This document shows, in pieces, positions 1 to 64,000 of a stretch of DNA of 64,000 nt. Location: positions 442,561 through 506,560 of the forward strand of contig JAWQFM010000030.1 in assembly GCA_033442325.1 (NCBI GenBank), written 5' to 3'. Below the pieces are notes generated by a model that was not told the DNA's origin, searched no databases, and saw only the letters and a program-made list of their open reading frames with translations. The stretch's first letter is position 1. Every line of letters starts with the position of its first letter. Both the position numbers and the translations under genes were made by a program. The stretch is from Salpingoeca rosetta (taxonomy: Eukaryota > Protista > Choanoflagellata).

Positions 1-47
1 CTGTATGGAATGAGCGCCACGAGCTCATTCGGCTTCACGCACTCATC

Positions 48-78
<31 letters not shown>

Positions 79-268
79 GTGTAGCGAGCGTGAAAGGAAG
101 GTTGTGCGCTTCATGTTCAGGCACCATCAATACCACCAACGCAGTCAACACCTTCATCGCCACATCCTGCTCCCTTGCGGCTTTACCGTTGCGCCTGATC
201 TTGCCCTTGCCCGCACACGTGGGGCAGGTGTCGTGGATCTTGGGCGGCTTGTACTGTATCTGGCTCAT
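1..268 (-). CDS. TMEM106: TMEM106-family lysosomal type II membrane protein, N-terminal exons (gene continues off the left edge; true start uncertain)
   Basis: Exon ~268-187 (donor AAC G|gtaaag) splices across a CA-repeat intron to exon 46-1 (acag|ATGAG). This gives HDTCPTCAGKGKIRRNDECVKPNELVALIPYS, matching the TMEM106B signature CPTCxGxGxI...LVALIPYSDQRL. Confidence 0.82.
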
Positions 269-1426
269 CCCGGAGTCAATGTGCAGCCGTCAAAGTACAA
301 CAGAGCAACAAGCATGCAAGCAACAGCAACCGCTGTGGTTTGCTTCGTTGGAGTTGGAGCTGTGGAGGATGACGATTGCGGTGTGTAAAGTCGTCGTGTG
401 CGTTGTTTGTGTTTTTGCGTGGCTGCTGTTCCTTTCCACACCATATTTTTGTATGTCGTGTGTCGTGCTGGGTTGGAGGGATGTAATTTATCATGTCGTC
501 AACAGTTGTGCCGTGAGCAAGACACTGCGCTGCGAAACGCGCGCGCATCAAATATGAGACTGAAGCAAGCAAGCAAGCAAGCAAGAGCGCTGTTGACAAC
601 ACCATTCGCAACGGACCTGCATCTTGCTCCCAAAGTGCAAGCAAAAAAAATAATGTGACAAAAGGCAAGAAGGAAGCAAGCAACTGTTGCTGGTGGCACG
701 GCAACCAAGCAACCAAGCATGAGGCGTGGTAAAAACACACCGACAGTTAGGTTGAAAGTGTATGAACACGCAACCAACATCAACCTGTCCATGGCTGAAC
801 AGTTCAGGGAAGAGAGGAGAAGATCAACGAAGACAAGAAATTGGAAGAAGCACAGAAACACCTGGTTGCTTGAAGCTGCAAGCAGGAGACAACGGAACCC
901 GACGTTGGGGAGGGTAGTGTAACAAAGGGCAAAAGGGGCCCGCTCGTGGTTCAGCTGTTAGGGATGAATCAAGAACGAAAGAAGAAGGAAAACACGCAAA
1001 CCAAAGCGCAAAACCACAAAACGAAAAAACAGCGTGCAACATAAAGTAAGACAACAGAATGCAACGACGGACAGACAAGCAAGCGGATAACGGGGATAGG
1101 TGGTAAAACGCTGCTCAGCACGTGGCCAGCCCACGGCGTGCACGCAAGAACAATCAATAATCAGCAGGCAGCAAGCAGCAAGCAGCGGGCACAAGGGCGG
1201 GGAAGAAGATGAGATGCACTCATGTGCTTTGTAACATGACGTGATCACAAACATAATCGAATAAAGGCACGCAGGGGCCAATGGCAAAAGCAGCAGTCTG
1301 CCCAGCAGGTGCTTCTGCTTTCTTTGCCAGCCATCAAATCAAGCACACGCTGTCGCAGTGGAGTGGAGAGAGAATGAGGGGAATGGCGAATGGCGAATGG
1401 CGCATGGAGGACGATGAAAAGCACTG

Positions 1427-1635
1427 CTACCGCTGGTGAAACTGGTCCGCGCCCGTGGTGGGAGGCTGCCTCACTTCGCCTCTGTTGTACATCTGCGTCA
1501 GAGCGGTTTGGATGCCTGCAGGGCAACAAAGCAAGAAGTGAGATGTGCGTTGAGTGCGTGTGTGTGTGCAGACAAGAGGGCGGGGTGGAACAGATCAGCC
1601 GGCACGAGAGGACATGCACAAAACACACAAACACA

Positions 1636-1728
<93 letters not shown>

Positions 1729-2242
1729 GCACACACAGCGAGCGCTCACGTGACTGCACTTCGTGTGAAAACCGGGAGCAGATGGCAAGAGTGCGGCAGC
1801 GCGTGCAAATCTCATCTTGTTGGTGAAAAGTAAAGAAACACATCAGAGACAAAAAAGCAAGGCATGTCAGGGATGTCTAGTGCAGAGAGTGCGGCGTACG
1901 ACAGCGAACTTGCACAGCACAGCACACACACACACACACGCACGCACACACACACACGTACATCATAACAAGACAAGCAGCAAACACACACACTCACACA
2001 TCACAACACGGCAAAACCAGGCGTTCATGTCAACCATTGGATCGCATACTTGATGGCACAGAGGTGTGGTAGGCTGAGGGCGGACAAGCGTTGGTTCCGG
2101 ACTTGCATCCCCGTGGGATATAGTGCATCAACGCTGATTCAAGGGGGAATGTGGTGGACAACACGGCGCTGATGAGGTACTTGCATAGAACCGAATGCCC
2201 CCCCCCGCACGCACAACAAGCGGCAGTCAAACAAACAGACAG

Positions 2243-2305
<63 letters not shown>

Positions 2306-2491
2306 AACTCTGTGGGCTTACCGCGCTCGAAATCATTGACTGTGAGGTCGGAGGGAGAGGCAGGAACAACGACGTTGCCTTCACGGATGCCACGTGACCA
2401 TTTGCGAATGTCATTGTGCAAGCCGCCAAAGCACTTGTTGCAGATCCTGCAATTGTGAGCAGGGTGACAAATAATCGTGAGATGGTGCGCA

Positions 2492-2550
<59 letters not shown>

Positions 2551-3827
2551 CACACACACAAGCACACACGCACACAAGCACACAAGCACACACACACAAA
2601 CACACACACACACACACACAGACACACACAGCCGCCACAATTCGAAACCTACTTTGATGCAGAGTTTCGACCAGGACCTTCGCAGATAGGGCAGACGTGT
2701 TGAGAGGACGTGGTATCATCTGGATTGCTGCCTGCAGGCATGCGCTGCTGGTGCTGGGTGAAGAACCCAAAGCTGTTGCCGACAGGACCAGCCACGCCCA
2801 TGTCCGTCAAGGGCATGCTGGCCCCAGGCACCTGTCCATATGCACCGTGGCGCAGCGCGCTGGTGGCGTTGCCTGCATGCAACCTGGCTGCCGCCGCAGC
2901 TGCCGGTGTTGGAGCGGAGGTGTCGCCTGGTGCGGAGGTTTGCAGCATGGAAAGCAGGGCGACTGGATCAACATGCCCATTCCCGAGCATGGCTGCAGGT
3001 GGGGGCGGGGCAGTGGGTGGAGGAATCCCATTTCCTGGTTGCTGCAGTTGTGGTTGTTGCTGCAAGTGTGGTTGTTGCTGCAAGTGTGGTTGCAAGTGCT
3101 GCTGTTGCTGTTGCTGCGTCAGCTGGTGTTGCAGTTCTGCTGCCTCTGTGAGAAAAGGTCGCTTCGCTGGTGGCTCATCTTGGCCTGTGCCATCGGCGTG
3201 CACGGATGCGTCCACGCCAACGCCCGAGTCTGCACCGCCGCCGTGAAGCCGCATCTGCTCCTGCTCCTCACGCAGTTGTTGCTGCAGCAGGAGCTGCTCT
3301 TGGTTGGGCGTTGGGTTGCCTGCAGGCATGCACGACAACGTAGATGTCGAGACATACTGCATGCCCGCAGACGCAACAGACCAGCCCGAACCGGCAGGCT
3401 GACCGTGCTCCACGTGGGCATGCAGTTGCTGTTGTTGCTGTTGTTGCTGTTGTTGCTGTTGTTGCTGTTGTGTGAAATCGCCTACATGTTGCTGCTGTTG
3501 GTGGTACTGAACGTGTTCAGGTTGGCGTTGGCGGTCGTGAGCGCGGGCGCTGGGGGTTGGCATGTTGCTATCGTCGTACATTGGCTGGGACTGTGCCGTC
3601 ACCACGCCCGAGAGTGTGGACGACGTGTGGGGCGGATGTGGCGGGTGCGTGGTGCCAGGCGTGGGTGGAAGCGACCACACGTCATGCGAGGCGCGCCGAA
3701 ATGGATCCAGCACCGCTGATGGCGACAGTGGCATGCGGAACAACGACGGCGATCCAATGTCCTGGCTGAGCCATGCTGACGGGCTCCCAGGTGTCATGGG
3801 TGGCTGCGAAGGCGATGTATGGCTGGG

Positions 3828-3916
<89 letters not shown>

Positions 3917-4577
3917 CGAGGTATGAAGGCGGCTGTTGCGGCTGTGGCTGATGCCGATCCTCAAGAAACCGCAGCAGCTGCTGTACCATTGCTTCCGGCG
4001 GCTGGTCGCGCTGCTGCAGCTGTTGTTGTTGCGGCGGTGTTGGTTGTTGCTGGAATTGCACAAATGCTTGTAAAACCGCACCCGCTTCGGACAAGTAGCC
4101 GGCACCATCACCTGGTTGGGCCTGCGGCTGTTGCTGTTGCGAAAAGTGATTGAGCAGGACGCGACAGCAGTGCGGCACCATCCATGATGCAACAGTGTCG
4201 TGCAACTGACCACCGAGCCAGGCACCAAACACAGCCCTCACAGTTCGCAGATCAGCACATCCTGGGGGTGGCCCTGCGCACTGCTGCTGCTGTTGCTGCT
4301 CCTGTTGTTGCAATTGTGGTTGTTGTGGCAGTTGTTGTGGTTGCAGCTGTGGTTGTTGTGGCAGTTGTTGTTGTTGTTGTTGTGGTTGCAGCTGTGGTTG
4401 TTGTGGCAGTTGTTGTTGTTGTTGTGGCTGGTGTTGTGGCTGGTGTTGTTGCTGCCCTTCTTGTTGCTGACGTCGTTGCAGCTGCCGCTGTTGCTGTTGT
4501 TGCAGTTGTTGCTGTTGCTGTCCCTGCTCGCCCACGTTTGCGAGGTGGAACTGGTCAGGGGCGTGTCTGTCCCCCAT
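1427..4577 (-). CDS. Gln-rich putative transcription factor with C-terminal nuclear-receptor-like double zinc finger (paralog A)
   Basis: Exons 4577-2653, 2446-2322, 2133-2050, 1815-1750 and 1515-1427 are all GT-AG and frame-consistent. Spliced C-terminus: HVCPICEGPGRNSASKICNKCFGGLHNDIRKWSRG...ALMHYIPRGCKSGTNACPPSAYHTSVPSNEICTRCRTLAICSRFSHEVQSRIQTALTQMYNRGEVRQPPTTGADQFHQR*. The N-terminus is poly-Q/Pro and contains an NLS-like PPAKRP. Confidence 0.8.
3827..3916 (-). repeat. (CAA)n coding trinucleotide run (poly-Gln) in paralog A
   Basis: Near-perfect (TTG)n on the + strand, in frame as Gln on the - strand. Confidence 0.9.
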
Positions 4578-7500
4578 GTCCGTACTGAGCGCTGCGATGG
4601 AGCTGGCGATGTTCTTGGAATCCCAACGCGGCTGCGCGGCGGGCGGAGGCTCGTGAGGCCCGTGGACAGATGCTTGCTTCGAGGAGGCAGAGAAAATGGA
4701 GATCAGAAGTCACCGACGAGGGAGGGAGGTTGAAGATGTTTGTTTGGGAGGGGAGTCGGGGTTGAGAGTCTGTGCTGGTGGGACAAAGAGACGAAGCAGA
4801 GAGAGGGAAACAAGTGAGGGTCAAAACCAAAAACCAGGAGTTGGAAGGTGCAAGCAAACGGAAAATCGAAAAAGTGGAGGCGTGTGGTGTTGTTTGCCTG
4901 CACAAGAACGCACGCCCAGAGCCAAGGCTCCAATGGGTTGTTGAGGAGTCAACCACCAACAAAGGACAGGAGAAGACAAAGGAGGGAATACCTACTTGAA
5001 TGGACTTGGGCTGGAGGAACAACAGAAGCAGCAGAGACAGCAATGACAGCAGCTGCTGAGTGTCACAGCGTGCGGGGTCTTGCTACTCGCTCGGAAGAAG
5101 GGCGGGAGGGGATCACCGCCTGCACCGGCCTGGGTGTCGCGTGTCCTGTGTTCGCAACTGTTGGTTGGGGGTCCTGTGTTGGGTGGGTGCACACGCGCGG
5201 TTGCCCGTGCCTGCAGGCAAAGCGCAAAGCACGAACCAAACCAAGATTTGTGTTGGTTGGTGTGGGAGTAAGGCCAGGGAGGGAAGGGTGGAGACAATGA
5301 GAAAGGGAGTACACGCCACGCGATCGAAGCGCAACAATGGGGAGACGGTGCGTGGATGAGATGAGGCGTTTGAAACGGGTGTTTGCAGTGGAGTTTGCGA
5401 TGGCGGTGAAGAAGAAAGGGGGGGGGGGGAGGGAGGAGAGCAGTGAAGGGAAGGAAGCTGTGGAGAGTTACAGGGGCAAAAGGGAAAATGGTGCGTGATA
5501 TGCGAGAGCTAGGATAGCCGTGTGCGTGTCAGCGAGAGCCATTCATTCAAAAAGAGAGGAGGGTGTTGGCTCAAAATGCGTGGAAGATTGCGGTGAATGT
5601 CAAGGGAAACGGGTAAGGAGGGGGAAAAGATGGGGGATGAGACACGCCGTCACGCAACCAACAAAGAAACAGCTTCACTGACAAGGTGATGTGACGGCAG
5701 CAACCAAGCACGAGCACTGCAAGTGTCATGCGCCAACAATGTGCATGCAGTGCACAACGAAACAAGATGAGGCAAAGCTTGAAGAAAAGCGAGCCACACC
5801 ACACACGCACCACGCACACACACACATACACCACATGCACGTGTGCATGTGATTCAAGGGCGAGCGCTGGAAGTGAAGAGAGTCGGAGGACAAAGAGAGT
5901 GGAGGAGAGGGTGGCGAAGCCAGCCTGGAAACAAAACATTACCAACCACCTTCGGGAACGCCAAGAAGTCAAATAGAAGCACTCATCGTGGCGTGCAACA
6001 AACGAACACAAGTGGGGTGAGGTGGGGAGCAAGTCAGCCCAACACACCCAACGCACACACACACACACACACACGAATGCAGACGGTGGCAATACGTAGG
6101 CGGAGAAGCACAAAGAAGCGACGATGGAAGCCAGGACACAGAGGCTCGGCCATGACCAAGAGGATCGGTAAGTCGCGGACGAGGGACAACAGCGTTGCTC
6201 ACGCCCCATCCTGCTCGAAGCAAACTTCAAAACTCAACCGATCGCACACACACTGATACGAGTTGTTGGCGCATCGAAAGCCAAGCAACCGATCGAGCGA
6301 TCAGTGTGCGCGCAGACGCATGCACGCACACCAAAACAAAGCGGACACCACAGTGCCGACGGAGATGGAGAGGGAAAGAAAGGAGGAGAGGAGGAGAGAG
6401 AGAGAGAGAGAGCAGGGTGCACACACACGCACACATACACACACAGACACACACACACACGCACACACACACACACACGCACACACACACACACACACAC
6501 ACACGCACAAGCAGACGCATAGACGAGCACAGGACACACGCACTGTGAGGGTGCAGCTGGGATACAAAACGATTGGAGTGAATGACAGCTTACCACCAAG
6601 TGTTGCTGATTTTCAAAACAACAGTGCGTGGTGCTGTGTGAGTGTGTGTTGGCAATGGTGGTTTGCGTGCGTGTCCGGCTCAGCTGTTGATGGTGGTATC
6701 GTGGTTGTCCATAAAAAACACGAGGAAGTGCACCAGAGCAAGCACGGCAAGCACGCCAAGAAACGTGCGATGAGCGAGATGCGTGTGAGATGTGAGTGAT
6801 ATTGGGTGGGTGATCGTGAGATGAATTGTACTTGGGAAATGGATGTCACTGTCATAACACAAGATCAACAAGCACACACAAGATCAACAAACAACACACA
6901 CAAGCACACACACATAAGCCAGCGGGAGGAGGAGCACGCAAAGCATCAAAAAGGGAAGGGCACAAGCGCAGAAGGACAGAAGCAAGGGCGGCAACCACAT
7001 CTAGAACAGCAGAGACCTGCGTTTCGCTTGCGGAAAAAGTGACATGACATCAACCGACATGCAGCCCCAAGCAACAACAAGGAAGGGGAACAACAACAGC
7101 AACACATGCCTGGTTGGAGAAGGAAGCAAAAAAGCCACCGCACGAGCACGCACACACGCACGCCCATCCCCCCCCCCCCAACACGCGCGCACGATGCAAG
7201 CATCGCCCATGTTGACATGTGCAAGTCAACCATCCAACCATCCACTTCAGCACAAGGTGTCCTCCCCCAACCCATCCCTCCATCACCACCAACCGTTTGC
7301 GTTTGTGGTGCCTCAAATCTGGCTGTTGTGGCGTGGCAGTGGCTCGTGTTGTTTTGTCAGTGTTGTGGGGGTGAAGATGGAGAGACGAGGGAGAATGATG
7401 TTGCTGTTGTTCGTTGTTGTGGGTGGCTGTTGTGGTGGGTTGCTGTTGTTACCTTGTGGCTGTTGCTGTGGGTGGGTTGCCTGGGTTGTTGGCGGCGTGA

Positions 7501-8673
7501 GATGTGTGATGTGATGGCAGCAGCAGCAGCGGTTGCAAGTGCGGTTGTTGCGGAGGAAGGTCAATCGCTCCACCCCTGGCCAACCCGTTGGTCAACAACG
7601 AACGTGCGAGGTCAAGGGGTCGGTCAGACACCGGTGCTCAAACCTTTGTCTCTGACTGGGGCGAGATCTGGGCGCTGGGACAAGGTTGGTGGTGGTGTGC
7701 GCACTTTCATTAACAACAAAGGACAGGGTCAGCAGCGTGCGTGCACGAAGAAAAAAAAAGGAAGAAGCACAACAGCACAAGCAAAACAAGGCAACCAAAC
7801 GAAGGAAGGAAGTGCGCCTGGACTGAAGGTGAGCGTGGTTGCACATGCCGGAAGTGCAAGTCGGTCGCACAACAGCAACAAAAGCCAAAACCTTTGCTAC
7901 TCGGCCTCGCCATCGTGAAAGCGTGCCCCACCAGTGGGAGACGGGACAAATCCCGCACTGCGCTGGTGGCGTTGTTGCATGCAGGCAAAGCAGCCAACCC
8001 CGAAAACCACTGAAAACCAAAGAACGGCAAACGAAATTGACCCACAAACCAACCACAAGGAAGAGTGGTTGGGAAAACGTTTACGCTCAACGGAGTTACT
8101 GGCGTTCAAAAAGGAAGCGAATGGCGTGCAAGTTGCCAGCGACGTTTCATTCGGTTCATTCGCCACTCGCCTGACCCAACACGGACTGGATCTTGCGTGC
8201 GCTACACTTCCAATGACGTGATAATCGCCACGCCAAGCACGTGCTCACATTTCGATTGCCGTCATTGGTATCGCAACAACCACGCACATTCGCACTTTGC
8301 ACTTGGTTGATTGCGTTGTACATCTCCGTGCGTCATGAGATGATGAGGTGTGTTGTGTTGTTGGCTTTGGACGCGTTGCTCTGAGGTGGTTGCTTTTGGT
8401 GTTCATGAAGCAGTTGAACCACGTGTACAGGTCGTGAGGGAAGAAGCAGAACGCACGGAGAAGACTGCGGCCGTTGATGACATGAGGAGGAACGCCCAGC
8501 AAGAAAAACGCAACTGACAGGCAAAGCAACACAAGGAGGAAGAGAGAGGATGCAGTTGATACATATAGATAGCCGCAGTTGATGCAAATAATTGCAGCAC
8601 AAAGTGGTTGGTGTTGTTGCTGTGCTCGTGGCTGTGGTTGGTGTTGTTGTTGTTGCTTTCGTCGGTGTTGTTG

Positions 8674-11370
<2,697 letters not shown>

Positions 11371-11656
11371 TTGCGCACGTGTTTGTGTGTGCGTGTGTGT
11401 GTGTAAACGCGGAAGCGTTGTGCGTCAACAAAGCTGAGGCTTGCCTATGCTCGAATGCTGTACACCAACCTGCTCTCTAACCTCACCCTTCCACACTCAA
11501 GGCACTTGCAGTGTGATGCTGCGACGCTGCGACGCTGCGATGCCGAAACCAACCACCAGCCAACACAACAATCGCTCCACAACACCCCCTTCTTTTGTTT
11601 GTGTGTTGGGTGAATTGTTGGCGATTTGCGGATGATTTCATTTGGTTTTCGTCAAG
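11371..11656. promoter_or_regulatory. Putative compact bidirectional promoter (coiled-coil gene / claudin-AGTRAP gene)
   Basis: Divergent ATGs at 11370 (-) and 11657 (+), about 290 bp apart. No specific motif identified. Confidence 0.45.
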
Positions 11657-13649
11657 ATGGATGATGATGAGCAGCAGGCGCTGCTGTCGTCGCGCACCAC
11701 CACCGACGATGTCACGCTCACTGACGCCGCCGCCACACGCACTGCATTCAAGCACCAGCAGCAACAGGTGAAATGGGAGCGGGGCAGGACACTGAGATGG
11801 ATCGGGCGTGGTTTGGCGCGAGTGAATGCGCGAAAGCGTGCAAAATGGATGCTCATCATGGCGGTGGTGTGCACGGTGGTGTGCTTTGTGACGACCGCTT
11901 CCCAGCCGTGGATTGTCAAGCACTTTGACACGGGAAGCAATGCCACAGCCGACGTGAGCCATCATCGCGCCGCCCTTGGCCTGTGGCGGGTGTGCCACAC
12001 GCAGGCGCAAGCAGCCACGGGATTCTCCAAGTCCTCCTGCTTCCTGTACACGCATCACAACGCAATCCGGGAAACTGTGCACTTGAGCGTGAGCTCGCGT
12101 GTGACAACGACGATGGCAGTGGCCGGGTCCTCTTCCGTGGCGTGCTTGCTGCTCACGTTTGCATCCCTCTGCCTCAACTACCTCATCATGCGCGTGAACG
12201 CGCGCCCGCGCCCCCTCGCTCACCTCTTTCTACTCGCGACTGCATTCATCGCAGCCATCATCACTGCCGCTACCATGACGTGGCTCAAGGACCAGCGTGG
12301 CTTCAGGATCACCGCCAATGACAAGAGCAGCAAGAACGGACATGCTGGTTGGTCGCTCGCGCTGTACGCGGTCCACGTCGTGCTCCTTGCTGCTACATCC
12401 ATTGTGCTCCTCATCTCCGTTCTTGGGCGACAAGGCAGGGCCCAATACACCACCGGCACCGGCACCGACACCACTGACAGCAGCAACAACCACGCGACAC
12501 GTGCAGCGTACAGTGACGCAGATACAGCTGCGTCCACCTTGACGAGTGCACTGAGCGCCAGTGACGGTGTTGGTGGACAGGGCACGCTGCTTGTGGCGCT
12601 GCTTGACCTGTGCATTGGCGTGCACACGGTGTGTGCTGTCGCTGGTGGTGCTGGGGCCAGTGGCATGTTCGCCTACAACATCGCCCTTGCCCCCATCCTA
12701 CTGATCGCGCGCTTCCACCACACGAGCAACAACAGAAGCAACACCAGCAACACTAGCAACAGCAGTGGCAGTTGCATCAGCAGATGGATTGCGAGGAATA
12801 AGGTGTTCGTGGCAACGTGTGTGTACCTTGTTCTGAGCATGGTCGTGGACGTGGCCTTGTTTGCAGCACGCACAAAGGCGCTGCTGCAACAGGCTGCGGA
12901 TGGAACGCAACTGGTGCTTGCAGGCAACATGCTGTCCTTTCTCGTCAAGCCCTTCACGCTTGCGCTTTTCGTCCGGTGGGCAAGGAAGGGAGGTACCAAC
13001 AGCAGCAGCACCAGCAGCACCAGCAGGTACGCTGACATCAGCGGCAGTGGCATACCTGCTGGCGAGGGCGATTTGACTGTGCGTGTTCGTGCTGTGAGTC
13101 AGGGGCTGGTGTCGTCTCCAGGGCACGTTGTACTGGTGGGAGAGGAACGGTGCTCCGATAGCACAACGGCGCGTGATGCAAGTGCTGACGGGAACGCGGC
13201 TGCCGTGGTTGCAAACACTGCACGTGCTCCTGAGACCGACACACAAATACAACAACAACACCAGCAGCAGCAGCAGCAGCAGCAGCGCAGGGGGCGGAAA
13301 AAGCGGAGGAAGAAGCCATCGGCTCGAGGCCAACTTGCAGCGCTTGACGTGCCTGCAAGCACTGGGGTCATTGACGTGCTCGAGTTTGAGTCAACCACAA
13401 CGGCAGCAACAGGCACTACACCAACAGCAACATCAACAAGAGCAACCGCAGCAACGGCTGGGGCTCGGCCCAGGCATCAACACGATACAGCAGGGCAGGG
13501 AGCAGAGATCACGACGGATACTCGCACTGCATCTGGCCAAGTTGTGCCCGGAGGTGCGAACAGTGGCCGTGAGCATCAACGTGCGTGTAGAAACGAGGGT
13601 GCGAGTAGCAAGGAGACTAACGAACAAGATAGTGGTGGAAGAAGTACTG

Positions 13650-13726
<77 letters not shown>

Positions 13727-15035
13727 GGGCTGGGCGTGGATGACGATGTGCTCTTTGCCAACGCGCGCAATTTCGACGCCGTGCTGAAGAATGCTCACGC
13801 TGGTGCCACTGATGGTGATAATCATGCACGTGCCACCAGCACCGCTACTCGTGGTCGTGTCGGTGGTGCGAGGAGTGGAGATGACACACGTGCTCCAAAG
13901 CGAAGGGCGCGGCGCGCGCGTTTGGAAAGGAGGGAGCGCGAGCGGATCGAGGCAACAGACACGCTTGCACCACTTGACCTCGTGCAACTGCGCATGCACA
14001 CACGCGCGCATCCGTCAGCATCACGCCATCGGACGAGCGGTGGATGGAGAGCACAACCAGACCTGCGCGATGAACGCTCTGGCATCGTCAGTGATGACGA
14101 TGATGGTGTTGACGATGATGGTGGAGGTGCGAGGAGGAGAGGTGGGAGTTTGGATCGCAACAACGCTGCACGCGTGCGGCCAATGCAAACACACGCACCG
14201 CTGCAAGCAGGTAATCACGTTGGTGGTGTCGTTGAACACTCGAAAGCTACAGGCGGCGTTGGCGAACACGTAGGAAGACAGCGCGCTTTGAGTGACACGG
14301 CTGCCAAAAGTGAGAATGGTGATGGTGATGATGACGATGGTGGTGATGACGAGCAAGCGCGCAACAGTGCACAACAGCAGCACCAGCAACAACAACAACA
14401 ACGACGACAACAAAAACAACAACAACAACAGCAACAGCAACAGCAGCACCAGCACCAGCACCAACAACAAGGTGTTATTGGTCGCTTGTTCCGATCGCGG
14501 TCGTTCACCGCCCTTTTCCGTCGCAGCGATGACAGACACCACCAAGACAGTGGTGATGGTGGTAATGATGGTGAGAACAATGCAAGGCACGCCACCACAG
14601 GCAGCAGCAGCAGCAGGAGCAAGTATACTGACAACGATGACGTTTACAGGAGATATGATCAAGACCGCGCTCCTGCTGCTCCTGCTGCTCCTGCTGGTGT
14701 CGATGCGCGCACGTGCAATGATGTCACCGGTCGTGGACAGGCTCGCCCGGCCGTCGCACCACGAAACGCAACGACAGCAGGTGCACGTGCAACAGCCGTG
14801 GATGAGAGCACCCGTCGTGCCAGATCACGCTCGCTGCAGCACTTGTCTGCACATCATGTTTCCAACACCGATATTGGTCATGGTAGTGGGGCGGTAGTGG
14901 GGTCACACGGAGGCGACTCCTTGTTTGAGGGGAAGGAGGACTTACTCGTCACGCGAGCAAGGTCGTCATCCCTAAATTTTTCATCACCGCAACCGTCGCA
15001 CACAGCACGGCGCCTACATGCTGATCACACGAGTC

Positions 15036-15117
<82 letters not shown>

Positions 15118-15535
15118 GAAGATTCCACGGCGACATCGCCGCTCGCGTTCATCCTCGTCATTGCGCGTTACAAACACGCATGCACACCAAGATGCACCCA
15201 CCACCGACACCACCAGCACCAGCACACGTGAACACGTCGGGGTGGCCATGCCACAACCCACACCACCAGCAACTCAACGAGTTGCCGCTGCTGACAGCAA
15301 GCGTGCCAGCAGTGCCAGCGCCCGCGCACGGGTTCAGCGCAGCCGCAGCCACAGCCGCACACGCACACGCACACGCCCACGCTCACGGACAGGATCTCTT
15401 CGCCACACGGAGGCAGTGGCAACAGACGCCAGACAGCAGACAGGGAAGGGGCGGGCGTGTCCGGTGTGTGGGCGCGTGTTTGCGGATGCAATCACAGTGG
15501 AGTTGCATCGCAGGCGAGGCAGCTGTGCCGACTGA
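11657..15535 (+). CDS. Intronless ~1290-aa membrane protein: claudin/PMP22-like 4-TM domain + AGTRAP-like domain + long Q/R-rich disordered tail + C-terminal C2HC (UBZ-like) zinc finger
   Basis: Claudin-superfamily W...GLW..C...C loop (SQPW...LGLWRVC...SSC) and a TM4-like GWSLAL. The second hydrophobic block (YNIAL, LSMVVDVALF, LSFLVKPFTLALFVRWARKGG) resembles AGTRAP (...TIFLDI...LSLLLKPLSCCFVYHMYRERGG). The protein ends CPVCGRVFADAITVELHRRRGSCAD*. Confidence 0.8.
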
Positions 15536-16695
15536 TGTGTTTGTTTGTGTTTGTGTGTGTGTGTGTGTAAGTGTGTGTGTTTTTGTGATTATGGTTGTGT
15601 GTGTGTGTTGTGTGTGTGTTTGTATTTGTATTTGTGTGTGTGCGTGCGTGGGCTTTGTATTTGACATGAATTTTTCCTCATAAATGGACTTGCAATCAAT
15701 GAAGTTGCTTCTCTTCATGCTATTCGTGTATTTGGTGTCAAAACGCCATTGGTTGAATGCAAAGAAAGCTGGACCACCCAACTACACACTACACACTGCA
15801 CACGCGCACGCACGTCAACAACAGAGGGGTGGATTGGCACGTGTTAGGGCAACGCAGGCATCTGGACATTGTGGTTTGGTGTGATGACAGTTGCAGCCGC
15901 CACGAAGAACAGAAAACTGCACGTCAATTACACGCACATGCACAACGCATGGGATCATGAGTGGGGTAACTATTAACCATGAAAGGATGCAGGGAATGGT
16001 ACTACACTCTCACCATGGAACAGCAAACAATGGCGATGGAACACAAGCATCACTGGGGATGTAACGACAACGAACGATTGCACCAAGTAAGTGCATGTTA
16101 GGCACGACCGTAATGTAACACATTGACATTTGCGAGTACACCATGGACACTTGCAGACGTGGAGGCATCTGTCTGCATTAGGTACACTGCACGTGTGGCA
16201 CAACATGATACAAGGGCGGGGTAATAGACATCGAGGTAAGGCGAATAAACGTGACAGCGTGCAGATGCAAGCTGGAAGAGGCGAGAACCAACAACCAGCA
16301 AATGCATGGCACGGCACAAACGCATCATGGATGCTGCAGGAGAGACATGACAGGCAGAATGCACAAGTGTGAATGAACACAGGTAAGGTAAGGATCGACA
16401 ACGCGGGGAAGCGGGGGAGCGGGGGAGGCTACGTACAGAGACACACAGAGAGACACGAGGAGGAGTGCCTCAGAATTGCTGTCATGTGTGATAGCCGCAA
16501 CGGTGAGAAGTAGATACTCGCAGACGGAGCAGGGGATTGTCAACTGCAACACAGTGAAATCGTCTACAAGACGAGCAAAGGGTGGCGATTACGGAGTTGG
16601 AGCCATCTGGTTGCTCGGCCGCACGGAGGGACGAACAACGAAGCGAAGCGAAGAGTGTCAGGAGGTGTAGTTGGTGGAGAAAAGAGGAGAACTTG

Positions 16696-18119
16696 TCACG
16701 GTAGCAGAACATCCACGTTTTGGAACAGCGTGGAATTGCTTGCCAGCAGCATCTCGGTAACGATGTTGTAGAGAAGGCCTTGATTGTTCCTGATGTGAAG
16801 AAAGAATGCAACGCCTTGGTTTGGTTTGGTTGGCGCGTGGGGTTGTTCGGGGAAAGGGTGTGTGGACGCACATGTGCGCGTGGATGGCTCTTGCTGGACT
16901 GGAGAGACGAGAAGGTAAAACAGCCGGGACAACACAAGAAGGGGCCCATCCATCCGCTGCTTGTTACTGATGCCAATGCGTCATTACGCAACTTGGTTTG
17001 CGCGTGCGCGCTGGAGGCATTTCATCACGACTGCGCCAGGCATTGGAGCGAAGAATCATCATGGAACATCGTCCATGTGCAGTCCAAAGTTGAAAGTTGG
17101 TCGTTGTTTTCACACGGATCGCCAGCAGTGGTGTTGGTGGCATGCCCGTCATGTATGGTGTTGATCAAAGAAAGAACAGTGCGTTTGGGCATGGGGGAGC
17201 AAGAACAAGCGTGAGATGATAGTCGCCGGAGTATACGTGTCGTGTTCGTCTGTGAGCACTCGCATGCTCACTGGCATGACAGCGGGCATAGACGCAGTGT
17301 GCAGTCATCAGACTGAAACCCAGATGGAGGCGGGGGGGGGGGGAGAACCCACCCACACACACGCACGCACGCAATTGTGGTGGTGGTACGACACGCCAGC
17401 TGTTCGCACCTCGAATGACCATGTTGGGATCGCGATGGCACGCGGCAATGGTGCGGCAGCGTGTGCACTTGGACACTGATCGACGACAAAACCACAAAGA
17501 AAAGGAAAAAGGAAGGAGGAAAAAAAAAAAAAAGGACAAAAAAAGAAAGGGAAACGAAATACGTAGCAGAAGACAGGTTCGTGATTATTTTGAGCGATGG
17601 TATGAATGGTGAAAGCGAAGGAGTGAATGGTGAGAGGATAATAACCACTTCTGGACATTGAACAATTAAAGTGGTGGGACGTCCACAAGGACACTTGCAC
17701 TTTTTTGCAAGTGCGCGCAGACACAAGAGCAACAGCACATTCCAACAACCACAAGCGTGCGCGACACGTGTGTGTGTGTGTGTGTGAAGGTGAGAAGTGG
17801 CTCTTTATGTACACTGCTGGTTGTGCAACTCACCAGAGTCTTGGTGGAAGTTTTCATCCGTGCACTGGTAGTTTTGGGAGCACCCGCGAGGCATTTCCTT
17901 GAGATCTGCGTGCATGCAAGCAATGCGAGCAGGCAAGTAGGCATAAACATGGCGGTGATGCGAAAGCAGAAGGGTCAGCGACAGTGAAGTGGGGTGAGGT
18001 GTGTATTGAGGGAGTAAGCGAAGCTCGCAGCATCAAGCAGGACTGGAATGACGAAACAAGCTGCCAGCGTGCACACGTACACACATCGCTGAACACGCGG
18101 CAACGACTGCCCCATCTTC

Positions 18120-18169
<50 letters not shown>

Positions 18170-21100
18170 ATACCTTCGATGAGTTGGTCAAAGGAAAACT
18201 GCCGCATGTCGTTGAGGTAAAACACGCGACGCGGGTCTCGCCGCACCCATTTGCGAATGTCATTGTACACGCCACTGCACAATTGCACAATACACACGCG
18301 CGCGCGTGTGTGTGTGAATGCGCGGTTGTAAGGTTTTGGATGAGTTTCGGGTGGCGACAGAGAGAAAGATCGTGTGTTTGGGGCAAAGGGCATTTCATGT
18401 GCGTGAGCGATAAGGTAACGACGATAAGGGTCATAAACAGGCAGCGGGCGGGCAGGCTGTCGTGTGAGCTTGCCAGCACGATAGAACACTCAAACAAGAG
18501 AAACAATAGAATGCCACGTGCCAGCTTGCATCAGGTCTCACCAGTAGCACGTGGAGCACAGCTGCCTGCTCAGCCACAAGGTTTGACGACACAAACACAC
18601 AAGGCAAAGTGTGAGAATCAGTCGCATTTTACAAAACAAAACTAAACAAATGAAGTGATGCGGGCATGTCGCTCTTAAATCCTGCAACGTCTCGTCCCCC
18701 CCTCCTCTTTGGTCATCGTTGCCTCGCGCACACGCAAAGGAATGACAACAAAGGAATGACACGCACATGCGCGGCTACATCAAACAACAACGAACGAGCA
18801 CAGGTTCGCGCCCATGTTATTTCAACCCAAACACGCACAGCAAGGAAACATACAAACAGACAACCAAACAAACAGATAACCAAACAAACGCACACTCAAA
18901 AGAATGCATCACAGACTCAAACATTGCAACGACACATTCACGTCCACGCCAGCAAATTACAACGTACCCCCGCATGCCGTGATCGCTCTCGCGCTGACAG
19001 ACGCAGCAGATGTTGCTTTCGCGCTTGGCTGGCCGTGGATAGCCAAGCAGACGCGCAATGCGACTGGCTGGGTCTTCCACCGCCAGGCCAGCCATCATGT
19101 CCGTGCTGATCCCGGACGGGGATTCCACATCCCCGCTGTCCGGCATTCGCGGTTCAAATTGCGCGGCGGTCAGCTGTTGTGGGGACGCGTGCGAGCGTTG
19201 CATGGCGTCCATGTGTTGCTGCTGCAGTTGCGGTGATGTCGTCATCTGCATTGAAGGCAGCTGTGGTGCGAACGTGCCAGGCTGGAAAAACGCCTGTGCA
19301 GGCTGCTGGTGGTGCTGCTGTTGCGGCTGGTGCGATGGTGATTGCTGGTGCTGCTGTTGCGGCTGCATGGCCAGTGGTGACATCTGATGGGGAATGCCAC
19401 CAGACATGCCTGTGAGGGCAACGCCGCTGCTGTCAACAGGCAGCGCGCTGAAGTCAAGACCAGGGAACATGGATTGCATGGCCATTGGCGAGAGCTGGCG
19501 GCTTTGCTGCGGCTGCGGCTGCTGTTGTGGCTGCTGTTGCGGCTGCGGTTGAAAAGGGAACGCAGACATGGGTTGCATGCGCGCGTTGCCCATGTGTTGC
19601 TGGTGCTGCTGCCTTGACCTTGATGGTGATGCCGTCAGCTGCTGCGGTGACACTTGCTGAAACCCGCCCACTTGTTGTCGCGGAGGCTGCTGCTGCTGCT
19701 GCTGGAGTTGCTGGAGCTGGCGAAGGTTTTCAAGCAACTGCTGCTGCTGCTGTTGCTGCTGTTGCTGCTGCTGTTGTTGGTGGTGTTGCTGCTGTTGGTC
19801 TTGGGTGTCTGGCCCCTGGAAGTGTCGCAGCATCTCTGCAATGGCGACGGGAGAGACGCCCAGTGGGGGTGTGCCTGCAAGTGGCGACATGGTGCCTGTT
19901 GATTGCATCGGCGTGCGCATGCCTTGCATCATGTCACCGCCGCCGCCACCACCACCACCACCACCACCACTGAGCGTGGACGATGGCTGCTGGCGCTGTT
20001 GCGGTGCCATGCGCTGTGAGAGGTCATGGGAGCTCCCAGGTCGCTTTGCAGGGAGCGGGTCTGGGCCAGGCCGCCTCTTTCCCGAATGGGAAGGTGGGGC
20101 GTGGTTGGACGCACGCGACATGCCCGGCGATGAAGGCGACGCCGTTGACATGGGCTGCTGCTGGTGGTGGTGCTGTTGTTGCAGGAGCATCATGAGGGAG
20201 CGACCGGCATCCGGCTGCGACATGGACGATGCCGATGATGTTGCTGATGACGAAGGCACGCCAGGCATCGGCTGCTGTTGCTGCTGCTGCTGCCAGAACC
20301 CTGCACCCATGCTGGCACCCGGGGAGGGCGATGATGTGTATGACGTGGGTGACAGCGAGTATGACAGTAGTGTGGGTTGCGTGTGCTGCTGCTGCTGCTG
20401 TTGCTGCTGTGACTGCTCGCCTGATTGGTCTGCCGCGCGTCGCAGGAAGTCTTCAATCGCTTGGTGCTGCTGTTGTTGTCCCTGTGGCGGTTTGGCCTGA
20501 TGTTCCTCCTGCCCCTGTCCTTGCTGCTGCTGCTGCTGGTGCTGGGTCTTGGCCAGGCGCGCCTGCGATTGCATAATGCGTTTCTGCAGGTCGAGAATGG
20601 AGGAAACGCTTGCGTCATCGCCGCTTGCCGCCGCGCTGGCTGGCGGCATGCGTGTGCTGAGCAGCTGTTGGGTGGCGCGAGAGAGCTGGGATGACGACTG
20701 CTCATCCCCAGGCGCCTCCTGCTGCTTGTGTTCAGTTGTGCTGGACGCAAGGCCGTCATGTCTGCCGTGTGACGCGGCTGATGCCGATGCCTGCAGGCAT
20801 GAATGGACAGACAAAACAAGATGCCGCAGCACGGAAACAGTGCCATGCCGGTGAGCGACCATGACGTTGCGTTGGGAGGGGGAAATGAGCGTGTTGGGGG
20901 AAGAAAAATGTCGGTGATCAGGGACAAACCAGACCAACAAACAAACCAACAAACAAACAAACAGACAAGCCATACAAACAAACAAACAAACCAGCAAACC
21001 AGACAAACAACCCCAAAGGAAAACAGCACAACGTGCCTGTGGCGTTGCCTGCGTGGACATGGCCACGAGCGTCTCTGCCGCCTGTTGTGAGGACGAGAGA

Positions 21101-22305
21101 CCTGATTCATCGTCATCCTTCACGCGCTGGTGCTGGCGGTGGGACGTGTTGGACACAACACCGCCAATCAACGGCTCACCTTCATCCTGCATCATGCTGC
21201 TGTGACCGTGGTGGTGGTGGCGGTGGTGTTGATGATGGTGACCAGCTGCATCGCTCGCCGTGTCCATATCCATGCGAGTGTCCATCATGCTGGTTGCAGG
21301 TGCCGTGGTGGTGACACCGGCTGGGTGGGCAGCGCCAACACCCGGCGTGGATGACGGCGATGTGGTGTCTGCAAACAGATCACCATCGACAGTACCAGCG
21401 CCGCCACTGCCTGTCTCGCCCATGCTTGCTGCGTGGCGCGTTCGCTCCCCACAGGTGCCAGCACCAGCACTCCCGCTGCGTGTGAGACGGAGTGATGGCA
21501 TGGACTGCGTGCTGGTGTGTCGGAGATGCAGTGGTGGTGGGCCTTGTCCATGTGGCTGGCGTCGCATCAGCAGAGACGAGCGTGCATCCTGCTCCTGTTG
21601 CTCGTGCTGCTGCTGTTTCTGCTGCTCGTGCTGGTGGAGCGCACTTGCCTTGTTGTCTGGGTCAGTGGATTCCGCTGATGTGGCGCGCGCGTCGTGTGCG
21701 GCTGAGCCGTGAGCGGCGATGCTGTGGCTGCTCTGTGACCGCAGCGACTGCAGCTGCAGCGCCGGCGTGAGCGATGCCCCGCCCTTGTCACTCTGCATGG
21801 TGTCGGTGGCGTTGCCTGTGCTGCTTAAGTGGGTGTTGGTGGCAGCGGAAGGGTTGTTGATGTGCGCAGTTGGGTGAAGACTGGCGACGTGCGTGCCTGC
21901 ATGCAAAGGTCGGCCTTGTGCGTCACTCTGCATGACACTTGGGACCGGCAATGCCACGCCGCGGTGTTGTTGTTGGTCGTGTGTGCCGGCCTGTCGAAGT
22001 GCTGTCAGGTGCTGAAGTCCCAGTTGTTCCCAGCGAGGGTTCAGCACTGCCGCGTCTGGTGCTGTTGCCTGCAGGCGTTGCTGGTGCCGGTGGTGTGGTG
22101 GTTGTTGCTGCTGTTGCTGCTGGTTGTACTGGTGCTGTGCGAGGTCCAGGTGCTGGGTGATTGCTGGGTCAGATAGCGTGTGAAGGAGTGGCGTTAGAGG
22201 CGGAATGGCTTGGACTGCTGGTGCTGGTGCTGGTGCTTGTGCTGTTGCGAGAGGTGGTGCTGCTGCTGCCTGTTTGTCTTGTTTCCCCTGTTGCCTCTCG
22301 TCCAT
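16696..22305 (-). CDS. Gln-rich putative transcription factor with C-terminal nuclear-receptor-like double zinc finger (paralog B); final exon(s) uncertain
   Basis: ATG at 22305 (MDERQQGK), probable intron ~21036-20791, large exon to 18968, then exons 18565-18542, 18274-18174, 17905-17834 and 17475-17410. Spliced: NICCVCQRESDHGMRGQLCSTCYCGVYNDIRKWVRRDPRRVFYLNDMRQFSFDQLIEDLKEMPRGCSQNYQCTDENFHQDSVSKCTRCRTIAACHRDPNMVIR. A tentative terminal exon ...NNQGLLYNIVTEMLLASNSTLFQNVDVLLP* ends at 16696. Confidence 0.78.
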
Positions 22306-22882
22306 GCGAAGACGAGGGGTGCTTGGCTGAAACAAGCCGACGACGACGACGACGGCACGACAGCAGAGGGCTGTTACTGGTGCCAGGTGTCACTTGCCGC
22401 GGTGGTGGTGGCGCGAGAATTCACGAACAAAAGGCGATCTGTGTGGTTGTTGTGGTTCACGCGTGAAGGAAGGACAGAGCAGGCATTGTGAGGATGGTGG
22501 TGATCGAGAGATGGCACATGGGTTATGTGTGTGTGTGTGATATGTGATGCGACATGATGTGTGTGTGTGTGTCAATGGGTGAGAAGAGAAGGTGAGGAAG
22601 GGGAGAGAGGGGAATGGTTGTACATGGGAAGAGGGACAAGGCGATCATACGCTCGCACAGCGAGAGAACAAAGAGAAGTGAAAAGATTCTCAAACCGAAA
22701 CGCCGTGCTTGTGTGCATGACGACAAAACCATGACGGTCATCAACGCACAGCCACCAAAGGAGGCGGGCGGGCAGAAAGGAAGCAAAGAACGGAAGCAGA
22801 ATGGATTTGGTACAGATTTGGTTCGGTGTGATGTGCGGGTGTTGACAAATCTTGCATGGAAAGCAAACACAACGGATGTGTA

Positions 22883-22940
<58 letters not shown>

Positions 22941-23984
22941 GTGTGTACTTTTGAGTGTGTGTGTGTATGTGTACTTGCGTGTGTGTGTGTGTGTGTGTGT
23001 GGCCGGCGAGCCGAACATGGCGTGCGTACAACCGATGGCCACTCCTCATCATCAACATGCGCACAGCCATGTCAACACACGCACATAAGCACACGCTCAT
23101 GAAGATCCACACACGCGCTCAACACAGCCAACGCACGGAACATAAAGGCTGCCGCCTGCTTACCCCCTTCTCCCTGACAATGTGTGATGTAACGGGCGAA
23201 GGGTGTTGGATGAAAATGGTCGACAACACACCTTCGTTCTGCCGGCTACACACGCAAGTACAACCAATGCACACAGCGCAAGTTGTGAGAACAAGCCGTG
23301 TGTATGTGTATGTGGTGTGTGTGTGTGTGTGTATGGTGACGGGTTGGGAGAAGTGTGATGGGTGGGTGCGTGTCGGGTGATTCAACGGGGAAGATGGTGG
23401 CTGGCTGTTGGACCTGGCGATTGTATGGATGGGTGTTGATGGTGCTGGCTCGTGCATGTGACACACTAACAAGCGCCCTTTAGGCAGTGATCGTTCGCGT
23501 TGTTTGATGGCGCGGTGTGGTGGTGGTGGTGGTGTGTGAAGGTGGGTGCGTGCATGCAGGCACACGCAAAAAAACAAGCAGCAGGTGCAAGCAGTGGCCA
23601 CACTGCTGGTGCTGTGCGTGCAATGGCGTGTGATGATGGTGATGCCCAGGCCCAAACGCCACGCAATCCCCAACGCAGGTGTGCGCGGTGGGTGGAGGGA
23701 GGGAGGAGGATGGAGGGAGAGCGTGCAAAGGTGCACGGTCGTGGTGACGTGGTTGCGGGGGGGGGGGTGTAGATTGTTTGCAACCCAACAATGTGTCAGA
23801 GCAGGGTGCGCTCGTGCACGACCTACCATACAAAGCGTGGTGGCTGCTGCTGCTGCTTCTTCTTCTTCTTGGTTTGAAAGTTCGCGCCGGTGGTGGCGTT
23901 GTGTGTTGGTTTGAACAGACCGCTCGGCCTTGCTGCGTGAATGTGTGATGATGGTGAACCGGGGTGGGGGTGCGTTTGGTTCGT

Positions 23985-24043
<59 letters not shown>

Positions 24044-25526
24044 AAAGAGCAGAGGGGTAAACACAGGTGTGTTGGTTGTTAGGCTTGCAATTGGCAGTCA
24101 GCATGCAATTAGGTTTGTGTGTGAGATGTGTGTGTGTGTGTGTATGCAGTGACATGGTGCGTGACGCCGACACTACAATGGCACGTGCCACCGTCACACA
24201 CATACAAACACGACACACGGACACACACACGAACACACACATCTCACACGCATATGACACACATGCGTGTGAAGTCTGTTCAGGAGAGAGCGGAACACAA
24301 ATAATCATGGCCTAGGCGCACAAGAGCTGCAGCCTTCAAGCAAAGGGTGTACGTGGAGGGCACGCACCTCTGGTTACGGGTATGCGAACAACGCGGCTTG
24401 CTGATGTTGGCGTGCTGGGTGATTGCGGGGATTGCGATGATTGCTCACGAAGGTTGGGGGGGGGGTGGGGGGAGCAATGGACGATGGCAGCACAGGCAAA
24501 GCACCGCTCGCAGCAAGCAAGCAGCAAAAGTGGAAGCGGCGGAAGAGGGAGAGAAGGGTGGGTCCGTGCAGTGCGATGGCACTGGCGCTTTGACCTCTTT
24601 GACTTGGCGCAAGCAACTGTGGAAGCCACTGCCTTGGGTGGTGGTGGTGGTGGTGGTGGTGGTGCCACGAACGGTGTAGTGTTGGGTGGTGGGTGCAGCG
24701 TTGGGTTGGCACCGCAAGCCACAGACACAAGCAATGATCGCACACCATAACGGCAGCAATCGTCAGGAAAGGTGAGGGCAAGCGATATATCATCATGTCA
24801 GCGTGGGTCGGTGTGTTTGGTGTGCAGTGTCAGGTTGGTGTGCAGTGTCAGGTCAGGGTAGGGTTGCGTGCAGGTACATGAATGTACGTATGTGCGTGCG
24901 TGAATGTATGTGTGTAAGGAAGTGTGTGTCGGGTGGGAAGCAATCACAGGCAAGTGTCCAACAAGATGATGGGCGGGTGGGCATGTTTCAAATAAAGGCA
25001 CACAAACACACGTATGTTTACACACACACACACATACATACACAGAGAGAGATACACACCTTGCAGCTGGTGGTTTGCTGGCTTTTGTTGTGTTAAGGCA
25101 CACACTCTAGCACTCTCTTTGTCTCACACACAGCACACACAGCACACGGGCACGGATCAAGAAATGAAACACCAACACGCACAGACCAAACACACATCAA
25201 ACACCACCCACTTGCACGATCCCGCCGCCACCAGCAGTAGCAGCAGCAGCAGCAGCGATGGGTGCAGCGTGGTTGTCAGCGAATCCCGTGCTCTGTGCAA
25301 CGACCAGCCGGCCAGTGAGTGTGGTGGGAACGAACCACTTGGGAACGGCGTGAGTAAACCAGGATCTAGTCTGGGGTGTGCGGTTCGGGGGTTGTGTCAT
25401 GGGAAACGTGAGTGTGACAGCATACACACAAACGATTCGAAATCACACACATCGCACGGCTGGAATGCATGCTGGCATGCATGCATGGCAGCGAACCGAG
25501 CAGCACCAGCCAGGAGCTCCCGTACC

Positions 25527-25586
<60 letters not shown>

Positions 25587-27186
25587 CACAAACCTGCTGG
25601 GTTGAGAGACAGGAGAGGGTCACAGACCCTGGCTGGTGATCGCTGGGCTACTCAGTGGTGTGGCAGCTCTTGGTGTGGCTTGTATTGGTCGTTGGAACTG
25701 CTGTGTGCGCGCAGCAGCAGAAGCTGTCGGTACCGGGTTGGTGTTCGTTGTGTTTGCGGCGCCCTCTGGCTTGACGGGCGTCTCTTCTTGCGTTCAGTTC
25801 GAGTGTGTAGGTAGTTGCTCATGTCCCCCCGCTCCGCTTCCGCGCAATGCCGTGTTCTTCTCTGTCACTTGTCCCATCGCCAAACGAGGCAAGAGGAAGT
25901 CAGCAAGCAAGCAAGCAAGCGAGCTGGGAAGCAGCTGCTGGCGATGCGTGCAGCAGCCAACAAGCCAAACAAACAAACAACACAACTCGCCCACGTTTTT
26001 TTCCGCGCACTCTGCCTGTTTGCAGCAGCAGTCATGATGTCGTTGTGCTTTTTTCGTGTCACTCACCCACTTCTCAAACACTGTCCCGCCGCCCCAACTG
26101 AGTCCACCAAAACATGAGTGGCGTTTTGGCTCCCACGTGTTTGCACGTTCTGCCGTTCTGCAGACAACCTATGTATATCTTCAGAGTATTTTCCGAAACA
26201 CTGACGTATCGGTATTTCAAACTTGAAGGGCGAACGGAAGTGCGAATAACACCGTTGTGGGTGCACCCAACCTTGCGCGTGCGCAATGAGGCATGGGATG
26301 CAGGTTAAGTTTCGCACAGATAGTGGCTTCAGCCCCGTGCAGATGTGCTATCCACCGACATGATGCAATTGAAGGGAACTTCCTTTCACCGGACACGGGT
26401 GGCGAAGACGTCTGTGCTGTCAAGGCAGCAAGAACAAATGGGGGGAAGGCAAAGTCACACAGAACACGAGGAGGCAACTTGGGGGCAAGGGTTGTGCGAT
26501 GAGAGTGGACACGTAGAGAACACGTTGTTCACATTCCACGGAGCCGCGAGTGGGGCTGAAAGGAGGAGCAGAGAGGTGAGGTGAGGTTTTGTGTGAGGTG
26601 AGGTGAGAGCATATGTGATGTAATGTAACACGGGTGAAGGAACAGGGGTTGATGTGAGATACATGACCAAACGGTGGTGGGAACACGGTGACTGCTTGTT
26701 GTGACCTCGACCTGCCTGATGGACCGTGAGCCTAGCTAGTATGTTGTTCAAAAGGATGCTAAGGAATGCAAAGGTGCTGGTGCTAGTGCACAGGCTGGCG
26801 CGGTGCTGGGGTGATGTGTGGGTTGGTGTGGCAATGCGCGACAGCGATGCAGGGGTGCGTGGGATGGCAGTGTTTGCAGATAGAGCAAAGGAGACAAGAG
26901 AAGGTACGTGTGCGTGCGTGTATGCATGTGCGTGTATACATGTGTGTTGATTGATTGAAACACGGAAGCGGGACGCGCATGGCATGGTATGGAGAGACGA
27001 TGTACATTCATGTGTGTGAAGTGTGATGGTGTATGATGGTGTATTGAAGAGCACACGGAAATCGGCAACATGCATGGCAACCAAACACCAAAGATGTGGG
27101 TTGTGCCATGGTCAGAAGCAGCAGCAATGACAAAGGATGGGGGGGGGGAGGGTGGGGTTGGCTTCGTGGATGGATACACTTGAGCC

Positions 27187-27270
27187 ACATGACACCACAG
27201 AAACACATGACACCCCAGAAACACATGACAACACAGAAACACATGACAACACAGAAACGCATGACAACAA
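27187..27270. repeat. 18-bp minisatellite (acatgacaMcacagaaac), about 4.5 copies
   Basis: Direct tandem copies visible in the sequence. Confidence 0.8.
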
Positions 27271-27357
27271 AAACGAAGACACACACATGCTCACTGCACA
27301 ACAACACAGGAAAGCCAGGCAGGGAGGGGCCGAACAACAAGGTGTTGATTGAATGAG

Positions 27358-27532
27358 TCAGAAGAGGGGCTGGTCACACTTGAGGCCACAGGAGCCATCA
27401 CATGTGCACGACCACAGCGCACGAAACGCCCACGTGCCAGCAGTGTTCACAAGCACGCCCTGCGTCATGTGTGTGTGCGTGTGTGAAATCGTGTGAGGAG
27501 GGGGGATTGCAGCTGCGCTAAGTACACATAAG

Positions 27533-27566
<34 letters not shown>

Positions 27567-27609
27567 GCACGCACATACACACGCACGCACATACACACAT
27601 ACACACGCA

Positions 27610-27672
<63 letters not shown>

Positions 27673-28519
27673 ATGGCACCATGGCTATGCACCTTTCGGG
27701 TGATGCCCCAGTCGGCAGCAGCGGACGATGACGTTTGCACGTGGCGATCAAGGGGCGTGTCACCCGACCCTTCAAACAACCTGCAGGCAGAAACGAACGT
27801 GGTCGAGTGAGATTGTGTGTGTGTGTGGTGTTGGGTTTGTGTTTGCTGCTGTGTTTGCGTGCATGAGCGTGCGTTTGCGTGTTTACATGGCATGCATTGC
27901 ACATGCGCTGCTGCACGTACGGGTCGGAAAAGACGGTGGCTGGTGTTGCGATGGTCGATGTCTCGGTCACTTCCTGCCACGTCAAACCTGCAAACCAGCA
28001 CAAACAAAGGTGTTGAAGTGTTGGTGCGTGCTTGAGTTGGGAAAGGCGGAAAGCACGACAAGCAGCGCTTTCGGACGCCATGTGACACCGAGCATATGTC
28101 ACTACAAACCAGCACAGGCAAACAGACAGACAGACAGAGACACACACACACACACTATGCATACCTCCGTCAATGCTGGCAAGAGTGGCGTTTGTTGGAC
28201 TGACGGCAAACAGACGAGAGTCTGTTCCCGTTCCAATCAGAGATCGGATGGCAGGAAGCGCTGCGGTGGGGTTGGGGGGGGGTTGGCGGTGCAATGAGCA
28301 GAGTGAGTGAGTGAGTGAGTGAGTGAGTGAGTGAGTGAGTGAGTGAGTGAGTGAGTGAGTGAGTGAGTGAGTGAGTGAGTGAGTGAGTGAGTGAGTGAGT
28401 GTGTGTGTGTGTGTGTAAAAGAGAGATTGTGTGGGTTTGTGAACAACTGTGGTGTGGCGATAGCGTGGCAGTTGAGATCCAGCAAACAAAGGCAATCAGT
28501 GACCACCAAAACACATACA

Positions 28520-28560
<41 letters not shown>

Positions 28561-29205
28561 GCACACAGGCTCACTCACTTGACCAGCCCGCTGTGCCATC
28601 GTCAACTGTGGCGAAGCAGCCGTCTTTGCTGCATGCAAGCACGCGCTGGCTCGGGTGGTGCGCAAGGAGCTGCCGGAAACACTCGCAATCGCGCTCTGGT
28701 CACCAGTTATGCGTGTGTGTGTGTGAGTGAGTGCGGGTGTGTGTGAGTGTGAGAATGTGTGCGAGTATGCGAGAAGGTGTATGTGTGTGCGTGTGTGTAT
28801 GCGTGTGCGCGTGTGAGAAGACAATCGAGGAGTATGAAGATGTGATTGGGTGTGGTACGGGTCAACAGCAGCCACTCTCACACGCAAGCAAGTATGCATG
28901 CAAGCACCGAGTCCCCAACTCACCCTGCTGGGTGGTGTTGGTTGACGTTGGCGGCGGCGTGCTGGTGCTTCCATCCGCCGGGACTGAAGTCGAGAACAGA
29001 ACGCAATAGAAGGGGGATGGCACAGGAGAAGGGAAATAGAAGAAAGGTAAGGAAAGGGTAATCGGGGTGATGATGATGATGATACGTGAGCAAGCCGAAG
29101 GTGCGTGTGCAAGCACACTTGTTATGCCCACATGCACCTGCATGCATGCAAGCTTGCATTCTCATCAAAAAAAGAAAAACGACCAAACAAGACAGGGCCC
29201 GCGTG

Positions 29206-29254
<49 letters not shown>

Positions 29255-30664
29255 TGTGTGTGCGTGTGTGTGCAAGTGTACCGATGCAATTGATTGCGGA
29301 CACGCCGTCCACATCTCCGCCCTCCGGTCGCGAGCACGTGAACGTCTGCAAGGAACAACACGAAAAAAGCGGACACGTCAGAGCAGAAAAGAATGAGAGG
29401 AAACAGCAACAACATAATGTTCACGTGCAATGCAATTTGATTGCATGTGCGGCGAGGTGATGTGTGAGGGAGAGGGAGGGGGGGTTGTGAGGGTTGGGTC
29501 GGTCGAGAAAAAGAGAGAAGAAAACAAAAAAAAAAGAGCCAGACACAACCACAACGAAGAAGCACAACACAACACGCCGTTCATGTAGCAAACAAACAAC
29601 CGCCACAAAGCACTGGCAATACAGCAACCGAGTCAAGACAGTCGGCGCCACCTTGCTCTCGCGCGCATCGCCGTCATCCAAATCCTCCGCGCGCGCGCGC
29701 ACACGCACACGAGATGGAGCAAAGCCTGCAGGCACACAAGGTGGTGATTGACACAACGGCAATCATGGGGATGGGGATGGTGATGAGGTGGAAGTGATGG
29801 CGGTGAGGGCGGCAGCATGCGAGCACCTGATGACCGACAGTGTCGCTTGCGGGCACTCACTCACAACGGGGGCAAGCGACACCATAAAGTCAAGATCAAC
29901 GGCATACACATACGCACACACAACCACACAACCACAACCGCACCGCACACGCTAACAAAAAAAAAAAGTACACAAACAAAACACAAACAAGCAGAACAAC
30001 AAACAAACACACAATAAACAAAACACGCACCGCTGCCTGGCACCGCGGACATTCGAACAGCGATGGGCGTTCCAACATCCCGTGCAACAATCTCAAACGT
30101 GTCTGCAGCAGGATGGAAGCATTGAAGCACACGCGTGCGTGTGTTTGTGTGTGTGCAAGGATTTGACAGACAGGATGAGGAAAGGTGTGAGGTGTTATCA
30201 AGGAGCGGCGTGGTTGGCCTTGGTGCACAGCGAAAAAAAATGTCTCTGCTGCTTGCAAGCACTTGTGTGCTGTGTGCTCACGTGCTTCCTCAGCGGAAAT
30301 GTCGAGTGCGACGGAATCCCCGCTGCCAGTTGTCGCCTCGTTCACCTGAAGTCCATAAACAGGCGGTGTGTGTGTATGTGTGTGCATGTGTGTGTGTGTG
30401 TGTGTGTGCGTGTGTGTATGTATGTGTGTGTATGAATGTGTGTCACATGTCAGTTGCGGAGTGTGAAAGATGACGGGACAGGTGTGCATTCACGAAAGGG
30501 CAAGCACTGGCGCTTGTGCTTGTGTCGCCATGTTGACACGTTCACGTGCTTGGGCTTGACATATCCACACGTGTGTACGCACAATCGTTGCGGGCGATGT
30601 CCACACGCGCAACTCCGAATCGTAACCCGTCAGCGTCAGCGAAACACTCGAATCTGTGCATGTT

Positions 30665-30697
<33 letters not shown>

Positions 30698-31585
30698 CGG
30701 TGTGTGTGTGTGTGTTGCGTACATGAGAACACAGGCGGAAGGGGGAAAGAGTTGTACGAAGGGACATTTAAATTTCGTTATTCACATCTTCACCACCACA
30801 CGTCGCGGCTGCTACCTGTGGTGGATGAGACGTCGGATGGGTAGAGTGTGATCCAGTAGCGGATAAGACGCGGCACAATGTTCACCGCCACGCTGCAAAC
30901 GTCAAGAACATGTACGTGTGAACGTGCGAAGGAAGGGTAACGCAGAGGTGGGACGTAGACACGTCAAGCAAAGCATGTATGTGCTTTTGTAATCATACAC
31001 ATACACACTCTCACACACAGACAGACACAGACACACACTCACATACACTCTCACATACACACACACACAACACGGAGACACGAGTGCTGACCTCATGTGA
31101 GCCGATGAGCAGTGGGTAATCTCCGCCGAGATGAAGTAGTGTCGACCGACGTCAAGGCCAGTCACGTTGACCACGTTGCTCGTTGTCGATTCAGACACAA
31201 TCTCAAGCGGGTTCTGAACCAAGACATGAAACCATGGATGACAAGGACATGTGAACACACGTACACAAGCAATGACTGCGGACAAAAGCAAACACACACA
31301 CACACACACACCCACACACACACACATACACGAACACACGAGCATATCACGGACATACTCATCACCATACAACATCCCATCTCACGTTGAAGTTGCACGC
31401 TTCATAGTTTTCTTGCGTCACGCGGCGAACGCTGCTGGAGATTGAGCCGCTCCAGCGAAACCTGTACAGGTTCACCGAATTGCATGCAATGATTGAGGTG
31501 GGTGGATGTGCGGGTGAGTGCATCTTGCTTGTTTGTCCGTCAGACATTCCTTGCATGTGCGCATGTCTGTTGGTGCAACAGCGTA

Positions 31586-31638
<53 letters not shown>

Positions 31639-31867
31639 GCGTGTGTGTGCGTGCGTGCATGTGTGCATGCGTGCGTGTGCGTGTGCAACGCACTGGATAA
31701 TGTCGTCCTGGTTTGCCTCGACATCCGGCTTGGGCACGTTGTACTCCCAGTCAACCACAACAACTGCACAGATCATTGTCCGTGGATAGCGGTGTCAAGT
31801 CACTCTCGTGGTGAGGGCACAAGCACGGCTCATCAGACGCACTTGCACGCACACACGTACACACACA

Positions 31868-31944
<77 letters not shown>

Positions 31945-33406
31945 CCACAGACACACACACGCGCGCGCGCACATCCGTCTAACCCTTGGCGAGGTCTGAC
32001 TCAATGGCTGGAATCGGCGTCGTGGTCATCACAGTTGGTGGCACCGTCTCGCCTGCAGCAAGGTGTGAACATCACACATTCAGCAAGCATCGTGGACCGT
32101 GAGTGAAGAAGCATCTTGCTCGCGTTGCTCGCTTTGCTTGCATTGCTCGCATTGCTTGCATTGTTTGTTTTTGCTTGCATGGTCATGTGAAGAAGGGGCA
32201 TGGCGCATTGCACCTCAAACTGTTGCTTGCAAGCGTGTGAAGCAAGTTGCTCAACCACCATCACCACTAATATGCTCACCTTGCTCAAGCACCGTGACGC
32301 GAACCTTCATGCCTGTCTCACAGTTGGAACTACAGAACCCACAAAACGAGCGAGAGAGTGAGCACGCGTGAGGACGTTACCAGCAGAAACCAATTCACAA
32401 GTATCACACCAAGCCATCCGTCACAAGCCAGTCGAAAGCAGCATGTGAGGGTGATTGGCACGGTTGCCATGGAGTGACATACCCAACGCCTCCAACGAAA
32501 AAGTATGTCCCGGGATCAAGTGTCGCATTGTAGTCGCCCCTGGCACGCACAACAATTGCAATTGACAAAGTGTGTGAGCCAAAGAGAATGAAGCAACAGA
32601 AACGTCAGCGGAAGGCCACCACATGTCCAGCAACGCACGAGTAAGCTCTGGAACACATTTGGTTACACACTCTCCCACATACACTCACTCAAACTCTAAC
32701 ATACTCTCTCACATACACTCACGTACACGCTCACGCTCACGTACGAACCGCGTGCTGCGAGCAACGAGCTCTGTGCCCACGAGGTTGCAGTTGTCAAAGT
32801 CGTTCTGGTTTGTCACCTGGAACAGTCCATGTGCAAATCCTGCCAGCAGCGAAAAGAACACGCGTTTGTGTGTGTGTGTGTGTGTGTGTTTGCGTGTGTG
32901 TGTGTGTGTGTTGTTGTTGTGTGTGTGTGTGTGTGTTGTTGTGTGTGTGTGAGTGTGTGTTGTGTGTGTGAGTGTGTGTTGTGTGTGTGCGTGTGTGTTG
33001 TGTGTGTGTATGTGCGTGTAAGGGTCGTGTGGAGCCGTGCAAATCACGTGCTCTCACAACCAGCCCAGACAAAAACGCCAACCTCTTCCCCCCCCCAAAC
33101 CTAGAAAACCTCAAATCAAACATAACGGTCAGATCTCTATGTCCATATCCATGTCACGGACGACGGACGCACCATATGGCTCCCATCGGAATCGAACAAT
33201 GGTGCCTTGCTCCACAGTCAGGGGACCAAGTGCATCCTGCAGTGCTTGGCCAGACAAAAACTGGCCATCCTCGCGCTGAAACTGCCACAAGACCTGATTC
33301 AACAACGAAACCAACAAGAACATAAAGGGGGTTGTGTTGGCACACGAAGACATGGCCACGCAAGGCCAGCAGACGCTTGCTTGCTTGCTTATACGACACG
33401 ATGCAG

Positions 33407-33474
<68 letters not shown>

Positions 33475-33699
33475 GCACACGCACACACACGCACACACGC
33501 ACACACGCACACATGCACACACACACACATACACGCACACACATGCACACACACGCACATGCACACACACATACATACATGCACACGCATACCCACACAC
33601 ATATGCACGCACCGTTTCAACTTCCTCCTGTGCAGACGTGGTGCCTGCAAGCACGGCAGCCACCAGCACCACCAGCACGAGCAGCACGAACACACTCAT
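27358..33699 (-). CDS. Secreted multidomain protein (~20 exons): signal peptide, two phytocyanin/ephrin-like cupredoxin domains, PLAT/LH2-like domain, Cys-containing C-terminal beta-rich (Asp-box-like) module
   Basis: Signal peptide [23 protein letters not shown] (ATG 33699). Domain 1: [46 protein letters not shown]. Domain 2: [43 protein letters not shown]-like: [43 protein letters not shown]. Then SIDGGLTWQEV, ending [18 protein letters not shown] (stop 27358). Internal exon boundaries are approximate. Confidence 0.72.
28302..28400. repeat. (TGAG)n tetranucleotide microsatellite (intronic)
   Basis: Perfect tandem run. Confidence 0.95.
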
Positions 33700-34116
<417 letters not shown>

Positions 34117-36229
34117 ATGTCGGAAGAAGCGGGCGCAGGCCTGCAGGCGTTTGTGGAGCATGTGGAGGCGCTGTCGAAGACGTCGAGCGACAGTGGCATC
34201 AACGGCTTCGCGTACGAGTTTGCGCTGTTGCGGGAGCAGTCGAACGTGATCCGCGCCTCTCTTCCACACGAGGCAGGCACGTCCCCCTTCAACGCCATGA
34301 AGAACCGCTACCGTGACATCATCCCCTTTGACCACTGCCGCGTCGTGCTGCCGGCAGACCCGAGTGACGAGGACCCCGGTGCGGACTACATCAACGCCAG
34401 CTACATCAAGGACGCCGACGGCAACATGAGCTACATTGCGGCGCAGGGCCCGCTCTCGCACACGGTGGACGACTTCTGGCGCATGGTCTGGTCCGAGAAC
34501 GCGCAGATTGTGTGCATGGCGTGCAACATCATCGAGGCGAACCGGTACAAGTGCAGCAAGTACTGGCCAGACGTGGGCGAGGAGGACGACTTTGGGGCGT
34601 TCACCATCAGCACGCTCGAGGAGAAGTTTCTCACACCCGACTTCTCCCGCCGTATCGTCCGCGTCAAGCACAAGGGACAGACGCGCGAGATCATCAACTA
34701 CCACTTCCTCACGTGGCCCGACCACGGTGTGCCGGAGACCCCAGCGTCCGTCATGCACTTTGTGCAGGAGGTTCGGCGTGCCCATCTTGGTGAGAGCGGT
34801 GATCCAACGGGGAAGCCGCCACTCATCGTCCACTGCTCCGCCGGCTGCGGCCGAACAGGTTGGTCGGAGAAGGGAAAGATGGTGAGGGGCGGGGAGCTGA
34901 AAAGGTGCTGCCGTGATGCGTTGCGTGCGTATGTATGTATGTTTGTTTGTTTGTTTGTTTGTTTGTTTGTTTGTTTGTTTGTTTGTTTGTTTGTTTGTTT
35001 GTTTGTTTGTTTGTTTGTTTGTTTGTTTGTTTGTTTGTTTGTTTGTTTGTTTGTTTGTTTGTTTGTTTGTTTGGTTGTTTGGTTGTGTTTGTGTTTGTGT
35101 TTGTGTTTGTTTGCGTTCGTACCGTACCTCAATGCTTTGCATCAAAGTTGCCACCTTCCATCACTCATCTTCTCTTCCTGAACGTCTTGCTGCGAACCTT
35201 CGTCACCACACACACACCACCGCCACAACCACACTGCACTGCCACCATATTGCGCCGCAACCACCTCGCACCGCCACCACAACCCTTTGCGACGCCCAGG
35301 CACCATCATCGCCATTGACATTGCACTGCGCATCCTGAACAAGCAGGGCGTGTTCTCCAAGATTGACATCTTCAACACCGTCCTCAAGCTCCGTGAACAG
35401 CGCATTGCGATGGTGCAGACATGGCAACAGCTTGTGTTCGTGTACAAGGCGCTTCTGCAGGTGGTCAAGTACACGCTGGCCACGCTCGAGCCGCCAAAGC
35501 CAGACCTCCCTCCCCGCGACCCTGCACAGCAAGGTGTGTGTGTGTTGCGTGTGTGTGTGTGTGTGTGTGTGTGCGTGTGTGTGCGTGTGTGTGTGTGTGT
35601 GCATAGAAGTTTAGTTCGCTCGCTATGTATGAGTTAATGCTGGCTTTCCTTCTCAATTCTGCTCACTCCTTCTCACTCCCCCCCCTCTCCACATCCCACA
35701 TCTCCTCATCTCTCCCGTGCGCTTAGCCCCACCGGTGCTCGTCGACGACCACGTGTACGTGAACGTCAACCTGATGCGCGCGCAGTCCAAGAGCATCAGC
35801 GAGCAGCGCAAGCGCGCCCTGACCGTGATTGGCAAGCGAGCAGACGAAGTGTCGTCGTCGTCGTCCGCCAACACGCTCGCCAGCGCTGCGCGGAGGGGCA
35901 GATCACGACGTGTCAAGAAGAGCGCATACAAACATCGCGCTGGTGGTGTTGGCGGTGGTGGTGACCAGCAGCAGGATGGTGGTGGTGGTGGTGGTGGTGG
36001 TGATGATGATGCCATTGATGAGGAAGATGAAGAGGAGGAAGAGGAGGAAGAAGACATTGATGAGGATGGTCTGGTGGACGGTGAGGAGAGCAGCAGCAGC
36101 CGCGGCAACAGCAAGGACCGGGACGAGCATGTGTCACGCGATGGGCCATTGGGGTTCCCCAATCGCATCCGAAAACCGCGCGGCCCGCGGCCGGAGCCAA
36201 AGGCCTGGACGTGGAGTGCACGGGCGTGA
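34117..36229 (+). CDS. PTPN12: Non-receptor protein tyrosine phosphatase, PEST subfamily (PTPN12/18/22-like)
   Basis: Exons 34117-34858, 35300-35533 and 35727-36229. Motifs KNRYRDIIPFD, DYINAS, YIAAQGP, KCSKYWP, WPDHGVP, VHCSAGCGRTG, Q-loop QRIAMVQTWQQ. The C-terminal GFPNRIRKPRGPRPEPKAWTW matches the CTH motif. Confidence 0.93.
34940..35075. repeat. (GTTT)n microsatellite in PTP intron 1
   Basis: Perfect tandem run; it produces the spurious CLFV/NKQT ORF translations. Confidence 0.95.
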
Positions 36230-36718
36230 CACGCCACGGCGTTATAAAGTGTCGTGTTGTGTGTGTGTGTGTGTGTGTGTGTGTTTGTGAGTGATTGTTG
36301 TGTGTGTGATTGTTGTGATGTGTGTGTGTGTGTGTGATTGTTGTGATGTGTGTGTGTGTGTGTGCATCTTTGTGGACGTGTCAATGTGCCTTTTTTTGCT
36401 GACTCGTGTGATTTCTCCTTCCGCTGCACCTGAGCAGTGAGTGGTCTTTGGTGTGCTGTGTGTATGATGGTTTCATTGCTTTGTTTCTTTGTCTTTTTTT
36501 CTCTCTATTTGTCCAAAAGTGAAATGAATACAGACAACAAACAGAGCAACGAGTGTGCGTGTTTGTGCTGTGTGAACAGGGGGCACTGGCAATGTACGTC
36601 TGATGACAGCACAAGGATGACACAACGTAACGAAACATCTGGGCGTCTGTGTGTGTGCGTGTGCGTGTGTGTGTGTGTGTGCGCGTGTGTGTATGTGTGT
36701 GTGTTTGTGTGTCGCTGA

Positions 36719-41225
<4,507 letters not shown>

Positions 41226-41438
41226 CTGAACACACACACACGCATGCACATGCACATGCACATGTACATGCAGTGATGTCAGTGTTTGCGCGTGCGTTCC
41301 AGTGTGTGTGCATGTGTGTATGTGTGTATGTGTGTTCCAGTGTCTGTGTGTGTGTGTGTGTTGTTGGTCGTAACGCGTCATGAACATTCACTGCAATGCT
41401 CAACCACACACACACACACACACACAACACACACACAC

Positions 41439-41533
<95 letters not shown>

Positions 41534-41792
41534 CCCTCTCCGCTCTTGTGTGCTATTGTGTGCAAAAAAAATGCCCAAAATTGCAGTTGTTCTTCGGAAA
41601 AGCTTTTAGAAAGTTTTTTTAAAGTTTCTTCGCCACGCGGGGCGGAGAAAATCGCCCTCCTTTTGACCTAATGGACAGGAGAGCATACATATATTGCAAG
41701 GTATTGTAAAGGGGTGGTACGAGACAAAGAAACTTGAAATCAACCCTGGATGGCTTTCTGGTCCTCGTGTGTGTACTGTGTGCCTGTGCCGA

Positions 41793-41892
41793 NNNNNNNN
41801 NNNNNNNNNNNNNNNNNNNNNNNNNNNNNNNNNNNNNNNNNNNNNNNNNNNNNNNNNNNNNNNNNNNNNNNNNNNNNNNNNNNNNNNNNNNN
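41793..41892. other. Assembly gap (100 N)
   Basis: Run of N. Confidence 1.
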
Positions 41893-42298
41893 GCACAAAA
41901 ACACACTCACACGAAACCAAACAAGCAAACAAACACTAACACACACATACACACAACTCACCACCTTCGTCTCCGCCATCTTCAAACTTGAGACGCTTCC
42001 CGTCCGCCATCAAGCCGCTGAGTGTGGCGAGGATCGGCCCAGTATACTCTGCCCCAAGCTCTTGCTCAATCAGGTCAGGCACGCGCTGTGTGGCCACCTC
42101 CCACATCAGCACGCCAAAGCTGAACACGTCTGCTTCAAAGCTGTACTTGTCGCCTGTCAGTGCCTCTGGTGCCATGTACAGCGGCGTGCCCACACCAGCT
42201 GTTAGCGACACACTCGTCATCGTTTGCAGTCCAGTGCGCGGGCTGTACTGGGGATCGTCATGGCGACTGGAAGTGGAGAGAGGCGCGGTGCCCTGTTG
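41893..42298 (+). repeat. Near-identical direct copy of ~43253-43658 (kinase exon + intron); probable assembly artefact
   Basis: The sequence matches base for base except for small indels at its right end, and it abuts the N gap. Confidence 0.85.
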
Positions 42299-42314
42299 AC
42301 CGCCCATTTCGCAT

Positions 42315-42859
42315 TAGTTTATTTTGAGCGACTGGTTATGAATGGTGAAAGCGAAGTGAGTGAATGGTGAGAGAGATAATAACCCATTTCTGGACATTGT
42401 ACAATTAAAAGTGGTGGGACGTCCTCAAGGACACTTGCACTTTTTTGCAAGTGCGCGCAGACACAAGAGCAACAGCACATTCCAACAACCACAAGCGTGC
42501 GCGACACGTGTGTGTGTGTGTGTGTGAAGGTGAGAAGTGGCTCTTTATGTACACTGCTGGTTGTGCAACTCACCAGAGTCTTGGTGGAAGTTTTCATCCG
42601 TGCACTGGTAGTTTTGGGAGCACCCGCGAGGCATTTCCTTGAGATCTGCGTGCATGCAAGCAATGCGAGCAGGCAAGTAGGCATAAACATGGCGGTGATG
42701 CGAAAGCAGAAGGGTCAGCGACAGTGAAGTGGGGTGAGGTGTGTATTGAGGGAGTAAGCGAAGCTCGCAGCATCAAGCAGGACTGGAATGACGAAACAAG
42801 CTGCCAGCGTGCACACGTACACACATCGCTGAACACGCGGCAACGACTGCCCCATCTTC

Positions 42860-42903
<44 letters not shown>
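42315..42903 (+). repeat. Near-identical direct copy of ~17580-18165 (paralog B intron and zinc-finger exon); probable chimeric join at a (CA)n tract
   Basis: Identical at an offset of 24740, with scattered indels only in the first ~100 bp; it ends in a CA repeat. Confidence 0.85.
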
Positions 42904-42912
<9 letters not shown>

Positions 42913-42952
42913 AAACGCACAAACACACAAACACACAAACGCACACAAGCGT

Positions 42953-43875
42953 TCAGAGTTGCAGCTTCTGCTCCAGGTCGCTGAAGGATGGCCGCTGGGC
43001 CGGTTGTTGGGTCATGCACTTGTATGCCAATGCCTTGAACCACTCGGGAACGGCTGCTGCATGCATGCAACATGGGGTAACATGGTATGCACGTAGAAAG
43101 TGTGAGAAGGGAATCATGTCTGAATGAAACACAAAGACACACGAAGACATCGACGCAGAGACATCGACGCACACACACGCGCGCAACACACACACACAAA
43201 CACACAACACACAACACACAGCACAACTACAGCACATAGCACACAGCACACAGCACAAAAACACACTCACACGAAACCAAACAAGCAAACAAACACTAAC
43301 ACACACATACACACAACTCACCACCTTCGTCTCCGCCATCTTCAAACTTGAGACGCTTCCCGTCCGCCATCAAGCCGCTGAGTGTGGCGAGGATCGGCCC
43401 AGTATACTCTGCCCCAAGCTCTTGCTCAATCAGGTCAGGCACGCGCTGTGTGGCCACCTCCCACATCAGCACGCCAAAGCTGAACACGTCTGCTTCAAAG
43501 CTGTACTTGTCGCCTGTCAGTGCCTCTGGTGCCATGTACAGCGGCGTGCCCACACCAGCTGTTAGCGACACACTCGTCATCGTTTGCAGTCCAGTGCGCG
43601 GGCTGTACTGGGGATCGTCATGGCGACTGGAAGTGGAAGAGAGGCGCGTGCCCTGTTGCTGTTGTTGGTTCCTATCACGCGTCAAGCACTGGCGGATGGA
43701 TCCAAAATCCGTAATTTTGGCGCGAAGCGATGATGACACGAGTACGTTGCCGCTCTTCAGATCGCTGTTGGTGTTAATTTTGGAGGTGGGATGGTGGCGG
43801 GTGAGTAGAAGGAGAAGGCGGGCGGTTACAGACGCACATGCTGACAGACCACGCACACACACGCACACACACACG

Positions 43876-43953
<78 letters not shown>

Positions 43954-46900
43954 TTCCCACCGGTGCATCTGGCCGAGGCTGTGAATAAAGGCCATGCCGC
44001 TGGTGACATCACACAGTAGGTGCAACTTCAGGCCCCAAACATCCTTGTCCTCAGGTGACACGGCTGTACTCACGAGCGTCAGCTCCTCCGAGACATCAGA
44101 TGCAGTCACACTCTGATCTGCATCGTCTTGCTTGAAACCGTTCTCCTCCTTCACCAACACGTCCTCTAGATCCCTCCTCAGCAGGTCCTTGAGCGATCCC
44201 ATCGCCACAAACTCCAGCACCAGGAACGGGCTGCCGTGGGGGTCTGTACCCGCACCAAAGAACCGCACCACATGCGGGTGCCTTGTACGCTGCAAGAACT
44301 CCACCTCCTTCTCAAACTCAACCACCGTGCTCTCGTCAAACATCATCACCCCTTGCTGCAGCACCTTCACCGCCACCGAAACCGTGTCCCACTGTGCCTT
44401 GAACACCACACCACACGCGCCTGCAGCCACACGCTTGATCATTCTCAGCTCATCATACTCAATCTCCCACGCCTTCTTCAGCGCCATCACCTCCTCGTCT
44501 CGCTCCGCCAGCAATTGCTCCTTCAGCGCGTTGTCCGTCTGCAGGCGTCGCTGCCGCTTGTACGTCCAGTACACAGCAAACAAGAGGCCCTGGAACGCCA
44601 ACACGCCCGCCAGCGTGCCCAGCACCGCTGCTGTGATGTCGCGCGTCACGGGCTTGCAACGGCCGCCGCTGCGGGCATACCCGCGTGCACAGTCGCAGGC
44701 GTGGTAGTACGCCAATCGATATTCCTGCTGCAAGAGATTGGAGGTCAAACGCGTTTTCAAATGCGTGAGCTCGAGCTGGCATGAGATGGGGGTGCCCGTC
44801 AACTCCACAATCGGTATGTTGATCCTGCTGTCCAGCGACACAAACTGCCGCGTCAGCACTTCGTTGCTCGAGAGGACGGTAAAGTCGAGGGTGGCGTCCT
44901 TCACCAGCTCGGGCTTGTCGAGCCATGAGTTGTCGCTGAGATCAAGCAGCAGCACGTTGCTGAACACAAAGCACCGTTCCAACATCGAACGCACACGCTC
45001 GCGCGATTCCATGAGCGCGTCACTTTTCCAGTTCCTCGCCACCACCACCTCGCTGCCCCACTGGGAACACAGCGAGCGCACGGGGGGGGGGCACGCGCGT
45101 GCCGCTGATGTCGAGAATGTCCGCGGTTGGCAGCGCCAGCTCGTGCAGATTGGTACAGCCTGACACGTTGAACTGCGACACGGGCGATGCCACACGCAGG
45201 CTCTCCAGCTTCGGGTTGTTCTGCAGCAGCAGCACGTCAAACACGTGATCGGGGCACATGTTGAGATGCTTGTACCCAGTGTTGGTCAGCTGCAATGTGG
45301 TGTCAAGCGGTCGCAGAAAGCGGCAAATGTCCTCGGTTCGCACGGTCGTCTCGTCCATGCCCGGCCAGCCAGCGTACAGCGCCTTCACGTGCACGCGCGA
45401 ATTTTCGAAGAAGAGGGGCGCAACCTCACGCACGTCCACGTTGCGCACATCCAGCACGCGCAGCGGCGTTGCCAACTTGTTGCCGACAGTTGGCGCGACC
45501 TTGATCGTGGCTGGCGGCATGTCTGGGTGGGCGGCAACCTCCAGGCGCCACAGCTCCGTCAGGTCCACGACGGCATTGAGGTTGAGGTGTGACACACGGT
45601 GGTTGTTGAAGTAGAGCTCCCTCAGTGATGGGAACTGCAGCAGGTCGGGCAGTTCTCTGAGCCGGTTGTCGTTAAGGCGGATGGATTGAAGGCCGGGGAG
45701 GAGCGGGAACGGCGGCAGGGTGGTTAACCTGTTGCTGGCGAGGCTGATGTGCTTCAACAGCGGCAGCCGCTCAAAACTGCCGGCGGGAAGGGAGCGCAGC
45801 CTGTTGTTGCTGATGTCGATGATGCGGAGGCTGTCGTGGTCGCGTAGCACCTGGGCAGGGATGCTGGTGAGCATGTTCTGCTGTAGGCTCAGATGGTCGA
45901 GGCGCGGCAGCAGTGTTGGGAGTTCAGGGGAGATGCCGGTCAGCTCATTCTGCACAAGCCAGAGTCTCGTCAGGTTGGGGGCGCCGGCACCAAACCAGGC
46001 CGCGTCAAGGAAGGGGATGTTATTCTGCGACAGCTCAAGAAAGTCGAGGTAGTTGAGGCCTGCGAATGTGTTGGCGGGGATGGTGTGGACGCGGCCGCGC
46101 TCCATGTTGACAGTCTCAAGCAAGCGGTTGTTGGAGAAGAGGGTGGCGGGGAGAGCGGTGACTTGCAGGAAACGCATGCGGATGGAACGCAGCTGCCGTA
46201 AAGGCGCCAAGATGTGCGGGTGAAGTTCTTTGAGTGGCAGGCCCCCAATGTCCAGCTGCCGCAGGCGTGAGAGGCCCACGAACATGTCATCGGGCAGCTG
46301 TTCCACGTCATTGCCCTGCAGTCGCAGGAATTCAAGCGTGGTCAGGGCGCTGAATGACCTGGGTGCGATGGTGGTGATGCTGTTGAAAGCAAGATCGAGG
46401 GTGCGGATGCTGGGGAGATGCCCAAACAGGCTGCTGTCCACACGTGTCAGCTGGTTACTGTGAAACGAGAGAACCTCCAACGCCTGCAGGCCGGCGAAGG
46501 TGCCTTGGTCCACAATCTCAATGTGACTGTTGTTGAGGAAGAGGTGGGTCAGCTGGGCGGCGCGAGCCAAGGGCGGGTGCGTGTTGCCGTTGGGACCGCG
46601 TTGCGAGAGGTGGACGATCGTGCTGTTGGCGAAAGCGATGGTGGTCACATTGCTGAGTGGGTTGAAGATGCTGAGGTGCAGATGGTTGGTGACTACACCG
46701 CGAACGTTTATGGTGCTGACGCTCTCCCAGTTGGCGTTCTCCAATACCCAGGACAAGGTGCCCAAGGTGAAGTTGGCGCCGTGCACGGTGAAGGTGCGTG
46801 GTCGCACCGTGAGCGAGAGCTGCAAAAGTTCAGCAGCTGCGCTTGCCCGCGTGGCGTTTGTCATGTCCACAAACATGTTCACGTCGACGAGGAGCGAGAG

Positions 46901-47908
46901 GGGTGAGCCAGGAGGGAGGGTGTGGACTGGTCGTGGGCAAGTACCCTCGGTGATGAGAGTTGACAGCCGACAAGGCACCTCATCGATGACTATATCATCA
47001 GTACCAAGCGTGTTTCCACTGTCGCGTCTGGGCCTTGACATCCTTGATAGGTCAGAGGGCACAGGCATCTCGCTCTTGTGCGCATGCGTGGATGCTAGCG
47101 TAACGTGGCTGCTGTCGTTAACACTAACATTGCTGCCGTCAGATCGTGGTGTTGACATTCGTGCTCGTTGGCGGGATCGCAAACCGCTGTCGTTGCCGTC
47201 GTTGCCGGAGTCGTTGGCTGACGGAGAGGCAAAGAGGTCGGGGCACGCGGCAGCAAGTATGTCGTCGAGGGCAGAAAACCCCAAGCGCTTGAGGGTGGTG
47301 TCATCATCGAACCAGGGCGTAGAGGGCGTGGGTATGTGTGTTGTGTGCTGTGAGTGGCGTTTTGAAGTCGTATTTGTCTCGCGGTGAGTCGTGACAAAGT
47401 TCTTGTCTCGTGTGTTGGTCATATGACCACGCTCCTGCTCAGTCGGCTCTTGTTGCATCAGCCACAGTTCATGTTCTTGCAGCCTGTGCAGCAGCTGATG
47501 CAGACGGGCCACCTCCGCCTGTGCCTGTCGGCAACGGTCAAGACTGGAAACTGGCGCAGAAGAGACAAAGGGAAATGGTGGATGTGGCTGAGAAGGAGTT
47601 GCTGCACCATGCGCGTTTTGCAACCGTTGGTGGACAGGGGCGAAGGTCTTGCTGCGCTCTTTGTCCTCGGGAGCAGTGATGGGAGCGGCGTTACCTCGCT
47701 TGAACGCACTCGAGGCATTGGCGTGAGGGGACGACGTGAGCGTGAGCGTGTGTGTTTCGTTACTTTCGCTGTTGATGCTCTGGCTGCCGAGGCTGAGGCT
47801 GGCCAAGGCGAGAAACAGGAGAAACAGGCAGAGAAGCCGCCTGAGGGGCCTGAGCTGTAGCAGCTGTAATGGCTGGCCGTGTTTCATGGCTTGTTTTGGT
47901 GCATGCAA
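42953..47908 (-). CDS. LRR receptor kinase (TKL group, Ser/Thr-type signature); apparent single-base frameshift at G10 45082-45091
   Basis: Signal peptide, prodomain ending in RPRR, ~14 or more LxxLxLxxNxL repeats, Cys-rich CDCARGY...C, TM AAVLGTLAGVLAFQGLLFAVYW. Kinase motifs WEIEYDEL, VAVK, HRDLKSGNVL (spliced ~43961/43762), DFG, GTPLYMAPE, DVFSFG. Last exon VPEWFKALAYKC..RPSF..QL*. The start may be 47908 or 47887. Confidence 0.9.
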
Positions 47909-48596
47909 GAGGATGCTGGTGGGATGGTGAGGGGCTTGTGCCCATACGAAGTGCGCTGCTGGATATCTGGGGTTCTGGGGTTGTTGGTGCTGAAACGGGG
48001 GATTATTGCAACTTTACCGCAGGCGCTCGCTAAATTCTCAATGTTTTTTGTTTCTACCGTTTCGGAATTTGCATGTGTCAAGGCAGCGCAAAGGCGGCGC
48101 AGCCGCCGGTTAGGGAAAACCCTGTGCGACAAATCTGGTTCGGGTAGCGCAGCGATGCGGGAGCGAGCGTAGCGGTTAGCGGGGGTAGGGCTTCACAGCA
48201 TGCGATTTGAGGGTTAGTGGACGCGCCTCGAGCTTTTGCGCGTGGTCACGAACCGGCAATGCTCACTTCGCAACCGTAGTTTAGCAATGGTCACCGGTAA
48301 TATTTTTTAAAACCCGCTGAAACGGAAAATGGCTGTGGGAATGAAAGCGGAACGAACCAGCGGCAGCGAGGGCGCAGTCGTAGACTTTGCTTTTGGTCTT
48401 TTGGTCTTGGTTCTTCGATTGGAATCCTAGCGCCAGAATATCAAATCCACAGTAGAATTGGCCTATGGGCGTTTGAGATGGCATGATGTGGATGTGAGTC
48501 ATCACGGGGTCCATGAGTCATGTCCGTTTCCGACAGCACATAAGTTCGCCGCTGTCCTCCAAGCCAAACAAGCCAAACAAGCCAAACAAGCGAAGG
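47909..48596. promoter_or_regulatory. Putative bidirectional promoter between two receptor kinases
   Basis: Divergent starts about 690 bp apart. The interval is CpG-rich and nearly free of microsatellites, unlike the introns. Confidence 0.5.
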
Positions 48597-50108
48597 ATGC
48601 ATCGTGGCTTGGCTCCTCCTGGTGTGCTGACACCCACCTTCGCAGTGCGTGTGCTGCTGGTGCTGGTGCTGTGCTCCTGCTGCTGTTCTCCTGCCAGTGC
48701 ACAGCAAGAGTTGAGTGTGGGCAACATCAACAATGTGTTTCGCGCCGTTCCAGCCTCGGTAGGTCTGTGGGTCGTGCGACAAGGCAGGAAGATCGCAGCA
48801 TTTGCTCGGTGGTTGCTGGTAGCTTGTTGGTTGTTGGTTGCTTGGACTTGCTTGTTTGTTTGCTCATCTGATTGACATTCCACGCAAGGAGCAGAGCAGG
48901 TCCCAAGTGCTGTCGTGTGACGTGTCTCGTGGGCGTTGGTTGCGTTGCAAGTGTGGTGCTGCCGCAAACGCTCGAAAGGTCGTCACCACGCCTGCTCACG
49001 CTTGCAAACATCCAACGCACACGGCGTTGTGGTCGGTTTTGCTCTCGCCCGTTGCACCTGCAGGGCATTGTTCCGCCCGCATCCACGTTCCACGCGACGG
49101 CTGTGCTGAAATTGGACACCACAAGCGCATTCAACAGGCAGGCCTCCGGGGATGAGGAAGTCATGGTGCTGTTTGGTGGTTATGAGCTCAACGATATCCG
49201 CTACTCCACGCGAAACGCACTCAACACAACTTACCTCTTCAGCGCCCGTACACCTCCGGTTTGGATCGACTGTCAGGTGCGCGTGTGCGTGCATGTGTGG
49301 ATATTTGCGTGTGCGTGTGTGTGTGTGTGTGTGTGCGTTTGACACACGATCGCGGAACGCACGGGGTGTCATGTGAACCGTCATCCAAAGATCGATGTGC
49401 TGCATCATATTATGAACGCGGGCCGCCGCTTTTGGTTGACTCACGATGCACACGCCCCTGTCGCATTGCATTTCGCACAGGCGCCTGTTGCTCCACAAGG
49501 AAGGGCGTTCCATGTCATGGTCAGTTCAGCTGTGCAGATTGGATTGGTGTGTGTCCTTCTGCTTGCTTGCAGGCACTGAAGTGGGTCGCATTTCAGACTC
49601 CCAACGGGTTCACTTCTGAACAACGAGAACGTGTGCTTCACACCACCTCATTTTCATCCCATTTCCTCCCCCTCCCCTTGGTTTTGTTGTGGGTGCAGGA
49701 AACACTTACAGCGGCGGTATGCGACAGTGCGCAGTTATTGCTGCATTTATCAATTGCACGAACAATTATGACTGACATGAACGTGCATGCGTGTGTGTGA
49801 GAGAGAGTGTGTGAGAGTGTGTGTGTGTGAGTGAGTGTGTGTGTGTGTGAAAACGTGCGTGCAAGCATGCATTCTTGGACTCATCTTATGTACATACGCT
49901 CGATGCCTGCGCATTACCAGGATGGAAACGAGCGCGTTGTCTTGCACGGCGGCCTTGCCGGTGATCTTCAAACGCATTTCGCCAGCACGTGGGTGCTTGA
50001 CATTGCTGGCAACCAGTGCGAATGGCAAGAAATCGAAACTTCAGGTAGTCTGTGTGTGTGCATGTGTGTGTGTGTGTGTGTGCGTGTGCGTGCGTGTGTG
50101 TGTGTTTC

Positions 50109-50139
<31 letters not shown>

Positions 50140-50379
50140 TCGGGGCTGGCTTGTGTTTGGCCACTGCCTGTGTTTGTTCCCTGTGTGTGAAATGTTCTTC
50201 CCTTCACAACATGCACTGGCTCATTCCGGCGACTGCGAACCACCATGATTAGGGTCCCCTGGCCAACGCGCTGCGCATGGGTCTGCAGAAGTGAACGATC
50301 GCATGTATGTGTTTGGCGGCTGCCGTCAGTTTGTCGCACAGCGCCGTGCCCTGCTCGTCCTGTGTGAGGTACGTAGGGT

Positions 50380-50415
<36 letters not shown>

Positions 50416-51101
50416 GTGTGTGTGTGTACGTATTCATGTGTGTGTGTGTGTGTACATATTTACGTGCGTGTACATATTTACGTGCGTGTACATATTTATG
50501 TGCGTGTACAGATTTATGTGTGTGTATATACACGTATTTTTTTTGTGTGTATGTGTAGCTGTGTGATCGTCTTGTGTGCGTGCCTGTGTGCTGCACAACC
50601 GCAAGCTGATTCTGTCTCGCCTGTCTCTTCATCGTCGTTACACTTTGTTTCCCCTCCACTTTTCCATTTCCAATTCATTTCAGGTGGAGAGTCTTCTCAA
50701 CGATCTCTGGCAGGTGTGTGTGTGTGTGTGTGATTACACAGTCATGCTGGTGTGCCTGAAGTGGTCGCACTTGTTATGGTTGCATGCTTGCAAGCACGTG
50801 CTTTGCTCCTTACTCTGTCTGTCCCTCCCTGATTGTTGTAGCTGACGTTCTCTTGTATTGCATCTCGTCTTCACATGTTGCATCCGTCCATCGCCAGTTT
50901 GATCTCCTCACGCGCACGTGGACGGAAATTCCACTGATGGGCGATGCGTTCCCTCCCCCTCGCTCCTCCCCGATGCTCGCCGTCGTCAACGCCACCGTGA
51001 GTGCGCATGCGTGTGGTACTAGTGCGAGGTCGCAAAGATTCAATCGTCAGTGTGTCAACAACATGTTAACATTTGAAGGTGTTGCGTTCCAGCAATTAGA
51101 T

Positions 51102-51196
<95 letters not shown>

Positions 51197-51942
51197 TCCT
51201 ATCCCTCTGCGCACAGGTGTCGCCGGCACCTCGTCCGCGCGCTCGCCATCTCGCGCATCTCGTCGACGTGGACGGCCAGGCTGCCATGGTCGTATATGGC
51301 GGATTCGTGCATGGCCAAATCAGGTGCCGCGCTGTGTTTGTGTGTTTGTTGTGATATTTTTGTTTTGTATGTTGTTGCATTTGTTTGATTTGTTTTATTT
51401 GTTGTGTTGCTGCTTGTGTTGTTGCATGTTGTGGTGTTGTGTGTTGTGTGCTATGGTGTTGTGTTTGTTGTGTTCATTCGTGCGTGTGTGTGTGTGTGTG
51501 TGTGCGTGTTGTGTTTGTTGTGTTCATTCGTGTGTGTGTGTTCATTCATGTGTGTGTGTGTGTGCGGCATTACTGTTTGTTTTGCGCGCCCTGTCTCCAG
51601 CCCATCTGCCCTGCCAGAAGCTTGTCACTCACTTCCACAATTTCATATCGATGTTACTGCAGGGGGCTGCGGTCGCTTGGAGACATGTGGGCGTTTTATC
51701 CGGACAACAGCACGTGGGAGGACTGGACCCCACGTCCCATCAACGCCTCCCTCTCGCAAGGCCTCTTCTCCCTCGATTCCATCGGGGAGGCAGGAGGTTA
51801 GACTGCACCGAGCGGATGTGTGGTCAGAAGGCGTGGAATGCACACTGTGTTTGGAAGTGAAACAGCATGACTTTGGTCGTGGCGACGTGCAGACCTGATG
51901 CCTGAACTTATGCTCGACGCGCACGTTCAACACTTGACTGCA

Positions 51943-52002
<60 letters not shown>

Positions 52003-55000
52003 GCACGCAACACCACACAACACCACACCGCACAACACCACACAACACCACACCGCACAACACCACACAACACAACACAATACGTGTGTCTGTGCGCCAC
52101 TGATACCTTTCCCCGCCACCATTCAAACCGCCTCCAACGCTCCAACCCAATGGCAGGTGTGCTCGAATACAACGTGACGACGGTTGGCGGTGGTGTTGCG
52201 ACGCTCATGTGGCCGCAGAGGCGATCCAGCGTTTGTCTCTTCGGCTCGCGCCAGGTGGGAGCATGCCGTGCGTACATGTGTGAATGTGTATGTGTTTGTT
52301 GGTTACAGGGTGTATTTGTGTTTGTCTTTGCATTGTTGTCTTGTGTGTGCTGAAGGCAGGTTTCACCATTTTCCTGTGGATGGAGAGGGGTGCATGCTTT
52401 TTCATCGCAAGTTGCTTGCATGCATACGTGTTTATGTACATGTGCGTGCGTGCGTGCAGAAATTTGTGTTCTTTGGCGGCAACACGGAAGGCTTTGATCT
52501 GGCAGAGGCGTGGGAGTACGACGTGGCTGTGAGGCGGTGTGTGATTGGTGATGACGCTGTGTGATTGGTGGTGGCGGTGTGTGATTGGTGATGACGCTGT
52601 GTGATTGGTGGTTGTGTTAGACGTTGTGCTTGTGTGTCATTAGCACACATATGAGTATGTTCTTTGTGGCTGCTTTCCGTGCGTTGTGTTGATCGTCACT
52701 GGTGTGCCTTTACTCGCACAATCACAGTTAACGCGCCAATTCAACCGCGGCAACACTCACACACACACACACATCATCATCATCATCATCAACGCCACCA
52801 TCACCGTGGTGGCCCCTCTCTTCATGCGTGCAATTGGGTGGCAGGTGGATGCTGCTTGACACGGAACCTGGTTCCGGTCTCCTGCAGCGCCAACTTGCCC
52901 GATCAGGCCACTCCTGTCTTCTCATTGACGATCCAAACGAAGGCAGCCGAGCGCTCGTGTTTGGAGGTGCGTGTACTGGTGTATGTTGTGTGTGTGTGTG
53001 AGTGTGTGCTCTTTTTGTATGTGTGTGTGAATGTGTGCTCTGTGTGTTTGTGTGTGTGAGTGTGTGTGTGCTCTGTGTGAGTGTGTGTGTGCTCTGTGTG
53101 AGTGTGTGTGCTCTGTGTGTGCTCTATGTGTGTGCTCTTTGTGTTTGTGTGTGTGAGTGTGTGCTGTGTGTGTACGCATGTGCCATGCCGGAACGTGATG
53201 GTGTGGGAATGTGATTGCGAGATGCTTTGATCCATTTAGTCCCACGTACGCACCCATTCACACAACACTTGCAATATCACACCACCATGGCGATGGTTCA
53301 GGCGAGGGTGCGAGCCGCTTGAACAACGATGTTGTCGTGTTTCGCCCGACGTGCAATTACGGCACAGGGGCCTCTGGGGCATTTTTCATCAACTCGTGAG
53401 CCGATGTTATGTTCTTGCGATGTTGCATTCCTTTGGTCGTGGGGCCTGCTTGGTTGTTTCGTTTTGTTCTGTTCTTTTTTTTTTTTTGTTTGTTTTGTTG
53501 TTGTGTTGGCCTCATCGGCATATGCTTCCCTTCGTTTCTTCCCTCGCCCCTTCTCTCATTTCGCATCCTGCAACCACCACCACCACCACCACCACCACCA
53601 CCACCACTGCAATTGCGATTGTACTCAGGTGTCGGCAGTGTGCACAGGGCACGTTCTCTACCGCCATCACATCAGACAACCCAGATGACGACTCACAGGC
53701 GTGCGAATCGGTATGTGAACCGAGCAACGTCGCGTCTGCCACTACCAAGCACATGAGTTGTGTTTTGCACGGGGTATTGATTGCACACGCCTTCGCCAGA
53801 GCACAACAGCACCGTTGGTTTCGTTCTCATGCCATCACCTCCTTGTCCTTGTTGTTGTTAATGTCGTGTCACGCGGTGTTCTCCACCACATCAGTGCCCC
53901 TTCCTCACAACAACACCCGGCGATGGCGCCAAAACGGTGGAAGAATGTTCCATTTGCGCCCCAAACGCATGCGAAGGAAAACGATCAACCGTACGTGTGA
54001 CCACGCGTGCGTGTGCGCGTGTGTGCTTGTTCGTGTGTGCGTGTGTGCGTGTGTGCGTGTTTGCGTGTGTTCTTTAGTGCGTGTGTATGTGTGCGTGTGT
54101 GTACTTTTGTGTATACTTTTATGTGTACTTTTGTGTGTGTGTGTGTGTGCGCGCATGCGAACGTCAGAGCACAGACGAGCGAGATGCACGCCTCAACCTT
54201 CCTCACTTTTCCCACGTCCCACACACTACCACCACTGCCACTAATCCTGTTGCCACCACCACTGCCAGTGCGTTGTTCAAGCAGCAAATGGTCGTCCCAC
54301 GTACACGTGTCAATGTGCATTTGGGCGGAGCGGCACACGATGCGAAGGTGGGCAGCAGCGCATGCGATAAGTTTGCCCCACATGCGTGTGTGTAACCTGC
54401 GAGCGACGAAGTTGTTCCTTTGCTTCTCATCGCACACACATGCACACACGCACACAATGTGTCATGACACCACATCGCACAGTGCAATGGGGTCTCGGCG
54501 TGCTGCTCGGTGTTCTTCTGGCGCTCTTGCTTGCCGTTGTCATCTTCTTTGTCGTCCGCTGGTACCGCTCTGAGGTGAGAAGCACCGCGATGACGAGATT
54601 GTTGGCGGGATCATGTGGCACCGTGTGCTGAATGTGACGTGTGGCACAAGTGTTGAGTGGATTGATGCGTATGTGTCACCCTGATTCCGGACTGGCAAGG
54701 TTGTGCTCCGCGTCTTCCTCAACAATTGCAAATGCCATCGCCACCCTTACTCCCTGTCAACCAACAAACTCCGTCACTTTCGCCACCCTCATCACTTCTG
54801 GCCCCCCTCCCCCCTGAACCACTGCCAGGTGAACGAGATCAAGCACATCTCGGAGCACCAGGCGAAGGAGTTGGAGTTGACGGGGCACGAACTGCATGAG
54901 CTTCGACGTGTGTTTGAGATCCCATACACGCAGGTCGACAAGCGCAATCGAATCGACAAGGTGCGGAGCGGTGGTCTTTGTATTCATGGGTTTGTGTTTC

Positions 55001-55032
55001 GTGTGGTTGCATTGCAATTGCAGATGTTTGTC

Positions 55033-55111
<79 letters not shown>

Positions 55112-55410
55112 GTGTGCCCTTCGCTCCACTTTTTTGAACAGGAGTGCGAGGGCAATTTTGGTGCGGTGTACTTTGGTTACTACTCTGGCCGTCCTGTCGC
55201 CATCAAGATGCTTAAGGAAACCCTCACGTCGTGCCGTGATCCACTGGGTACGTGGCATGCGTGTGTAATGGGGGGGGAGGGAGGGTGATTTATCAGAACC
55301 CATCCAAGTCGCTCACACAACACACGCACGCACACGCACACACACGCACACACACGCACACACACACACACACACGCACACACACGCACACACACACACA
55401 CACACACACG

Positions 55411-55442
<32 letters not shown>

Positions 55443-56981
55443 CACACACATGCTCTCACATGCTCTCACATGCTCTCACATGCTCTCACATATCAATGCA
55501 GCACGTGAGGACTTCCAGCGGGAGGTGAAGGTGATGCGAGAGCTGCGTGACGCGAACATCGTCTTCTTTTACGGCGCCGGGTACGAACGGAATGGCGTTG
55601 CCTGCAAGCAAACTCGATCCTTTCGAAAACAAGCAGACGCGGCAGGCACCCCCACAACAGTGCTGTTGACAACACTTGCACCCCCCCCCCCCACACACAC
55701 AAATTCACGCATGCACACATGTTGCCGCGTGCAGGTATGAGCCAGACGGAACGCCGTTCCTGGTCACAGAATACATGGCACGCGGCTCTCTCCAGGTGGG
55801 ACACAAGTGTTGTGTGCACGTGTGCGTGCGTGTGTGTGTGTGTGCGTGTGTGTGTGTGTGTGTGTGCATGCGTGCATGCGTGTGTGCGTTTGCGTTTCGT
55901 TCATCTCATCTTGAGCTCACACTGCATTCGCACAACGCTCACTACGCTCACCACGCGCAACACCAACCACCATCACCGCCATCACCGCCATCACCACCAC
56001 CACGTCGACAGCAAATCATTCTGAACCCCACTGAGCGGCTTGATTGGCGTTTGCGCTATCGGTTTGCCCTTGACGCGGCACAAGGCATGCTCTTCCTCCA
56101 CTCCAAGACACCCCCACTGCTTCACAGGTGCTTGCATGCAAATGTGTATGTGTGTGTGTGTGTGCGTATTGAGGGTGCAACAAGGAAGGTGACTGATGGC
56201 GAGGTGCGTGGCTGATGCAAGCGAACAAAACAGTCCTCCTCAACAAGCATCGTTGCTCATGAGTCAGCCACTCCATTCACACCTGTTTTGTTGCCACTGT
56301 CGCAGAGACTTGAAATCCGCCAACTTGCTCGTGGCAGAAGACTGGACAGTGAAGGTGTGTGTGCGTGTATGTGGGTGTGCGTGTGCGTGTGCGTGTGCGT
56401 GTGCGTGTGCGTGTGTGTATGTGTGTGTGTGTGGTGATGGTGTTTGCGTAAATGTGCACAGTGTGCGTGCGAGGGTTGCTTGCAGGCACATGGTTCGATT
56501 TCGTGTCCGTAGCATTCATCTATTCATCTTGAACGTGTGCAGGTTGCTGACTTCGGTACCGCGCGTCTCTCCGAGCACTTGACGGGTGTTTCAGCAGAGG
56601 AGCAGGTGTGGGTGCTTGTATGTACGCGTGTATGAACGCGCGTAGTGATGCTGTGATGGGAGCTGTACATGTGCGTGTGTCGCGCCCGTCTGTCCTCTTC
56701 CTCCCTGATACGTGAATAACCTCTCCCTCCTCTTTCACACACACACACATATATACACGCACACACGCACGCACACACAGGACTACCAGCAGTCGCTGCT
56801 GCATTCGCAGAGCGAAGGGGCGGTGGGCACCATCTGCTGGTGTGCGCCAGAGGTGTTGAGTGACGAGCACTACAGCTTGCCGAGCGACGTGTACTCCTTT
56901 GGCATCGTCATGTTCGAGGTGCGCGTGGGTACGTGTGCTTGCGTGTGCTTGCGTGTGTGTGTGCTTGCGTGTGTGTGTGCT

Positions 56982-57053
<72 letters not shown>

Positions 57054-57166
57054 GTACGTACGTACGNNNNNNNNNNNNNNNNNNNNNNNNNNNNNNNNNN
57101 NNNNNNNNNNNNNNNNNNNNNNNNNNNNNNNNNNNNNNNNNNNNNNNNNNNNNNNNNNNNNNNNNN

Positions 57167-57264
<98 letters not shown>

Positions 57265-57621
57265 AACTACGAACGCGTGAACGTGTGTTTGCTCTTCCTT
57301 TTCTTCATGATGCAAGCTCAGCTCTTTCGCCCCACTCCCAACCCCAACATCCACACATCAGATTGCATCACGAGAAGAGCCCTTCAAGGAGCTGAAGAGT
57401 TACGCGCAGGTGAAGGGTGCTGTGCTGCGCGGACAGCGCCCCGCCCTCCCCTCAAACTGCCCAGTCAAGTTTGGCCTGGTAAGCCGTGGAAAGGTGCATG
57501 AAATGACATTCGTACGCGTGTACCTGTGGAGATATCTTTGTTGCTTTTGAACTGATCTGATGGCACCAACTTTTTTATGTTCTTATGTTGCTTACTCTCT
57601 CACACCCACCCACACACACAC

Positions 57622-57653
<32 letters not shown>

Positions 57654-57674
57654 CCACACACACACGCACGCACG

Positions 57675-57745
<71 letters not shown>

Positions 57746-57937
57746 GCACGCACACACACACACACACACACTCACTCACTGCTTGCTCGTGCTCTAACAC
57801 CCTCGCTGACACCCCACGTCCTTTCCCCCGGTCGACGTCAGCTGATGCAACAGTGTTGGAATCAAGATCCATATGCACGGCCACAGTTCTATCAAGTCAG
57901 GAAACGTCTGTTGGAGATGCTGGAAGGGGAACCGTGA
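48597..57937 (+). CDS. Kelch-repeat receptor kinase (TKL group), more than 25 exons
   Basis: Signal peptide (ATG 48597; [17 protein letters not shown]). Kelch motifs VLFGG..TYLF, VLHGG..TWVLD, MYVFGG..NDLW, MVVYGG..DMWAF, VFFGG..AWEYD. Cys-rich [36 protein letters not shown]. Kinase motifs [57 protein letters not shown] ends at 57937. Confidence 0.88.
52535..52612. repeat. Intronic minisatellite (gtgtgattggtg..., ~18-20-bp units)
   Basis: Four tandem gtgtgattggtg-containing units. Confidence 0.75.
57067..57166. other. Assembly gap (100 N) inside a (TG)n intron
   Basis: Run of N. Confidence 1.
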
Positions 57938-59091
57938 ATCTCTGACAGAAAGCTGCATCGACACGCTGCGTTCTTTGTGACGTGATTTGCTGCTCGGCAA
58001 AGACCGTCCTTCTTTCCTGCCTTCGTTCTTTCTTTCCTTGTGCCCTCCTTTATCCCCCTGTCATTCTCCGTTCTTCTGTTCCCTGTTCCTAAGTTGTTAG
58101 CTTTGTTACGTTACAATTTGACTGCGGCGTTCATCGTGACGTCGTTTGCCTGCCCTTCAGGTGTCTCACCGTTCTCCCCTTGCCCACACAGTAAGCCATG
58201 CAAAGATGCAAGCAAACACGCACTCATCACCCCGGCGTCACATCATGTCATCACATCATCACATCATCACACGGTCGCCTGTTGTCGCGCCATCCGAGTC
58301 GTCTCAATCCACAGCCTCCGACTCTGCGAAAAACATATGAAGATATCTACAATTTGTCCAAACTTGCGTTGTATATTTTATGCTGTCGGAAACCGTTCGC
58401 CATCGCGCTCGTTGCGAAACTCGCACACTGCACATCGCAACCTCACACCACACACCATGTGTCAACACACGTCTTGGCTGTGGCTGCGGGCTGTCATGCG
58501 GACGTGACATGATGACGTACGTCGCACACAATGTGCACCACGCACCTGGCCCAAGGAAACCCTTCACAAGCTGCGTCGAGTGCGCAACGTCACATGTGTT
58601 GACTGACATCGCACTGCTGGTGGATCGTTGTCCGGGTTTCGTGGGAGAGTGCACGCTTACAGCGTGTGTGTATGTGTGTGTGTGGCGCTCTTTTCTATCT
58701 CCCACAACAACTCCACACAGCACAAGGTAAGCACAAGAGTGCGCTTCCTAATGTGCCCTCGCCTAAGATGTGCGAGAACGCAACCCAACACAGGGCATCA
58801 TATGCACACACACACACACACACACTAGCTTGAGATGACTGCCACCACCTTCGAAATTGAGCAACTGAGGTAGGCGTGCGCACGTGTGCGCGTGCGTGTG
58901 CGTGTGCGTGTGCGTGTGCGTATGCGTGTGTGCTTGTTTATGCACGCTCTCCTCTCATCCATATCTCTCTCTATGTCTCTCGCCCTGCGTGTGTGAATGA
59001 GGTTACATTACACAACAAGTCAGGGGAAGAGCACGTCTCTGCTTCATGAGCGGCATTCCTGTTGCCCAATATACTCATTCTCCCTCCCCCC

Positions 59092-59241
<150 letters not shown>

Positions 59242-59244
59242 ATC

Positions 59245-61647
59245 ATGGCAGTTGGTGCCGTATCCCTTGGCCACGATGCCGGGTCGCCGCTCCTGGCAGT
59301 GTCGGCTGCACCGGATTCTTCCACGCCCACGTCCTCATCCAGTACCACAGCTGCTGTCAGTGCTACTGTCACAACGACCGCGACGACGACGACGACGACG
59401 ACGACGACGCTTCTTACATCGCAGCCTGATGAGTTTGCCGTTATCGACATCATCCCCGCGTCCACCGCAACCGACACGGCCACACCATGCTCTCCCACCA
59501 CCAGAAGCGACGCCATCGTAGTGCTGGTGCATGTCCCGAAGTCCAGTGCCATAACCTCAGCCATTGGGGCCCCCGATGAGGCATCGTCGCCAGAGCACGT
59601 GCTGCAGCGCCTGTGTCCTCTGCCAGCAGCCGCGATGACGACCACGACAGCAGTGAGCACAGTCACACCGGTGGACACGAGGCCCTGTGTCACAGCCGAT
59701 GCAGACCAGCCGCTGCTGCCACCGCTGCCCCCACTGGAGCCGTCGACGACATGTGAGCACCCAAGCAGCATCCTCGTCATTGACCCATCCACGGGCACAA
59801 CAGCAACCACAGCCGCCGCGCCTATCGCTGCTACCGCTGGTGCTGCACACGACACATCGTACACCCTCATCACCCCCGCCGCTGCAGACGCCATAGCAGC
59901 GGCGGCGGTGACGACGACACCGACGAAACGAGCGGTGGTGTGGGCGGCCCTGCTGCTGTACATGCTGATGATTGGCGGCGCGCAGGTGCTGTTCCGCATG
60001 CAGGTGGTGTTGTATGGCGACACGACCACCTTTGCCCTCTCCACCTACGTCCTGTTTGTCATCATGGGGAGCGTGACGGCCCAGTCCGCGTACGTTGCGT
60101 ACCAGATGGCATACCTGTGTCGCAGTGCCACCCCCAAACCGCGTTGGGTCACCCCCGTGCAAGGCTTCCTCTCTGGCGTGCTCAGCCTGACTGGCCTGGC
60201 GCTGTACCTGGTCATGACGAGCGATGGCGGCGAGGCGTCCGTGCTGTCTCCGCTCACAGCGCTTTTCATCATCATCCCACTCGCGTACGGCGTGCTTGGC
60301 CTTGGTGATCGTCTCAACGTGCCCCGTACCCTTGGCGTCGTGCTGGCGCTGCTGTCCGCTGTCCTGTTTGCCATGAGCACCGGTGGCAGCCTCCAGTTTA
60401 GCGGACGCACCATCCTCCTCTTTGTCCTGGCGGTGGTGGCGTGGGGCGTGTGCACGCTGCTGTACCAGGTGTTCTCGCTCAAGGAGCGACACGAGTACGC
60501 GGCAGGGTACCTGGGCTTTGTTGGCGGCGTTGTCACGGCTGCGCTTGTCGTTGCCTTTGCCGCTGGCTTCCCCTTACCCGACTTCCACTTCTCCGCCTCC
60601 CACGCCATCGTGTATGGCGGCGGCATGTGTCGTGGCATCGGCTCTGTCACTTTCTTTCTTCTCGCGCGCGCAATGCCACAGGAAGCGGCGGTGGTTGCTC
60701 CCATCAGCAGCTTGTATGTCATGCTGCCGGTCGTCGTGGGCATGGGCTTTCTTGGGGAGGCCGTCGATGCGTGGAAGCTGGGCGGTGTCGCAGCGTCCGT
60801 GCTCGGCGTGCTGCTGATGGGCGTGCGTGATTGGTCGACTGTGCTCCCGTGTCTTTACCGTCACCGTCGTGGTGCGCGCCATGCCAAGACAGCCATCCTC
60901 CCTGCCGTCGTCAGCGCAGGAACACTTGACCTCGCAACTGCCACTGACAATGGTGGCGTCGGTGTTGGCGTGCACGCGCGTGATGTGCTTGTGGCGCCGG
61001 CAACAACTGTCACGACTGCGATTGCTGCAGCAAGGCTACCATCTTCAGCACTTGACCCACCGTCATCATCATCGTCATTGTCATCATCATCGTCATCATC
61101 ACCCAGCCCAACACCGCTGACGACTGCGACCACCACGGGTACATCGACCCCAACAGCGGCACCAGATGCGCGCAGCATTGCCGGCGATATTGACATGTGC
61201 GAACGACCGCTTATGGCAGCGTGGGTGGCGCACGATGCTTGTGGCCAGCACACCACACTCGCGACAACGACAGCGCCAACAACAGCACGTGCTCCACGGA
61301 CGGACAGGGGGGCTTCTATCATTCCCGCTCAATCAACACCAACAGCAGCAACAAGTGCGACAATGACAGCAGCAGCATCACCAGCGTCTGTGCAACGACA
61401 ACGGGTGCCGTGGTGGCGTGTGCGGACCAGCAAGAAGGGCAGCCGTCGGGCCACGGTGGAGGTGTTGAAGGATGTGGCACCCAATGGGGTTGCTGCTGCA
61501 TTCGATGACCTCGCACTGGAGCGGCAGCAGCAGCACGAGGAGGAGGAGGAGGAGGGCATGGTGGAAAAGGAGGCGTTGGGGCTGTGTGAGGAGACGTTTG
61601 GATGGGGCAACGACGACGACGACGACAGAGGCGAGGGCGGGCTTTGA
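59245..61647 (+). CDS. Intronless EamA/DMT-superfamily transporter (two repeats, ~10 TM) with long Thr/Ala/Pro-rich termini
   Basis: About 10 hydrophobic helices with a repeated signature: EASVLSPLTALFIIIPLAYGVLGLGDRL..LGVVLALL and EAAVVAPISSLYVMLPVVVGMGFLGEAV..LGGVAASVLG. Confidence 0.85.
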   Translation: MAVGAVSLGHDAGSPLLAVSAAPDSSTPTSSSSTTAAVSATVTTTATTTTTTTTTLLTSQPDEFAVIDIIPASTATDTATPCSPTTRSDAIVVLVHVPKSSAITSAIGAPDEASSPEHVLQRLCPLPAAAMTTTTAVSTVTPVDTRPCVTADADQPLLPPLPPLEPSTTCEHPSSILVIDPSTGTTATTAAAPIAATAGAAHDTSYTLITPAAADAIAAAAVTTTPTKRAVVWAALLLYMLMIGGAQVLFRMQVVLYGDTTTFALSTYVLFVIMGSVTAQSAYVAYQMAYLCRSATPKPRWVTPVQGFLSGVLSLTGLALYLVMTSDGGEASVLSPLTALFIIIPLAYGVLGLGDRLNVPRTLGVVLALLSAVLFAMSTGGSLQFSGRTILLFVLAVVAWGVCTLLYQVFSLKERHEYAAGYLGFVGGVVTAALVVAFAAGFPLPDFHFSASHAIVYGGGMCRGIGSVTFFLLARAMPQEAAVVAPISSLYVMLPVVVGMGFLGEAVDAWKLGGVAASVLGVLLMGVRDWSTVLPCLYRHRRGARHAKTAILPAVVSAGTLDLATATDNGGVGVGVHARDVLVAPATTVTTAIAAARLPSSALDPPSSSSSLSSSSSSSPSPTPLTTATTTGTSTPTAAPDARSIAGDIDMCERPLMAAWVAHDACGQHTTLATTTAPTTARAPRTDRGASIIPAQSTPTAATSATMTAAASPASVQRQRVPWWRVRTSKKGSRRATVEVLKDVAPNGVAAAFDDLALERQQQHEEEEEEGMVEKEALGLCEETFGWGNDDDDDRGEGGL

Positions 61648-61744
61648 TCGACTGTTTCACTTTGGTTGTTTTCATGTTGACAAAGCCTGTACAATCAATT
61701 CATAAACGACTCGCCAACTGTAGAACTGGGAGGCACTTGTGTGT

Positions 61745-61823
<79 letters not shown>

Positions 61824-61966
61824 GGCGACAACACACGGATGACGCGAGATGAGGCTCGAGCATTGGTAGAAGATATTCACAAACATTCGGCACTTCTTCC
61901 TTCAAACGCAAACACAAACACAAACAACAACCAACAACAACCACTGCTTCTGCTGCTCCTCCTTCC

Positions 61967-62851
61967 ATGATGATGATGCTGCGATCGATTGGTGCGATGC
62001 TGACGCGCCGGGCAGTTGTGCCCGTGGCCATGCGCGGAGCGGCAGCGCCTCGGCGGTTCCTTTCCCTGAGCGGAAGGCGGATGGCCAACGGTGCGGGCGA
62101 GGCAACCACCGCTGGGCAAGCCGCTTCCACTGCAGGGACAGCGACCGGCGCTGCAACGGCCACGCAGGCGGTTGAGGTGTACAGCCGGCGGATGCAGGCG
62201 CTGCACTGGCTCGTCGGCGCGGGGATGCTGACGTGCGTCGCCACGGTGAAGATGGCCCAGTGGACCGAGGACAAGAAGAAGAAGGGCCAGTACATGATGA
62301 TCCACAAGTCCACGGCGCTGCTCGTGGCCGCGCTCGTCGTGCCGCGCGTGGCCATTCGCCTCGCATCCAAGATGCCAAAGGCCCTGCCGGGCACCTCCAA
62401 GTTTGAGCAGCTTGCCGGATCCTTCAGCCACTTCCTCATGTACGTGGCAATGATTGGCATGCCAGTGACCGGCATCACCATGGGATACTTTGGCGGCAAG
62501 GGCCTCCCCTTCTACGGCGCCCACATCCCCGGCACGGACACGCCCAACAAGAAGGTGGCCGGCACCGCCTTCAAGGTGCACAAGAAGATGGGCCAGGTGC
62601 TCGAGTATGTGCTGGCCCTCCACATCGGCGCTACCATCTTCCACATGTTCCAAGGCATCCCCATGCTGACGCGCATGGGCTTTGCGCTCTCGCCCACCTC
62701 CACCACCTCCGCTGCGCTTCTCCTGGCGGCCTTTACCGGCGACGATGCCGCGTCTCTCGATGACGACGACATCGCCGCCGCCTTCTTCCTCCACGACAAC
62801 ACCGATGACGGTGATGATGATGGGGAGGAGGAGGAGGAGGAGGAGGAGTAA
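61967..62851 (+). CDS. cybB: Bacterial-type di-heme cytochrome b561 (CybB/YceJ family, superoxide-oxidase-like) with N-terminal mitochondrial-type presequence and acidic tail
   Basis: YSRRMQALHWL, MMIHKSTALL..RVAIRL, SHFLMYVAMIGMPVTG, GLPFYG, VHKKMG, LALHIGATIFH: four TM helices with four heme-ligand His. The N-terminus is Arg/Ala/Leu-rich with no acidic residues. Intronless. Confidence 0.88.
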   Translation: MMMMLRSIGAMLTRRAVVPVAMRGAAAPRRFLSLSGRRMANGAGEATTAGQAASTAGTATGAATATQAVEVYSRRMQALHWLVGAGMLTCVATVKMAQWTEDKKKKGQYMMIHKSTALLVAALVVPRVAIRLASKMPKALPGTSKFEQLAGSFSHFLMYVAMIGMPVTGITMGYFGGKGLPFYGAHIPGTDTPNKKVAGTAFKVHKKMGQVLEYVLALHIGATIFHMFQGIPMLTRMGFALSPTSTTSAALLLAAFTGDDAASLDDDDIAAAFFLHDNTDDGDDDGEEEEEEEE

Positions 62852-63570
62852 TGTGCTGACGATGACATGGCTGTGGAGTGATCTGACCGTCAGCCGGAGC
62901 CGAATAAAGTTGGTGCTGCAGGTGTTCTGAAGGCGTTGTGTACGTGCGCATGCGTGTCGTGTTTCGTGGTTGCTTTCGTATCTGGATGGAAGTGTTTGAG
63001 CACTGCACTTGTGCATGTGCATGTGTACGCGCGCGTGTTTGTGTTTGTTTGCATGTCGCAAAGTTTGTGCACCGCCTGTTGTGTTGCACATCGTTATCAC
63101 GATGCCTCGGGCTGGCGAGATGTTCCGTTACAACGCACGGGCCATGCGTGCTTGGCTGTCTTGGTTGTGGTTGTGTTTTTGGGTCGTGATGTTCGTGATG
63201 TTGTGTTAATGTTGCGAGGGCTTGCGTCCTGGACGCATGTGGTGACACGTCATGCGTGCAGCTTGATTGTGGTGTGACGTGGTGTGTGCCAGCCATCCAA
63301 TACAAAACAATGCAAGTGGGCTACGTTTACGGTATGTGTGCGCACGTGCACATGAGGGACACGAGCACAGACAGCAACAGCTCCTATGTACATTGCATGC
63401 ATGCATGCATGCGCGCAGGCATGTGAGAGAGAACAACGGTTGGCTATGGACATGGAAACAAAGGGCAAAGTGTTCAGTGGGGAAGAAGGGTGGGGCGTCT
63501 AAGGAACGGGAAGTAGGGAAGAAGGGAAGAAGGGAAAGGACAGGGAAGAGAAACACAAAGAAGAAAGGCA

Positions 63571-63611
<41 letters not shown>

Positions 63612-63641
63612 GGGAGAAGAGGAGGAGGACGACAGTGGGAT

Positions 63642-63722
63642 TTAGATGGTCTGATGCAACGAAGCGCCAGCAATCACGTGCTTGTGCTCCTTCTCAAACG
63701 CTTCCAACTCTGATTTGAGGGC
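63642..63722 (-). CDS. Possible last exon of a gene entering from the right edge
   Basis: A polypyrimidine tract and cgcag acceptor are followed by ALKSELEAFEKEHKHVIAGASLHQTI*. No family recognised. Confidence 0.4.
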   Translation of the reverse strand, partial: ALKSELEAFEKEHKHVIAGASLHQTI

Positions 63723-64000
63723 CTGCGAGGCGGAAGAAGTGGTGGGGTATGAGGAAGGGGAGGGAGGCAATGAGACGATATTGCGATGAGGGCGAGGAAG
63801 GGCAAGAAGAGGGGGGGGGGGGGCTTGCGGATGAAGGTGAGGTAGCAGCACTCATATTACACGCAGAAATGCGGACACACAGACAGGCAGACAGGCAGAC
63901 ACACACACACACACACAGAGGCAGACACACACACACACACACACACAGAGGCAGACAGGCAGACACACACACACACGCAAAAATTTTGTTTTACGCTCTC

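What the first reader, a model, noticed from the sequence alone, without database searches (positions are those of the whole stretch)
1427..2705. Hidden nuclear-receptor-like double zinc-finger domain in a probable non-animal holozoan (paralog A)
Seen: splicing five exons at canonical sites gives C-x2-C-x11-C-x2-C-x45-C-x6-C-x14-C-x2-C-R-x4-C (CPIC..CNKC-FGGLHNDIRKW..PRGCKSGTNAC..CTRCRTLAIC), which the ORF track does not show. Established: the nuclear receptor (zf-C4) DBD is C-x2-C-x13-C-x2-C-x15-C-x5-C-x9-C-x2-C-R-x3-C, with a recognition helix right after the 4th Cys and a CxxCR motif, and nuclear receptors are considered metazoan-specific. Inference: this is a divergent NR-DBD relative or convergent mimic. 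It has a ~30-aa insertion between the fingers, a different recognition helix (no FFRR), a poly-Q/Pro N-terminus, an NLS-like PPAKRP and no ligand-binding domain (~38 aa remain to the stop). It could represent an undescribed choanoflagellate transcription factor family bearing on the origin of the NR DBD.
Basis: partly seen in the sequence, partly recalled or inferred. Interest (0 to 1): 0.93.

Follow-up and report, generated by a model that had tools for sequence, protein, structure and literature searches.

The report
Choanoflagellate two-zinc domain, nuclear-receptor-like fold
A spliced, expressed gene of the choanoflagellate Salpingoeca rosetta ends in an eight-cysteine double zinc module; it belongs to an unnamed choanoflagellate-only family, and a relative's predicted fold matches the DNA-binding domain of animal nuclear receptors best, though common ancestry is not shown.

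Summary
Five minus-strand exons (4577-2653, 2446-2322, 2133-2050, 1815-1750, 1515-1427) join in frame at GT-AG sites. One 2,032-nt transcript contig lies on exactly these pieces.

The genome is Salpingoeca rosetta. The domain defines a family:
- At least six paralogues share the core intron positions; two have one extra intron.
- One Hartaetosiga balthica protein carries the whole domain.
- Fragments lie on Tara Oceans contigs.
- Eight cysteines and three motifs (NDIxKW, PRGC, CxRCR) are invariant; dN/dS is about 0.04-0.2.

Sequence methods find nothing. Pfam, including zf-C4, gives no significant hit, and neither does a profile search of PDB sequences. hhalign against RXR-type DNA-binding domains gives P = 0.03-0.07, with the cysteines in register.

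My reading is a new choanoflagellate family with a nuclear-receptor-like fold plus a roughly 25-residue helical insertion, probably a Q-rich transcription factor. Homology is unproven. This scan already reached a similar verdict on another stretch of this genome, probably a paralogue. Pfam zf-C4 in choanoflagellates was published in 2019.

The parts
2653..4577 (-). Exon 1 from the first ATG of the open frame; the true 5' end was not determined. It is a Q/P-rich low-complexity region with PPAKRP at 3173-3156. The first zinc knuckle, CPIC, is at 2693-2682.
   Evidence: The RNA contig covers it from 2900 down to the donor and, by its record coordinates, about 550 nt further upstream. Pfam finds nothing in it.
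2447..2652 (-). Intron 1 (206 nt, phase 2, GT..AG), mostly (GT)n.
   Evidence: Skipped by the X4 contig; listed as the joint 2445/2652.
2322..2446 (-). Exon 2: the second Cys pair CNKC, the predicted helix with the invariant NDIRKW, and the variable linker.
2134..2321 (-). Intron 2 (188 nt, phase 1), with (GT)n.
   Evidence: contig pieces 2322-2445 and 2050-2133 adjoin in the record
2050..2133 (-). Exon 3: the invariant PRGC and the sixth Cys (C-x6-C here, C-x5-C in the other members).
1816..2049 (-). Intron 3 (234 nt, phase 1).
   Evidence: joint 1815/2050 listed
1750..1815 (-). Exon 4: the invariant CTRCR (Cys 7 and 8), the start of the second predicted helix, and the non-conserved ninth Cys.
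1516..1749 (-). Intron 4 (234 nt, phase 1), with a long (GT)n.
1427..1515 (-). Exon 5, coding part: a 28-aa tail and the stop TAG at 1429-1427.
1200..1426 (-). 3' UTR. The transcript contig runs on past 1200.
17410..19044 (-). Paralogue B, domain part. Exon pieces are 19044-18968 (CCVC), 18565-18542 (CSTC mini-exon), 18274-18174 (NDIRKW), 17905-17834 (PRGC) and 17475-17410 (CTRCR). It has one more intron than A. This model was built from sequence only and was not checked against RNA.

Best explanation
Gene A encodes a 762-aa Gln/Pro-rich protein. Its only conserved part is a C-terminal domain of about 100 aa with two Cys4 zinc sites. The domain belongs to a so far unnamed family seen only in choanoflagellates: at least six old paralogues in S. 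rosetta, one protein in Hartaetosiga balthica, and fragments from uncultured marine relatives.

The predicted architecture, modelled on the Hartaetosiga member, has four parts:
1. A zinc knuckle and beta-hairpin (Cys 1 and 2).
2. A long helix that starts at Cys 3 and 4 and carries the invariant YNDIRKW.
3. An inserted helical hairpin of about 25 residues.
4. A second zinc module (PRGC-x5/6-C-x5..14-CxRCR) leading into a basic helix.

Apart from the insertion, this is the arrangement of the nuclear-receptor DNA-binding domain.

Most likely function: a sequence-specific DNA-binding transcription factor. The first helix would read the major groove, the CxRCR helix would hold the backbone, and the Q-rich N-terminus would act as the activation region.

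What is shown: splicing and expression, conservation under purifying selection, family range, and the predicted fold resemblance. What is inferred: zinc binding, DNA binding, nuclear role. Undecided: descent from a common ancestor with nuclear-receptor DNA-binding domains versus convergence.
For: Gene model and RNA.

Family:
- Six paralogues share the core intron positions and the invariant C1-C8, NDIxKW, PRGC and CxRCR motifs, at 28-44% pairwise identity.
- A profile of the exon-2 pieces against 1.84 billion proteins finds only six proteins: S. rosetta PTSG_05628, a complete 180-aa Hartaetosiga balthica ORF, and ORF fragments that two look-ups placed on marine metagenome contigs, most of them Tara Oceans.
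- One of those contig types encodes the whole second module in a single exon, with C-x5-C-x9-C-x2-C spacing.
- dN/dS against those orthologues is 0.21 and about 0.04.
- Only the domain is conserved between the proteins.

Fold:
- AlphaFold2 on alignment A9 gives pLDDT 80.8 and pTM 0.73.
- Foldseek's best TM-scores are Rev-erb, RXR and TR4 (0.52-0.57 by target).
- In the ESM Atlas, the best TM by query (0.49) is a cluster that is 99% PF00105.

Sequence: hhalign puts the cysteines in register, with P = 0.03-0.07.
Against: - No significant sequence link to any zinc-finger family. Pfam gives only DZR_2 at 13.9 bits, below its cut-off, and nothing for the Hartaetosiga protein.
- The PDB profile search lists no nuclear receptor at E <= 10.
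- PF00105 searched in six frames over the genome does not hit these loci, though the split exons weaken this test.
- Foldseek E-values are about 2.
- Small archaeal proteins of unknown family match about as well in the Atlas.
- The model is of a homologue, was made without zinc from a shallow alignment pieced together from exons, and AlphaFold has seen nuclear-receptor structures.
- The spacings and the helix-1 motif differ from nuclear receptors.
- No experiment shows zinc or DNA binding.
Confidence: 0.6

Rival explanations
1. True homologue. The family and the animal nuclear-receptor DNA-binding domain descend from one choanozoan ancestor. Either animals lost the inter-finger helical hairpin or choanoflagellates gained it.
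For: - The best structural matches are nuclear-receptor DNA-binding domains in three libraries, covering nearly the whole domain at 13-20% identity. Unrelated hits show 4-8%.
- All eight cysteines fall in register in global hhalign (P = 0.028), and the second module aligns alone (P = 0.05-0.07).
- The CxxCR motif is shared.
- One lineage has the exact C-x5-C-x9-C-x2-C spacing of the second nuclear-receptor finger.
- Choanoflagellates are the sister group of animals, and Pfam zf-C4 has been reported in them (PMC6792448).
Against: - hhalign probabilities are about 1%, and no HMM hit appears.
- Alignments driven by cysteines are prone to false positives.
- The first-finger loop is x11-12, not x13. 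The linker is 37-45 residues, not 15-17.
- The P-box/FFRR helix is absent.
- The C6-C7 loop varies from 5 to 14 residues within the family.
- No link was found to the separate weak zf-C4-like ORF in the same genome.
Confidence: 0.3
2. Structural analogue only. This is an independent two-zinc treble-clef domain that merely looks like a nuclear-receptor DNA-binding domain. Its role could be DNA binding, RNA binding or protein binding.
Against: Both modules and both helices superpose together on the receptor domain. No other zinc-finger class (LIM, GATA, PHD, RING) appears in any list.
Confidence: 0.4
3. The nuclear-receptor-like model is an AlphaFold artefact, and the true fold is something else. 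One candidate is a zinc ribbon followed by a winged-helix-like C-terminal part.
For:
- phmmer shows a weak resemblance of the C-terminal part of the Hartaetosiga protein to ribosomal protein eS25. The best hit has E = 0.002, but on a tandem chain; single chains give 0.5-1.2.
- There is a weak DZR_2 hit.
Against: With an alignment covering module 2, all five models reach pLDDT 75-81. Pfam's Ribosomal_S25 model does not hit. No winged helix appears among the fold matches.
Confidence: 0.2
4. The cysteine pattern is an artefact of a wrong gene model.
For: None found. The only point is that the annotated paralogue PTSG_05628 lacks the CTRCR exon.
Against: The transcript contig matches all four junctions. 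The same exon structure and motifs recur in six paralogues and in a spliced Hartaetosiga ORF.
Confidence: 0.02

Closest known systems
Nuclear receptor DNA-binding domain (Pfam PF00105 zf-C4; for example the TR4, RXR, GR and ERR-gamma domains in PDB 7xv9, 4cn3, 7prv, 8ifo)
   Same: - Two Cys4 modules, each followed by a helix.
- The predicted structure superposes on 65-77 residues of the roughly 70-90-residue chains at 2.6-3.7 A.
- CxxCR at the start of the second helix.
- One lineage has the C-x5-C-x9-C-x2-C second finger.
- The domain sits in a protein with a long activation-like N-terminus.
   Different: - No HMM match.
- The first loop is x11-12, not x13.
- A helical hairpin of about 25 residues is inserted between the modules (37-45 residues in place of 15-17).
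- Helix 1 reads C-x-x-C-[YF]-x-G-[LV]-[YH]-N-D-I-R-K-W instead of CEGCKGFFRR.
- The C6-C7 loop is variable.
- There is no ligand-binding domain.
- It is found in choanoflagellates, not animals.
Pfam zf-C4 proteins of choanoflagellates reported by Lopez-Escardo et al. 2019 (PMC6792448)
   Same: A stand-alone nuclear-receptor-type DNA-binding domain without a ligand-binding domain, in choanoflagellates.
   Different: Those proteins pass Pfam's zf-C4 model; this family does not. In this genome the only weak zf-C4-like ORF (contig 23) shows no relation to the family.
Other treble-clef or double zinc modules (GATA, LIM, double zinc ribbon DZR_2)
   Same: A CxxC knuckle plus a CxxC at the N-terminus of a helix. 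There is a weak DZR_2 hit over the first module (13.9 bits).
   Different: The spacings do not fit. No Pfam hit passes its cut-off. None of these folds appears among the structural matches.

Membership tests
Nuclear receptor DBD (PF00105 zf-C4) | Eight conserved cysteines forming two Cys4 zinc sites | tested here: met
   C1-C8 are invariant in six paralogues and the Hartaetosiga protein. Metal binding itself was not tested.
Nuclear receptor DBD (PF00105 zf-C4) | Score above the gathering threshold of the PF00105 model | tested here: not met
   hmmscan at E <= 10 gives no zf-C4 hit for the spliced A domain or for P0003 and P0001. The six-frame PF00105 search of the genome does not hit these loci.
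Nuclear receptor DBD (PF00105 zf-C4) | Canonical spacing C-x2-C-x13-C-x2-C-x15-17-C-x5-C-x9-C-x2-C | tested here: not met
   The family has x11-12, x37-45, x5-6 and x5-14. Only the contig-11 / Tara lineage has x5 and x9 in finger 2.
Nuclear receptor DBD (PF00105 zf-C4) | Fold: two zinc modules, each capping a helix, with the helices packed across each other | tested here: inconclusive
Nuclear receptor DBD (PF00105 zf-C4) | Recognition helix with the P-box and the KGFF[RK]R motif | tested here: not met
   The helix reads [YF]xG[LV][YH]NDIRKW.
Nuclear receptor DBD (PF00105 zf-C4) | Significant profile-profile similarity to nuclear-receptor DNA-binding domains | tested here: inconclusive
   hhalign against one RXR sequence and against 14 RXR/USP-type domains gives P = 0.03-0.07 and probability about 1%, with the cysteines in register. 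The receptor profile was narrow (RXR-type only).
Nuclear receptor (whole protein) | C-terminal ligand-binding domain (PF00104) | tested here: not met
   Only 38 residues follow the last cysteine. No Pfam hit.
Nuclear receptor DBD (PF00105 zf-C4) | Binding to hexameric DNA half-sites | not testable with these tools
   Needs PBM, SELEX or DAP-seq.
GATA / LIM / PHD / RING zinc fingers | Pfam match, or fold match to these classes | tested here: not met
   No Pfam hit. None appears in the fold lists.
Double zinc ribbon (PF18912 DZR_2) | Score above the cut-off of 27 bits | tested here: not met
   13.9 and 10.7 bits, over the first module only.

The most novel reading that the evidence does not exclude
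The family is a surviving pre-animal relative of the nuclear-receptor DNA-binding domain. The two-zinc, two-helix module would then have existed in Q-rich transcription factors of the choanozoan ancestor. Animals would have made nuclear receptors by shortening the inter-finger linker and fusing the module to a ligand-binding domain.
Probability: 0.28. Interest if true: 0.85.

Novelty: new variant of a known kind. Interest (0 to 1): 0.68.

Why it matters
Nuclear receptors are a hallmark animal gene family, and where their DNA-binding domain came from is unsettled. Here is a conserved, expressed family in the sister group of animals that is largely missing from annotation and absent from Pfam. 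Its predicted fold is that domain plus an insertion.

This gives a concrete, testable candidate for a pre-animal relative, or else a clear case of convergence. S. rosetta can be transfected and edited, so localisation, DNA-binding and knockout tests are feasible.

The case also shows that small-exon zinc domains escape annotation in this genome. Searches found no database protein for five of the six paralogues, and the one annotated model lacks an exon.

Tried and rejected
- The search for homologous proteins with exon 1, twice, and with P0003: no relatives, and not even a protein of this locus.
- The search for related loci in metagenome contigs with the exon-2 profile: nothing.
- ESM Atlas by sequence features: nothing above 0.78.
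I did not send that sequence to any tool afterwards, so protein A itself was never folded.
- Alignments A1 and A4-A8 were discarded because MAFFT misplaced the exon fragments. A9 was checked by eye and used.
- The first AlphaFold run (A3) left module 2 unmodelled.
- The PF00105 hit on contig 31 (24.1 bits) is a chance match to a cysteine-free FLRRS stretch.
- The eS25 and bromodomain CECR2 similarities are weak, local, and unsupported by Pfam or by the fold.
- N-terminal regions of the paralogues share nothing.
- RNA reads of runs X21 and X22 were too few to add anything.
- Locus L017, from the RXR search, is 100% identical to the human RXR-alpha DNA-binding domain and may be human or vertebrate DNA. 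I did not read, align or search it further.
About 56 of its 78 residues were checked against the PDB RXR-alpha alignment printed.

Full report
**1. What is in the sequence**

The feature lies on the minus strand. A long open frame (4577-2649) ends with a CPIC knuckle just before a GT donor at 2652. Joining 4577-2653, 2446-2322, 2133-2050, 1815-1750 and 1515-1427 gives 2,289 nt and 762 aa. All four introns are GT..AG with matching phases (2, 1, 1, 1). The introns are largely (GT)n.

The C-terminal part carries cysteines at 629, 632, 644, 647, 693, 700, 715, 718 and 724. PPAKRP is at residues 469-474, and exon 1 is 27% Gln.

**2. RNA evidence**

Of the runs that hold the stretch, I laid four.

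- Run X4 has one contig of 2,032 nt (word depth 806). It lies as five pieces contiguous in the record: 2900-2652, 2445-2322, 2133-2050, 1815-1749 and 1514-1200. All four junctions are therefore used. The 1-nt offsets are G/G ambiguities at the splice sites.
- Run X1 behaves like genomic DNA; its contigs run into the introns.
- The raw-read RNA runs gave too few reads to add anything.

**3. Organism**

The assembly has 55.4 Mb in 68 contigs. A paralogue on contig 13 is identical to Salpingoeca rosetta PTSG_05628 / XP_004993496.

**4. A family, not a one-off**

A tblastn of the domain against the window found a second copy at about 19044-17410. A degenerate pattern for NDIRKW has five exact sites in the genome and none in the reversed control. 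A sixth copy has NDILKW.

I built the domain part of all six genes. All six share the four core intron positions. Paralogue B and the contig-11 copy have one further intron.

- Pairwise identity is 28-44%.
- Invariant features are eight cysteines, G..NDI.KW after Cys 4, PRGC at Cys 5, and C.RCR at Cys 7 and 8.
- The ninth cysteine is missing in two copies.
- Spacings vary: C2-C3 is 11-12, C4-C5 is 37-45, C5-C6 is 5-6 and C6-C7 is 9-14 (5 in Hartaetosiga).
- Outside the domain the proteins share nothing, and Pfam sees nothing in the N-terminal parts.

**5. Range**

A profile of the exon-2 pieces, all taken by reference, was searched against 1.84 billion representative proteins. It found six proteins:

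- PTSG_05628 of S. rosetta.
- A complete 180-aa ORF of Hartaetosiga balthica (EukProt) with the whole domain in one piece.
- Four ORF fragments from ENA assemblies. The two I looked up lie on marine metagenome contigs, most of them Tara Oceans.

Each of the four fragments resembles one S. rosetta paralogue most closely, by eye, so the paralogues look older than these species. One contig type encodes the second module in a single exon with C-x5-C-x9-C-x2-C. dN/dS against these orthologues is 0.21 and about 0.04.

No animal, fungal or other protein appeared, within the reach of a 40-position profile. Five of the six S. rosetta genes have no protein in the databases I searched. The annotated PTSG_05628 model lacks the CTRCR exon.

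**6. Sequence comparison with known families**

- Pfam on the spliced A domain gives only DZR_2 at 13.9 bits against a cut-off of 27.
- Pfam on the Hartaetosiga protein gives nothing meaningful.
- PF00105 searched over the genome in six frames does not hit these loci.
- A profile of alignment A9 against all PDB sequences lists no nuclear receptor at E <= 10.
- hhalign of the family against RXR-alpha, and against 14 RXR/USP-type domains fetched from metagenomes, aligns the second module cysteine for cysteine with P = 0.05-0.07.
- In global mode hhalign aligns all eight cysteines around a 28-residue insertion with P = 0.028. Probabilities stay near 1%.

This is suggestive at most. Alignments driven by cysteines are unreliable.

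**7. Structure**

I did not send that sequence out again. The Hartaetosiga protein was usable.

With an alignment deep only in module 1, module 2 stayed below pLDDT 50. I then pieced together an alignment from exact exon translations and the single-exon metagenome module (A9, checked by eye). With it the model reached pLDDT 80.8 and pTM 0.73. It shows a knuckle and hairpin, helix 23-39 starting at Cys 3 and 4, a short helix, helix 53-62, the loop with Cys 5-7, helix 80-90 starting at Cys 7 and 8, and a C-terminal helix.

Fold searches gave the following:

- Foldseek against PDB: no significant E-value, but the best TM-scores are Rev-erb, RXR and TR4 DNA-binding domains (0.52-0.57 by target).
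- ESM Atlas: the best TM by query (0.49) is a nematode cluster that is 99% PF00105.

No LIM, GATA, PHD or RING fold appears anywhere.

**8. Reading**

The domain is real, expressed, constrained and specific to choanoflagellates. Its most likely fold is the nuclear-receptor DNA-binding-domain arrangement with a helical hairpin inserted between the two modules.

Three features favour a DNA-binding transcription factor:
- the invariant basic residues on both helices (R and K in NDIRKW, two R in CxRCR);
- the Q-rich N-termini;
- the recurring P-[AS]-K-R-P motifs, seen in A, B and the contig-11 copy.

That role is inferred. Whether the likeness reflects descent or convergence is open. I put descent at about 0.3.

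**9. Prior knowledge**

Lopez-Escardo et al. 2019 (PMC6792448) already report stand-alone Pfam zf-C4 domains in choanoflagellates and conclude that the DNA-binding domain predates animals. So the idea is not new, but this family is not what Pfam detects. No paper mentions PTSG_05628.

Within this scan, a follow-up on another stretch of this genome (s1-435326), probably a paralogue, reached much the same verdict. An earlier one (s1-432425) called a similar module an orphan with no relatives. For this family, relatives do exist.

Noticed in passing
L011 (G000 contig 23: 207872-208033, minus strand; domain about L011:1471-1743:-): A single 653-aa open frame holds CGAC-x19-CTYCIKFF...C-x11-CFGCLYQRCLDVGI. 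It scores 16.8 bits on PF00105 (below the cut-off). Its weak phmmer hits in PDB are mostly nuclear-receptor DNA-binding domains (SF-1 E 0.09, RXR, VDR, GR), aligned from helix 1 to the GM box. It is a possible very divergent zf-C4. hhalign shows no relation to the family studied here.
   Followed up: partly
L004 / P0001 (G000 contig 13, PTSG_05628): The annotated protein of this paralogue goes from the PRGC exon straight to the last exon. It leaves out the 66-nt CTRCR exon, which is in frame. This is either a mis-annotation or real exon skipping that would remove half of the second zinc site.
   Followed up: no
window 1516-2652 and the paralogue loci L005, L008, L009, L004: Most introns of these genes carry long (GT)n tracts on the sense strand. 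Translated, they give the CVCVCV 'ORFs' that fill the ORF lists and the metagenome protein fragments.
   Followed up: no
L010 (G000 contig 31: 210311-210472): PF00105 scores 24.1 bits, above its cut-off, on a stretch without the cysteine pattern (...FLRRSFKDG...). This is a chance hit, and a warning for six-frame HMM scans of this genome.
   Followed up: yes
P0003 residues 115-164; family motif around PRGC: Two weak local resemblances. The C-terminal part of the Hartaetosiga protein resembles ribosomal protein eS25 (phmmer E 0.002-1.2). The F-[IV]-E-D-[LM]-[KR]-x-[LM]-P-R-G-C stretch resembles the bromodomain of CECR2 (E 0.13). Neither is supported by Pfam or by the fold model.
   Followed up: partly
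window 11642-15535, plus strand: A 1,297-aa open frame, Q-rich and low-complexity, ends in ...CPVCGRVFADAITVELHRRRGSC, which looks like a single C2H2/C2HC-type finger. Not examined.
   Followed up: no
L017 (metagenome contig fetched with the RXR query): It is 100% identical to the human RXR-alpha DNA-binding domain and may be human or other vertebrate DNA in a metagenome.
   Followed up: no

What the first reader, a model, noticed from the sequence alone, without database searches (positions are those of the whole stretch)
17410..19020. Second paralog confirms the zinc-finger module is a conserved family, with matching intron positions
Seen: 15 kb away on the same strand, a second Gln-rich gene splices to C-x2-C-x12-C-x2-C-x43-C-x5-C-x12-C-x2-C-R-x4-C (CCVC..CSTC-YCGVYNDIRKW..PRGCSQNYQC..CTRCRTIAAC). 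All 9 Cys, G-x2-NDIRKW, PRGC and CTRCRT are shared with paralog A, while I see no similarity in the remainder. A 20-nt stretch encoding NDIRKW is identical (2398-2417 and 18247-18266). Intron phases match (phase 2 before the second CxxC, then 1, 1, 1), and the CTRCR exon is 66 nt in both genes. Paralog B has an extra intron that creates a 24-nt microexon (18565-18542). Its C-x5-C spacing equals the NR D-box. Inference: an old tandem duplication under purifying selection. The invariant putative recognition helix suggests a shared DNA target, possibly bound as a heterodimer.
Basis: partly seen in the sequence, partly recalled or inferred. Interest (0 to 1): 0.88.

Follow-up and report, generated by a model that had tools for sequence, protein, structure and literature searches.

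The report
Choanoflagellate nuclear-receptor-like zinc finger family
This spliced gene of the choanoflagellate Salpingoeca rosetta ends in an eight-cysteine, two-zinc domain from an unnamed family of about 18 genes, so far seen only in choanoflagellates, and the domain is predicted to fold like the DNA-binding domain of animal nuclear hormone receptors although its sequence shows no detectable relationship to them.

Summary
On the minus strand, five GT..AG exons splice into a Cys-rich domain: ..-18968, 18565-18542, 18274-18174, 17905-17834 and 17475-17410. A second gene 15 kb away (paralog A) has the same motifs, the same intron phases and the same 66-nt last domain exon. A 2011 transcript contig covers exactly these exons, microexon included.

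The interpretation needs widening and trimming.
- This is not a pair. The genome (Salpingoeca rosetta) holds about 18 loci, and relatives occur in six other named craspedid choanoflagellate species.
- Two loci encode the whole domain without introns, which proves the spliced frame.
- Eight Cys are invariant or nearly so. The ninth is not conserved.
- A and B are not each other's closest paralogs.
- B's microexon intron is shared with at least two other paralogs.

No Pfam family and no PDB sequence matches the domain. A profile-profile comparison with nuclear-receptor (NR) DNA-binding domains (DBDs) is negative. Even so, two AlphaFold models (pLDDT 95 and 91) find NR DBDs as their best structural matches in every search (Z 6-6.8).

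Most likely these are Gln-rich transcription factors with a double C4 DNA-binding module. DNA binding and any dimerisation are inferred, not shown. The scan reached the same reading earlier on another locus of this genome (s1-435326).

The parts
18968..19120 (-). 3' end of the large Gln-rich exon of paralog B. The open frame runs up to about 22335. The first CxxC (C-C-V-C) is at 19008-18997. The exon ends in phase 2 with donor GTACGT.
   Evidence: a piece of an X7 transcript contig lies on 18967-19115
18542..18565 (-). 24-nt microexon of B encoding (G)QLCSTCY(C), which holds the second CxxC of zinc site I. It has AG/GT borders and phase 2 on both sides.
   Evidence: X7 depth in bin 18400-18599 equals 23 nt of the same contig; 21-nt counterparts exist in two paralogs, one of them inside an annotated protein (P0010)
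18174..18274 (-). Exon 3 of B (101 nt): GVYNDIRKW and the rest of the helix after zinc site I, plus the first part of the inserted helical linker. It ends in phase 1.
   Evidence: X7 depth and X9 contig 18176-18275
17834..17905 (-). Exon 4 of B (72 nt): LKEMPRGC-x5-C, the first two Cys of zinc site II. It ends in phase 1.
   Evidence: X7 depth
17410..17475 (-). Exon 5 of B (66 nt): SKCTRCRTIAAC.., the last CxxC of zinc site II and the start of the second helix. It ends in phase 1.
   Evidence: X7 depth equals 66 nt
15715..16966 (-). Probable last exon and 3' UTR of B. An acceptor AG lies at 16968-16967. The exact acceptor and reading frame are not settled.
   Evidence: X7 contigs on 16327-16963, 15961-16308 and 15715-15921, with no X7 depth in 17000-17399
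2653..2716 (-). 3' end of the large Gln-rich exon of paralog A, with the first CxxC (C-P-I-C). It ends in phase 2.
2322..2446 (-). Exon 2 of A (125 nt): ICNKCFGGLHNDIRKW.. . It corresponds to B's microexon plus exon 3, with no intron between them.
2050..2133 (-). Exon 3 of A (84 nt): ..IPRGC-x6-C..
1750..1815 (-). Exon 4 of A (66 nt): (N)EICTRCRTLAIC..

Best explanation
Paralog B is a real, transcribed, multi-exon gene of Salpingoeca rosetta. It encodes a long Gln-rich, low-complexity protein with a domain of about 100-115 residues close to its C-terminal end.

The domain has eight conserved cysteines that should hold two zinc ions. Site I is C-x2-C-x11/12-C-x2-C. Site II is C-x5/6-C-x12-14-C-x2-C. 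Each site is followed by an alpha-helix. A helical insert of about 25 residues lies between the first helix and site II, and a long basic helix follows at the C-terminal end of the domain.

The domain defines an unnamed family: about 18 loci in this genome, annotated only as 'hypothetical', plus members in other craspedid choanoflagellates. It is predicted to fold like a nuclear-receptor DNA-binding domain (a double treble clef).

The most likely function is a sequence-specific transcription factor. The helix that starts at the second CxxC of site I (C-x2-C-Y-x-G-[LV]-Y-N-D-I-x-K) would read the DNA major groove. The basic flanks would add backbone or minor-groove contacts or nuclear import. 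The Gln-rich remainder would act as the activation region.

Shown: the exons, their transcription, the family, cysteine conservation, the lack of any Pfam match, and the fold prediction with its best structural matches.
Inferred: zinc binding, DNA binding and the role in transcription.
For: - Splice sites, frame and phases.
- A transcript contig covers exactly the exons.
- Two paralogs encode the whole domain in one open frame (L015:1435-1800 and L023:1501-1863), and others join blocks that are split in B.
- The NDIRKW DNA pattern has 5 hits in the genome against 0 for the control.
- The family profile finds colinear exon hits at about 18 loci.
- A whole-library phmmer search finds only 25 proteins among 1.84 billion representatives. 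All named ones are choanoflagellates and carry no functional name.
- Six Cys are invariant in both alignments and the other two are invariant in one and over 90% in the other. Y, D, K, R and P are also invariant or nearly so.
- A and B each score 92 bits against the family HMM.
- Models reach pLDDT 95 (pTM 0.86) and pLDDT 91 (pTM 0.83).
- Best structural matches are NR DBDs in every search. Foldseek gives nearly all of the top 27 rows for model 1 and all 50 listed rows for model 2, with probability up to 0.99. VIA-align gives the top 8 and top 11, Z 5.9-6.8, rmsd 2.0-2.9 A over 68-78 of 72-83 residues for all but the 4nqa_I (both models) and 7wnh_A rows (rmsd 3.7-5.8), at 17-23% identity. The ESM Atlas top 2 are zf-C4 clusters..
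- The domain carries a net charge of +3 to +16 in all members.
- The host proteins have no other Pfam domain and are Gln-rich.
Against: - No experiment shows zinc or DNA binding.
- Foldseek E-values are weak (0.08-4), and Z below 8 can reflect only a common arrangement of small zinc modules (notes).
- Both models rest on the same shallow set of family sequences (18 rows each) and may lean on learned C4-C4 patterns.
- The putative recognition helix carries a conserved Asp and few basic residues, unlike the NR P-box helix.
- B's own domain has only +3 net charge.
- B's spliced domain could not itself be submitted to Pfam or to the fold tools. An intronless paralog stood in for it.
- B's C-terminal exon is not resolved.
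Confidence: 0.6

Rival explanations
1. The family is a true, very distant homologue of the animal nuclear-receptor DNA-binding domain, either a sister or an ancestral lineage. On this view the NR DBD arose from a pre-animal choanozoan double-C4 factor and was later fused to a ligand-binding domain.
For: - NR DBDs are the best structural match for two models in three libraries, covering the whole NR domain with all eight Cys plausibly aligned (17-23% identity).
- The C-x5-C spacing at the start of site II is the same.
- Choanoflagellates are the sister group of animals.
- Pfam zf-C4 without an LBD has been reported in choanoflagellates (PMC6792448).
Against: - Pfam zf-C4 does not hit any member at E up to 10.
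- In the genome it hits two other places, not these loci.
- hhalign of the family against an NR DBD alignment gives probability 1.6%.
- The spacings differ: x11-12 against x13, a linker of about 39-45 against 15-17, and x12-14 against x9.
- The NR signature CEGCKGFFRR is absent.
- No animal member was found.
- Small zinc folds converge easily.
Confidence: 0.2
2. The domain is a double zinc module that binds protein or RNA rather than DNA, like LIM, MYND or zinc-ribbon modules. The proteins would then be scaffolds or RNA regulators, not transcription factors.
For: - Language-model features place it nearest to MYND fingers (score 0.89, below the trusted level).
- There are weak sub-threshold hits to the double zinc ribbon family DZR_2 and to ribosomal zinc ribbons.
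- A conserved Asp sits in the putative reading helix.
Against: - No LIM, MYND or zinc-ribbon structure outranks NR DBDs in any fold search.
- The domains are basic.
- Gln-rich partners and a C-terminal position fit transcription factors.
Confidence: 0.17
3. The A/B likeness is a chance or low-complexity artefact of Cys-rich translations of GT/CA-rich DNA, or B is a dead copy.
For: The genome is full of (GT)n, which gives Cys/Val-rich false frames. Raw-read RNA runs X18 and X19 gave only low-complexity mappings.
Against: - B scores 92 bits against an independent family HMM.
- Intronless paralogs and orthologues in other species exist.
- All splice sites are canonical and the frames are open.
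- A transcript contig matches the exons.
Confidence: 0.02

Closest known systems
Nuclear receptor DNA-binding domain (Pfam PF00105 zf-C4, 'double treble clef zinc finger, C4 type')
   Same: - Eight Cys form two C4 zinc sites, each followed by a helix.
- Site II starts with C-x5-C.
- The predicted three-dimensional arrangement superposes on whole NR DBDs (Z 6-6.8, rmsd 2.0-2.9 A for most rows).
- The long C-terminal helix recalls the C-terminal extension helix of TR and VDR DBDs, which appear among the Foldseek matches with longer alignments.
- The domain is basic.
   Different: - There is no HMM or profile-profile similarity.
- The Cys spacings differ.
- A helical insert of about 25 residues lies between helix 1 and site II.
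- The conserved helix motif is C-x2-C-Y-x-G-L-Y-N-D-I-x-K, not CEGCKGFFRR.
- There is no ligand-binding domain.
- The domain sits at the C-terminal end of Gln-rich proteins.
- It is found in choanoflagellates only.
zf-C4-only proteins reported in choanoflagellates (Lopez-Escardo et al. 2019, PMC6792448)
   Same: Both are choanoflagellate proteins with an NR-DBD-type zinc module and no hormone-receptor domain.
   Different: Those proteins were found by the Pfam zf-C4 model, and the present family is invisible to it. In this genome the weak zf-C4 hit lies elsewhere (C23:207872-208033, locus L019, 15.6-16.8 bits). It has no profile similarity to this family.
Generic double zinc ribbons (Pfam PF18912 DZR_2; ComF N-terminal domain) and ribosomal zinc ribbons (eS31, bL32)
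   Same: They share paired CxxC knuckles. Weak sequence hits (best E 0.0037 to 0.5) and atlas fold rows at TM 0.39-0.43 point to them.
   Different: All these hits are below threshold. They cover one module only or rank below NR DBDs, and they lack the two helices packed as in the model.

Membership tests
Pfam PF00105 zf-C4 (nuclear receptor DBD) | Match to the family HMM at or above the curated cut-off of 21.1 bits | tested here: not met
   There were 0 zf-C4 hits at E up to 10 for the intronless paralog and for all 18 aligned members. In the six-frame genome search, zf-C4 hits two other places and none of the family loci.
Pfam PF00105 zf-C4 (nuclear receptor DBD) | Profile-profile homology to NR DBDs | tested here: not met
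   hhalign of A2 against A3 (18 NR DBD fragments, all carrying PF00105) gave probability 1.6%, with only 23 columns of the first zinc module aligned. The NR alignment was not very diverse (RXR, COUP and HNF4-like).
Pfam PF00105 zf-C4 (nuclear receptor DBD) | Eight conserved Cys forming two C4 zinc sites | tested here: met
   C9, C24, C27, C67, C73, C86 and C89 are invariant and C12 is over 90% conserved in A2. All eight are invariant in A4. Zinc binding itself was not tested.
Pfam PF00105 zf-C4 (nuclear receptor DBD) | Canonical spacing C-x2-C-x13-C-x2-C-x15-17-C-x5-C-x9-C-x2-C and the helix signature CEGCKGFF[KR]R | tested here: not met
   The family has x11-12, a linker of about 39-45, x5 (x6 in A) and x12-14. 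Its helix motif is C-x2-C-Y-x-G-L-Y-N-D-I-x-K, against the NR alignment.
Pfam PF00105 zf-C4 (nuclear receptor DBD) | Three-dimensional fold of two zinc modules with two roughly perpendicular helices | tested here: inconclusive
   Two predicted models have NR DBDs as best matches everywhere. But these are predictions, Z is 6-6.8 and Foldseek E is 0.08-4.
Pfam PF00105 zf-C4 (nuclear receptor DBD) | Association with a ligand-binding domain (PF00104), as in a complete nuclear receptor | tested here: not met
   No Pfam domain was found in eight full-length members.
Unnamed choanoflagellate family (PTSG_12352, PTSG_02264, PTSG_00329, PTSG_07689 and relatives) | Significant score against the family profile over the whole domain | tested here: met
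   Spliced B scores 92.0 bits and spliced A 91.9 bits against an HMM of 18 other members.
Unnamed choanoflagellate family (PTSG_12352, PTSG_02264, PTSG_00329, PTSG_07689 and relatives) | Four colinear motif blocks: CP[IV]C-G-x-GR; C-x2-C-Y-x-G-[LV]-Y-N-D-I-x-K; [LM]PRGC-x5-C; C-T-R-C-R-[ST] | tested here: met
   B has all four in order. Its first block is degenerate (CCVCQRES)..
Unnamed choanoflagellate family (PTSG_12352, PTSG_02264, PTSG_00329, PTSG_07689 and relatives) | Shared intron positions in the domain | tested here: met
   A and B share three positions and phases. B's microexon intron is shared with the C1 and C20 copies. Some copies have lost introns.
Pfam PF18912 DZR_2 (double zinc ribbon) | HMM match above the cut-off | tested here: not met
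   10 of 18 members give weak hits, best E 0.0037, and none for the first member at E up to 10.

The most novel reading that the evidence does not exclude
This family is the surviving choanoflagellate branch of the lineage that gave rise to the nuclear-receptor DNA-binding domain. If so, the DNA-reading half of nuclear receptors predates animals as a free-standing, multi-gene family of transcription factors. Nuclear receptors would then have arisen by shortening the inter-finger linker and fusing the domain to a ligand-binding domain.
Probability: 0.2. Interest if true: 0.85.

Novelty: new variant of a known kind. Interest (0 to 1): 0.6.

Why it matters
Nuclear receptors are treated as an animal invention that is absent from choanoflagellates (PMC2950128). 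The origin of their DNA-binding domain is open, and only a bare Pfam zf-C4 signal in some choanoflagellates has been reported (PMC6792448).

Here there is a separate family of about 18 genes in the model choanoflagellate S. rosetta. Domain databases do not see it, and it is partly mis-annotated because it is split over very small exons. Its predicted fold is that of the NR DBD.

If these proteins bind DNA, they add a sizeable lineage-specific class of transcription factors to the closest relatives of animals. They would also give a concrete candidate for testing where the NR DBD came from. S. rosetta can be transformed and edited, so this is testable.

As a finding about this particular locus it is a second or third sighting of the same family, not a new class.

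Tried and rejected
- **Search for B's annotated protein.** The search for homologous proteins with the end of B's large exon found nothing. No hit of the whole-library search is A or B. Their domains therefore seem to be missing from public protein sets.
- **Pfam on single exons of A and B.** Nothing, as expected for 21-50 aa.
- **Raw-read RNA runs X18 and X19.** They gave only poly-Gln and (GT)n mis-mappings and no usable junctions.
- **PDB by sequence.** Only zinc ribbons of bL32m and eS31 appeared, at E 0.08-0.5, which is not significant.
- **ESM Atlas features.** They pointed to MYND fingers at 0.89, below the trusted level, and no fold search supports this.
- **hhalign of the family against the weak zf-C4-like peptide of L019.** No relation.
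- **Profile search in the 5.8-billion set.** It was limited to 67-213 aa and returned only two known members.
- **Idea that A and B are sister tandem copies.** Rejected on identity in the conserved blocks. This used rough exon merges for the other loci, and no formal tree was built. With about 18 loci in 55 Mb, about 0.09 pairs within 16 kb are expected by chance (my estimate), so an ancient tandem origin stays plausible.
- **dN/dS between A and B.** Not attempted, because at 32% protein identity the synonymous sites are saturated. The identical 20-mer reflects identical choices at only two or three synonymous sites.
- **A/B dimer prediction.** No job was sent, because nothing here supports a claim that they bind.
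- **B's spliced domain.** It has no single reference, so it was used only inside scripts. Pfam, PDB and the structure tools were run on the intronless paralog L015:1435-1800 instead.
Full report
**What is in the sequence**

The window is eukaryotic: GC 0.55, poly-Gln open frames and (GT)n-rich introns. It belongs to a 55.4-Mb assembly of 68 contigs. Exact protein look-ups identify the organism as Salpingoeca rosetta.

On the minus strand, the large Gln-rich open frame 22335-18817 leaves its frame at a GTACGT donor after 18968. Four small exons follow, all with AG/GT borders:
- 18565-18542 (24 nt)
- 18274-18174 (101 nt)
- 17905-17834 (72 nt)
- 17475-17410 (66 nt)

They continue the frame without a stop. 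The product reads ..ICCVC-x12-CSTC-Y-C-GVYNDIRKW.., then ..LKEMPRGC-x5-C.., then ..KCTRCRTIAAC...

Paralog A lies 15 kb away on the same strand, with exons ending or lying at 2653, 2446-2322, 2133-2050 and 1815-1750. It gives the same blocks.
- Phases are 2,1,1,1 in A and 2,2,1,1,1 in B.
- The first intron splits the tenth codon after the first CxxC in both genes.
- The last intron lies three codons before CTRC in both.
- The last domain exon is 66 nt in both.
- The 20-mer 2398-2417 equals 18247-18266.

The small corrections are that A has x11 and x6 where B has x12 and x5.

**Is it more than chance, and is it expressed?**

A and B are 32% identical over 102 residues, pairwise E 7e-14. Each scores 92 bits against a profile built from 18 other proteins. 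Their Gln-rich parts share nothing once low complexity is masked.

Reads were laid once. The two raw-read RNA runs gave only low-complexity mappings.

Run X7 (2011) was informative. One of its contigs, 426 nt at depth 5.9, lies with 149 nt on 18967-19115 and then leaves the genome sequence at the donor. X7's depth per 200-nt bin equals that contig's depth times 23, 75+24, 74 and 66 nt in the bins that hold the microexon and exons 3, 4 and 5. Depth is zero in the intron bins. Further X7 contigs cover 16963-15715, the probable last exon and 3' UTR.

A contig of another study (X9) carries exon 3 with 50 letters that lie elsewhere.

The refutation condition 'the microexon or downstream exons are absent from transcripts' is therefore not met. 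The individual pieces of the X7 contig on the small exons were not listed by the tool, so this is depth arithmetic, not a printed junction.

**A family, not a pair**

- The DNA pattern for NDIRKW occurs five times in the genome, against none for the control.
- A profile of the domain finds colinear exon-sized hits at about 18 loci on 13 contigs.
- The copies at C13:1454036 (locus L015; PTSG_12352) and C25:530518 (L023) encode the whole domain in one open frame.
- Other copies join blocks that are split in B. This independently proves the spliced frame.

A whole-library phmmer search with the intronless domain found only 25 proteins among 1.84 billion representatives. Every named one is a choanoflagellate protein without a functional name:
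- S. rosetta PTSG_12352, PTSG_02264, PTSG_00329 and PTSG_07689
- S. infusionum
- S. kvevrii
- Microstomoeca roanoka
- Choanoeca perplexa
- Hartaetosiga balthica
- Hartaetosiga gracilis

Some hits come from unnamed Logan assemblies.

In the 18-sequence alignment, eight Cys are invariant or nearly so, together with Y28, D34, K37, R88 and P99.

A is closest to the C33 copy (54% in the conserved blocks). B is closest to the C11 and C1 copies (48% and 47%). A and B share 40% (a rough merge).

B's 'extra' intron, phase 2 right after C-x2-C-Y, is also present in the C1 copy (PTSG_00329) and the C20 copy (PTSG_07689). There it makes 21-nt microexons, and the annotated PTSG_00329 protein includes its microexon. 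A and B thus belong to different subgroups. Their adjacency may be an old tandem event, but sequence does not show it.

**What it is like**

Sequence methods find nothing known:
- Pfam gives no family at E up to 10 for the intronless domain. For the 18 members it gives only sub-threshold double-zinc-ribbon noise.
- Full-length members have no Pfam domain at all.
- PDB sequences give only insignificant zinc ribbons.

AlphaFold2 with the family alignment gives confident models:
- S. rosetta PTSG_12352 domain: pLDDT 95, pTM 0.86.
- The most divergent member, P0020: pLDDT 91, pTM 0.83.

Both models have the same layout. A zinc knuckle is followed by a helix that starts at the second CxxC. Then come one or two short helices (an insert), a second Cys cluster, a helix that starts at the fourth CxxC, and a long C-terminal helix.

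In every structure search the best matches are nuclear-receptor DNA-binding domains:
- Foldseek on PDB: nearly all of the top 27 rows for model 1 and all 50 listed rows for model 2, E 0.08-4, probability up to 0.99, TM by target about 0.6-0.68.
- Exhaustive VIA-align: top 8 and top 11, Z 5.9-6.8. Most rows have rmsd 2.0-2.9 A over 68-78 of 72-83 residues at 17-23% identity. The 4nqa_I rows and the model-1 7wnh_A row have rmsd above 5 A. Unrelated folds start at Z 5.9 for model 1 and 5.7 for model 2.
- ESM Atlas: the top two clusters carry zf-C4.

These scores are middling, and small zinc folds converge.

The sequence tests of kinship fail:
- zf-C4 does not hit the family.
- hhalign against 18 database NR DBDs gives probability 1.6%.
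- The spacings and the helix signature also differ.

My conclusion is that it probably works like an NR DBD, but membership of zf-C4 is not supported.

**Likely function**

Four observations fit a family of sequence-specific transcription factors:
- a basic domain, net +3 to +16;
- basic stretches before the first CxxC and in the last helix;
- a position at the C-terminal end;
- long Gln-rich partners.

None of this is shown experimentally. The conserved Asp and the scarcity of basic residues in the putative reading helix are a caution.

**Literature and earlier notes**

Nuclear receptors are described as absent from choanoflagellates (PMC2950128). A later domain survey found Pfam zf-C4 alone in some choanoflagellates (PMC6792448). 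That signal is a different set of proteins, since this family is invisible to the Pfam model. No paper mentions PTSG_02264, PTSG_00329 or PTSG_12352.

After my own analysis I found that the scan holds several first-reader notes on other loci of this family. One follow-up (s1-435326) reached the same reading. My results agree with it and were obtained independently on other loci.

**Verdict**

This locus is one more member of an undescribed, choanoflagellate-restricted family with a nuclear-receptor-like predicted fold. That is interesting for the origin of animal transcription factors, but functionally unproven and already seen elsewhere in this scan.

Noticed in passing
window 42319-42905 (compare 17585-18165): A 587-bp stretch is 98.5% identical to B's exon 4 with its flanking intron parts. 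It lies about 430 bp from the N gap at 41793-41892. The genome profile search also picks it up (C30:485108-485224). It is either a small recent segmental copy or an assembly artefact. It holds no other exon of the gene.
   Followed up: partly
L019:1501-1662 minus strand (G000:C23:207872-208033): Inside an 886-aa open frame there is a weak Pfam zf-C4 match (15.6-16.8 bits, below the 21.1 cut-off). It has NR-like strings (C-T-Y-C-I-K-F-F and C-F-G-C-L-Y-Q-R-C-L-D-V-G-I). It may be the S. rosetta counterpart of the 'zf-C4 alone' proteins reported in choanoflagellates. It shows no profile similarity to the family studied here.
   Followed up: partly
L018:1501-1662 plus strand (G000:C31:210311-210472): This is a zf-C4 match of 24.1 bits, above the cut-off, but the peptide lacks the zinc-binding Cys pairs (C-T-A-N in place of C-E-G-C). 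It sits in a 134-aa open frame. It is probably spurious or a relic.
   Followed up: partly
G000 loci C13:1015125-1015595 (P0015), C20:332276-332677 (P0009 = PTSG_07689), C13:1454036 (P0001 = PTSG_12352): Public gene models of several family members look incomplete. P0015 lacks the CTRCR exon. P0009 lacks the first CxxC. P0001 starts inside a much longer open frame and skips 29 codons just before the domain. The domains of A and B were not found in any public protein set.
   Followed up: partly
window 11642-15535 (+): The neighbouring single-exon open frame of 1297 aa has several poly-Gln runs and a C-terminal C-P-V-C-G..H-R-R-R-G-S-C motif. It converges on the 3' end of gene B. Other readers of the scan also noted it.
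   Followed up: no
L016:2970-4319 (Logan SRR26909563 contig): The most divergent family members (P0020 and P0021, 21% identical to the S. rosetta domain) come from unnamed sequencing runs. They are encoded without introns next to an open frame with a Laminin_G_3 hit. The organism is unknown, so the family's range beyond the named craspedid species is open.
   Followed up: no
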